Shown: positions 1 through 64,000 of the stretch, in pieces
How positions within the stretch are numbered: the stretch's first letter is position 1
Layout: every line of letters begins with the position of its first letter
Origin: Cyanophora paradoxa CCMP329
Lineage: Eukaryota > Plantae > Glaucophyta
DNA: 64,000 nucleotides
Direction of reading: 5' to 3'
Assembly (NCBI GenBank): GCA_004431415.1
Contig: QPMI01000121.1
Coordinates: forward strand, 1 to 64,000
The notes under the pieces: model-generated
Databases searched by the model: none
What the model saw: only the letters and a program-made list of their open reading frames with translations
What the model was told of the DNA's origin: nothing
Position numbers and translations under genes: made by a program

Positions 1-51
1 ACGCACACTAAATAAGGATTTCCTGACGGACCTGTCTTCCAGCCCGCGCAG

Positions 52-3000
52 GAACAGATCCTCGACAAGGCCGCGGGGGGTACCCTATTCCTATCCCTCC
101 ACTCCTATCAACCTCCTCCCCTCACGTCCCCACCTTCTCCCTTCCTCTCGCCCCAGTACCCCTGTTCCTGGTGGAGCTCTGCCGCCAGATCGGCATGCTG
201 GCGGGGGCGGGGGGTAGCAGCTCCGCCCGCGACGGCCTCCCGAACACGGTACCGTTGTACCCCCCGCACCCTTCCCCCCCGATTTCGTTCGAGATCGCTT
301 CGTTCGCAGATCCAGCAGGTCGTCCTGAGCCGCGTCGACAACCTCCCCGCCAGCGTCCAGGTACCCCTCTCTAAAGATCCTCCTCGGAGCCCTGCCAGAT
401 TGCTAGCGGCCGGGCGCCCTCTGATCCGGGCCGGGCCTGGACGCGGCGCCGGCAGGCGGTGTGCAAGCTGGCTGCGGTGGTCGGGTCCGGCTTCACGGCG
501 GCGATGGTGTGCGCCATGGACCCCACCGGCATGGGCCCCGAGGTGCCGCCGCCCGCCCCGTCCCGCCCCGCCCCGCCCCGCCCCGCCGCCCCGCCTGCCG
601 CCTGCCGCGCTGCCTTAAAGGGTCTAGAAATAGATCCGTATGGAAGAACGCTCGCCCTCGCTGAGGGCGCCCGCGCGCGCGCCGCCGACAGGTGGTGTTC
701 GACTCGCTGCGGGCACTGCGGGCCGCCGGCATCATCGAGGTGCCCCCCGGCCCCGCCCCCCGGCCCTCGGGCACGTAGGACCGGATCGAATCTGATCTAA
801 CCTCGCCTCGACCTGCTCACCTCGGCAGGTGGCCGGGGGCGCGTCTCGGGCCGGCTCCATCAGCAGCGGCAGCGGCGGCGGAGGGGCCGGCGGCGAGGAG
901 CAGCAGAATCAGGAAGACGAGGAGGATGGCGAGGAGGAGGAGGGAGACGACGAGGCCTCGCCCGAGGACGAAGGAGAGGGCGGGGGCGGGGGCGGGGGCG
1001 GGGGCGTCGCCCGGCGGCGGCGGGGCCGCGCCGGCGGCCTCCGCCTCAAGCTTCCCAAGGGCGCCCCTGGGGCCGGGGCCGGGGCGGGGAGCCCGTGGCC
1101 GGCGGCGTGGCCCCCGCCGGACCTGCCCCTCGACTTCACCCACGCCCTCGTCCGCGTGCGCCCCGCCCCGCCCCGCCCCCCCCCCCGCTCTGGCTGTTAG
1201 CTGTAGCTGTAGCTCTGGCCCCGGGCCCCGGGATGCCCTCGTCCGGGTCCGTTGGCGTCGCTCCGAGTCGAAAGAAAGAAAGGAAGCTCGAGCTCGAGTG
1301 AGGAGGCTAGGAGGAGGAGGAGGAGGATCGCCCTTAGATCGCCTTAGATCGCCCTCCCCGCCCGCGTTGCGTTCCCCCCACTAACAGCGGGGCGCGGCCC
1401 GGGCCCGGGCCCCGCAGGACGCGCTGTACGACTCGATCCCGCACTCCCAGCAGCGCGCCGTCCACTGCAGGCGCCCCGCCCCCCTTCCCTCTCCTCCCTC
1501 GCCGCCCCTCACGCTTTCCCCCGGCAGGCTGGCGGCGGTGCTGGAGACGCGGAAGCCGCCCGTGGAGGCCGCCTCCCTCGCGTGCGCCCGCCCCGCCCCG
1601 CCCCGCCCCGCCCCGCCCGCATCCGGCCCCTCCTAGCCTAGCCCTAAGAAGGAGCTCCTATCACAGAGAAGCTTCTAGAGATGCTAGGACCCAGAACTAC
1701 GAGGCGCCTCGCCCCGCCCCGCGCCCTCCTCCGCCCCCAACCGGCCCGCAACCGGCCCCGGTCCCGGCCTCTCCTGGCCCAGCCTAAGGGGGAGCCCCTC
1801 CTAGCCTATCCTACCGGTAGAGGGAGCGGCAGAGCGCTCGATCCGGCTCGCGGCTCGCTGCCGCCGGCGGTGGCTGACGGGGACGACCCCGCCTTGCTCC
1901 CGCCCCCGGCCCTAGCCTGGCGCCGCTTGCCGCGCAGAGAGCTGACGGGGCAGCGGGGCAGGCGGCACTGGATGCTGGGCGGGGAGGAGGAGCGCGCCGT
2001 GGCGCACATCGAGCGCGCCGCCGCCGCCGCCGTCCGCGCCCACGCCCTCCCCGAGGTCCGCGTGCTCTTTTTAGATTCTTCTTAGATCCAGAGTTTGTTT
2101 TACAAACCTAAATCCTAGATCTAGATATAGATCCTATTCTAGATCCTTCTAAGATTGTCCCGATGCCGCGACTCGGGTCGAGCGACGGCCTCGCCAACGC
2201 CGCCCCGCTCTGCGCTCTGAGGCGGGGCGGGGCGCGCGCAGGCGCGGCGGCTGCTGGGGACGCTGGTATCCATCATCGACGACCGCGCCCTCGCCGGGCC
2301 CGACCAGGCGCCCCCGCCCCGCCCCGCCTCTTCTTGTTCTTCTTCGCTGATGGGGCGCGCAGCCGAGCCTCCCGGCGCACCTCCGGCCCGCCCACGCCGA
2401 CGCCAAGGCTCGCCCCCCCCCCCCCCCCGCTCCCCCCCCCCCCCCCCCCCCCTGGGATCTGATGACTCTCCCCTCCCGCCGCTTTCCCTCCGGACCCGCG
2501 CGCGCGCAGGGGGCGCACGCGGGGGCGCCGCGGCGCGAGTCGGTGCAGGCGGACGACCCCGCCCGCGCCGCCCGCTGGCGCCGCGCCCGCTGGTCCGCCC
2601 GACCCCCGCCCCCCGCCCCGCCCCACGCTCGCTCCGCTCTGTCTCCTCTCCTCTCTCTCCTCCCCCCGCTTATCTTCTTCGCCCCCGCAGGACGGCGCTG
2701 CGGCACTGGTCCTCCATCGAGTACCTCCTCGGCCACCCCGACCGCGCCCTCGAGCTCGCCGTGCGTCCTCCTATACATGCACTCGACACATCGAGGCAAT
2801 CTCAATATGATCTTTCAATGATCGCATCCGACGCTTCATACTCTTTACATGTCTCGCCCAAACCTCTCCAATACAACTTTCATCTAGCGTCTCCTCCGTG
2901 CTTTCCCTGCGCCTTATTGTCCGTGCCCGCAGCTGGCGAGCCTGGCGGCGCTGGGGCGGCCGGCCCCCGAGCGCCACCTCACCGCTGTCGGCACCCTGCG

Positions 3001-6000
3001 TGCGGCCCCGCCCCGCCCGCCCCCTCCCCCCTCTCCTCCCCTCCGATTTGAGCGGCGCCCCCTCTCCTCCCTCAGGGCTCGTCGGCCGGTTCCTGCGGCT
3101 CCTCCGGCGGGACTCCACGTTCGCCTTCCTCCCCAAATGGGTCCGTCTGCCTCTCGCCTCCTCCCCTCCCCTCCACTTTGCTTTACTTTGATTTACTTTA
3201 CTTTAGGTGGGGGAGGAGGAGGCGGGGGAGGCGGAGCTGGAGGCGCACGCCGCCATCGAGGCGCACCTTCTCATCGGCATGTGCGCCCGGCCCCGCCCCG
3301 CCCCGCCCCCGCCCCCGCCCCCGCGCGAGCGCGAGCTCGAGGCGGTAGGATAGAGGCGAGGGAGCTAGGTCCCAGCTCCCCAGCTCGCTCGTGAGCGAGC
3401 TCGAGGTCGCCCGCCCGCCCGCGCGAGCTAGCTCGATATATAGTGAGGGGGCGGCTCGGCGTGCCTCGCCCGCTCCCCTCGATCTCGCGTCCGACCCTTC
3501 CTTGCGCGCAGGGCGACCTTCCGGGCGCGCCGCAAGGACGACAACCCCAAGGACGCCATCCTCTTCGCCGCCCAGGTCCCTGGCCCTGGCCCGACTCGAA
3601 TAGCGCTCGTGCATATTACTAAAGCAAATCCAAAACTCCAAATGTTGGTTAGATAGTGAAGCTTTAGCCTTAATTTAGCAACTCCTAGCCCGACTCGCCT
3701 CTCCGCTCCTTCTCCGGCGCCTCTGAGCCCTCTCTCTCTCTCTCGCTTCAGGCGGCGATCGGGGGCACGGAGATCGCGCACGTGGACGGGCGCGTCGCCC
3801 ACCCGACCGTGCGCTGCGCGGGGCCCCCACCCGGCGCTTCAAGCTTCAGCTGCGCGCGCGCCGGGGGGGGGGGGGGGGGGGGGAGGGGGGAGGGAGGGGG
3901 GGGGAGGGAGGGGGGGGGGGGCGGGGGGGGACTTCTGCGGGCCCGGCGTCTCTCTGACGTCTGACGCGCACGGCAGGTCTGCCGCGCGATCGCCTGGTTC
4001 GGCCTCTTCCTCCGCGGTCCGCCCGCCCCGCCCCCGCCCCGCCCCCTCCCGCCTCAAAGCTGAGGCGGGGCGGGCGGGGCGGGGCAGTGGCGGGGGCGGC
4101 GGGGCAGGCGGACCGGATGGTGGCGCGGGCGGCCGGCCTCGCCGACCGCCTCGCCTCGGACGTCGCCCGCGCCCACGTCCGCCCGCCCCTCCAGACAGGA
4201 CATCACAATAACACAATCTTAATGATCGATTGGACATAATAGCAGTAGGGCTTCTGAATCTCTCTCTTCTTCTTCTAATTCTGTGAAGGTTTATCATGCG
4301 GTCTAGAAGGCCCCCCCAAATCCGATCCGACCGCGCCGTCCTTCCCTCACCGCCCCCCTCCAGGTCCTCTGGGCCAGGCCTAGCATGCGATCTAGAAGGC
4401 TTGTTGCATGTGTAGTATAGGTCGCCCGCGCCCCCAAGCGCCCCTCACCTCCCCCGCGATTGGGCCGCGCCGCACGAGATTTTAGGTGAAAGGGCAGTGG
4501 AGAGCACTAGGCGTGCCCGCGGAGGCGGGCGGTGTCCCCTCTAGCCGTCCCGGAGATCGCGCAGCGCGCGAACACGGACCGCTTCTTGAACGGAAGCACG
4601 CCTAGCGCCTCCGCCACACCCGCGAGGGACCTAATTCCCTCGCCTAAATTCTACCGCGCGCCCCTCACCTCCCCCGCGATTGGGCCGCGCCGCTCTTCGC
4701 TCACCGCCAGGTCCAGGTCCTCTGGGCGAGCGGCTACAACTCGGCCGAGGCCGGCCGGTGCGCCCCCCCGCCCCCACGCCCCCACGCCCGTCCCCCCCAG
4801 CGCGCCCCTCGGAATTCGAAGGCCTGAGCCCAGCCCCCCCCCCCCCCTCCCTCGGCCGCAGCTTCGAGGAGGCGATCGCACAGTTCAGCGAGTCCACCCG
4901 CCTGTGCGCCCCCTGCCCCGGCCCCGACCCCGGCCCCGGCCCCGGCCCGCCCCCGCCTCGGCCCCACCCCCGAGGCTCTCTAGCTCTATAGCTCTATAGC
5001 GATCGCGCCCCGGCCCGGCCCGGCCCGGCCCGGCCCGGCCCCGAGTCGGAGCGGATCTAGGGCGCAGCAGCCATAACGTTGCTGACGCCTACCCGAGCGG
5101 CGTCGCCGTTGCCGTCGCTGACGCCGTCGCCGACGCCCCCCGGGCCGACCCGCAGGTACGGGGTGTCGCCGCTGCACGTGGAGCCGGCCCTCCTCGCCTC
5201 GCTCAACCTCGCCGTCGCCGTGCGCCCCGCCCCGCCCCGCTGGGCTTATCTAGCGGAGCCTATCAAAGCCTAGCGGAGCTTAGCTTGGCTCGGGAGAGAG
5301 AGCAAGGGTTTCGGGATCGATCTGCAGCTGTGGCCCGCCCCATCCCTCCCGCTGACGACGAGGGCCTCGGGCGCCGCCGGCGCCGCGCAGGGCCAGCTCG
5401 ACGAGGCGGAGGAGCGCGCCGCCGCGTGCGCGTCTGACGACCCTCGAGCTCGTCGGGCCTCGCCCTCTCTCTCGTTCTTGACCGGTACCGGTGGCCGCAG
5501 GGTCGCCTCCTACCTCGACCGGTGCGAGTCCAACGACAACGGTGCGCCGCTCATGCCCTCGCCTCCCCTCGCCCCGCCTCTGAGGCCTCGGCCCGGCAGC
5601 GGCGGCGACGGCGGCGGCGCTGCGGGCGCTGGCGCTGCTCCTCGCGGGGCGCGACGACGAGGCGGCCGGCCTCCTCGAGAGCTGCCGCATGGCCGTGCGC
5701 CCGCCCCGCCTCTGCCTTCGGCCGTGTGTTCTGCAACGAGATAGCTCGTCGCACGTGGAGAGTAGAGGATAATAAGAACTTGGTTCGGCTCACGGCGGCC
5801 GGTACACACGCAGGACGAGAGTGCCGAGCAGTGGGGCATCGGCGCCAACGCGCGGCTCGCCCAGGCGCGCCGGCCTCCCCCGCGCCCCGCGCCCCGCGCC
5901 CCCGCCGGCCGCTGAGCCGCAGAGCCGCGGGGGCGCAGGGCCTTCTGGCGTGGCGGCTGCGCGGGGACGCGGCGGCGATGCGGGCGCGGCGGAGCGGCTC

Positions 6001-7705
6001 GCGCGGCTCTGGCGCGCCGGCGTCCGCCGCACTACGCACTCCACCTTCTGTCCGCCCCCGTCTTCTTCTTCCTCCTTCGGCCGGACTTGTAGTGACAGCG
6101 TGGCGGCGCAGGGATCGTCGTGACGCTGCTCGACTTCGCGCTGTGGCAGGAGGCGCGGGCGAGGGACCTGGTGCGGCTAGCTGGCTAGCTCAGCTTGCCT
6201 CGGCTCTGGCGGCCCCGGCCCGCTTGGCTCCCGGCGCCTGACCGCCGGCCCTCGCTCGCGACCGCAGCTGGAGGCGGCGGAGCGGGCGGCGGAGGAGGCG
6301 GGCGGGGGGCGGCTCCGGGGGCTGCCCTCGTGGCCGGCCGCCCTCTTCGCCTGCGGCGGGGCGCGGGGCGGCCCGGGGCGCGAGCGGAGGCGGCCCGGCA
6401 CGTCCCCGGCCCCGCCTCGGCGCCCGCCTCGGTCTCCCCGGGCCCTCCTCGGGCCCTACCAGCCTCTCCGAGAGGGCCTGGGCCCCCGGCGGGTGCGTGC
6501 GCCCCCCTCGGGCGACCCGGCCCCGCCCTCGACGCCCCCGCACTCACACGCGCGCCCCCGGCGCGTGCGGGCGCAGGAGCCGCCGGAACTCGATTGGGGG
6601 CGGGGAGGCGCGTGTCGCGGCCGCGGCGTCCGCCCCCATCTCCCCCGGCGGGTCCGCCATCCCTCACCATCGCCACGCCCGGACCGGAAAATTCTAGAGA
6701 CCGGAAATGCCGTGGCGTGTTGATTTCCGCCACTGATTCGCTGAGCGATGGCCGTCGCAGGATCGCGTACGGGGTCGACCCGGCGGCGGCGCTCGAGGCC
6801 GCCCGGGAGTCCCTCGAGGAGGCCTCCCGCTTCCTCCGCGAGGCGCGCGAATTTCAAGCAGATTTCCGCCCTCTCAATTAATTCCCGCCTCCCAATTCCC
6901 GCGTCCCAATTCCTTACATAGATTTCAAGAGCGAATTCCCGCGCCCAGCTTTAGATGCGAAGGAACCAGCTGCAGGCAGATGCGGACTCTGTTCAGCCTT
7001 CCATGCATATGGGACTCGATTCTACGGGGAGCGCTATCCATCCTTCTCTAGCCGCATCGCCCCGGCCCCCCACGCCCCCCTCCCACTGGGCCATCGCCTT
7101 TAAATTTCCCCATCTCCCTTTTAATTTGCCCCCCGCCCTGCATTGACGGCTGCCGCGGGTGCGCACAGGTGACGGCGCTGCTCGAGGAGACGGCGAAGAA
7201 GCGCTTTCGCGCCCTCTCCCCGCTCCTCCAGGTGCGCCTCGCCGTTGACGATCGGCGGAATATTCAACCGCCGTCGTTCCCTTCCGCTCCGCTCCGAGCG
7301 CCCCTGTTCTCCGCTCGAGCGGCCTGTCGCATGCGCACCTCTGACGCTTCGCAGCTCGCGCGGGCCGAGCGCGCGGGCGCGGCGCCGCGCCGGCGGGCGG
7401 CGTGCCTCCAGGCGGCGCGCGAGGGCCTCGCGGCTGCGGGACTTCTTCCCCTGGCAGCGCTGGCGTCCCTGCGGCTCGCGCGCGCCGAGCCCGACGCGGA
7501 GGCCGCCGCCGACGTGCGCCCCCGAGCGCGCCCCCGCTCCTTCAGTTTTCGTCGGACGATTCTTCTCACTTTGGATTCTGTGCGGGGGCAGGCGTGGCGC
7601 GCGGCGGAGCAGATCGCCGAGGAGACGGGTCTCCGCCTGCCGGGCCTCCGCGCCGCGCCGCCGCCCGCCCACGCCGGCTACCGCTTCGCCTCCCTCTGGG
7701 TGTAG
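52..7705 (+). CDS. 3' portion (5'-truncated, multi-exon) of a STAND-class NTPase with TPR-like helical C-terminus, soluble adenylyl cyclase (ADCY10)/bacterial cyclase-AAA-TPR type
   Basis: Spliced exons read EQILDKAAGVPLFLVEL..GLPNT|IQQVVLSRVDNLPASVQ|AVCKLAAVVGSGF..|FTHALVR|DALYDSIPHSQQRAVHCRLAAVLE..LA|RHWMLGGEEERAVAHIERAAAAAVRAHALPE|ARRLL. This matches the GNP(L/F)F.EEL, LP.TIQ..I.AR.D.L, AAV.G..F, F.H.L.RD..Y and LA.HW..AG motifs of sAC-type STAND proteins. Stop TAG at 7703-7705. The P-loop and any cyclase domains lie upstream of the window. Confidence 0.8.
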
Positions 7706-7724
7706 AACCGGTAGTCTCCGTGTA

Positions 7725-7941
7725 CTGTAAGGCTATTATTTTAGATGTGTATTAATATAGGCGCGGATAGACGAGGTAACCCGTTCGTCTAACTAAATCC
7801 CCGCCTAACTGTGCCGAACGGGGGTATATCATAGTATCGCCTGTATGGAGCAGGCAGCAGCTCGTCTAAATTTGTCCACGTCTATTGTGGTGGGTGGACA
7901 AACGTCTAAGTTTGAACCCGTCTATAATAATAGCCTTACAG
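7725..7941. mobile_element. 217-bp MITE, TA target duplication (Tc1/mariner-like)
   Basis: TA|CTGTAAGGCTATTATTTTAGATG ... CGTCTATAATAATAGCCTTACAG|TA; 23-bp TIRs with 2 mismatches; AT-rich non-coding interior. Confidence 0.8.
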
Positions 7942-8294
7942 TACTACTACTAGTATATGCCGCGCATTGCATGCAAAACGCATGCCGCAGCCTGGCAGTG
8001 CGCCCATTAATATTCGGCCCTGAATCATTGAATCCCTGATGTGGCCCCGGCGCCGGCGCCGGGCCGCCGCCGGCAGACCGTCGGACTCCCGCCAGTCCGA
8101 CGGTCTCCCGGGCCCGCAGACTGGGCCGCAGGCCCGCAGCCTGCAGTGCATATGCATGCCGCATGCGCAATGCGCATGCCATGATATCGATGCGCCCGGC
8201 GGCCGCCGGCGCAGTACTGCCAGACAGTGCACGTGCCAGTACTAGTACATGCGCACTGCGCACCGCAGATAGATATATAATTAGTACGTACCGG

Positions 8295-8575
8295 TAGCTG
8301 TTCAACGGTTTCACGTGCACCGCGCGCCGGGCCGGCAAACTTTGAAATCGGCGGCAATTAGCCCGACCGAACTCGTTCAGGCTTTTTTCCGGCGACTCGT
8401 CGTCGAGTCGTCGACGAAAGACCCCTACTAATGACGAAACGTCACGAATATTTATTATTAATTCGAAAGAGTCGGAAAGACCCCTAATCATGGCCGCATG
8501 ACCTGGCGGGCCTAATGTTCCCTAATTTTCCGGCGACTCGTCGACGAAAAAACACTGTTGCTGAGTGAAACAGAT
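8295..8575. repeat. Possible degenerate MITE with internal direct repeats
   Basis: TTTTCCGGCGACTCGTCG..ACGAAA at ~8385 and ~8526; GAAAGACCCCTA at ~8415 and ~8474; ends only weakly inverted. Confidence 0.35.
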
Positions 8576-8646
8576 GGTATACCGTCATGCGTCCTTGAGT
8601 CACGGCGTACGGTACGTCGTGTAGCCTCGGTGTAGGCTGTAGCTAT

Positions 8647-9078
8647 CAGGGCTGTCAGCCGGAATATTCCAGCCTGCCAGGCTGGAACGTTCCCGGAATA
8701 TTAGAAAATTTTGGGAAAATTTTCGCGTCCCGTTTGCCGCAGTGCAGGGGGAAAATTTTAGGAAATTGAATATAATTTAATGATTATTTTATTCATTTTC
8801 ATGATCATCCCTTTTCTGCGCCCCCTCCCCCGCCCTTCTGACCCCACCAGGGGCCTTGCATTTCCTTCTCCAAGCTCCAGAAGGCTGCCAGGCTGTATAC
8901 TGTCTCTCAGAATGCTTAGTGTGATGTTATCTTAGTGCTTCGCAGCTTTGAACGTGTGTCTGCGGTGCGCAACGCACGGTATTGAGAATTTTCTATGCGG
9001 AATATTCCGGGAACGTTCTCGGAATATTCCTCAAAATTTTCTGGTCCATTTTGGGGGGGTAAAATTTTGACAGCCCTG
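8647..9078. mobile_element. 432-bp non-autonomous hAT element (MITE)
   Basis: 11-bp perfect TIR CAGGGCTGTCA/TGACAGCCCTG; perfect 8-bp TSD GTAGCTAT (8639-8646, 9079-9086); inverted subterminal GGAATATTCC/GGAACGTTC motifs. Confidence 0.92.
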
Positions 9079-9105
9079 GTAGCTATATACTCAGTGACTG
9101 TATAC

Positions 9106-9341
9106 GTAGGCGTAGTTAAATTGCCGCGTAGTAAAATTGCCGAATTCGTCCAAAACCGGGATCGGATTGCCGCCGGGCCGTGACAATTGCCGAATCCAGA
9201 TTTCTGCTCTATGGCAGGCTAAGCAAATACCTCCCCCCTCAGCAATTGCCGTCAAAGGCCGGCCCGTCATACTAAATTGCCGAATTCCGCCTCTCGGCAA
9301 TTTACGGCAATTATTTACCACGGCTAAAAAACTACGCCTAC
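9106..9341. mobile_element. ~235-bp MITE with subterminal (A)ATTGCCG repeats
   Basis: 12-bp inverted repeat GTAGGCGTAGTT/AACTACGCCTAC (possibly a TA TSD plus GGCG termini); six ATTGCCG copies forward and two CGGCAAT reverse. Confidence 0.7.
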
Positions 9342-9940
9342 AGTATACTAGTAGTACGCCGCTAAGTACGGCCCACGTCCGACGGTCACGGGGCCACGTG
9401 CACTGTACTGGCCATGGACCGGGGGTCCGACGGTCCGGCCCGTCCGGGACATGTACCGTAGATGTACTACGGTGATAAAATAATTAAAATTTAACACGGC
9501 GGCCGGCCGGCGAATTTCGTTTGCATGTGATAATTTCGCTAAAACAAAAAGCTCCGAAAAAAATTCAGCCGGCTGTGGAGTCAGTGTGGACCCTGTGGTA
9601 TATCGAAACTGACGAATCACTGACAACTGACAGTTTGTGAGTGTTTCGGTTTCAGGCGGGGCACCTTCCGAAGCTTAAGTTCGGACTAGACTCGGACGTA
9701 CGGGCCCTACTACGGGGTTTAATTTTCATGTTGCAATTGACGGTACTAGTATACGTATATATAGTACCAGGGCCCTATTCTAGTCTAATTACAACGGTAC
9801 CCCAGGGGCCAGGGCCCAGATGATGGGGGGCCAGATCTAGACATATGTCACATACACTAGTACTGAGTCAGCATGCGCATTGCGCATGCCGCAAGCTCCC
9901 AATATTACTAAGTTAATGCAGCCTGCCATGGCCAGCTATA

Positions 9941-10186
9941 CCGTAATCCAGGAAAATATGACGGTCAAATTTATGTCGTTTGAAATCCGGACCCTTCTCT
10001 ATGAGAAATATGACGTCCCCAAATTATGTCGGCATGAAATTTTCAGGCTTGTATAGGTAAATTGGGGGGGTAGCACTAAGCACGTCCTACTATGTCGTCC
10101 TCAAATTATGTCGTCATGTCAAGTTTTCGGCGACATAATTTGGGGATGACATAATAAAATGCAGACCTTAATATTCTGGATTACGG
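9941..10186. mobile_element. 246-bp MITE, CCGTA termini with TA TSD (pogo/Tc1-mariner-like)
   Basis: TA|CCGTAATCCAG ... CTGGATTACGG|TA; internal AAAT(T)ATG(T/A)CG repeats in both orientations. Confidence 0.85.
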
Positions 10187-10740
10187 TAGCTACCGGCGTA
10201 CCGGTACGTATACCGCAGCTACCGCTGCAGCTGCCAGCCTGCCACCCTAGGCCTGCCAGGGCTGGTCCGCTGGTCCGCTACCGTACTACGGTAGTTACGG
10301 CGTAGTACCGGGCCCGGCGGGGTAGCGCGCGCTAGGCTGAGCCGCTAGCCCCTGTGCGCCGCCGCAGCGCCGGTAGTGCGCAGCAAATACTAGTATACGT
10401 ATATATAAGATAAGCTTTCAAGCCTTGCGCCGGCGGCGAGCTGGCCGCCGGGCGCTCATCAGTTGCGCGGGATTACTAGTACTGCACGCCAGCTGCAGCA
10501 GTGACCATCGACCGCTTCGATTCGACTGCGTCGGCAGAACTGTACTACGGTAGCTTCGGCGGCCACGGGTGGCCCAGCCTGGCAGTGGCTCCGCTGCCAG
10601 ACCGGAGGTTCCGGAGGACAGAGGTGATTTCAGACTCGAAGCTTATAGCAAGGCGTAAAGCTTGACTCAGTGATGTTCAGGTGCGTTTCTCGGTCGCGGC
10701 ATCTCACTCGCTGTCAAGTTGCATTTGTCTGGATCTGACC

Positions 10741-13700
10741 ATGAGCACAAACAGGTGGTTGTGTGCAGCCGCAACTTTAGCAGCAGCTCAGCGGCTGTAG
10801 CTGCACTGCGAAAGCGCAATCCTGGTCGTTGCGGGCTGATGATGTTCTGATCATGAGCTTGAGGCCGGACCGAACATTGCCGACATTCGGCATCGCCTCT
10901 GCAACTGCAACTTTGAACCTAGCTAGTCATACCGGAACGCCTGAGCCTGCAGCTGGAGAGCATCGAGAATGATCATGATAAGCGATTCTCGCGGAAACAG
11001 CTTTCGCGGTCCAGGGGCTCGAAAATTGCTGGCCCCCGTCAACGTTATAAATCACGACCATGATCATGATCAGTTGCAGCCGCTTTCTGTGACTGATTTC
11101 AATCATGATCAGCTTCGAGCAGGGGCGCCTGCAGCTGCCGCAGAGCCAGCGGGTTTAGATGTAGCCATAGGTGGCGAGGTAGAAGGTGCAACCGAATTCG
11201 AAGCTCCGCAGCCGCAGCGAGACCCCGCGCGAGCGCTTGCCCCGACGGCGTCGGCGGCGGCGGCGCCATCTTACCGAGCCTCTGGCTATGGTTCCGTGGA
11301 CAACTCCAGCTCGAGCTCCTGGCGATGGAAAGCTTCGGGGTCTGTCGGGTCGGGCCTTGGCGGGGCAGGGCTGCCCCGGCCGCACATGCAGTCGCCGCCC
11401 CGCAGCCCGCCGCAGGATTACGCTCTGCCGTCGCGCGCGCCGTCGAGCCTCGCCATCGTCGCCGTCGCGGCAACGGAGATCAGCGCTAGCGGCCCATACT
11501 CGTTCAGGGACGGCGACGACGCGGCCGCGCCGCTGAACCGCACCGAACTTGCCGCCGGCGTCAAGAAGAACAGTGCGCGCATTGCGGTACCGATGGCAAG
11601 ATCTAGATATAGATCTAGAGCTACAAGGCCTAGGACCGTGCCACCACTTGGCTTGCTTGTTGACGTTCGAATTCGGTTTCGCAGTGCGATCTCGAGGGCA
11701 TTTCATCGACGAGGTACTGAGCACAGCCGGCGGAGCGGGGGCAGCGGCGGAGCAGCACCTCCTTCGGGGTCTCATCGCGAACCAAGTCACGCTGCGGTTC
11801 GCGGACGGGGCAATGGAGTCGAGTTTCCGACGCATGTACAGTTTGATGGGGCTTGAGTGCGCTCGACTCGTTCATATTTCTCTATCCCGTTCGGTTCTGT
11901 CTGATCTTCGAGACTGCGTTTGCTCGAATTCGATCCTATTCCTTCTGGAAGGCGAATGGTATTGGTCGGTGCGGCCGGCCGCTTATCCACAGCGCACGTG
12001 GCCGTCTTCCACCAACACTGAAATGCATGTGATCATGATTGCAGGCCTCATTTCCATTAACGCCGGGCTCGCCGAACTATTCTTTGTGCTGGGCTACAAA
12101 GGACTACAGGACTACATATATCTCGCGGCCCTCTCCATCTTGCTAGCCGGCATCGTCAGTGCGTGGCCCACGGCCCAATCAATCTAGAGCTCCCCTAGGC
12201 CTGTACACGTGCGCTACCTTTCCAGCAAGATTCAAATTACGCGCGCTCCATGCGCAGTTACACTCGTTCCGTTTGTACCGCTGGCGCGAAGGCACCCCTT
12301 CATCACGCTCGCGGTCATGCCTGTGCTGGTGAGCAATATCGATGATTCAATTGAATTCATTGGTTTGAGTAGCTAAAACTCGCGATCGCCTACAGCTGGA
12401 TATATGGTTTTGCGGGAGCCACACGCTCCTGTACCTGGCCGACAAAGCGCGAACATACCACCCGGTCCCGGCTGCTTCTATCGTTGGAGCAGCACTGATA
12501 CCGGTGCATGCGCATGCGCATGCGCACCCCTTTGCTATCGTCAGCCAGATATATATCCCATTAGCCAATGCGAATATTAATTGGCTGACTTCGAATGGGA
12601 TCACAGCGCCTCTTCTCCTTAACAGCCGCCGCCATTGCCGTAACGGTCACTGCATTCTGCTTCGGCGCCAGTCTGATCTGGCTGCCCCTTCGAGAGGCTT
12701 CCGTTCTTTGCGCCCCTTACATGGAAGGTCCGCCCCTAATGGAATTCGAAGGCCCGTCTTGTATATTTGTAACCAACTGACCGCGGCCGTGTGAAAATGC
12801 GATCAGTCGGAATAATGGTTATCTTCTTTGTACGGGAAATCGAGGTCAGCGATTCCCGCGGCCGCTCGCTTGCACTGTCATGCACACTGTGATATCCGCA
12901 TTGAATTACGCTTTCTGTTATCGCAGCTACTTTTCCGGAAAAGCCACGTCTTGAATGTGTGCATTGATGCGACGCGGGCGGAGACGCTCCTTCAGAGGTC
13001 GCGGACCGCGCGCATTGCGCAGAACTGCCTGCCCGACCAGGTAAGCCGACGTCGACGTCCGCCCCGTCATAGATATATATACCCATGAGCTGCAGCACCC
13101 GCACAACTGATTATGACGGCCTTGCCGATCTGCGTCGGATCGATCGATATCGATAATTTTTATAGACCAATTTTCAACACTATGGCCGTGCAGGTGATCG
13201 CGGCCTGGCGCTCGGGCGACCCGCTGTGGACGCGGAAGCTCTCCCGCCGCTTCGACACGGCCGCCATCGCCTTCGTGATCCTCGAGGGCCGCAACGCTGG
13301 AGCGCAGCTGCAGCAGGCGAGTGCTGGTGGCGACGCGCCCGTGGCCCCGGGCAGCGTCAGCATGAAAGGGGCGGAGCTCGAGCGCCTGAGCGGCGCCATC
13401 GAACGGCTGGAGGCACTCTGCTCTCGCTTTGGTGTCGAGGTGTTCGCCTCTCCGCTAAAAACGCATCCCGTTCCTTTTCCCACCATGTTTGAGCGCGCCC
13501 GGCGCACAGAAAATCAAGACAGTGGGAGGGTTTTGCCTCATGGTGGCCGCTGGCCTGCCTTCCGAGCGCCCCGCCTCCGACGCCGCTGCGTCCGCAACCG
13601 GGTCCGAAGTCTTCCCTCTAGATATGAAGCGTCAAGCATCCGATTTCGATCGACCCTGATCACGAAAGCTCGCGTCAGATTCGCTCTGGAAGCGGTGGCG

Positions 13701-16700
13701 GTTGCGGGGCGGATGGGTTTTCACGCTCGCGCGGGTGCCGCGTCCGGGCCCGTGGTTACCGGCGTCATCGGCAGCCGACTCTTCTTTGACGTATGGTGAG
13801 CCGGAATTCTTTTTCCTGCGACATGTGAATTGATTGCATTCATCGAATTTTGGAATTAAAGGGGCGACACCTGCAATACGGTCCGCGAGCATGAAACTAA
13901 ATATCTCTGATTATAAGCTTCCTAACCCCTCGAACGCGTCCCGCACCGCAGGCGCACCGAATGGCTACAAAGGCCTCAGAGGGCATGGTGCTCGTCCCGC
14001 ACGGCACCGCTGACTTGCTCTGGGAGCTCCCGGGCCTTCAGTTCGGCCCGCCGCGTCAGCTCGATGTCAAGGGAAAAGGTGCGACCGGCGTCAGTCTCGC
14101 GCGCGGAATATTATTCAAGCTCGTATTATATATTGATTCGCGTGCAGGCCTTATGTCCGTCTGTCAAGTGTCGCGGAGCCAGCCAGCCGCGCCGCGCCAC
14201 TCGCGCTCGTCTCGCGCCCTACAGCTGCCCGCACTCGGTCCCCGAAGCGCGTCCGTAGGCACCCAGGCCGTCTCGGCCTCCGGGGACGATCGCGATCGGG
14301 AAGGCGATGCGGATAACGAGGGCTCGCTGGCCACGCGCTCCCCTCCCAACTTGGCGAGCCCCGCCATGTCGGTCTGCGAACGGAGGGACTCCATCACCGG
14401 GTTAGGAGACGTCCCCGTCAGCAGCCCGTCTCTCTTCCGACGCCTGCTCAGCGTGCGTGGGAGCGCGGAGCGCGCGTGTCCAGCGCACAGCCGCATGAGC
14501 TAACGTGAACGATTGGCGGCATGCGCGCGGCAGCGATGCCTGGAGCTCTTGGGTGTCCGCCGTCTCCGCTACGCGAGCCGACTGTGGCGCCTGTCTTTCG
14601 ACGACCCTGCCATCGAGCGCATGTTCTGGCTCCGCCGCTCGTGCGCTCGAGTTCTGCATGGCTGGCTTTAGCTTTGAGTTCGTCTTCCGTCTGACCCGTG
14701 GGCACTGCGGCACGAACAGCGCCGCCGCTCTGCGGGCGCTGCGCGGCGCCTTCTTCATTGCATTCGCGCACGCCGTCATCTGGCCAGCCCTAGAGAACGG
14801 AGCCGGCTACTCCCACTCCGAACTCGTCCCACGAGTCCTACTGCGGTACGCATTCGGCGCTACAGAAAGCATTTGCACATTTGAATATTTACCTATCTCC
14901 GATACCGTAGGCTCCTGCTTGAGGGACTGCCCGTTGGCGCAATCACAGCGCTGTCCGTCGCCTTGCCGGACTTCGTCACCAAACACTCGCGAGTTCTCAC
15001 GATGATCGCTCTTTTCTTCATGGTGAGGATATCGAAGACTTGAAAAGAATGGACTGCGGATTCCAAATTAAAGTTCTCATTCCTTGCGCCAGACGGCGCA
15101 GCGTGTGGTGTACATGGCGTGGCTGAACGGGGACAGTTCGGGCCCGAGCGAGCACGCGCTGTCCATCATAGTCGCTGACGTGCTCTTCCTCTGCTGCTTC
15201 GCGCACCTGCAGCCTGGGCCAGTGACGTCCTGGATGGTGCGAGCTGACGAGGAATTTTAACGGGTATTCAGTCAATAATTTCCATTAACGCTGTCTATTT
15301 GCAGGATCGGATTCCGCTCGATGTCGCTCTGGCTACCACCTTCATCGCAACGCAGCATCGTCGCCTGTTCGGTCCGTTATGATTCATGGCTATAGCTATG
15401 ATTTGAAGCGACCTCGAGAGCTGCCGGCAGCTCGCCTCTCAAAAGTCGCGGTCGACGTCGATAGTTGTAATATTTTGCATCAATTAATAATTTGAGGCGC
15501 AGGCACATTCGAGGGACTGAACGAGTTGATCATTTTCGCACTGGTGGTGCCAATGTTTCAGGTTCGAGGCTTTCGAGGCTCGCGACATTGTGTTGTTCAT
15601 TCTATTTTGACGCTCGCCCACGCATTCGCGCGTCTCGATTCGCTCGCAGACCCTTGGGTGGCTCAACGAGTACGAGTCGCGGCGGGAGTTCGAGCTCGAC
15701 CGCATGGCGGCCGAGCAGGTGCGTGTACCATGCTGAGTACCGCGCGTGCCCCCGGCCTGCGCGCAACAGCCGCCGCGCCCGGCCGGCAACATTAATTATA
15801 ACGCTTGACGCTCAACGCTGACTCTTTGACGGTCAGGTGGCCGCTGTGAACGCGGAGGCAACCGCCACGCGCCGACTTCTCGAGCTCTGCCTCCCCTCCG
15901 TCGTGCGTTCTTTAACAAATATTAATCAAAGCAGAGATCGATCGATCGATCCTGCGCTAGCGCATTAGTTGGCCTCTAATTATAACATTGCGGCTGAATT
16001 CGAATGCTTTTCAATCCTGCGCTGCGATGTCGGCCATGCCGCTGACAAAGCGGCTGATCCTGAACGCTTTTCAACTCGCGTGCGAGCGCAGGTGCTGTCC
16101 CAGATGTTGGGCGAGGACGGGCACCTCGTCGCGAGCCGCTTCCTCCGCTTCGAATCGGTCGCCGTCCTCTGCGCCGACGTGGTAATCACGGTCCCGCATT
16201 ATGCATCTAGGTTGCCAACTCGGCCGCATTGTAATTACATGGGCGCCCCCCAGGTCGACTTCACGCACCTCTCGTCCGTTCTGGATGCCGTCGAGGTGGT
16301 GCGGCATGCGCAGCTTAAGCTTGCTGCAACCCTCGCCCACTTAAGCTCCCATGGCCACTCGTATCTTGAGCTTTCATGTTATAATATTAATTATAGCTAT
16401 ATATATCCCAACCGGTGCCGTGGTCAGGTTCGGTTGCTGGAGGATTGGGTGACTGCAGTCGACGCGGCCGCTCAGGCGAGACGGGCCGTCCGGCTGAAGG
16501 TGACGCGCGCCCACACGTGCACGCGGCACCCGTGAGAGTGCTGATCATGAGCGACCTGCTTAGCTCGTTGGAGACGCGTACTACGCGGTCGTGGGCCTCG
16601 AGGGCCCCGCTGGGCCCGAGGAGACGACCGCTCTCGTCGCGTTGGCCCACGAGGTGCGCATGCGCATGCACACTCTCTCTTCGTTTCTTTAATTTCCCGA

Positions 16701-17323
16701 GTAAACTGAAATGACGACCTTGCTTAAACAACAATTAATCAAATTAAACGTAGATGATCGAAGCCTTGGCTGTTGCCGAGGCAAAGCTGCGCGGGGGAAG
16801 GCAAGACGCGCCGCCAGTGCGCACGCGCATCGGCGTCGCCACGGGGACTGCAGTTGGCGGAATCATCGGCGGCCAGAAGGTGCCCGCAGACTGAAGCCTC
16901 GAAGCTTATAAATTAAGTTTCCGAGCACACTTGACCGAATCTTGGATGGCGCGGCCCATGTCTAACACTTGTACATTCGCAATCGCCCCGCAGTGGTTCT
17001 TCGACCTGTTTGGCGACGCGATGGACAGGGCTAACGAGCTGGAGCGCACCTGCGTCCCGAACCGTGTCCACGTGCGTTTTGTCCGCCAGCTCGAGCGGCC
17101 GAATGCGTGCAGCTGCCAACTGCAGGCTTTTTGAGATCGTGGCTGGCACGCGCATGCGCAGGTCTCCGCGGAAGTTGCGGGGATGGTTGCAGGCCGCTAC
17201 AAGTGCGAGCCGCTCGAGATCGACCCCCCTACCTCTTTGCAGTTGTCCAGCAGCCCCGTGAAACCGGCCCCGGGCGAGGCAGGCCGCCGCCGCTCCTTCC
17301 TCGTCTTCCCTTCGACGCCGTGA
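10741..17323 (+). CDS. Membrane-bound class III nucleotidyl cyclase (TM block-cyclase-TM block-cyclase), probable adenylyl cyclase; multi-exon
   Basis: Domain 1 (~13190-14170): AQNCLPDQV..FDTAAIAFVILEG..E|KIKTVGGFCLMVAAGLP..RAGAASGPVVTGVIGSRLFFDVW|GDTCNT|AHRM..DVKGK|GLM. Domain 2 (~15880-17190): LLELCLP..FESVAVLCADV|VDFT..RLK|LVGDAYYAVVGL..RIGVATGTAVGGIIGGQK|WFFDLFGDAMDRANELE..RVH|VS. Hydrophobic exons at ~11900-12900 and ~14650-15560. Stop TGA 17321-17323; start codon uncertain. Confidence 0.88.
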
Positions 17324-18151
17324 CGGCCAGCGCTAGCCCCGACTCGGCTAATCCCCCTATCCTTAAACTCAATCCCCCCCCCCCCCCCCCCCCCCCCCCT
17401 CCCCCGCCGGGGCCCTCGGGCTCCGCGTGTCACCGCGACTGGTGCCGCTGATCTTCAATTTACCGTACACGTATACGTATCATAGTACGTATATACGTAT
17501 AGTTGCACTTTGTACTCGAGCTCGGTCGCGCGGATTTTTTTCGAATTAGCTTGCCAAGTCGCCCTTGATGTCGACGTCATTAGCCCTAGTATACGTAGCA
17601 TAAAACGTAAAGTCTGCATTTAATTTTCTTCAATAGCATGCAGACATGATTGCATTTGCCAGATTTTGAATTTTAGTGTTCGCCATTAGTACTTGCCTTG
17701 AATCTTTCATGATCATGAGTGCAGTTCACTATAGCCATATGCATAACACACACTCGTACGTGTGCGTTAGCTTAGGGCCGGCGCCGCGCGTGCGGTCTTT
17801 CTAAATTAAGAGAGTGTACAACGGTAGATATAGCCTACAGCTAAGATGTTCACGATCAGTCTGTGTACTACGACACGTGCACATGCATGTGCGTGATAGA
17901 TATCCTCATTACATTCATGTCCGTCTCTGTTGTAGAATACAATTGATCAAGCACGTTGACTCACAGGATGCAGATCATATACGCCGACGCAGAAAAATTG
18001 CGGAAACCAGTGCCTACCGTGGCTCCCAAAAGAAAAAGCGGCGAAAGTTCGAATTCGAATGGATACGCGTACGAGAGAAAAACGAATTAAAAAGACGCAG
18101 CTCTACAAAGGCTACGATACGTATACCGATACGATACAAAGGCAGCTCTTG

Positions 18152-21100
18152 TCATGACCCCTCTCGGAGCCTCTCAATCTGGGGCGCGGCGCGAGCCTCA
18201 GAGCGAATTCGAAGAAGGCAACGCCCGGGGGAGCATGCGCAGAGCGGGACAGAAGCTAATATAAGCTTGATTCAAGCTTATAAGATAGTATTACTTATAT
18301 AAATTAAGCTATTCTTCAAGCTTATAAGCTAATATAAGCTATTTGATTCAATAGGTATAAGCTTTAAGTATATTCTTCAAGCTTATAGGCTAGTATTACT
18401 TATAGTATTACTTGATTCAAGCTTATTCGCTAGTATAAGCTATTCAAGCGAAGCCAAATTAAATTATCGGGCGGTGGATATCGATCCGGACCTGGCGGAG
18501 GATGTAGCGGCGGGTGACGCCGCGCGCGAAGCCAAAGTCGCGCTCGAGGTCGGCGTCGTCGAGCATGAGCAGGCGGGCGCCGTTGACGCGCTCCTCCTCC
18601 AGCTGCGCAGCCAGCCGCAGCGCCCCCTCGCCCAGGTCGTGCGGCGCCCCCGCCAGCGACGCCGCCCACGCCGCCGCCTCCGCCACCGACCAGCCGGCCG
18701 CGACGATGTCGTCGCCGTACGGCGCGGCGCTCACGGCGAGCGGGGCGAGGGCGGAGGCCGCGGCCGCGGCGGGCGGCGGGGAGGGCGAAGCGGGGGCCTC
18801 CACTACTTCGTTCAGCGCTTCGCCCTGCGCGGGTGCGGCTCTGGCAGGCTCCGGCGCGCTCGAGCCCGGGCTCGCGCGCAGCCGCTTTGCGCGGGATTGC
18901 ACAGGCAGCTCGGAGGCCGCTGAGGCATCCGGGCCTGCGTCCGGCGTCCGCGTTTGGCATTGGGGCGAAAGAAAATGAGACGTGTCGGCGTCAACGCGCA
19001 CCCGAGTCGCCTGCAGTCTCGGCCTGCACCAGGTGGGCCCGCTTCGCCGGGGTTTTCTGCAGCACGCGGTCAGAATGGGCGAGCTGGAATTCTCAAGAGC
19101 AAGGGCGGACTCGATGCTTTGCTGGGCAGTGGGCCTTGTGACTCCAAAGCGATATCTCTCTCTCAAACGCCTTTCCGCACAATTCGCAAGACCATTCTCC
19201 GGCACCGACACCGGCCTCAGATCCGGCCCCCGCCGCTTCTTTCCGCCGCTTTGTAGCCTCTGCGACCGCGCTGGCTCCTCCGCTTGAGCCATCCTCGGCC
19301 TCGTCGCGTTCAAGAGCCCTCCCCTTTCCTTCTGCTCCCACTTAGCGCATCAGGGGATCGAAGGATTGCAGAACATTCTCTGCAGGCCAAAGGGGCCGCA
19401 CCTGTGCAGCCCTTGCTCCCTTGATAGTGCATCGAAAGCCCCAGCCGGCTTCCGAACCCGCGCCCGCACACCCCGCAGCAGTGCGGGCCGCCTGTGCTCG
19501 CGCCTGGCTTCTCATCTCCACTCGCAGACGAGCCCGCATCCTCAGCCGCCTCCTCGCGGTCCGCTGCGAGGCAGGCCGTTGGCTCGTGAGTGTTCGCGAG
19601 AGAGCGCGGGAGAGGCGCTGCGCGGCTGGCACCCGTGCAGTGGTTCCGGTGCCGTTTGAGCCCGCGCTGCGTCGCGAAGCTCCGGCCGCACTCGCAGGGG
19701 AACTGTTCCTTCCCCACGCTTTCCGCTGGGCTGCTGGACTCCTCGTCGGCTGTTGCTGCCGCCTCTTCCTTGGCCCCCGCCGCCGCGCATGCCGCGCGCT
19801 TGGCTTGGTGGATCGCCAGGCCGTGGGTGTTGCGGAAGAGTCCCCCGCAGGCCGCGCACGCAACGCGCCCGTCGGCCCCCTCGCCCGCTTCCTCCTCCTC
19901 TTCGCCCTCTGTCTTCACATCTGTGTGGCAGAGTTGGCGCGGCGGGGGCGCGAGAGGGAGAGAACGGGTCAGACCGGTTTCGCTGGCGGAGCCGCCGCTC
20001 TCATCTGAGCCCTCCTCCGCGTCTGAGCCCTCCTCCACGTCTGTGGGGCGTTCAGCGAGAAGCACGCGCGAGCAGCAGCGGCCACACCAGTGTCATCGGC
20101 AGCGGCGCCACCTGCTGGGCACGTCAGGAGCCTGAACGTCGGCGAGACGAGCCAAGGGGCCGCACCTGCACAACCCTCGCTCCTTCGACAGTGCACCGAA
20201 AGCCCCAGCCTGCTTCCGAACCCTCGATCGCACACACCGCAGCGGTGCGGGCCACCTATGGCCGAGCTTGGCTCCTCATCTCCACTCGCAGACGAGCCCG
20301 CATCCTCAGCCGCCTCCGCAACCTCACGGTCCGCTGCGAGGCGGGCCGTCGGCTCGTGAGTGTTCGCAAGGCAGGGCGGGAGAGGCGCCGCGCGGCCGGC
20401 ACCCGTGCAGTAATTTTGGTGCCGCTTGAGCCCGCCCTGAGTCGCGAAGCTCCGGCCACACTCGCACGGAAACTCCTCCTCTGGGCTGCTGGACACTTCA
20501 GCAGTCTCCTCCTCGTCGGTCCCCGCCGCGGCCCCTTCCTTGGCCAACGCTGCGGTGCTTCCCGCAGATACGCGAGCTGCTGACCACGTCAGGAGTCGGA
20601 ACGACGGCGAGATCATTTAGGTGGCCGCAGGTGGCCGCACATGTGCAGCCCTTGCTCCTTTGGCAGTGCACCGAAAGCCCCACCCGGCTTCCGAACCCGC
20701 GCCCGCACACCCCGCAGCAGTGCGGGCCGCCTGTGCTCGCGCCTGGCTTCTCATCTCCGCTCCCAGACGAGCCCGCATCCTCAGCCGCCTCCTCGCGGTC
20801 CGCTGCGAGGCAGGCAGTCGGCTCGTGAGTGTTCGCGAGAGAGGGCGGGAGAGGCGGCGCGCGGCTGGCACCCGTGCAGTGGCTGCGGTGCCGATTGAGC
20901 CCGCGCTGCGTCGCGAAGCCCCGGCCGCATTCGCAGGGGAACTGTTCCTTCCCCACGCTCTCCGCTGGGCTGCTGGACATCTCCGCCGCCTCCTCCTCGT
21001 CGTCGGCTGTTGCTGCCGCCTCTTCCTTGGCCCCCGCCGCCGCGCATGCCGCGCGCTTGGCTTGGTGGATCGCCAGGCCGTGGGCGTTCCGGAAGAGTCC

Positions 21101-24100
21101 CCCGCAGGCCGCGCACGCAACGCGCCCGTCGGCCCCCTCGCCCGCTTCCTCTGTCTTCACATCTGTGTGGCAGAGTTGGCGCGGCGGGGGCGCGGGAGGG
21201 AGAGAACGGGTCAGACCGGTTTCGCTGGCGGAGCCGCCACTCTCATCTGAGCCCTCCTCCGCGTCTGAGCCCTCCTCCGCGTCTGAGCCCTCCTCCGCGT
21301 CTGAGCCCTCCTCCACGTCTGTGGGGCGCTCAGCGAGAAGCACGCGCGAGCAACAGCGGCCGCACCAGCGTCATCAGCAGCGGCGCCACCTGCTGAGCAT
21401 GTTAGGAGCCTGAACGTCGGCGAGACGAGCCAAGGGGCCGCACCTGCACAGCCCTCGCTCCTTCGACAGTGCACCGAAAGCCCCAGCCTGCTTCCGAACC
21501 CGCGGTCGCACACACCGCAGCGGTGCAGGCCATCTGTGGCCGAGCTTGGCTCCTCATCCCCGCCCGCAGACGAGCCCGCATCCTCAGCCGCCTCCGGAAC
21601 CTCGCGGTTTGCTGCAAGGCGGGCCGCCGGCTCGTGAGTGTTCGCAAGGCAGGGCGGAAGAGGCGCCGCGCGGCCGGCACCCGTGCAGTAATTTTGGTGC
21701 CGCTTGAGCCCGCCCTGAGTCGCGAAGCTCCGGCCGCACTCGCACGGAAACTCCTCCTCCCCCTCGCTCTCCGCTGGGCTGCTGGACACTTCAGCCGCCT
21801 CCTTGTCGTCGGTCCCCGCCGCGGCCTCTTCCTTGGCCAACGCCGCGGTGCTTCCCGCAGATACGCGATCGCGAGCTGCTGACCACGTCAGGAGTCGGAA
21901 CGACGGCGAGGCGAGGGCAATATGATCCGTATCGATATCAACGCGCACCCGAGTCACCTGCAGTCTTGGCCTGCGCCGGGGGGGGCCGCTTTGCCGGGAA
22001 TCCCTGCAGCACACGGTCGGAATGGGCGAGCTGGAATATTTAAGAGCAAGGGCGGACTCGATGCTTTTCTGGGCAGTGGGCCTTGTGACCCTGAAGCGAT
22101 ATCTCTCTCTCAAACGCCTTTCCGCACAATTCGCAAGACCAGTCTCCGGCACCGACACCGGCCTCAGATCCGGCCCCCGCCGCTTCTTTCCGCCGCTTTG
22201 TAGCATCTGCGACCGCGCTGGCACCTCCATTTGAGCCATCCTCGGCCTCGTCACGATCGTGCTCACGAGCCCTCCCCTTTCCTTCTGCTCCCACTGAGCG
22301 CATCAGGGGCTCGAAAGATTGCAGAACATTCTCTGCGGGCCAAAGGGGCCGCACCTGCACAGCCCTCGCTCCTTCGACAGTGCACCGAAAGCCCAAGCCG
22401 ATTTCCGAACCCGCGCCCGCACACCCCGCAGCAGTGCGGGCCGCCTGCGCTTGTGGCTGTGCTTGCGGTGGCGGCGTTGGCCTCCGAGCCTGCATCTACG
22501 CCTGTGGGAAGTTGAGCGTGGGCCAGAAGAATACGAAAGTGGGGGGGAGGGGGGGGAGGGGGGTGGGAGAGGAGGGGCAGACCCTTTCCGCCAGCGGCGT
22601 CGCCGCTTGCCTCGAGGTGCGCTTCGCCAGGGCCGGCAGCGAGGTCGACGGGAGGCCCCTCCGAGGCGCAGCGGCGCTCGTGCTCGGCAGCGCCGTCGGC
22701 GTCGAGCATCTCTCCGCAGCGCTCGCACCAGATATCTGCCCCGCCCCGAGGGTCCGCCTCCGCATCCAGGTCTGCCGGGCGCGTCGGCGCGGGGCGCGCA
22801 GGGACGAACATGGGCCGCACCGGCTTTGGCTTCCCTGCTCGTGGCATCCGGGGCGGAGTCCGCTGAAGAGGGCTCGACTGCGAGCCAGAAGAGGCGACGA
22901 CGGTGAGCGAGCCGTGCGGGCAGGCGGGCACGTGTGCGCGCGCACCGCCACAGTGGACGCGGTGTACCCGCAGGACTTGAAGCTTGAACGAGCGCCCGCA
23001 GTGCTCGCAGGGCGCCCGGTCGCACGGCGATGCCTCCGCCTCGGCTCCAGCCTCCGCCTCGGCGCCTGCGCCCCGCGCCCCGCCGTGCTCCTCCTTCGTC
23101 CCTGCCGCAGGGGTCGCCGCGAGGCGTGCCGCGCTGCAGGAGGCAGACGCACCGCCGCACGTAGCGCTCATTCGCCTGTGACGTGCGAGGCCGACCGCCG
23201 ACGTGAAGCTGCGCCTGCACTCGCCGCAGCGGAGCCGCTTTCGGCCCTTCTTCCCCTTGCCCTCCTCGCCCTGCCCCGCCTCTCCGGCTTCCTCCTCCTC
23301 CTCCTCCCTCTCCGCGTCTCCGGTGCTGTCGCTCGCGGCAACTGCGCCGCCCCAGTCAGAAATTCGCGCCGGTACCGATACACTGCACGCACCCGCTTTC
23401 GCCATCGAGCAGTATCTCTTGTGGCGGAGGAGCCAGCCGTCGGTCTTGAAGGTCTTCCCGCAGACGCACTTGCGCGCTGCGCCGTCCACCGCCGCCCCCC
23501 CGCCCCCCGCGGGCCTGGCCCCCTCCTCGAAGCGGAAGTCTGAGGCTGGACCGGCCTCAGGACGCCCCGGCGCGAGGCCCAGATCGGGGGGGGGAGGAGG
23601 GGGGGGGAAGGGGGAGGGGGGGGAGAAGGGGGAGGGGGGGGAAGGGGGAGAGGGGGAGGGGCGAAAGCAAGCGCACCGAGGCAGAGGGAAGATCCTTGGT
23701 GGACTCTGAGCCCCATCTGGGTGTCGAAGCGCCGGCCGCAGCCGCAGAGGAAGCTACCCCGGCCCCCGGGCCCCGGATCGCCGTCCCCGCCACCGGCCCC
23801 GGACCCGCCGCCCCTCCGGAGAAACGGCAGGGCCGGCGGAACCTTGGACTTGCCCGCCGCCGCTCCACTTGAGGCCTGCGAGGCCGGCTGCGCGCCCTCG
23901 GCCTGCTTGCTGCCCGCCGATCCGAAGCCAAAGGGTACCACGACGCTGGCCAGGACTCCGGGGCACGTCCTCATGTGCCGAGCCAGGTTTTTGGCGTGGT
24001 AGAGCCGCCCGCAGCCGCCGCAGGGTTCCGCCTCCTTTGCCGCTGCAAGGGGAAAGGGGGGTAAGGGGGTAAGGGGGGGTACGGGGTAAAGGAGGTGTTT

Positions 24101-25481
24101 GGGGGGTTGGGGGGGGGGGGGAGAGAATGTTGCCGAGTCGCCCCCCTCCTTCGCCCCCCCCCCCCCCCCGGAACGAAACGAACGCACGGGGGATGCAGTA
24201 CTTTCGGTGGTGGCGCAGGTCTTCTTTGTCGAAGAGCTGCCGGCAGTGCTTGCACGCCGTGCGCGCCCCGCTGGCCGCCGTACCCGTCCCCTGCGGCGCC
24301 GGCTCCGAATCCCCGGCCACGCTGCCCGCTTCGTCTTCTTCTTCCTCCTCCACCTCGATCGGCGAGGGGGACTCTGCCCGCGCGGCCGACGCCTGCGAGG
24401 AGGCGTCAGGATGAGGAGGCACTGGCGGGGCGGGGTACTCGTTTACATGGGCGAGCTTCTCGAGGGTAGTCGGCGGTGCGGCCGGGCCGGCTCCCGCCGC
24501 GGCGGACGGCGAAGCTGCCGCCGGCTCGGCGCGTTCGCTTCCCGCAACCGCACTGCTGTCGTTCCGTTGCGCAGCGGCGGGCGCGTTCGGCGCGACAGCG
24601 GTTGGCGCGGTCGACCAGCCCTGCGACCGGTTAACGTGCGCGTGCGATCGTGACGGCTGTAAGCTTCGCGCACCGGCGACGGCTGCGGCTGCGACTGCAT
24701 CGCAAGTGGATCGGCTTGGAAGCTCGGTCCCACTACCACCGATCCAGCGGCCGCGGGCGCCAGCGGCGGTTGGGGAGCCACAAGCTGCGAGAGCGCTCAG
24801 TTCTGTAACAAAATCAAAGAAACATGGAAAAGCGCGCGCCATCGACTCCTGCTTGATCCTGACGACGCAGTGCGAGGGGCCGGCGCTAGCGCTGGTCGTG
24901 GCCGGCTCTGCGTCTGGGCGCTGCAGCGGCTCCGGGCGGCAGCAGCGATCCGAAACCGAGCACATGCCTCCACGTGGCATGGGAGCGGCGGGCTGCAGCT
25001 GCACCGGCGAGGATGCAAACGGAGCGGCCGCGGCCGCTCGCATGTGGTGCGGGTCGGGGGTGAAGGGCGCGGCGAACGAATGCGCCTGCGGCAATGCCGC
25101 AACGCCCTGAACCGAAAGCTGAGCGGCTGCGGCTGCGGATACGGACTGCGCGAAGAAGACCCCGCCTGCAGCTGTTGCGCTTCCCGGGACAAGTACGGCA
25201 CCGGGCCTGGACGCGTAGGCGGGGGCGATTGCGGAGCTGCTGCTGCTGCTGCCGCCATATTGCACGAGCGCAGGGACGTGGGCGCGCTGCAGCTCTACGG
25301 GAAGCCGCGACGTCGCGGATACGACGCCGTGACTTGCGGTCTGCCGAAGCTCAATGCCGCCATAGCTCAATGCCTGCATCTGCCCATGGATGGGGAATCG
25401 CTGCAGCGTGGAAGCGTAGCTTGGTTGCAGCCCGTGCCATTGAGGAGTGTCGGGCTGGCTCCATGGTGGCACTGGTTGCAT
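18152..25481 (-). CDS. Multi-zinc-finger (C2HC/C2H2-like, ~20 fingers) protein with C-terminal SAM domain; multi-exon
   Basis: Fingers such as FPCECGRSFATQRGLKRHRNHC, HCCGVCGRGFGSRLGLSVHCRRSEGC and WSCELCGKAFEREISLWSHKAHC. SAM-like WSVAEAAAWAASL..LEEERVNGARLLMLDDADLERDFGFARGVTRRYILRQ|IERLREGS* (last exon 18152-18178). Start at MQPVPPW is inferred. Confidence 0.82.
18254..18450. repeat. AT-rich degenerate minisatellite in the last intron of the ZnF-SAM gene
   Basis: Repeated (GA/CT)TTCAAGCTTATAAG, TAGTATTACTT and ATAAGCTATT units. Confidence 0.7.
18985..22445 (-). repeat. Hierarchical intragenic tandem duplications in the ZnF gene
   Basis: ~19400-20612 resembles ~20640-21908; ~18985-19490 resembles ~21940-22445. 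The 18-bp unit TCTGAGCCCTCCTCC(G/A)CG (DAEEGS) occurs x2 in one copy and x4 in the other. Confidence 0.9.
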
Positions 25482-25692
25482 CGTGCCCGGCGGCGGCGAG
25501 CGCTCAAGAGGCGAGTCACCCGCTGGGCCGCTGGCACCGCTGGTCCGCTGGATCCTGGGCCGGGGTACAGATCTCGCAGGCATGCTGGCACAGCTCGGCC
25601 GAGCTTTATGCGGCCGGTGACCGCGCTCGCTTGCATTGCTCAGCAGCTTCTGGTCCAATCGCAGCGTGGATTTTAGAACGCAGGCCGCTGTC
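25482..25692. promoter_or_regulatory. Putative bidirectional promoter between divergent genes
   Basis: Only 211 bp separate the inferred ATGs at 25481(-) and 25693(+); CCAAT at ~25654. Confidence 0.45.
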
Positions 25693-28600
25693 ATGCGGCG
25701 GGGCGGCGCCGGTGCGGACGGCCTGACGCTCGCCGTGCTAGTCCTGGTGCTCGGGGGAGCGTACTCGCATTCAGAGTGCGCAATTGCCCGCCCTGCGCGC
25801 TCGAGGCCGCGGGCGCGCCGGCGTCGGCGCCAGCGCGTGCGCGTTCTTATCCAGCCCATGGCCAGGTACCAATCTCTCATCCCGAATGGCTCGGGAGTGA
25901 GGAGGAACGGCGTGCTCTGGGCCGCCGGGCACGTGAGCTCCGGAGGAGGCGGCTCGCGCTGCCCGTTCGGTGCGCCGCGCGGCCGCAGTGCAGTCGCAAT
26001 CCAGGAGCGAGCGCCTTGCGCAGGAAGGGACTTCGAGGCTGCCGGACTACGCTGGACCAAGGCCCTGTGCGAGAAAGACTCCGTGAGCTCGAGCTGCCGA
26101 CCTTCGCGCTTAGCTGTCTAGCAAGCGATGGCGGGCGCGCGCACGCTCGGGCCGAATCTCACAGCGATCGATCATCCGATCAGGATGGCGATGGGTTCCA
26201 CAACGGGTGGGAACTCGGGGGTGCGCTCGCCCCCTCGCGCCCGAGATCAAATCTCCTCGCATGCTGTACCCCGGGGTTGAGCCGCCCGGCCCGCAGACCC
26301 GTGCTGCGTCTGGAGCGTGGGGGGGGGCAGCCCCGCCAGAGCCACCGATATCTCGCACCCCGGATTCTCCGACAGGTGCCCCCCCCCCCCCTCCCCCCCC
26401 CTTCCCCCCCGGATCCTTCCCCGCTTCACTGTACCCTCCTGATTCGCCTTCTCCTCCCCCCAACAGTAAGCCGGTCTCCCCTGGCTGCGTCTCATCGAGT
26501 ACCCCGAGCGGCTCGACAGGAGGGACGAGTACCCCCAGCGGCTCGACTGGAGGCGGGACGGGTACCCCAGGCGCCGGCTCCAGTACCCCCGATCCTGGTG
26601 CTTCCACCGGGTCCGGTTCTGGATCCAGCCCCAGCTCCAGTACCCCCACGCCGGTCCCCCAGGGCCCCTCGGCGGGGTCCGGTACCCCTTCCGCGGGCAC
26701 CGGCTCCGGTACCCCGGCGGCGCCGGCTGAACCGGCGTTCCAGAGCGATCCGATCGTTCTTGTCGTCGAAGGGACGGCTCAGGTGCTCCATGGCGCTGAT
26801 CTGAGCCGGGGCCCGATCCTTCGAATTCCTCAAGCCGCTGACCCGGGGGCCTGCGGCAGGCGTGGAGGGAGAGCCCCTCTCTTCAGGCCTCTTTCGCCTC
26901 GTCCGTCGCCGCCGCCGCCGGGGTGCGTCCGCCGTACCCCCCCCCCCTCTCCCCCTTCCCCACCCCTTCCCCCCTCCTGGACCCTGCTTCCCGCCTTCCC
27001 CCTCCACGCCCCTCCGGCCGTCGGACCCTCCTCCCCGACCCCGCCCCACCCTCTCTGCCCTCCCTCCGCTCCCCTATCTCCGCCCCCCCCCCCCCCTCTT
27101 CGTCCCCATCTCCGTGCCCCCCCCCCCCTCCCCTCCCCCAGCCTCGAGCTCGGCCGCACCTGCGAGCTCGAGCCTCTCCCTTCACGAGATCCCGTACCCC
27201 GCTCATCGACGCCGTACCCCAGACGACGGCGGACCGCGTGCGCGTTCTGAACATCGCGGACGGATCCGTCGTCCTCACTCTCGCGGTTCGAATCCGGCCC
27301 GGCCAGTTCCGCCCCGCCCCGCCTGAGATCGCTCGCGCCCGCCCGCCCGCCCGCTCAGATCGCGGCGCCGTCGGCGGCGGAGGCGGCGGCGGCGGCGGCG
27401 CGGCTCGCGGCGGCCCTCGAGGCGCGCTCCCTCTCCCTCCCGGGCTTCTCCGTGGACTTCGCTCGTGCGCCCCTCGGGCGTCTCGAAAAGGGGCTTCTCA
27501 TAATTAGATCTAAGCTCCTATAGAGCTGAGGCCCGCGCGGCGGTTTATATCACACATCCGCTGACGATATATCGCCCATCCGCTCGCGCCTCACGAGAGA
27601 CGACTTCTCCGGCGGCGCTGCTGACTCTCCGCACGCGCAGGGAGCCGCGTGGTGACCGCCGTCCCTCCCGCCCCCGAACCAGCCAAGCCCGTTCAGTGCG
27701 TAATTCTTCAAACTGAAACGTGAAGTCTTACTGATGGCGTACCCCCAGGTACAACTGGATAGCGTTCGCGATCGTTGTGGGGGGTACGCTGGTCCTCGGC
27801 GCCCTTCTCCACTGGGCGCTCCCGACCGAGCGGGGTATGGGCGCGTTCCTTCTCCACAAGCGGGTACCGTTCCCCTCTCTTCCAGCCCCCGCCCATCTTC
27901 TCCGCTTATCGTAACCCTGCGCAGTTCCCGCTCGCTAAGAAGTCCACTTTCGGCCCTGCGCTGGTGCTGCTGTTGCTGTGGCTCGCGTTTTCTTCCCTGA
28001 CTTCGTCCCGTCGCGATCGCCAGTGCAAGCTGGCTTACCTGGGCATGCTGGCCGCGTGGGGCGCCTACTACGCTACTACCTCCGCCAAGGTAACCCCCCT
28101 CGCCACCTGTACCCCCCGCCGCTTCAATCCCTTCCCCACGTGCCTGCGCAGGACTCGAGCTTGGGCCGCGCCGCCGACGCCTTCGCTCATATGACCCAGG
28201 TTCGACCCCGCGCGGCGCCCTTCTCGATGCCGGGTACCTGATCCGCGATTTGCGCCCCGCAGCTCCAGCTCCTCTTCGTCCTCCTCCCCGCCACCCGCAA
28301 CAGGTGCTCAAATCGAACTCGTCTCGCGTTCCTGTACCCCCCGACATCGCTTTTACCCCCCCCCTCCCTCCCCCTTCCCCCCCCCCCCCCACCCCCTAAC
28401 TCAGCGTCTTCGTTCACCTCCTCGGGATCCCCTCCGACCGCGCTATGAAGGTAGCTATAGCTGCACCCCTTCCTTATCGGCGCAAACGTACCCCCCGTTT
28501 CAACGTTCGCAGTACCATGCCTTCGTATCGACCCGGGTGCGTGCGCTCCGGGGCTTCTCGACCCGCCCCCTTCTCCTCCCTTCCCCTCCATTTCAGCTCT

Positions 28601-31275
28601 AACGCGGAGCCCTCTAATTTCTCTCAGATGATCATCTCGGGGTGGGTGCACGGGGCCCTGCAGGTGGCCCACCACGCGACCTCCGGGACCCGCGGGGCCG
28701 CGTGGGTCTTCCAGTGGACCGGCAGCGCCGAGGGCCGCGTCAACCTCGCCGGTCCGTCTCGGGCCGCCCCCGCCTCCGATCCGCTCTCCAAGGCTTCGTT
28801 CCTCTGTGCCCGGCCCTCATTCCTCTTATCCCAGGGCTCATCGCTGCGATCGTCTTCCTTGCCGGCTGGCTCCTCGCCCGCGGTTCGATCCATTTGTCGA
28901 GCGGGCGCTCGTCTCGTCTGGTCTGAGGCTCGTGACACAGGCTTTGTCCGGAGGAGGTGGTACGAGGTCCGCTCTCTTCTGCAGATCGAGCTCGCGCCGG
29001 TCGCCTCGCGAATCGAGCGCTCGAGCGCGCAGCTGTTTCTGTGGGGCCACCGGGCCTCGGTCGCCGGCTTCGCGTTCGCCATCATCCACGAGTGCGCATG
29101 CGCGAAAGAGTAAAAGCTCTAGAGACGCCCCTCCCCCCCCTCCCCCTCCCCCTCCCCCTCTTCCCCCCCTCCCCATCCCCCCGCCGCCCCCCCCCTCCCC
29201 CCCTCTCATCTCTTGCGCCCTCCGCGCCGCGCGCAGCCGCTCGAGCGTGCCCTTCGTGGTGCCCGGCGTGCTCCTCCTCGCCCTCGACCACGCCCTCCGC
29301 TTCGCCCTCGCCCGCTCCCGCCAGGTCCCCGCCCTCCCTTCTATAAACAGTTCCAAGGGTGTTCCTTACGCGACGGCGCAGGCCAAGCTCCTCTCGATGC
29401 GCGTCGAGCCCGGCGGCATCCTGCGGTGCGCGCGCGCGCCCCCGGGCCCTCTACTAGGCTAGATCTTTCTTTCCCCTGGAGGCGCAGCGCCGGCGCCGCC
29501 GTCAGACCCCGCCCTCGGCCCGCCTCTTCGGGGGCGTCTCTCACCCCGCCCGCCAGGCTGGAGATCTCGCGGCCCGGGGCGCCCATCACCGGGCCCTCCC
29601 AGTACGTCTTCCTCCAGGCGCGTAGCCCGTACCCCCTCAAACAAACAACTCGGCTCGGCTCAGCTCGGCTTGGCTCGCCGCGCACGCGCAGGTCCCTGCG
29701 GTGCGGGCGCTGGAGTGGCACCCCTTCTCCGCCTCCTCGGGGCCCTCCCCCGACGGCTCCTTCACCCTCCACATCCGGCCCCAGGCAGGCCGCCCCCGGC
29801 GCCGCCGCAGAAGTCTGTACCCCCGTCCCCGGGGACGCTGAGCCGCCGGCGGGCGCAGGGCCCGGGCTCCTTCACGGCGGACCTCGCCGCCCTCGCCGAG
29901 TCGGTCCGCCGGCGTCCTTACCCCTCTAGACCTTCCGCTCCCCCTCCCCTCCCCGCCTCACCTGAGCCGCCTCGCCCCCCCCGCGATCGCAGTGCAAGGG
30001 CCGGCCGGCCGGCGACCTGCCGCTCGTCCGCGTCGAGGGCCCTTAGTGCGCTCCGACCCGACCTGCGCTCGCGCTCCTCAGCCCCGCGCGGCAGCGGGCG
30101 CCCCGCGGTGGCCCTCGAGCGCTACGAGAACTTCGTCGCCGTGACGGGCGGCGTCGGTGCGAGCCGCCCGCGCCCGAGCGCCGCCCGGATCCGCCCCGAC
30201 CACGAGTTCGCTCGCCCCCCGCGCAGGCCTCGGCCCGGCGCTCTCGGCGGCCCACTGGCTCGCAGAGCACAGCCAGGCGGTGCGCCCGCGCCCGCGCCCG
30301 CGCCCGCGACCCGACCCGTCCAACTGATCGCAACGCGCGCGCGCGCGCACCCCGGCGGCGCGCCCCGGCAGGTCCGGAGCGTGCGGCTGCTCTTCACGAC
30401 GAGGGACGAGGCCTCGGCGCTCGCCTTCGCCGAGCCCCTGCGCGCCCTCCAAGCCGCCCTCGCGAGGCGCAAGGTGCCAAGAAAGATATCTCGGATTCTT
30501 CTAGTCGCAAGGAAGGGAAGGCCCGACTAAATATAACACGCGCTGAATGCCCCGTTAAATCACTAGTACCCCCACCCAACTCCGAGGACGCCCTCGCAAG
30601 GCGCAAGGTACTACTACGTTCTCCCCGAGCCTCGAACTAGCTATATGCAGTACCCCCCCCGAGCTCCGTGTACGTACCCCCCCGCGAGCTCGCGCCTGCC
30701 CAGATCCCGCTGGAGGTCTCCATCCACGTCACCCGCGGCAAGGACGGCGCCGCCGGCGGCGGCGGCGGCGGGGGCGGCGCGGCGGCGGTGCGCAGGCTCG
30801 CGGTCACCCACAGGCTCCAGTGATCGTGACCTCTAGCTTGCTGCAGGCGCCCTCGGCGCCGGCCGCCGTCCTCGATGTGGGTCTGGAGGTGCACTCGGCC
30901 CAAAGTCTCAAGCGCGGCCGCCCCGACCTCTCCGGTCCGAACGCGCCCGACCCGACCCCGGCACGGCCGTCGGGCCACGCGCGCCGCTGAATGCGCTGAC
31001 GGCTCGAGCTCGCGGCGGGCGAAGGATTCCTCAAGTCCGCGGCAGCGGGGCCCGAGCGCGAGTCGCCTTTCCGCCCCGCCGCCCTCCTGATCTGCGGGCC
31101 CGCCAGCCTCTCCAAGGTGCTCCACTTTGGAATCAATGTCTCGGCCCCCCGCTCTGCGCTCGGCACAGCCTCTGCCCCCTGCTATCTTGATTCGTTCTCC
31201 ACGCAGGAGGCGCGGCGGGCGGCGGACGCGGCCGGGGGCTTCCATGTCCACGAGGAGCCCTTCTCGTTCCTCTGA
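25693..31275 (+). CDS. Secreted Temptin-like domain + S/T/G/P linker + SEA-like segment + ferric reductase/NADPH oxidase (FRE/FRO) module; multi-exon
   Basis: Signal peptide MRRGGAGADGLTLAVLVLVLGGAYS. Temptin-like RYQSLIPNG..WAAGHVSSGGGGSRCPFG|RDFEAAGLRWTKALCEKDS|DGDGFHNGWELG|DPCCVW..DISHPG. FRE TM region LLPATRN..LGIPSDRAMK|YH..WVHG..RRRWYE|LFLWGH..IIH. FAD-binding QYVFLQ|VPAVRALEWHPFS. NADPH-binding VTGGVG..LICGPASL..HVHEEPFSFL*; stop 31273-31275. Confidence 0.88.
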
Positions 31276-31437
31276 TCAGGAGTCACTGATCATGAGCATT
31301 CTCACTGATCGTGACCATATCCACGAGCCCCAGGCCCTGAGGCTCCGGATCCGCCGCTCATATGATACGCATGTTGTTTTCATTAACGATACCACTGGCC
31401 AAGGGCTGGGCCGGGAATCCGGGAGCCCCATGGCTGG

Positions 31438-31789
31438 GCCGGGGGGCGGATCCGGGGGGGAGGGAGGTGGGGAAGAAGGAGGGGGAGGGGAGGCGGGGGG
31501 GGGGGGGTGCTGGCGCCGGGCCCCGGGGCCCCCCACCAGTCATGATCAGGGCCAGGGCCAGTCCCCGGCCGGGGCGGGGCTACCGTAGTACTAGTAAGCC
31601 ACCCGGGGGCCTTGGCTCGGGCCGGGGACCGGGGGCCACGCCGGGGGAGGGGGAGGAGCGGGGGGCCAGGGGGGGGGGGGGGGAGGGGCTGGGGGGGAGG
31701 GGGCCGCGGCTCAGCGGCTGGGGGGGAGGGGGGGGTGGAGGCCAAGGGGGGGGGGGGGGGAAAGGGGGAGGGGGGAAAGGGGGGGGGGG
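31438..31789. repeat. G-run low-complexity tract (G-quadruplex-prone) downstream of the FRE gene
   Basis: Many G4-G16 runs separated by short linkers. Confidence 0.7.
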
Positions 31790-32613
31790 CTTAAACATAT
31801 GAATTCGCACACACCGAGACAAATGGCTAGCGATATAACTGAGGTGTCCATCTGTGTCAAGTCGAGAGATGAACCTGCAGGACTAATTATAAGCCTTTCG
31901 GACATCGGACCGGGCGGAGCTCGGATGTGGAAATAACTGGAAGGGCTACCCCGGGGCTAGGTCTAGCGCTGCAGTACAGGGGAGATCCTACGCAAGGAGG
32001 GAATCACTACCCAAGGACGAGAGGGCGAGCAAGGTCTGAAAAACAAGCGGACGGCTAGACGACTGCAGCTGTGACTATACCTAGCCAGCTATGGCCTCCG
32101 GGAAGGCGCTCTGTAACCTAAGCCAATCTAGATCTGTATATACGTACACGCTAAAATACGGCCCGCCGAGTCGTCGGCCGCGGCACGGTGGGTTCGGGGG
32201 TGGGGGCGCGCTCGTGCGGGAGCGGGCCTGGTAGAGCCCCCGGGCTCATAGGAACGGGCAGTTGTCGGTCGGGAGAATCGGAAAAGGAATAGGAATAGGA
32301 AAGGGGGATCGGAGGGGTATGGGGCGGGAGGGCGTGAGGCGGTGGAGGAGGACGGGGGAGGACCGGGTCGGGCGGTCCGACGGTCGCGGTCGGGGAGGAG
32401 GGATCGAGGTTCCAGTGGCGCGTCCCGCCGGGCTTCCAGCGTCCTGACGACCGCTCCCCCCCCCCCCCCCCCCCCCGCCGCGGCCAATGATGCATGATGG
32501 GCCGGAAAGGGGGGTGGGGGGGGGCGGCCCTGGTCCGGCAGACCCCGCGGGGCCCAGCTGCAGCCTGCAGCCTTGATGACTTGTCTCGGCTTTGTCAGTT
32601 GTGCGAATTCAGG

Positions 32614-32725
32614 AGCAGCTGCAGCCTGCAGCCTCCAGGGCCCGGGGCCCGGCCGCCCGGAGCCGGGAGCCCGGGCCCCGGGCCCGCGGGCGGCCGGCGG
32701 CCGCGGGCTGCAGGCTGCAGCTGCT
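32614..32725. repeat. GC-rich inverted repeat (hairpin)
   Basis: 20-bp perfect arms AGCAGCTGCAGCCTGCAGCC / GGCTGCAGGCTGCAGCTGCT; direct copy of most of the left arm at 32556-32573. Confidence 0.7.
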
Positions 32726-33132
32726 GCCGCGCTGCGCATCACCGTGATTCATCATTCATCAGTCAGCCTCGGGTCACCTGGTCGGTGGGTGACCAAGAGG
32801 CTTCTCTTTTCACGGTCATGTTGTCTGTCGCCGGTTAACAATGCTTCATTATCAATCGCAATCGCAACGGTTTGCTTATTTAACAATCGGTCTTCCAAGT
32901 CATTGGCAATGGTTTACAATCAATTGTAAATAAATTAAATAACATAATAATTAAAGTATTAAACTCTATATATATATATAGTGTACATACAATATAACCA
33001 GATAATAAATAAATTAAACAAGTTATAATAACCATGTATACTGTACCCTCCTCCAGCGAACGACCGTGTAGAACAGTCGTTCGACGTGGACCGGTACCCG
33101 TTTCGAGCTCCCTCCTCCCTGAACGACCAGTG

Positions 33133-33457
33133 ATAGCTATAGAATTATATAAAAGTCTGCGCCAGGGTACGTAGGCCTGCCTGCGGCTGGCCTGCTAGCT
33201 TTGTATCGGCTACTACCGGCTAGCTATATAGCCTTCAAGGCTTCTAGCTCTATGGCCTTCAAGATCAATCAATTTATGTACCCGGTAACTTCCAAAGGTT
33301 CGAAAAAATTCGGTGAGCCGAACCTGTTGGCCAGCAATTGCTATCATAGTATAGAATTATAAGGCTGCGCCAGGGTAGGCCTGCCTGCCGCAGTGCGGCT
33401 GGCCTGCCAGCTTTCTAGCGGCTAGCGATATAGCCTGCTAGCTCTATAGCCTTCAAG
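33133..33457. repeat. Diverged direct duplication (~110-130 bp x2)
   Basis: 33133-33263 vs 33346-33457 share TATAGAATTATA..CTGCGCCAGGGTA..GGCCTGCCTGC..GGCTGGCCTGC.AGCTTT..CTAGCTCTAT.GCCTTCAAG. Confidence 0.8.
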
Positions 33458-33883
33458 CCGGCGCCACCCCAGTGACCCGAGGCTGCACTGCCCCAAGGGC
33501 AGGAATGTTTATGAATCGTGAGATTCATGAGTGGAGTCAGTTACTTATGATTCAAGTTATGAATCAAGTTATTATTATCATGAGTACTAGTGAATCAGTG
33601 GTGATCACAGCTCGCGAAAAAAAGTCGGTCCCCACAACTCGGTTTGTATGACAGGGGGGGGGGGCAAGTCGACTTGGAAAATCCCTACGCCAGTCAATTA
33701 GACCTTTTTTAATAAACATTCTCATAGAGCTTATTTCTTTCTATCAGTGCATGCATATATGGTTTTAACGCCGGCGGAAGGGAGAATTTCGGTCGCCGGG
33801 TATAGACGTCAGCACACAGCGCGCCTCCTGCACAGCGCTATCAGCGACCCAGATCAGCGACCCAACGCTCAGCGTCGCTCGCA

Positions 33884-35268
33884 ATGGCCCTCGACGACGT
33901 GCGCACGAGCTTTCCAGCGGCGTTCCTCTCGGACTACGTCCCGCCTCTGCATCCCGTTTTCGCGGCGCTGGCGGCAGGCGCAGCGCAGAATGCAGCCAAC
34001 GCCGTGCAGCAGTCGCCTTACTACACGCCGCCGCGGAGTATGCGCCTCAGTCGAGGCGCCCTGCGCAGCCTGCAGAATCCAGACCCGCGCCTTGCAGGTT
34101 CGCGACGTGGCTGCGCTCTCGCCGCCCTCTGCCTTCACTTCTCGCCACTTCCTCACATTTCGGACGCGCAGAAGGGCATCCCGAAGCGGAGGTCGCGCGC
34201 TCGGTGTTCCGCAACAAGATCCTCCCGAAGCGTATCAACCCCTACGGCAGGGCCGTAGTCACCTCCCCGTTTGTGCAGCGGATGTTCACTTCGTTCTGCT
34301 CGGAATCCTACCACGCGGCGGTCTTCCTCGGCCAGGCGGCACGGGCGGTCGCCCGCAGGAGGGACTTCAAGACGTGCAGCTGGACCCTCGTCGGCTCCTT
34401 CGATCAGCTGGCGCGTTGTCTTTTTTGGCATCCTTCTTGCGGAATTCCATCCCGCTGAGGCCACGCTCGTGCAGGTTGTGGAGAGCTGGCTCGAGGACAC
34501 GGCTCGCGCCATCGGCATTGAGCCGGAGACAGGGGGCGGCCGCACCCGCATCGTCATGGAGACGATGAAGGATTTCATCCAAATATCGGGTGAGCAGTGC
34601 CGCTGCTCGAACCCCAGAGCCTCGGAGAGCCGACGCGCACCCCGCAGGCTCCGTGCAGACGGCCGTTCCGCAGCAGAACACGATGATCGTGCCTCTTGGG
34701 CTCATTTCGGAGGCCTACGATGCTAGCATGGAGGCGGGCCGCCTCTTCTTCCCGATCGGGGGCGCCATCTCCGTCAACCTGCTTGACGGTGGGGCTGTTC
34801 TTCTTCGTTCCTGGCTCTTCTTCTTAGCTCTTCTTAACTCTTCGCGCTTGCGCGTGCGCAGTTTCCTTCGGGTCGCAGGCGTACATTCTGGAGAAGGCGA
34901 CGCTGCAGTCGCCTGCCGCGATCCCGGCCCAGTGGCACTATGCCGAGTTCACGAAGCTCTTCATTCCGGACCCGGCCTGCGAGCCGCAGGCGCTTCTGAG
35001 CCACAGCGACGAGCTCTTCCTCACCGGCGACGAGCGCTCGCCGGCTCGCACGGGCGCCCCGCCCGGCACGATTGACCTCTTCGTCGGGCGCGGCCACATC
35101 GGCTGGGTGCGCTCCGCGTGCGTCCAGTGCGTTCCACAGTTCGTACTTTTCGACATCGCGCAGGATCTGGTCGCCGAGTTTGCGCCTCTGCGCCGGCGGC
35201 TCTCCGGTGCCAGGACTGCTGTGCTGCTGTACTGGCGCCGCGGAGGAACGGCTGCGATGAGGCGATAG
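33884..35268 (+). CDS. Transposon-borne spliced gene (~370 aa) with a putative C-terminal BAH-like domain
   Basis: Exons approx. 33884-34097, 34172-34410, 34475-34589, 34649-34788 and 34861-35268 join in frame. C-terminus FFPIGGAISV..AYILEK..YAEFTKLFIP..HSDELFLTGDE..IDLFVGRGHI parallels the BAH consensus (by-eye alignment only). Confidence 0.6.
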
Positions 35269-36115
35269 CTAAGCGCTAGCCACGCGGCGAGCACGCTGGC
35301 TGGGCTGGGAATAGAAGTACGTAGGGGTATTGATACGCGAGCGCTGGCCCGTCCGCAGAAGGACCGGGGACGAAGCCGAGCCCTGCGGAGGTGTGCTATC
35401 GCCCGCAGAATCGCGCCTGGCGCCCGCAGACGTGGTCTCGCTCTTGTTCGCGGCCGCGGTACTCAACTCCTCAAGTGTCCCTGCGGCGGGCGCGCGTGGC
35501 TTCGGCTAGCGCTCGCGGACTCGGGACTGCAGAAACCGAAAGGACGTACTCAGAGGAGCTCGCGGGCTCGCCTTGGGGGTCCCGGCAGACCGGGGCGGTG
35601 TCGCCGCCGGACCTGCACCGGCCCGCACTTCGGTGCGCGCGGCGCGGGGCTGCGCGGGGCCGCGGAACGAACGCACTGGCGGTGTTCTCGATGCGATTAC
35701 AGTTCTCTTTGTTCCTCGGAGAAGCCGAGGCTGCGGCTGCGCGCGGCCGCGGGTCGTCGAAGTGAGCAGCGCTGGAGACGCGGCGGGGGCGAGCTAGCCG
35801 CGCGTACGCGACTCCCCGCACCTTCTGGACGCTCCGCGGGGCGCTTGGGCCTCGCGCCCGGGCCCCGCGCACTCGCGTTCGTCGCTTCTCCGCTGGGGGG
35901 CCCTGCACGAACTTGTCAGTCTCTCAGGGGCGCTGCCAGATTTCGAGCTGCCATCAAGCACAGAGATAGCTCGCTTGAATGTCTAAACTTTGGCGGAAGC
36001 GCTTTGGAAATCGGCGGAGTGGTTTTCGCGCACGGTTCTTGTGGAAGTTGCTGAGCTTGCTCAACTTCTTAGATTTGGCCGCGGCGGTGCCCGAAAGCAC
36101 CCGTTCCTGCTCCAT
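35269..36115 (-). CDS. Putative second transposon-borne spliced gene, low-complexity/basic, function unknown
   Basis: ATG at 36115 (MEQERVLSGTAAAKSKKLSKLSNFHKN); several GTGCG..CAG intron-like segments on the minus strand; last exon TLEELSTAAANKSE..RVASA* ends at 35269. Exon phases not fully resolved. Confidence 0.4.
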
Positions 36116-36364
36116 ATGCGACCTGGAGGCTAGCTGCGACGCTCTCTGCTGCGCGCGGGAGCTGCCGCGCGTGCTGGTCGCGCGCTTCGCCGAGTCGCGT
36201 ACGTCTACCCCCGGTGTTTTAACTTTTGCTAGGGGAGAATTATTCGAGTCCCAAGTCGAGTCCCAGCCAAGTCGAATTGCGGGGACCGACTTTTTTTCGC
36301 GAGCTGTGATACGTATACTGTAGAACTAGTTTATTTAGTACAGGAAAATAATTAGTATGCCCCC

Positions 36365-36411
36365 AATCAGTGGTGATACGTATACTGTAGAACTAGTTTA
36401 TTTAGTACAGG
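36365..36411. repeat. Intact copy of a 47-bp tandem duplication = empty target site of the 33606-36308 element
   Basis: AATCAGTGGTGAT-ACGTATACTGTAGAACTAGTTTATTTAGTACAGG equals 33593-33605 joined to 36311-36344. Confidence 0.92.
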
Positions 36412-36675
36412 TTATTTTGCTTTTTTGTCTTTATGCCCCCTGGCCCCTGGGCAGCCCCCGCAGTGCTGGTGTCTAGACTCTAGAGACTGTGGCCGGTAAT
36501 TCACCCCAAAAATAATAATTAGTAGTTCGCCAAAACTGTCACTTAATTATAAACTCACTTAAGCAGGGGCAAAATCTTTATAGTAGGTCGGGCTTCACAG
36601 GGGTTTTAATTGTATGGCGGAGAAGGGACTACCCCTAAGAAATCTCGGCTTTAGCAGGCGTGTGTCCGACGGTCA

Positions 36676-36917
36676 CACAGCTCGTTTTTTTTCCTAATCG
36701 ACTCGACATGCCCGTTGTATGGGCAAGGGTAGCCGGCGATCGCGATAACTTTTCACCCGTCGCAGAACGGCTAGTCTCCTCGCAACAGCTTGTAGCCGGC
36801 AAGCTAGCGGGTAGATTGCACTAGCTAAAGCCGGGGAATTCCAAATACCCGCGGGGAATTTTAAGGAAAACCGGATGCTCGCCGTGTTGGGTCGACCGGT
36901 AAAAAAAACGAGCTGTG
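36676..36917. mobile_element. 242-bp MITE of the CACAGCTCG terminus group, 2-bp TSD (CA)
   Basis: CA|CACAGCTCGTTTTTTTT ... AAAAAAAACGAGCTGTG|CA; 17-bp perfect TIR. Confidence 0.9.
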
Positions 36918-37972
36918 CACTCATTGAAGAAAAGAAGAATTTTGATTGGACAAACCATGGTACGTATACTTGCGCATGCAGGATACTAGTAGCTCGGCGC
37001 CGACTGGTACTAGCCGTGAGGTCGTCCAACGGTCGCCGCCGACTCGCCGGCCCCAAGTCCCCGCGGGGCCGGTACCCCGGTTCATTCAGAGTTGGGGGTA
37101 CGCCACAGTGCGCGCTCCGAGCCTCCTCCGGATCCAGGCTGCTGCAGAAGCGAAGAAGCGACTAGTCGCCGACTACTGCACTTCGAGAAGCGACTGCTGC
37201 ACTGCCGGCAGGCCGGCAGGCACACAGACTGTACATGTGACACAGTGCCACACTGCCACACACAGCGCTCAGCGGCTACAACTTAGCCTACAAGTAGTAT
37301 TCGACTTGGCAAGCTCGCCTGCAAGCTCGCCTTCCGAACGAAAGCCGAAATTCGTAGGTAGGCTGTAGCTACCAGCCTACCAGCCGTGCGGGATAACGCC
37401 GGGATTCTCAGGAAGCTTCGCTCATCGTACACACGGTGCGTACATCGGCGCTGCATGGCCAGCTCGCAGCGCCGCTGAGCTCAACTCGCAGCTGGCAGCA
37501 ACGAGTGGGGCACACACACTAGTTACATATATGCGGGCCAGCCTGCTGAAGTATCAGGGCTGAGGCGCCGTCGGCAGCATCGTGCGCGAGTTGCAGCACT
37601 TCGACATCGACCGCGCGCGCGTGCGCGGTCCGGTCGACAGCTGCAGCCTGGCCATGGCCTGGATGCTCGCGCTTTTCTGTACCGGCTAAACCGCTCAGCT
37701 GCAGCGCGCAAGCATCCGCACGTGTGTATGAGCTGCAGCTGCAGCGGGCGCCGCGGCGCGGCTGGGCGGTCGCGGGTTCATCGGGCTCGACGTGTGCCTC
37801 GGCGATAGGCGATGACCGTGCACATGCAAGGGAGGTCGAGCCCCGGAGGCGGCGCGGGAGGAGGCCCTAGCGGAGGCATAGAAGATAGGACCGCCGGGCA
37901 GCTCATGTGGGCGGACTCGCCTGGCGTCGCCGCGCGTGCACGTGCGCGGCGCGCAAGCTCGAGCGCGCACAC

Positions 37973-38350
37973 ATGTGCGCGCGGGAGGCCGTTCACGTGC
38001 GTGCCACGGTGCCCCGCCCGCAGCCGTTCGCTGTTCGCCGACCGTGCCCCACCAGCTCCTTGCGCCCGACGCGCCCCGCGGCCGCTGCCCTCCTCCTCGT
38101 CGTCCTCCTGGGCCTCCTGCGGGCCGCCTATGGCGCGGGACCCCGCTCGCAGGGTGCGCTGCTGGCTTTTTTCACTCCCCTTCCGCCCCCCCCCCCCCCC
38201 CCCTTCCCGCCCCTTCCCCGCCCCCCCCCCGCCCCTCCCTCCCGATTCCCCTCGCCTCCCTCGTCCCCCTCCACCCCCCCCCCCCCCCCTCCACCCACCC
38301 CCATCCCCTCAGCTCCTTCGCCTCATTTGCCGAGCTAGACCTGTGGTCCC

Positions 38351-38382
<32 letters not shown>

Positions 38383-41300
38383 ACACACCCCTCTCCCCCC
38401 ATTTTTCCTCTTTTCGGCCCCCTCCTCCGAACATGGCCAGAGCCATCTCCGTCCCTCATGCCGCCCGCGCCCGCCCCTCCACGACCCCTTGTCCCCCTTT
38501 CTCTCCAACGAACTCCCCGCCGTCTGGCTCTCCTTATATTACCTCCCCTCGCTGCCGCCTTTTCCCCCCACTTCCCGCCCAGTCTCCTCGCCCCCCCCTC
38601 CCCCCCCTCCCCCCCCCCTCCAACTCCTCCCCCATTCGAGACCGACCCTACCCCGCCATCGGCGCCCCCCGACCCCAATTCCCTCCCCATCCCCCCATCC
38701 CTCCTCCTCCTCCTCCCCCCCTCTCATCTCCTCCTCCCTCCTCGGCCCCCGCCTCCCTCGCAGTGCCTCCAACTGCTCCGCCCGGCCCTCACCCTCTGCA
38801 TCGCCCCCCTCTCCCCTCCCCCCTCCCCGTCTTCTTCCCCCCCCGCCCCCCCCGCCGCCCCCCTGCCCTCCCCCCCCCACTGCCTCCGCTTCCCTCTCAC
38901 CCGAGCTCCGATGCCGCCACGAGCTCCTCCGTCTTCCGCCAGGCCTCCCGCGCCCTTCCCTCACCGTAGACCATGGCCGAAAGCTTTAAGTCATCAGCGC
39001 TCCCTCCCACCGCCCGTGCCTGCCCCATCCAACTCTTCTTCCCTCCTGTTTCCCTACCCAGCTCGCCCCGCTCCCCCCACCCCGAGTGCTTTCCTGCCGC
39101 CTGGCTCTCTCTCTCTCATCGATATCGCACAGCAGCTCTGCCCTATCGGACCTCCGGTTTTTAGTTTTCCGACGTGACGGATGCGTGCAGGAGCTGTCTT
39201 CGGGGCTATCGGCGGCGGAGCCGCGTCCGCCCTGCGCTATGTGGAGGTGCCGCCCTTTCCCCTCGGCGGCTCCATGGTGCGCCGCGCCGCGCCGCGCCGC
39301 GGGTGAACCGGCCAAACCGGCTGAGCTGTTCCCCGCAGACCTTCGAGTTCTGGATCCGAGTTCCGGTTGCCGTCGGGATGTATTCGAGGTACACACGCTC
39401 CTGCTAGGACCCGATCGTTCTACCCCAATCTCGCTGGCGTTCAACCGCGATCGCTGTTCACAATTGCCAGGGTGCTCGACTTCGGGAACGCCGCTGAAGC
39501 AAACAACATACTCCTTCACTTCTGCCCCGCATCCGTGCCGAGCTGTAACGTGCGATTCCGCAAGTTGCAATTGATTAGGCCACGAGCGCACGGCCGAGTC
39601 TCCCACTCTGAATGCGTCTCGCCCGGGTGCGCAGGTACCGGACGGAAAGATGAACCTGTTTCTGCAGCTCTGGATTGCCAATAGTATGGTGGCCCAGGCG
39701 GACTTGTTCGGGGGCTCGAACGGCATTCCGGTCAGTGCAATTCGAAGCCAGCAGGCTGTCGGCGACACTCGACTGACGGAATGAACTCATCCGTCTCGTG
39801 CACAGATCGACAACAGCTTTCATCACATCGTCGTCTCGGTTTCGACATCGTCGACGGCCTCGTACCGTGCGCGCTGCGGCACTGCTGCTTCGCGCCGCGC
39901 AGAGTTCGTTTGAGCGTTCGAGCCCCGCGATCCCGCAGTGAACGGGACCGCCCGCACGGTCCTGCCTGTTCCTGTGGGGCGCCCGACCGGCGCCGACCTT
40001 CCACGCATTACTCGCTCAAAGATGTATATCGGGAGAAGCCTTTGGGCGGTTGATCCAAACCCTGTTTCTGTGCGGCTTGCAGGTACGCTCATAAAACTAC
40101 CCAAGTGCTTGCAAAAGTCTATTAGACTCCTTTGGACGAATCGCATCGGCAGCCTGAGACCCCGTGCAGATTTCCGCATCTACTCCCGCGCCCTGTCTGC
40201 GGCAGAAGCGGCTGCGGCGTACATGGGATTTGTCCCCGCTGCCCCGCTCGAGCTCTCCTACTCGATGAAGGGATGCAGAGGCCAGGTGCGCGCGTGCAAG
40301 CGGTTGCGCCCTTAGAGCTTCCCTCCCTCTCATCGAGAGCCCCTGGGGACAGATCGTCGACGACTCGCTCTACAAACGGCACGGGACGGTGTACGGAGAC
40401 CTGTACCCCCTGCAAGAGTGCCCCGGATCCAAGCAGGGCGCGCCTTCTAGTTGCCTTTTCCAGAGCGAGCGTGGTGAGATCGGCATGTGCAGGCCTTTAT
40501 TTCGGGACATCCACGGCGGGCGGCAACGTCTTGAAGACCGATCGATACGTCCTTGCGCCTCCCTTCACGCTGGGCGCTCCCATGGTCGGCCTCTAGATCT
40601 AGATTCGCAAGTTTGCCCTCAAGGCCATGCCGTGATGATTACGCGCGTTTGCAGACGTTCTCGTTCTGGATCTCTCTTCGGCAGCAAACGTATACAGTAT
40701 GGACTCGGTATCATGACATCGCATCCCCGACCGTAGCCTATAGCGTCACATGCATGTCCGCCTTCTAACACTATACATAAATCGAACAGCATTTTTGACT
40801 TCGGATCGGCCTCTGGCAATGGATTTTCTGTCAACCTCTGTGATAATGTCAACACTCATTGCATCGTACGCGCGTTTTTTATGGAAATGCAATACCGGCT
40901 GCTTTTGATAACGGATCTCGGCGAGACAGGCCGGCGCCGGGCGGGTCAACGTTAGATTGTACGCGTATTCGCTTGAAGCTTGGCACCCCGTCAACGTCTT
41001 TCCGAACGATGGCGGCATCCCGGTTCGCGTGCCGTAGGCTTCCTAATCTTTTTGCCGAAATACCGAGTCCGAATGCGCATGCATCGCTCGCAATTGCAGG
41101 TCAACGACGGGAACTACCACCACTGCGCGGTGACGTCTGCGTGTTTTAAAGAAAGCGCGCTCGTGTCTCATACGAGAATGCAGGTCGTTGTTACCACGTC
41201 GTCCACTTCGTTCTTCTTCAATGGGACCTTGATCAAAACGACGACGGTGTTCCCCGCGACCACAGTCTCAAGCCTTACGACGGGCTCCTTTTTTATAGGA

Positions 41301-44300
41301 GATTCCAACCTGGGCACCATCGCGAGCCCAGACCCCCACCCGACCAACGCGCACTTGGCCGGTGGGCACGCTTGCCTGGGATATCGACGGGCCGTGTCAT
41401 TGCTAAACCGCACACAGATTTTCGCGTCTTTTCAAAGGAACTGACGCCGGCAGAGGTGCTCGATGATTTTCGCGGCAACTCGCCTGCTGAAGCACTCGAG
41501 CTGCATTACGCTTTCGAAGGATGCCGCGGCAAGGTGCGCGAGCGAGCGCTCTTTCACAGCCGTGGCCTTGCGCCTCGCGCACCAGAGCTCGAGCGCCGCG
41601 TCAGGTGTTCGACGAGTCCGGGCGCGGCCGCCACGGCAACGCCGTCGGCGACCTCGTCATACCGGACGCGTGCGACAGCCCTCGCACCGGTCTGTCGCGT
41701 TCCTCGGTCCATTCAGCGCACCTGCGAGCTGAGCGCGGGCGCGCTCAGGCGCCTTCTTTGGGGTCTCTCGGGACCTCCGTCGCCGCGTGCAGGTCCCTTC
41801 CTTCGCGCTTGGCACGCCGTTCACTCTGTCGGCGTGGTGCGCGCGCGCCCTTCGGTTGTTTGCACAATTGAATTTGGGAATCGTTTTGCCAACGCGCTGC
41901 GCTGCAGGATCCGGTTGATGCAAGCGCCGACGGTATTCGAACGCCTAGTCGAATTCCACGGCACAGATCCAGCGACCGGGAATTTCTTCTTCAACAACCT
42001 TCAGTGGTATTTCAAATCTCTAGACTGGTCTATATTGACCGGGGAACATCTCGGAGTGGTTGATACCGAGTGCAGGTACTTCTGCCCTCAGGGCGGCTTG
42101 GATTACGACGAAACACAGAACCAATTCACCATCCCGTGCAATGTGCGTCCTTGCGTTTGCGAGCGACATCCATGTCATTAAATTGGCGGCAGGCCCCCGT
42201 TGGAATGACCGCCATGGGCCTGGGTCTTGCGGTGGACACGACGTGGGTCGTGCGGTTGCAGATGTTTACGGGAGCGAACGCGCTTCCCGTCGACGGGTCG
42301 TGGCACCTCGTCACTGTAGTCGTGACCGATTCCCTCGTCACAACGTACCTGGACGGGCAGCCGATGCCGCATTCGAAGACGGGAACGAGCCTCTCCAACC
42401 GTGCCGCGCCCATACCGACAGTGACGCGGCCGTTCCACCGACTCGGATCCGCCTGGGACACCCGCGACACGCGAGTTATGTTCGTGTCCGGTCAGTGCTT
42501 CGGCTTGCCTGCAAGATTTCCACTTCGACGTCGACTGTGTGTTGATGAAAATCATGATCATGCAGACTTCGGCGTTTGGAGCGAGGCTCTGACTGCAGTG
42601 CAAGTCCAGCTTCTGTACCGAGACGACCCACAGCCAAGAGCTCTTTCGTCCCTCGAACTGCTTCTGCCTTTCGCGGGCTGCGGAACGACGGTAAGTGGTT
42701 CAGCTCTGCGTGCAGATTCGATTAGAAATAGGATGCTAAATCCAGCGAACAGGCAACGGATACTAGCGGCCGGGAAAGGCACGCAAGCCTCGTGGGAGAC
42801 GTCGTCATTCTGACGGATTGTGTCCCACCCGCTGGCAACGCAAGTGCGTACTCTTGGGTTCCTCATTCAACCGCTCCTTCTTTTCTTGAATTATGCTTTT
42901 TGCGTCCAGGTCGAACGCGAATCGAGACCGGCAGGACTGCTACTGGCGTCTACTTCGGAATGGCAGGAACAACCAATGACTACCTGCAGTCAGCAGCATT
43001 CGAGCTCGGCACGCCATTCACGTTCAGCTTTTGGTGATTCCGCCTTATTGCAAGTGCCTTGATCTTGATCCGCATCACAAGTAACCTAATGGGGCGGCGA
43101 CACAGGATCCTGCTGCAGAAGTCGCAGAATATGTGGGCACGGATCGCAGACTTCGGCTCGGGAGCTCCGTTAGGTGAAGCGTCTTTATGATCATGTCGTA
43201 TTCTGACTCTGATCATTGCTCGTGAACCAATTAATGCGGTTAATTTCGTAGACAATTTCGTTCTGGCCTTTTGCCCCAACGGCTTCGGATACGACGATGT
43301 GGCGATAGGAGCATCTCCAACGTGTTCGGTGATTTCTGGAGCTCTTCTTATGCTCTGGCGAATACGCCTTGCTTTCGTTTAGCGCTCATCTAACTCGTTT
43401 TCTTGCGGACCTTTCTCTAGGTGGACGCGGGCAAGATAGGCCTCGTGCTGGTCCTGTACACCGGGGCTGGATCGCCGACGGCGATGATTCGACTGTTTCA
43501 GGGTGCGCCCATGCTTTTCAGTCGCGTTCACTGGCGTTGCGTTGATGCTTCTCCAGGCTCCGATGGCATCCCCGTCGACGGGCGCTGGCACCACGTCGCG
43601 ATCACTTTGGCGGACGATGCCATTCTTACGTACCTGAACGGAACGCTGCGGCCCCACTCCAAAACGGGCACGAATCTTGCCGCTGCCGCCGCCCCGTGGC
43701 CCAAAAAGCAACGTGAAAAGCATTGGATCGCGCGCGGGATGTGGGGCGACACAGGCGCTGTAGCCTCAGCGCTCTATGGTTCGCCGCGTGTTGGTTGCGG
43801 AATTCGTCCCTCTAGATCTGGGTATCTAACGCCCTCGCAGACTGGAGGATATACTCCACGGTCCTGACGCAGGCCGAAGTGCTGGATGTCCTCGCTGGCA
43901 ACGTATCTGTCGCCGCGCCGCTGGAGCAGCGGCTGGCTTTCAATGGCTGCGGTCCTGTGGTGCGTAGTTGCGCGTTCGAAAGAATGAAGTTAAAGCTACT
44001 CACATACTGTGATTCCACGACTGCGTGCAGGCATTGGACTCGAGTGGCTTCAGACGTCACGCCACGTTGTACGGCGACACCTCTTTGCCGGTCGACTGTA
44101 CCCCAGCGGTCCCGGGTGCCCATGATCATACCCGTCATCGATGCTAGCGCTTGCGTTGCGTGGCCTAAACCTGTCGACAGATTCATCGGTCTTCTTTTGG
44201 GGGAATGGCTGGAACGACTACGTCGCGGCTGCGCCGTTTGCATTCGGCGGCGAGGTCACGGTCTCCTTCTGGCTCAATCCCCGGAAGACGCAAGCTACCT

Positions 44301-47300
44301 GGGCGTACGTCTTCCCATTCTATGCCACTGAAGCTTGGGATAGATAATCTAATATCGCTGTGCATGCAGGCGCATCTTCGACTTCGGGGGCAGTTCTGTC
44401 CAGAACAGCATTGCCGTCGGATTCCTTCCCAAGGGAGCCGTCGTGACCGACCTTTCCATTGCAAACGCTCAGATCACGGGCTCGGTGGGCCCGTTGCGTG
44501 CGCTTGTGGTCGACTGCAATCGTTTCTGAAAATGGCTCCGATCGCGTCAGGCGAACGACGGCACTTTGGGCCTCGTCGTGCTGGCATACAGCGGCAACAC
44601 TGCCGTCGTCCATCTCGAGGCGTTTGGAGGCGTGCACGGAATTCCGGTAGCAACTTTCGAGACCATTTTCTTGGGCGGCCGCAGGGGTTCTGAACTTCCA
44701 ACTAACTCTCTTTTGCAGATTGGGGTGCTTTCTCATGTGACTCTGGTCTTCACCGAAGCAGAGACGTTCACTTACTTGTAATCGAATCCAGAGACCCGAC
44801 CCATGTATGCTGCCGTGTTTTGATCCGCACAACCCAGAAATGGCTCGCGGCGGCCGCATTCGAAGACGGCCGCGGGGCTCGCCGGCACCGGAGGGACAAT
44901 TCCACGAGTTGTGCGGGACGCGCACTACATCGCAAGGGGCCAGCAGGGCGAGCCGGGCCTCGCCGACGGATACCTCGCCGGTTCCTCCTCTTTGGCTAAA
45001 TTTATATTTGGGCCGTCGCCTCGCTCCACGTCATGCCGTGCCCCCGCAGAGTTTCGGGTGTACAGCGGCGCGCTGTCCATGGAGGAGGTGCTCGAAGAAT
45101 TCCAGAAAGGGAAGGCCAGCGCCAGTGCGACGCTCGAACTCCGCTACGTCTTCGACGGCTGTGATCGAAATGTGTGCCATCAGCTCTGCTAGCACGCTCG
45201 TGCCCCTGGGAGGTCTTGTCGTGCTGACGTGGAGCTTGTGGCTAGGTTACAGATCGGTCATGGAACGGGCGAAACGGATCTATAGTGGGCGACGTTTCTC
45301 AGATCGGCGGGTGGTGCCCGTTGAAGCTTCCTGCAACATGTGCGTTTTCGAGCTCTCTCCGCCCGCTTGTGTGCGGCGCCGACGTTTAGCGCAGCACTGG
45401 TCTTCGGCACCAAGGTCCTGCCAGGCCGCACAGTCGACCAGACCGAGCGGTTCCTATTTGCGCCTTCGTTTGAGCTGGGCACGCCGGCGACTTTCGCCTT
45501 CTGGTACGGTCATATCTTCATGCATTGAACGCTAATTCGACTCGAATGTCAAATCACTAACGAGATGAATGAACTCCTGTGAACTCAGGTTGCGCATCAA
45601 TGTGAGCCAAACCAACCCGAGCGCGCTCTCACGCGTCTTTGATTTCGGCAACGGAGCTGGATCGGAAAATATCGTACGTAACTATGTCAATTTGAACTTT
45701 TTCATGGCTGATTCTCGCTTGCTCGACTAAAGATTGTGGGTTTCTGCGGCCCCCCGGGTACAACCCCTTCCGATCCAGACTGCCAGGTGCGGTCGAGCTT
45801 TGGGTCTGTGCACGGCAAGACTTGCGGATTTGATTCTCCGCACAGCCGTACAGGAAAGCAGGCTACGAGACGCTGCTGCTAATCGTCTATGACGGGACCC
45901 AGCTGAAGCAGCGCGTGCCTCTTTTCCTTGCGAACGACAGCATCCCGTCCGACAACTCCTGGCACCACGTTGCGCTGGTGCTGACGTCGGATGCGTACTA
46001 CGCGTACCTCGACGGCGTCCTCCGGCCCAACGCGAGAGCGTCGGGCCTCACGCCCGGGTCGGGCACGGTCCCCAAGCGGACGCGGACCAGGCACTACGTC
46101 GGCGCCGGCTGGTGGGCCGGGCCCTTCACGTACGGCGTCGAGCTCGCGGACTTCCGCGTGTACTCGGCGGCGCTCTCGGCTGCCCAGGTCGCCGACGTGG
46201 CGCAAGGCAACATGCCACGGGACATGCCGTCCCTCGAGCTGCACTACACGTTCGACACCTGCGGCGGCTCGGTGCGCAGAAGCGACAGTGGCGCCGTCCG
46301 CACTCACTTGAGCGCTTCAGGCGGTGGACTACTCGGGCAAGGGGCGTCCGGGAACGATGTACGGCGACCTCGCCCCGTCGCTGAAGTGCCCCGTGCCCTC
46401 CGCCGGTGCTCATCTTTTTGCATTTGTCCGCGCTCTTCCCAGTTCTCCCAGCCCATGACTTCCGCTTAGGAGCCTACTTTGGGACAAGGCACGGGCCTCC
46501 GATTTGCTAACCGCGCGCTGTCGCGCCGCTGATACTGTTTCGCCCAGCGACATTGGGGGCAGCCCCGGTTCGAAGCACAGATACATCGAGGCTCCACAAT
46601 TCGCGATCTTTTCGCCAGTCACCATCGACCTCTGGTGTGATTTCGAACACGACCATTTTCCCCGGAACGGCCCCTTTTTTATTACTTAGCGGGAATGGCC
46701 GGCAGGATCAAATTCCCACCGCAGGCCCCTGTGGTGATGTGGAGGCGCATCATAGGTGCCTCTTGATCTGCAAATACAATACCGCAATTTCCTTGCGAGT
46801 TCTCATTTCGGGAGTTTCACCAGATTTCGGCTGTAATATAGATTGCAACAATCTTGTTCGTCGAAATTCTGCCTTTTCATCCGTGTACATGTTCATATCT
46901 CTCATGCACTTGCAGATCGTCGGCTTTTGTCCTCCCGGAGGATCTAGCGCCGCATCCGGACCCACGAACAAGTGCAACGTGAGTCGCGTTCGAGTTCTGC
47001 GACTATGATTTCGAGATTGAGGGGTCCTGCGCTCAGGATAAGGCGAGCACAACAGGACTGGCGTTATTTATACACATCGTTACCAATTCGATTCAATACG
47101 AAACAATCGCTTTTAAGGACGATAACTCAATTCCCCGCGACGGTCGCTTCCACCACATCGCCTTCGTCTTCACGGGCACGGAACTGCGCACGTACCGTAA
47201 CGGATCCTTCGTGCCGCACTTGAAAACCGGCCAGGGTGGGGTCTCTGTGGCCAACCTCAACAGGCCCAATATGTACATAGCACGCAGTCACTGGGGCCCC

Positions 47301-50300
47301 GAATCGCCCACCGACGTCTACTTCTCCGGCAAGCTCTGCTTGGATTGCATATCGCACATAGAATGACTTGGCGCCAGGATTCCGTATCCACTCCGCGGCG
47401 CTGACGGATGGGCAAGTCATGGAAGCATATCTGGGCTTGCAGCCCGCCGCGCCCGTCGCGTTGCACTACAAACTAGACAGCTGTGGGAGCACGGTGAGCC
47501 TGCGTGCGGGCCACCGGAAGCATTTCAAGTCGTCGGCTTAGTTCCCTGCGCAGCTCGAAGGCGCCTTTTCCGGCTTGGACGTGCCCGACTCGAGCGGCTG
47601 GGGCCGCTCCGGGAGATTCTTCGGCGACATTGCTATGGCCTGCCCCCCTCCGGCCACAGGTCTTCTTTAATTTGGATATCGTGCGCGCCTGTCTTGCTTC
47701 TCTCACTCCGATCTGCTGCCAGGGGTGTATTTCGGAAACTCTGGAGGGGCCTATGCCGCGCGGTTCGTTGAAATGAGCGACTTTTTCGCCAGCAAAACTC
47801 TGGTGTATCCGCTCACTGTTGAAGTGAGCCATTGAAATGGATTCGCTGACATTGCTACCAGTTCTCTGACGCTTTGCAGTCTTGGATCTATCCGCACTCC
47901 ATGCCGAAATGGGCGGCTCGTTGGTTTGATATCACACAGCCTACTCCCATGAATGGCATAAATCCGCACGATTCACTGGTAAGCTGGCTTCTCTACTGAT
48001 CCAAGGCCTCTTTGCACTCTTGCCAAAATGTGGTGTTGCGGCAGTACTGGTATAAATGCCCGTGCGACGATGCAATCTGCGGGTGCCTGGGCGGCCAAGG
48101 CGGATATGCACTGCTCCAGAACACCGTGAAAGGCGGAACGTTTCGCGAGGGTCTCCGTGCCGCTTCGGGGACGTCGTTTGTGCCGGTCAGAACGCCCTGC
48201 TCTCATGATCGCGCTTGCGAAGTCTGAAGCCAGTTCTCGGGCAGCTCCAGCGCTGGACGCATCTCGCCTTCACATTTGGCGCCCCTGACGGCTCAGGGCA
48301 GTCCTTTGCACGGGCGTACAAGAACGGTTTGCTTATAAAAGAAGGATCCGTCGTCAGTCTGGCGTCGATTCCGCGATCCTTGGCGTTTCTTGGGCGGTCT
48401 TTCTATTCGGTGAGGCCATCTGTATCCGGCAATATATATTAATCTGATTGCAATGATTGCATTGAATAAACATGCCTTGAATCCGCGCAGATCGACCCCT
48501 ACCTTACGGATACTACCGTTGGTGGTAAATTGTGCGGCTGCGGCACGCCATCGTGCTCGTCATTCATGCCTTGGCGCAGCTTTCCGCGTGTACGGATCAC
48601 AGCTCTCTGCGAGCCAAGTCAGGCTGGCCTACGCTAGCGCGAGCGCCCCGCTATCGGGGCCCGCGCCTCTTATCGCGGAATACTTGTTCACAGATTGCGC
48701 GGTGCGCGACCTATCATAAATCGGACACTTATTGTTGCGGCGCAAAGGCTCACCGCGCTACAGGCGAACCGAACGGTGCTCACCAGCTCTGGCGAGGGTC
48801 CAGCGGCAAAGATCGTCGGAGACGATGTCAGCATCCCCTGTCCAGTACTCAAGTCGGACAGCCCTCCAGCTCCGCTCGTCCTATCGGCGATTTCCACGGG
48901 CCCGACGACGGTGATCATCACGGCGAACTTTACGGCTGGCGTGGGGATTACAACCCTCGACGCGGCTTGCGACGCGCCGGGCGCTCCGAAGGGGGGCTAC
49001 GCCGGGACCACCTCTGTTTCCGACGCCGACGCGGCCGGCGCCGCCGTGTCTGTAACGGTGGAGCTCGCGTATGGTGGGTCGTACGTCGTTTCCTGCTCCG
49101 TGAGAGCACAGAGCAAAGCTGGTGGGGAGTCTCTACCGTCCGCCGCCGTGAACGTCACCGTGCCTCCGGTGCCCCTCAATATTATATTTGAAGCTGCGGA
49201 GCTGCATATATTTATCGGCGCGCTGACTGCACGCAGGGAAATTCGATTGCGGCGCAAAACGCGCTCATGCCCTCGGGGAACACGGGTGCAAGCAACGCCT
49301 TCTCTCGCGTCGGTGCGCAAAAGATGAAAGCGTTGAGCCCAAATGCCGCTCGCGATCGCGTTTTTGCAGGGAACGCTGTCGACTCGGCGGAAAGCGTCCA
49401 GATCGTGTTCGCCACGCAACTCGCGAACTACCTCGTCGGGCAGAGGCCCGCCTCTCACCGCCTCGGGTTCATCACGCGGACCGCAGAAAAGTTCACGTAC
49501 TGCGACTTCGATCTCGACAGCAACCGCTGCTCCTTCGTTCAGAAACTTGCGAATGTGCGCCCGCGAGATTGCTTCGTTTGTTAGCTCGATTTCATTTCCT
49601 AATGCTTTCGCATCAGCTGCTCGGGGACGCAGAGCCAACCGATTTCGCGTATTCTTCCATGACTCCGGTAATATTGTTTGCAATTCCAGTTACAGTCGTG
49701 TTCAGCGATCTGTTGAATGACACGAGAACATCTGCGGCAGTGGCCGGCCAAGGACTGCGACGCTCGGTTTGTCCCCAGCAACTTGACGGCGTTTCAGGTG
49801 AGCTGCGTATTCTGGCGGACCCGGATGCAAAGTTGCTCATGCGGCAGCAGAGCAACTGGCTGTGGCCGTCCCAAGCCTACCTGAACGCTAGCGACCTCGT
49901 CGGCTCGACTGTCGCGGCCGTCCTGCGCCCTCCCTCCGACTGCGCTGGCTTCGGCTGCTACTCGTATGCCGCACAGCGCTGGGCGTCCTACGCGTTCGGC
50001 GGGTGTGCGCCCGCGCCGTACGGATTCATTCGAAGCTGGCCCGCGGGCCTCTGCACGGGCGCCGGACCCTACGATTTCATGAGAACCGCCGCCGCATGGA
50101 CCCACGACTTCCGCCATTTCTACGCTGCCTACGAGCGGACTTTCTATGAAGCTGTCTCCGGCCTCTCTTCTGCGAGCCCCACTGAAGAGTGCGCTTTGGT
50201 TTTACAATAATCTCACTTTTTATTTTAATTACTAATTTGGTGTACCCTGACTCGGTGCAGGTACAACTGGGCCGGAATGCTCGGGAATCTTGACCTTTTC

Positions 50301-53300
50301 TCGATCTCGGTGAGATATGCATATGCACAGCAGGCTGGCTTTTAACTTCTCAATTGAAGTTACTCTTATCGTTTTAATACGCAGCCCACGGGAAGCAACG
50401 CGAACATTACGGAGCACCGCTCCCGCCATTTCCGCCTGCAACCCGAGCTCTTCGGCTTTGCGTGGGCCACGCCGGGCGCCGAAACTTCAACAGACGTAGC
50501 GTTTGGCAGCCACTTCTTCTACGGCTCGTTCCTTGCTCGCTTTCCCTGTCTTGTGAAAGCTAACAACAGCTGCAGGCGCCACAAACTGTCTCGACTTTTA
50601 CGACGCTGAACCATCCAGCCGTACTTTCGAGGGCAATGAGACAGCGAGCGATGTCAGGCGGGCGTATCCCGACTTGGCATCGTTTGATGCGCTTCTTTTG
50701 CAAGAGCTCCGGGTGATTGCGAAGTCCCCTCTTAATTGTTTTTTGGCCAGTCTAACTCACACCGGTTTCTCAGTATTTCCAGTTCTGGCAGCGCGGGGTA
50801 GCTTTCTTTTCCTCGTTCGCCGCGCTTCGGAACAGTGGCGGGCCCTCTGTTGTACCGCTGCTCAAAGTCTGCTCGCTTCCTCTGGGCGTCGCTCTGCTCA
50901 AGTTCGAGCTGGCTTCGATCGCTCCCGCCGGCTTCACCGCCTCCGCCGAGGCTGTGTACAAGAGCGTCCCGTGCGTAGCCCATTTTCGGTCGAGTCGATC
51001 ATGATTCGGCCCGACGGATGCCCATGACCTGCCTTGTCTTGCCAGGTGGCCGCAGGAGAACGGCGCCTTCTTTGCCGACTCGTTCCCAGTGGGCTCCTCC
51101 GTGCAGGCCATGCACACCGACGGACGCGTCGCCGATGGCGGCCCGATCCTGTACCACGCCATCGTTCGGTGGGAATACATGCAAGATTTCTCATGCGTCT
51201 CGCCTCTCATCGGAATTCATCTGCTCGCAGGATTCCGTTCTTCCCAAACGCATCAGTTGCTGGCGCCTGCCCCGTTCCGCTCGTGTCGAGCATCTGCGGA
51301 ACGCGCACAGTGGCGCATGTGATTGCCATGTTTACGTGGCAAGTCGACCCTTCGCGCTTTGTCAATTCACCTGTCGGCGTGCGGAGCTTCGACCCATCCT
51401 TCCCGGCCCCGTCCACGTACCGCACGGCCGTCTTCACGCACACTGCACCGCGGGTCCTGCGCTCCGAGCAGCTCGCGCTCGCAGACCACTGGATTGTGCG
51501 ATTGCTTTTCCATTTTTCATCGATTAAGCGCACGCACGTGTGGGTCGGTGACTCGACAAGCAGGTCCAGAACGAACGGCCGCTCCACGCCGGATACGGCC
51601 ACGGGTACCTCGAGGGCCGCTGGGTCGACCCGCCCAACTCGAAGTACAGCTTCTGGGTCACCGGCGACCGCGTCACTCGCGTCCGCAAGGCGAACGCCTT
51701 CCAAAGTGGGATGGCCGGCTCGGCGGCGGACATCGATGGCAGCGTTCAGATTTACAAGACCGCGGACTGGCGCGGCACAAGGCGGGAGTGGACCTCGGTA
51801 AATGCGTCGATCGCGATCGGGCCAGTTTATAACTTAATTCTAAACGCTGATTTACGGCGCTACACGTCTCAGGTGGCGGCCGCCGTCTATAAAGATGGCA
51901 ACCTATAGTGCGTGCACATATTTCGCTGGGCATCTGTTGCGAAGCTCTAGATCCAACATCCTCTTGCCGCAGCGTGGTACAAGAGGTTCACACGCAGGCG
52001 AACACGCGTGTCTTCACGCTCGCTTCGGACGGCGAGACGCGCCCGCGATACGTGCACAGCCGCCGAATGAAGCGGGCCGCCGAGCGAGCCCCCGGCTCGC
52101 GGCTCATCCGCCTTGAGAATGTGGACGCCAGTGCTCCGTTCACTTCCGCTACCGTTACAGTGACCGTGATCGTGCCGAACTTCCCGGTTTGCTGTGTTTT
52201 GTCTTCTGTGGGGCAACATGTCAGTGGCAGTTCTCACTCTCGGCTGACGTGAACGGCAGGCGAACATCCTGTACGCAACAGCTATTGACGACTACTCAAG
52301 CGGGCGAATGTTTGAGACCGACCCCAGCATCCCGTTCGCCGAACTTCCTTGGGTAAACGTTCATGCGAGATAGGAAGTTCGTGATTGATTGAAAAGTTGA
52401 TGGCCGATGGGAACTTTGCAGGTTGTCTTCGTAGTGTCCGATCCGGCGTACGTGATCAAACTACACTCGCGCTGCCCTCCTGGGCAACGGTGGAATTGGG
52501 AGGTAAAGGGGCAGAGCCGGCGGCCTGGATGGCACCCGTTGTATCTAAGAGCCCGTTTCTCCGCCAGGCCGCTGTCTTCAACCGCTCTGTCGCCATCAAT
52601 GATCTCTGCATCGATTTGCCTGCTGGTACCTTGCCATGAGACATTTGCGTGCATTTGAGTATGCCCTGCGCAACTCACGGTCTGTCTTCGTAAGGACGTT
52701 ACTCGTCGCGCGAAGGACTTCTGCTCGACGATGACGCCCAGCTGTGCGCTCCTTGTTTCGCGATTCTCATTTCAGACAAGCGAGCTCACTAGGAGTTTCT
52801 TTGTCCAGCTGCCCGAACGGGACGTACAGTGGAGCAGGCGCAACGACGTGCACGATATGCGATGCCGGAACGTATGCAGACACGGGCGCTTTGGCTTGCT
52901 ACGGTGCGCTTCTGAGCCTTGGAGCTCGCAGTCCGTCCAATTGGCGGCGCTAACTAGAATCCGCGCTCGGCAGACTGCCCGCAGCACACGTACTCCATGA
53001 AAGCCGGCGATCCGTGCACCCCATGCGCTGAGAACCTCTTCACCCCCTCCGTGCGTTGGCGCTTCATCTCGAACCGTTCTAATTCGCTTCATCTATGCTA
53101 ATGTGCCAGCAGGCCAAATGGACGTTCCAGTGTGTGCCTTGGTTCGTTTCTTATTTTCCTGGACGTACGCGCGCCATTCTAGATCTGCTGCTGATTGCCC
53201 GCGGTTGTTCAGCTTCCCCGGGACATACCTTCAGAGGGTGCCTCTCGCGTGTGTTTCATGTCCGTTAAACAAGTACAGCATGGGCGGCTCGCTTGATGAA

Positions 53301-56300
53301 TGCTCGAGCTGTGCGTCTCGTCTGTAATGCCTGCACTTCGCGCGCGCGTCTTAGCCCGTCGCAGGTCCGAATGGATGGTACCCCACGCTCGATCTCACCA
53401 ATTGTGCACCTTGGTAAGCCGTCGCGCGACGAGCCATTGCGGCCTCCCAGTCCTCCAACAATCCTGCAGCGTGGCTGGAACGCATCAGCCCGAGGAGCTT
53501 CGGCCGTGCGAGGCGTGCCCCCCGGGGACGTGGGCGGGGCCACAACACTTCGGCCCCTGCATCACATGCCCCCCGGTAGCTGCTGATGGCTCGCTCGCGG
53601 AATTCAACCCGGCTCACTGGTTGGCAGGGGCAAGTCACGACGGACAAGCAGGACGGGTGCACGTGGTGCAGGCCTGGATTCGGGGTCCCGCCGAACGAGA
53701 CCGTCTGTCTCTCTTGCGATGAAGGTGACGATAAGCGCCGCCAAAAGCGTTGCAGGCGAGGGAAGGCTCCGTTCGCGACGTCGCCTTCCGGCAGATTACG
53801 CGTCCCCCGACGGGAAGGGCTGCGAGAAGTGCCGCCCCGGCTACGTCTCGCTATCAGATAGGAAGGTGCTTGATTTCTATTTATATCGCTCTTGTTTTAT
53901 CTTTTCAACATTTACGCAGGCCTGCTTGCCGTGTCGGGGTGGTACGGCGGAGTACGGGCGCTCCGGGGAGTGTCTTCCGTGCGCTCAGAACGAGGTCGCC
54001 CCTTTCGAAGGATCCACGAACTGCACGGCCTGCCCGGACGGCAAGTACGCTTCGGCAGACCAGCGGTTGTGCTTCGACTGCCCAGCTGGTTCGCTCCATT
54101 ATTTTCAAGAACTCGCTTTTAGATTGGAAAATCCGCTATGCAGCCTGACCGGTTCGTCAGGTACATATCGACACGGAACGATGGCGAAGTGCGAGGCGGT
54201 GCCTGGCCAGGCTGTCGCGCTCGTCGGCTCGTCCAACTTCACAAAATGCCAAGCCGGTTTTGTGCCCGACGGCACCAAAGCAACGTGCATGCCGTGCCGA
54301 GGCGGTGAGCGGGCTCGGACGCCCGGTTTCCGCATCCGCTGCGCCTAGCTGTGGCTAACGCCGCGCAGGCTCCTACCAAAGCGGCGAAGACTGCGTCCCG
54401 TGCCCGCTGAACACGGTCGCTTCATCGCCTGGGACGGTCAATTGCACGCCCTGTGCGCCCGGCTACGTTGCTGCGGCCGACCAGCAGTCCTGCGAGCCTT
54501 GCCCGGTGGGGACGTGGCGGGACGAAAGCATGACGGCATGCGCCCCTGTCCCGAAGCGCGCGGCTGCCGTGCAGGGGTCGTCGGCGTACATCGAATGCCC
54601 CGACGGGCACGTCCCGGACGGGACCAAGGCGACTTGCGTCCCGTGCCCTGCAGGCAAGCGAATGCTGGTCTTCTTCGCTCTCTTTCATATACAAGCGTGC
54701 TCATGCGTTCTGCAGGCCTGTACCAACTCGGGGACAGCTGCCTCCAGTGTCCGCTGAACTCCATCGTGAGCAGCTCGGGCGCAGCGGAATGCACGCTATG
54801 CGCACCGGGCTACGCGGCCTCGGCCGATCAGCAGTCCTGCGAGCCGTGCCCATTCGGCACCTACCGCTCGGCAAACCTCTCGCAGTGCACCCCCGTTCCA
54901 GCCCGCGCCGCCGCCAAGCAAGGCTCCGCGGTGTACGAAGTGTGCGGCAACGGAACAGTCCCGTCAGCGATCCGGTCGGACTGTGTGGAATGCCGCGCGG
55001 GGAGCTACCAGCTGGAGGACCAGTGCCTGCCCTGCCCGCCGAACACGATCACGTCCGACCCCGGCAAGGACCAGTGCGAGACGTGCCCCGAGGGCTACGA
55101 GGCCGCGGCGGATAGGCAGACCTGCACACGTGCGCTGCGTCTGCCTGTGCGAGCGATGGTGGCTGGCTGACGAGACGCGTGCGCAGCGTGCTTGGCGGGC
55201 ACCTACAGGCACGCCCCGCTGGTGTCGTGCCAGCGCGTGCCTGTTGGGGCGGCGGCCGTAGCGGCGTCCAGGAACTACACCGTCTGCGCGAGAGGCACGG
55301 TCCCCAGCGACGATCTTGCGACATGTCTTCCATGTCCGCGGGGCACGTACGAGAAGGACTGGCGGTGTCGCGACTGCGTTGGCGCGTGGTTTCGGCTTTC
55401 TAGCTGATTCCGGTCTTCGCTGACACTCCTTATACGAATTTAGGCAATTCGATTGCACCCAATATGACGATGACAAGCTGCATCGACTGGTTTGCATGCT
55501 TGTTCGGTTTGCGTACTGATTCTCACGCACTAAACGTACGCAGCGACCCGGGGATGATTGCTGATGAGACGCGCCAACATTGTAGAGCATGGTACGGTCT
55601 CCTTTGTTTATACTGGTTTTGCACTCATGCACTGTTTGACCGCAGCGAGCCGGGATACTTCCAGCCCGACCGCGCTAGCGGATGCGAGCGCTGCCCTGCC
55701 GCGTTGTTTTCTCAAAGCATGCAATTCGGACAATGTAAAGAATGCCCAGCGGTGCGCAGACGCGCCGAAAAGCGCTGTCTCTCCGCCGTGGCTGACCATC
55801 GATGCAGGGCCAAGTTCCGAACGAGAAGCAAGACGGGTGCATGTGGTGCAGGTAAATACTCGGAGTCTCTTACAAAGCCTTACGCCAATTTACTGAGCCG
55901 CTTTTGCTCTCAGGCCTGGTTATGGCAAGCCGGCCAACGCAAGCATTTGTCTCATTTGCGAGAACGGTTTGTTGTGCTTTGCCCGTCGATTTCGGTATCT
56001 TTTCTCTGATGCGCCGCATATTGTCATTTGAATAATCTTAGACCATGCGTCGCCTGACGGCACTGGCTGCAAAAAGTGCGAGTTGGGCTTCGTGTCGCAA
56101 CCGGATAGGCTGGTGCGAGCCCTTTTTATGAAACCTCTCGAATTTTCGCTGAGACCACGTTCGGCTGACATCCGAGCAGGCGTGTCTTCCATGCCGAGCT
56201 GGAACAGCGGAGTCGAGCAGGTCGGGCGAGTGTGTCCCGTGCGGGCAAAACAAAATCGCTGCATTCGAGGGTTCTTCCACTTGCACGGCTTGCATGGATG

Positions 56301-59300
56301 GCGAATACGCGTCTGCAGATCAGCGTCTGTGCTTCAAATGCCCCGCAGGTGCGAATGTCGCACCCAGCTTTGGATTTCGTTAGCCCCGTCCTTCTTTTCA
56401 CCAACGATGAATGCCCTTCGAAACAGGCACTTATCGCCACGGCTCGATGCCACTCTGCCTTCCGGTGCCTGCTCGGGCAGTGGCTCTTCTGGGCTCTTCG
56501 AACTACACACTCTGCGAACCCGGATTCGTTCCAGACGGCACAAAAGCCTCCTGCCTTGCTTGCCCTGCTGGTGCGCGTGTTGAGTCGTTGTCGCATGATC
56601 GTTGACATTGATCCAGAAGCATCGCGATTTCCAGACCTAAGATGTTTTTTGCACAGGAATGCGGCAGATTGGCGATGGCTGCTTCCTGTGCCCGCTGAAT
56701 ACGGTCGCTTCATCGCCTGGGACTGTCAATTGCACGCCCTGCGCACCCGGCTACATTGCTGCGGCCGACCAGCAGTCCTGCGAGCCGTGCCCGGTGGGGA
56801 CGTGGCGGAACGCAAGCATGACCGTCTGCATTCCCGTCCCAAAGCGCGCCGCCGCCGTGCAGGCGTCGTCGACGTACATCGAATGTCCAGACGGGCACGT
56901 CCCGGACGGGACCAAGGCGACGTGCGTTCCGTGCCCTGCAGGCAAGCAAATGCTGGTCTTTTTCGCTCTCTTTCATATACAGGCACGCTCATGCGCTCTG
57001 CAGGCCTGTACCAACTCGGGGACAGCTGCCTCCAGTGCCCGCTGAACTCCATCGTGAGCAGCTCGGGTGCAGCGGAATGCACGCTATGCGCCCCGGGCTA
57101 CGCGGCCTCGGCCGACCAGCAGTCCTGCGAGCCGTGCCCATTCGGCACCTACCGCTCGGCAAACCTCTCGCAGTGCACCCCCGTTCCAGCCCGCGCCGCC
57201 GCCAAGCAAGGCTCCGCGGTGTACGAAGTGTGTGGCAACGGAACAGTTCCGTCAGCGATCCGGTCGGACTGTGTGGAATGCCGTGCGGGGAGCTACCAGC
57301 TGGAGGACCAGTGCCTGCCCTGCCCGCCGAATACGATCACGTCCGACCCCGGCAAGGATGAGTGCGAGACGTGCCCCGAGGGCTTCGAGGCCGCGGCCGA
57401 CAGGCAGACCTGCACACGTGCGCTGCGTCTGCCTGTGCGAGTGATGGTGGCTGGCTGACGAGACACGTGCGCAGCGTGCTTGGCGGGCACCTACAGGCAC
57501 GCCCCGCTGGTGTCGTGCCAGCGCGTGCCTGTGGGGGCGGCGGCCGTAGCCGCGTCCAGGAACTACACCGTCTGCGCGAGGGGCACGGTCCCGAGCGACG
57601 ACCTTGCGACATGCCTCCCGTGCCCGCGGGGCACGTACGAGAGGGACTGGCGGTGCCGCGACTGCGTTGGAAACACATACGCCCCTCTCCATGGAATGAC
57701 CGCGTGCCAAGATTGGTATGCTGGGCTTCTGTTCGCTTTCGTCTGCAATGCTGAATGCATGCACACAGCGAGCCTGGTTTTGTTGCGGACGAAACGCGCG
57801 AAGTTTGCTCGCCGTGTCCGAGTGGCTCTGCAAGGCCTGCGAGCGCCAGCTCCTGCCACGTGTGCCCCGCCATGTATTTCGCCAACGCACCCGGCCGCGC
57901 CCAATGCGATCTTTGGTCCGCGCCCACGATCCGTTGTCGCGGCGCCCGCCTTTTGCGCCTGAGCCCGTCCTGCAGCCCCCCAGGGACAGAGTCTGCCGAC
58001 AATCGCGTGACCTGCTTGCCGTGTCCCTTGGGTTATGCGGAGGTGAACGGCACGCGGACGTGCCGGTTCTGCGACGAGGGGACAGTCGCGGAGGACCAGG
58101 GCGCGGTCGAGTGCAGATCTTGCGCCCCTGGTGAAATCTCCAACGGCGATCGGTACGCAAAAATCGATGAAGTGTCGAACTTCAGTCTCTGCGTGAAGTC
58201 GGCGTGCTCGCTCGCAGCACGCGCTGCACTCCGTGCCAAGCGGGCACTTTCAAGCCTCGGAACATGAACGTCTGTCTGCCGTGCCGGATCGGGACCTGGG
58301 CGCCCGCGGGATCACAGACGTGCCGGCCATGTGAGCCTGGATCGTACGCGTCCGAAGACTCCAGCGAGTGCATCGCGTGCACTCCAGGCACGTTCATGCC
58401 GGAGGGCTCCCAGGCCTGCCTCAGGGTGCGCGCTCATTCGTATCAGTCTCTCGCCTTCTCGAACAGCGAACCTTTCGCGGTCCAGTGTCCCGAGAACTCC
58501 ATCGCGCCTGATCCTGGGACGGCCTTTGCGTGCACGCCTTGCGATGCCGGGTACACAGCGTCAGCCAACCGCCGCGTTTGCGAGCCCTGCGCTCTGGTGC
58601 TTATCCTATCTTTTGCTCTGGATGCAATTTCCCTCTGTGGATTGATTTACCGCCACCTTTTGCAGGGCTTCTACAGGCCGCTGGACAGCAACAGCACAGG
58701 GTGCATTCCATGTGGGCCAGGAACTGTCTCGCGGTCCGCAGGCACCGGCGAGTGTGAGCAGTGGTGCGTCTGTAATGCAGCCCATGCGCAGTCTACGCCC
58801 TGTACACTATGTACCCCTGTTGACGCTGGGAGACAGTCCACCAGGAAAGGTGCCGCGTGAAGACCGCGCAGACTGCAGGGGTACGGAACCTTGGCTCGCG
58901 CCAGCAGCCTCATCATCGCGTCACGCGCTTATTGCTTATTGCAATCAATGTCTTTTCTGCTGCAGACTGCGCCGCTGGAACGTACCCCGGCGGCGGCGTC
59001 TGCTTGCCGTGTCCGCCTCTAACTACCTCACGTTCCGGAGGTTCGCGGCCCCCTCAAGCATCCCTTCAATTTTTGATCGACCACGCAGATCCGACTTGCA
59101 CCCGCTGCCCTGCCGGGTCGATCTCCGACGATGCCCGCAAAGCGTGCATACCGTGCCCGTCGTCGATGTACCTGCCGCCGAGCAGCGAAGTCTGCCTTCC
59201 GTGCCCCATGAATGCGATTTCGCAAGCCGGGTCCACGGGCTGCACTTGGTGGTACGTTGCATACTTGCTGTGTTTCTCTCCGTTCGGGACTCGCTAACGA

Positions 59301-62300
59301 GCCGCCGCGTCAATCTCATGCAGCTTGGAAGGCTATGTGGTGCGTTGTTGTTTCCAATCGAATTTGGCTTGCCTGATATCAATAACGAACGCCTCGAATC
59401 TCGCAGTCTGACGAGTCCCAAACGTTCTGCGAGGTAAGCTGTTGCTGGCCTGATTCCGACAAGGAACGCGATGGCGACCGCCGGGGCGCAGGTCTGTTCG
59501 AGGGGCACCTTCAGAAATGCGACGATGTCCTACTGCGAGCCTTGGTCCGTCCGAGCATGCCCGGCCCTTTGTTTCATTGCGACGTGCAAGTTTTCGCGTT
59601 GATTGTGCGTGTTTCTCGCGCAGCCCGTCCGGCACCTTCGCGGCTGCCGCAGGATCCGCGGCCTGCACGCTGTGCTCGTCGACGCAGCTGTGCCCGATCG
59701 CGACGTCGGAGCCGATCGACATATCCGACTTCAAGAAACTCATATCGGAGACCATTTCCGAAGCGCTCGCCGCCGCGAAGGAGGGGCTGCAGCCCGCCAC
59801 AGGCAGAGTGCGGCGCGGCCTGCTGCTCGCTCGGAGGCTGCTGGGCGCCGGGGATTTCCTCAAGCGGATTTCGAGCGACGAGGCCGCGATGTCCTTTGTC
59901 AGCGAGAACGTGACGTGCGCGTGCATTCGTTCTGAGAGGGTCCGAATGCCGCCGACCCCCACTCGTGTCTGCTTCGCAGGTACGATACGAACACTGCAAC
60001 GATCGTCCGGCCTGTGCGTGGAGTATTGTAATCTTCACTTCCGAAAAACCCTGAGCTCGAGCGTTCGTTTCTCCAGGAAATCCGCACGGAAGAGGTCGCA
60101 AAGCAGCGCCTCTACCTGGTACGAAGTTGAACTAGCTAGATAGATAGCGCGGATATTCCGCTCTGGATCTCAATCGGAGCGACCGACCGCGCGCCCCGCG
60201 CAGGTCTTCGCGCTGCTGGTCTCGTGCGTCGGGGTCCTCCTGCTCCTCGCCGGCATCTGCCTCTACTCCTACCTAAAGGTACGCTCTGTTATGTTATGTT
60301 ATGGTATTTTATGCTATGTTTCGATCGGTACTCGTTTACGGATAGGTTCCGCTGGCTTCGCCGTCGGAGCGCAAGCTGGAGCGCGCAGAGCGCAGGCAGC
60401 GGCGAGCCGAGCGTGTAAGCCGAGCCAGTCGTTTAGTATTTCCTCTGTTACAAACTCGACAATTTATGGCGCGGCCGCGATTCGTCAGATCATGAAGCTC
60501 GACCGGCTTTACACAAACCTCATCGCCACAAAGCGCCAGGAGGTCAAAGGCGATGCGAAGAACGAGACGGCGAAGACGCAACAGGAGGAGGCGGCGGAGG
60601 ACGAAGAGGAGAACCAGAAGACTCTCTACGGCGTCATCTTCACGATGATCGGCATCGGTCTCGCCGCCATCGCAGCCGGCTACGTGCTGCTGCAATTCGT
60701 GCGCTCCGCGCTGCGCCGCGCGCATTCCGTACCGCCGCGCGGCTCCTAAGCCTTCGCCGCCTCGCACGCAGTCCATCGCGAACTTCAGCATCATCCAGAC
60801 GCTCCAGCCGGGGGCCTCGCCATCCGCCGCAGACATCGCCGGCGCGCTCAACGTCACCGCCTCCTTCGCTGGCTTTGCTGGTGCCCTCGTTCTTCGAATT
60901 TCAATATTGGTCTCGGTGTTTGCCTATGCTAATGATCGCGCAGGCCCATGCCAGATCGTGCAGCGATCCGGAGGAAGCGATGTGAACGCGTCGCGTTTCG
61001 ACGGGCGCGCGGGTGTCGACGTGTTCGTCTCGGGGATCGGGCCCGTCGACGGCTGGCCCGCGCCAGTCGCCGAAACGAGTTTCAGCGCCGGTCGCCGCAC
61101 ATGCTTGTCCGTTTGAATTTTTTATTTAGACCTAAATTTATTTTGTTCGACCGACCGACTCGCCTCTGCACGCAGAGTCAGCTGGCGGTGTGCGAAATGC
61201 CGTCTCCTGGCCGCCAGCAACGTCACTGTCGACTTCCGCCTCGTCTCGCGCCTCGCCTTTGCGGTCGCCGTCAACTACGCCATACAGGTCCGCCGCTCTC
61301 AGAAGCAGATCTTATCTCGTGTGGGTTCTCTAAAGCGAGATGCAGGTCCCGTCCAACCTGTCCATCGAGGGGGTCATCGTGCCCTCCTCGCAAGCCGAGT
61401 TCTCCGTCTTCCGCGGCACAGTCCCGGTCACCGTCCCCGTGTCTCTTTTCCCGCTGCACTTCGAGGTCTGGCGGACCGCCCTTGCGCGCTCCCAAGAACG
61501 CGCGCTCGGCGTTGATCTGCTCGCAGGACGAGCGCGACGGTACGCCGCGGTACGACGCGGCCCTGCGCCCTGCCGACAACCGGGCGACCGAGAAGGGCGA
61601 GGGATCGTTCGTGCGTACAGATCTGTGTCGGACCCCGACCGCTCGGATCACTGCCGCGTGTGCTTACGCCCCATCCCGCGCTCTGCAGGGCCTCTGCTCG
61701 TTCACGAAACCGCTCTCCGATCCGGAGTGTGCCGGGGAGTCGGTGACCTTCCGCGTCCTCTTCAACATCGACAACATCTACGTCCGAGTGCGTCCTTCTT
61801 GCCGGCCGTCACCCCGCTGCTGTTCCTTCCGCCTGTGCGTCGCGATCGTGACCGCCGCGCCCTGGCGCAGGTGTACCGCAAGGTGAAGGCCTCCATCGCC
61901 GACATGCTGGCGGACCTCTCGTCCCTCACGCAGACCGCTATCGGGGTGCGCCAGACCTGTCGTCCCTCACGCAGACCGCCGCCAGTGTCCGAGAGACGGT
62001 TCGCAGATCGGAGGCCAGATCGCAGTCGCGGCTCTCACGGCACGGTACTTCATGAAGGTATCGAGCAGCCGCTTTGTCTGGAGGAGGCCTAGGCCGACGC
62101 TGGGGGGCTCTGACCCCGCGCCTCCCGCAGGGGCGGCGCGGCCGGCCGACTGAAGACGCACGCGGAGAGCTCGCCGATCGCGACAGTTCGTCGACTGCCG
62201 GCTCGAGCGTGGCCGCAGATTCAAAGCTGCAGCTCCGGAATCCTGCCGTGGGCAAACAGCACGCAGCCTCTGCCAGCGACCTGAAGCCGGATGTGCCGAG

Positions 62301-62910
62301 ATCCTCAACACCCTCGGGTTCCGTGCGCGCGCCCGCACGAATGACTCGGAGGCGGAGCAACAGCTTCGGCGACATCGAGGGGCTCGGGGCTGTCCATATC
62401 TACGAGATCGACGACGACCCAGCGGAACGTGCATCAAGGGCCGCCCACGGGCAGCGCTCCAAGTCTCCTGCAGCTGGTCTGCCCCCGCGGCCGACGGCGA
62501 CGGCGGGCGGCCACGGCCAGGCCTCCCGATCCGCGGGCCCTTCGTCCTCGTCGGTCCAGCCCCTCATCCCTGGCCCCAGCAGCCGCTACGCTTACAGCGT
62601 CGCGAGCGCTACCGCCACGCTGCCCATCCCGAACCTCCCCGCAAGCGCAGTGCGGGTCATCAGCCTCTCGGGATCGAGCGCGGCGGGCAGTTCGAACTCG
62701 AGCGCGGGTGCGAGCAGTATGGAAGCGCAGCGGAGGGCCGCGGCCGCGGGCAGCGTCGGGGCGGCCTCCGCCCCTTTTGAGCTCGTGGGGCCTTCTCTCG
62801 ATTCCTCTAAGTCACCTTCGTCCTCGACCGCCGGCCCCAGCTCCGACAACGGCAGCCTAGGCCTGCGCGTGGAGCAACCGGCCGCGGGAACGCCCCTTGG
62901 CCAGGCCTAG
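37973..62910 (+). CDS. Giant multi-exon cell-surface protein: signal peptide, 8x LamG/ConA-like domains, FN3-like, unassigned beta-rich region, many Cys-rich GCC2/GCC3 (ephrin-receptor-like) repeats, 3 TM helices, Ser-rich tail
   Basis: Signal-like AAAALLLVVLLGLLRAAYG (~38075-38137). Repeats G.(Y/F)FG..P.F.LG.P.TF.FW..RIFDFG..WHHVA..YLDG..DFR(V/I)YS.ALS..LEL.Y.F.GC..D.SG..HG...GD start at ~39190, 40494, 41738, 42940, 44180, 45395, 46470 and 47723. FN3-like ~48860-49165. C..CP.GTY..C..C repeats ~52700-59700. TMs at ~60203-60278, 60625-60700 and ~61900-62055. Stop 62908-62910; 5' end uncertain. Confidence 0.85.
38155..39090. repeat. ~1-kb C-rich low-complexity first intron of the giant gene
   Basis: Poly-C runs and (CA)n; lies between the signal-peptide exon (donor GTGCG ~38154) and the first LamG exon. 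Confidence 0.7.
54397..57670 (+). repeat. Intragenic tandem duplication, offset 2288 bp, with a near-identical ~1-kb block
   Basis: 54397-55382 vs 56685-57670 are nearly identical including introns (TACCAACTCGGGGACAGC at 54721 and 57009). Confidence 0.93.
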
Positions 62911-63155
62911 GACGATGCTGTCCATGGGACAGCAGGCGCCGCCATCGACCGCGCTCGCTTCCAGATTTAGGAGAAGCATCTCGCTTACCTTGTAGCTTGC
63001 TTCACGTTGACTAGTAATCGCGGATATCGATGTATTGCAGCGATTTATGATGATCGTCACAAGAGTTTCGTAGAATGCAGCTCAGATTGATCCGGCTTTT
63101 TATGTAGCTAGAGTAAATATGTGGACTGTATCTATCCTATCAACGAATGCCATGG

Positions 63156-64000
63156 TCATGGGCCGAGCCTGCCGCCGAGGCCGCCGAGCGGGTCGGAGGC
63201 TTGAGCTCGGAGCAGCCGCCTGAGCCGCGCTGCGGCGAATCGCCGAGTCGCCGGCGATCGCGAGTTCGCTTCAACTTCGGGCACCCCCGAGGGCCCAGGG
63301 GCCCCGTCCTTGGAGGCGGCTGTACATGTCACCTGCCGCGCCGCGGCGACCAGCGCGACCTTGTCGCCCAACCTCGCCGCCAGCCTTGCGGCCCTCTCCT
63401 CCTCCTCCTCCTTTGCAAGCTCCTCAGCTGCGGGCTCCGGGAGGCCCGGGATCAGCTGCGAGAGACGTTCGAATTCGAATTGGGGCGGACCGGCGAGCTC
63501 GAGCTCCTCGGACGCGAGTGCGCTCCGCTCTTCGAACTGGTCCTCGTCGATTGGCCATGGCTCATTGAGGGCGCGCAGGTTCCAGTAGCAGATCTAGATG
63601 CAAATCTAAGCGCACGATCTTCATGACCTGTGCAAATCTAAGCACAGCAACACAAGTTTAGTTCGAAATTCAGGGCCCTCACCCGCGGCCGCTCGTTCGT
63701 GAGGCGATTCCGAAGCTTGCTGTGGATGTAGGCACGTAGACCAGTTGCGCTCGCAGAGAGAACAAGACATCGGAATCTGAGATCGAGAGGGTTTAGAGAC
63801 GAAATGGACAGGCCGAGAGTTATATATATTGAGGCAAACCGATGTGATGATCTTCATCGCCAGATCTAGATCACAGAGGGCCCCCACATGCAGGTTGTTG
63901 AGTGCGGGTTTCCGAAGTCCACTTCGTGCCCGGGGGCAGCAAGTTCGCGTGCGCCTTAATCATGAGCTGCTTCTTCTTCGAATTCCTGAAATTTAAAGCC
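63156..64000 (-). CDS. Possible 3' end of a convergent spliced gene, function unknown
   Basis: Minus-strand coding-like segments (..EELAKEEEERAARLAARLGDKVAL..; LNNLHVGALCDLDLAMKIITS) with intron-like GT..CAG spacers; frame not resolved. Confidence 0.3.

Follow-up and report, generated by a model that had tools for sequence, protein, structure and literature searches.

A young non-autonomous transposon with CACAG ends carries an apparently lineage-restricted gene in the glaucophyte Cyanophora paradoxa

Our analysis of a 64,000-nucleotide stretch of Cyanophora paradoxa DNA (the whole of which is referred to below as the window) showed that positions 33606-36308, about 2.7 kb, are a non-autonomous cut-and-paste DNA transposon of this glaucophyte, the insertion of which is young and evidently recent. 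The cargo of this element is one self-contained, intron-bearing gene with a strong coding composition. The explanation that we consider likely as a whole is that of a young non-autonomous transposon which is mobilised in trans and whose orphan cargo is native to the transposon family. Its present standing is that of an ordinary non-autonomous element carrying an apparent orphan gene.

Results

Ends of the element and its insertion site

The ends of the element are CACAGCTCG...CGAGCTGTG. The left terminal inverted repeat (TIR; 33606-33646, + strand) starts CACAGCTCGCG-A7-GTCGGTCCCC and the right TIR (36268-36308, - strand) terminates in ...CGCGAGCTGTG. The 28-bp perfect TIRs of the original prediction were confirmed over the first 28 nt of these arms, counted from the outer end, and the arms were 91% complementary over about 41-43 nt, the 43-nt arms used for this figure taking in the palindromic AT. 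The dinucleotide AT is present on both sides of the element, at 33604-33605 and at 36309-36310, and these two copies of the target site duplication (TSD) were identified by comparing the rejoined flanks with a paralogous empty site. This site, 67 bp away at 36365-36411, is uninterrupted and represents the following copy in a local duplication with a 67-bp unit. The flanks, when joined minus one AT, gave a gapless match to the empty site at 47 of 47 positions, which backs the 2-bp TSD that had been predicted, while the removal of 0, 1, 3 or 4 nt led to a poorer score. The preserved empty site establishes, for one transposon family, both the end motif and a duplication length of 2 bp, and ends defined in this manner are a handle for locating the autonomous partner.

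The 9-mer CACAGCTCG was found six times in the window when 0.73 occurrences were expected. Four of these six sites are the ends of the 2.7-kb element and those of a MITE of 242 bp (36676-36917) which sits 368 bp downstream of it, and the other two (25589 and 53305) are solitary sites without a partner. The ends of the MITE are CACAGCTCG-plus-T8 and its TSD is CA, 2 bp, at 36674-36675 and 36918-36919. The MITE and the 2.7-kb element have the end motif in common but are unrelated in the interior of the MITE. A search for more CACAG-ended elements within the window yielded none except this MITE, and we know of no described family in which CACAGCTCG is followed by a homopolymer run.

Repeated TCGACTTG motifs are located directly inside both ends of the element, the subterminal repeat motif also being written TCGACTTGG. 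The octamer CAAGTCGA is present in both orientations in the subterminal palindrome CAAGTCGACTTG (33665-33676) and in two copies in the right subterminal region (36252-36259 and 36268-36275, within 36252-36275), and four of the seven copies in the window are located within the two subterminal regions of the element. Local alignments of the left end with the right end past the TIRs were no better than those of shuffles.

Missing transposase and placement of the element

The search for a transposase region in the exons of the cargo gene gave no Pfam match at E≤10, and that for a transposase remnant in the eight ORFs of the tail of the element (35269-36251) gave two matches at chance level (E 0.1-0.35), far under the curated cut-offs, in agreement with the earlier observation that no transposase-like region could be recognised. 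Since no transposase is encoded, mobilisation of the element has to occur in trans, as had been proposed. It has TIRs and a TSD, encodes no transposase and shares its ends with another element, as is the case for non-autonomous TIR elements.

The CMCT (CACTA-Mirage-Chapaev-Transib) lineages have common 5'-CA..TG-3' termini and duplications of 2-5 bp (PMC12730594), and the MITEs of the CMC group end in CAC..GTG with duplications of 2 bp (PMC6004678). The CACAGCTCG...CGAGCTGTG termini have the 5'-CA(C)...(G)TG-3' form of the CMC/CMCT termini, and the duplications (AT for the element and CA for the MITE) are within the range of 2-5 bp, or of 2-3 bp for CMC proper. The earlier description of the element as CACAG-terminal and EnSpm/CACTA-like thus holds for the CMC-like ends and the 2-bp TSD, and the element would fit the CMC/CMCT clade as judged solely from its ends and its duplication length. 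Two other placements were rejected. The termini of Transib have a consensus of the CACAATG type; those of the element have only CACA in common with it, and the duplication is 2 bp instead of 5. Tc1/mariner requires a TA duplication, and AT and CA were found.

Structure of the cargo gene

The reading frame of the cargo (33884-35268, + strand) is composed of five exons and is open, without internal stops. Exon 1 (33884-34097) begins at the ATG and was identical at 71 of 71 positions to P0001 and P0003, exon 2 extends from 34172 to 34410, exon 3 from 34475 to 34589 and exon 4 from 34648 to 34788, while exon 5 (34862-35268) includes the stop codon. The four introns of our own gene model are all GT-AG, are 58-74 nt long and restore one frame. 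Comparison of this model with the public one showed a slightly different splicing: the second intron is different, and an extra 57 nt (35107-35163) is removed in the public model as an in-frame intron. Exon 2 ends at 34410 in the public model (GC donor at 34411) and has an alternative GT donor at 34390; exon 3 starts at 34475 in the same model and has an alternative acceptor at 34460. The open five-exon frame that had been predicted was thus recovered, and the cargo, being a complete intron-bearing gene, is not a random fragment, as had also been argued.

The region upstream of the gene (33647-33883, + strand) contains a G11 run, an AT-rich stretch and a 13-nt tandem repeat (33840-33864). No codon periodicity was found in this region, which presumably holds the promoter and the 5' UTR of the cargo gene. 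On the other side of the gene, the tail of the element (35269-36251) consists of about 1 kb of GC-rich internal sequence, which has no coding signal; no codon periodicity was found in it, though its GC content is similar to that of the gene, and neither an Rfam match nor a tRNA match was obtained. This tail may be a 3' UTR, a spacer or the leftover of a deleted region.

Copies of the cargo gene and search for relatives

The EukProt C. paradoxa model tig00000475_g1231 matches the exons in the window, and a variant copy, tig00020904_g15191, is found on another contig; at least one further copy of the cargo gene therefore exists, with two gene models in the public data. The two public models are about 99% identical over the shared exons (P0001 compared with the exons of the window), and the second differs from the first by local indels or by a different splicing model, which could be due to decay, to an assembly error or to annotation noise. 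A TIR scan over metagenome and viral contigs and a protein-guided scan of the metagenome for the cargo gene both returned neither another copy nor an autonomous partner.

Searches of 1.84 billion representatives and of 5.8 billion clustered proteins gave no credible relative apart from the second C. paradoxa copy, and none of the remaining C. paradoxa proteins in the EukProt proteome was similar to the cargo (E≤10). Word-indexed searches with exon 5, P0001 and residues 150-320 of P0003 (E≤10) returned only the two C. paradoxa models. The phmmer search of exon 5 against the 1.84 billion representatives returned its own cluster and one weak bacterial match (repeat protein P0002, 2369 aa, E 2e-5), which covers 46 residues of a repetitive protein and was regarded as spurious. 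According to these sequence searches, the cargo would be an orphan protein restricted to this lineage.

Such a gene could also have been acquired by a Pack-type capture, in which a non-autonomous CACAG element would have taken up a gene of the host together with promoter and introns, the gene now being a passenger that does not contribute to transposition. In agreement with a capture, a transposase is lacking, the transcription unit of the cargo is complete, the annotation includes only two copies and the 1-kb tail could be non-coding filler. However, no host parent gene outside the element was found in the EukProt C. paradoxa proteome, among other proteins or among the annotated loci, nor was any further paralogue found in this proteome or elsewhere (E≤10), the identity of the two models over their shared exons fits the presence of both in young copies of the element, and the cargo is intact with all its introns whereas captured genes are usually fragments. 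We thus regard a capture as unlikely. The cargo is probably an accessory or a passenger ORF of the transposon family, and that it is a native accessory gene we purely infer; a family-native ORF is a more likely identity for it than either a gene of the host or a BAH chromatin reader.

Coding signal of the cargo gene

The GC content at codon positions 1, 2 and 3 of the spliced gene was 0.65, 0.50 and 0.83, respectively. GC3 was 0.84-0.89 in exons 2-5 (0.89 in exon 2) while GC2 was 0.41-0.53. Codon periodicity was restricted to positions 34172-35100; it was weak in exon 1 and in the final ~50 codons, fading past ~35100 in exon 5. This weak periodicity in exon 1 and past 35100 is one point in favour of the absence of a functional gene, in which case the cargo would be a chain of ORFs over-predicted in GC-rich DNA and the element a non-coding derivative formed by internal deletion. 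The same is favoured by the presence of long ORFs in several frames at the locus, by an orphan protein with an unfoldable prediction, by the fact that the public C. paradoxa gene models are BRAKER1/Augustus predictions (PMC6704402) and by the result that no transcript-derived protein of the cargo gene was found in the protein databases searched. However, the difference between GC3 and GC2 in exons 2-5 is not accompanied by any such periodicity in the adjacent tail of similar GC content, the four canonical introns restore one stop-free frame, and the overlapping ORFs in other frames do not have that phase, which makes the absence of a gene very unlikely.

Absence of a BAH match

The last ~120 aa of the cargo had been aligned by eye to the BAH fold in the original prediction, which led to the proposal of a mobile cassette encoding a factor for chromatin targeting or anti-silencing. 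The motifs FPIGGAISV, ...KLFIPDP, SDELFLTGDE and IDLFVGRGHI are found in what we take to be the order of the BAH core strands, and they are a lead only. Young transposons are methylated in C. paradoxa (bioRxiv 2025.04.15.648976), so that there would be something for an anti-silencing protein to act against. The likeness to BAH proteins (PF01426; DNMT1, ORC1, Sir3) is limited to these spaced hydrophobic and acidic motifs, whereas no profile, sequence or feature match accompanies them. The Pfam searches, made exon by exon (exons 4 and 5 included) and with the public model P0001, gave no family at E≤10, PF01426 included; the PDB sequence search of the cargo protein gave no chain at E≤10; the HMMER search for a BAH protein in the 1.84 billion representatives gave none; and two ESM Atlas feature searches remained at the noise level, residues 195-330 returning only an unrelated family. 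The AlphaFold2 models made without an alignment had a pLDDT of 35.7 (exon 5) and 31.0 (P0003), which is too low to judge whether the fold is the distorted beta-barrel of BAH. The lack of a BAH or chromatin-fold hit, named in the original prediction as refuting it, applies here to the sequence level. The by-eye alignment was thus reproduced by none of the statistical tools, and neither BAH nor any other known domain found support in Pfam, in PDB sequences or in ESM features. A divergent BAH domain in this protein is highly improbable, and the chromatin-reader reading of the cargo should not be passed on.

Discussion

If the cargo is native to the family of a young element mobilised in trans, as we prefer to think, a transposase encoded elsewhere would bind the common terminal motif and cut the target with a 2-bp stagger. 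This trans-acting enzyme would belong to the CMC/CMCT clade, judging from the ends and the duplication length, and its most likely source would be a larger CACAG-ended element of the C. paradoxa genome; the neighbouring MITE may have been moved by the same enzyme family. The cargo would most likely be an accessory or second gene of the family which survived the internal deletion of the transposase, in the manner of the En/Spm deletion derivatives. Our best guess, if the cargo acts for the element, is that it would be a binder of the subterminal TCGACTTG repeats.

The orphan could further be a trans-acting helper of the CACAG family, for example by binding of the subterminal repeats or by anti-silencing, which would have been split from the transposase and would be spreading on its own small cassette; we hold this to be quite unlikely. 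Were it true, the family would operate as a two-element system with its functions split, in a genome where young transposons are methylated, and a family-specific helper of this kind would illustrate the spread of an accessory gene independently of its transposase.

To our knowledge, hardly any glaucophyte transposons have been described. The C. paradoxa genome paper (PMC6704402) gives 29.4% of repeats, with 11.5% of these unknown, and does not analyse them by family. Like the Pack-MULEs and the gene-capturing CACTA elements of plants, the element is bounded by TIRs, has no transposase and contains a protein-coding sequence. What those elements carry is usually a piece of a host gene that can be identified, whereas the cargo gene described here is complete and has no host parent or homologue in the databases searched.

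The maize En/Spm deletion derivatives (dSpm and weak Spm) are similar to the element in their CAC ends, their subterminal repeats and the loss of the transposase. TnpA coding capacity is kept in these derivatives while TnpD is absent, and the element may likewise keep the gene for the second, poorly conserved protein of its family and need a full element in trans. However, the cargo is similar neither to TnpA nor to Pfam Transposase_24, and the duplication is 2 bp instead of 3.

The element is larger than the CMC MITEs and differs from them by its intact spliced gene, its clade being read from the ends only. It shares 5'-CAC...GTG-3' termini and a 2-bp TSD with the non-autonomous CMC elements (CMC-NA MITEs and ENS1_Cis; PMC6004678), which belong to the wider CMCT clade (PMC12730594), and, as for these elements, it has no transposase and the evidence of its transposition is a paralogous empty site.

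Structure and insertion of the element

Direct reading of positions 33400-36500, together with a repeat search, delimited an inverted-repeat-bounded unit of 2.7 kb at positions 33606-36308, with CACAGCTCGCGAAAAAAAGTCGGTCCCC as the end sequence on both arms. This structural observation is sound. The arms were identical over 28 nt, as the original prediction of 28-bp perfect terminal inverted repeats (TIRs) had it, and over 29 of the first 30 nt; extended to 43 nt to take in the palindromic AT beside them, they were 91% complementary. Beyond the TIRs, the similarity shared by the two ends was not above shuffle level.

The 9-mer CACAGCTCG was found six times in the 64-kb window versus 0.73 expected, and four of these six sites are the ends of the element and those of a 242-bp MITE. 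Two solitary copies, at 25589-25597 (+) and 53305-53313 (-), have no partner arm within 20 kb; each is probably an orphaned end or a match by chance. When every CACAG/CTGTG pair up to 20 kb apart in the window was scanned, no further element with matching arms emerged. The octamer CAAGTCGA/TCGACTTG occurred seven times in the window, four times no more than about 80 bp from one or other end of the element, and the MITE carries TCGAC cores at the position corresponding to these subterminal octamers.

An AT is located on each side of the element, and its flanks are part of a local 67-bp duplication (positions 36306-36411 and 33593-33605). The 40-nt left flank joined to the right flank minus one AT gave a gapless match of 47/47 to the uninterrupted unit at 36365-36411, and rejoining with 0, 1, 3 or 4 nt removed led to a lower score than with 2 nt. 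The duplication is therefore 2 bp (AT/AT), the length originally proposed for the target site, and the element inserted precisely. That this happened recently is indicated by its perfect TIRs and the identity of the empty site. The MITE, at positions 36676-36917 and 368 bp downstream of the element, has ends made of CACAGCTCG and T8 and a 2-bp CA/CA duplication, which resolves the boundary ambiguity arising from the palindromic AT. Inside its ends, the MITE shows no relationship to the 2.7-kb element.

The element and the MITE both targeted an AT-richer intergenic zone, which also contains a repeat of about 210 bp with CTAGCTATATAGCCTTCAAG-type motifs, present in two to three units (positions 33150-33470). 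Between 32.8 and 37 kb, GC is down to about 50%, from about 70%. Long poly-G/poly-C-like low-complexity tracts lie near the locus (31440-31790, G-rich; 38177-38316, C-rich; also 23570-23690 and 29125-29235), and around it they are arranged in imperfect inverted repeats, the longest 113 nt. An ORF at 56232-57458 (+) with cysteine-rich Ephrin_rec_like/cEGF/NCD3G-type repeats (Pfam E 1.5e-8) probably belongs, as an exon, to a host gene of secreted or receptor-like type.

The gene carried by the element

Three-frame translation supported a chain of five exons that opens with the ATG at 33884 and closes with the stop at 35266-35268. In our model the exons are at 33884-34097, 34172-34389, 34460-34589, 34648-34788 and 34862-35268 (+), and the four introns, of 58-74 nt, are all GT-AG. 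Frame, stops and codon-position composition were counted on the concatenated exon coordinates. The joined exons (1110 nt) were in frame with no internal stop, in agreement with the intact ORF first described, and their GC by codon position was 0.65/0.50/0.83. Exons 2-5 had a GC of 0.84-0.89 at the third position and 0.41-0.53 at the second, while this phase was absent from the adjacent 1-kb tail (35269-36251), of similar overall GC. Periodicity was weak in exon 1 and faded past about 35100, so that both protein termini are less certain.

The full HMMER scan with exon 5 recovered the public model P0001, assigned by cluster look-up to EukProt EP00741, Cyanophora paradoxa, tig00020904_g15191.t1; a search with P0001 as query recovered a second model, P0003 (tig00000475_g1231.t1). 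P0003 (352 aa) agrees residue for residue with the window's exons; it is spliced with a GC donor at 34411 and an acceptor at 34474, and an in-frame 57-nt intron (35107-35163) is additionally removed. P0001 (312 aa) comes from a different contig, which implies at least one additional copy of the gene, slightly damaged or differently modelled. A single V to I substitution separates it from the window copy, along with a stretch of exon 2 that switches frame and another, at the exon 4/intron 4 boundary, that is altered; elsewhere the two are about 99% identical. Decay, indels in the assembly or different modelling could each account for this. The public C. paradoxa gene models were predicted with BRAKER1/Augustus from a PacBio assembly (PMC6704402); P0001 and P0003, as predicted models, are not proof of expression, and assembly indel errors are possible.

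Homology of the gene and of the tail

The window gene was searched exon by exon, and full-length searches relied on proteins from the public database. Pfam had no match to any exon at E<=10. From the eight ORFs in the tail came two chance-level Pfam matches (E 0.1-0.35), far under curated cut-offs, and the tail showed no coding periodicity, no Rfam family at E<=0.1 and no tRNA. With no transposase in the exons or the tail, as had been noted at the outset, the element is unable to move itself, and the earlier suggestion that it moved in trans is reasonable.

The identification of the C-terminus as a BAH chromatin-reader domain found no support, each test of it being either negative or uninformative. 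Neither PF01426 nor any other Pfam family matched exon 4, exon 5 or P0001 at E<=10, and no PDB chain matched the gene at E<=10. Against 1.84 billion representatives (HMMER), exon 5 matched its own cluster and, over a short stretch that we regard as spurious, a bacterial repeat protein; word-indexed searching of 5.8 billion clusters, carried out three times and once limited to residues 150-320 and E<=10, returned P0001 and P0003 only. In libraries of these sizes, relatives under about 30% identity would fall short of significance. The searches with P0001 and with residues 150-320 found no similarity to C. paradoxa proteins other than these two models. ESM Atlas feature scores of 0.76-0.78 pointed to an unrelated peptidase family, and shuffled sequences reached the same range. 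AlphaFold2 without alignment gave pLDDT of 35.7 (exon 5) and 31.0 (P0003), too low to justify a fold search. A chromatin-reading role is not supported, and a very divergent BAH-like fold, which could lie beneath the reach of these searches, is unsupported. In C. paradoxa, CpG methylation of the DNMT1/DNMT3 type is enriched on young transposons (bioRxiv 2025.04.15.648976), so the host side of an anti-silencing conflict is in place; the present results do not link the gene to it.

Origin, movement and relationship to known elements

We tentatively favour, at somewhat under even chances, a family-native accessory ORF kept in a deletion derivative, because no host paralogue or homologue was found, the transcription unit is complete and its two known copies barely differ. 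Gene capture is an unlikely origin. A non-functional prediction seems quite improbable.

In the most probable mechanism, a CMCT-type (CACTA-Mirage-Chapaev-Transib) transposase from a larger CACAG-ended element would recognise the terminal CACAGCTCG and subterminal TCGACTTG repeats, cut the element out and, by staggered cuts 2 bp apart, reinsert it together with its gene.

Transib is excluded by duplication length (5 bp versus 2 bp here) and Tc1/mariner by its TA duplication versus AT and CA here, the CA/CA flanks of the MITE ruling out a TA-specific mechanism. CMC (CACTA-Mirage-Chapaev) elements and their MITEs have CAC...GTG ends and 2-bp duplications (PMC6004678), and the wider CMCT clade has 5'-CA..TG-3' termini and duplications of 2-5 bp (PMC12730594). 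The element resembles both in termini and duplication length, although the defining criterion is the transposase, which it does not encode. It adds a new family-level member to a known kind of element, in a genome whose annotation is poor, and its significance is modest.
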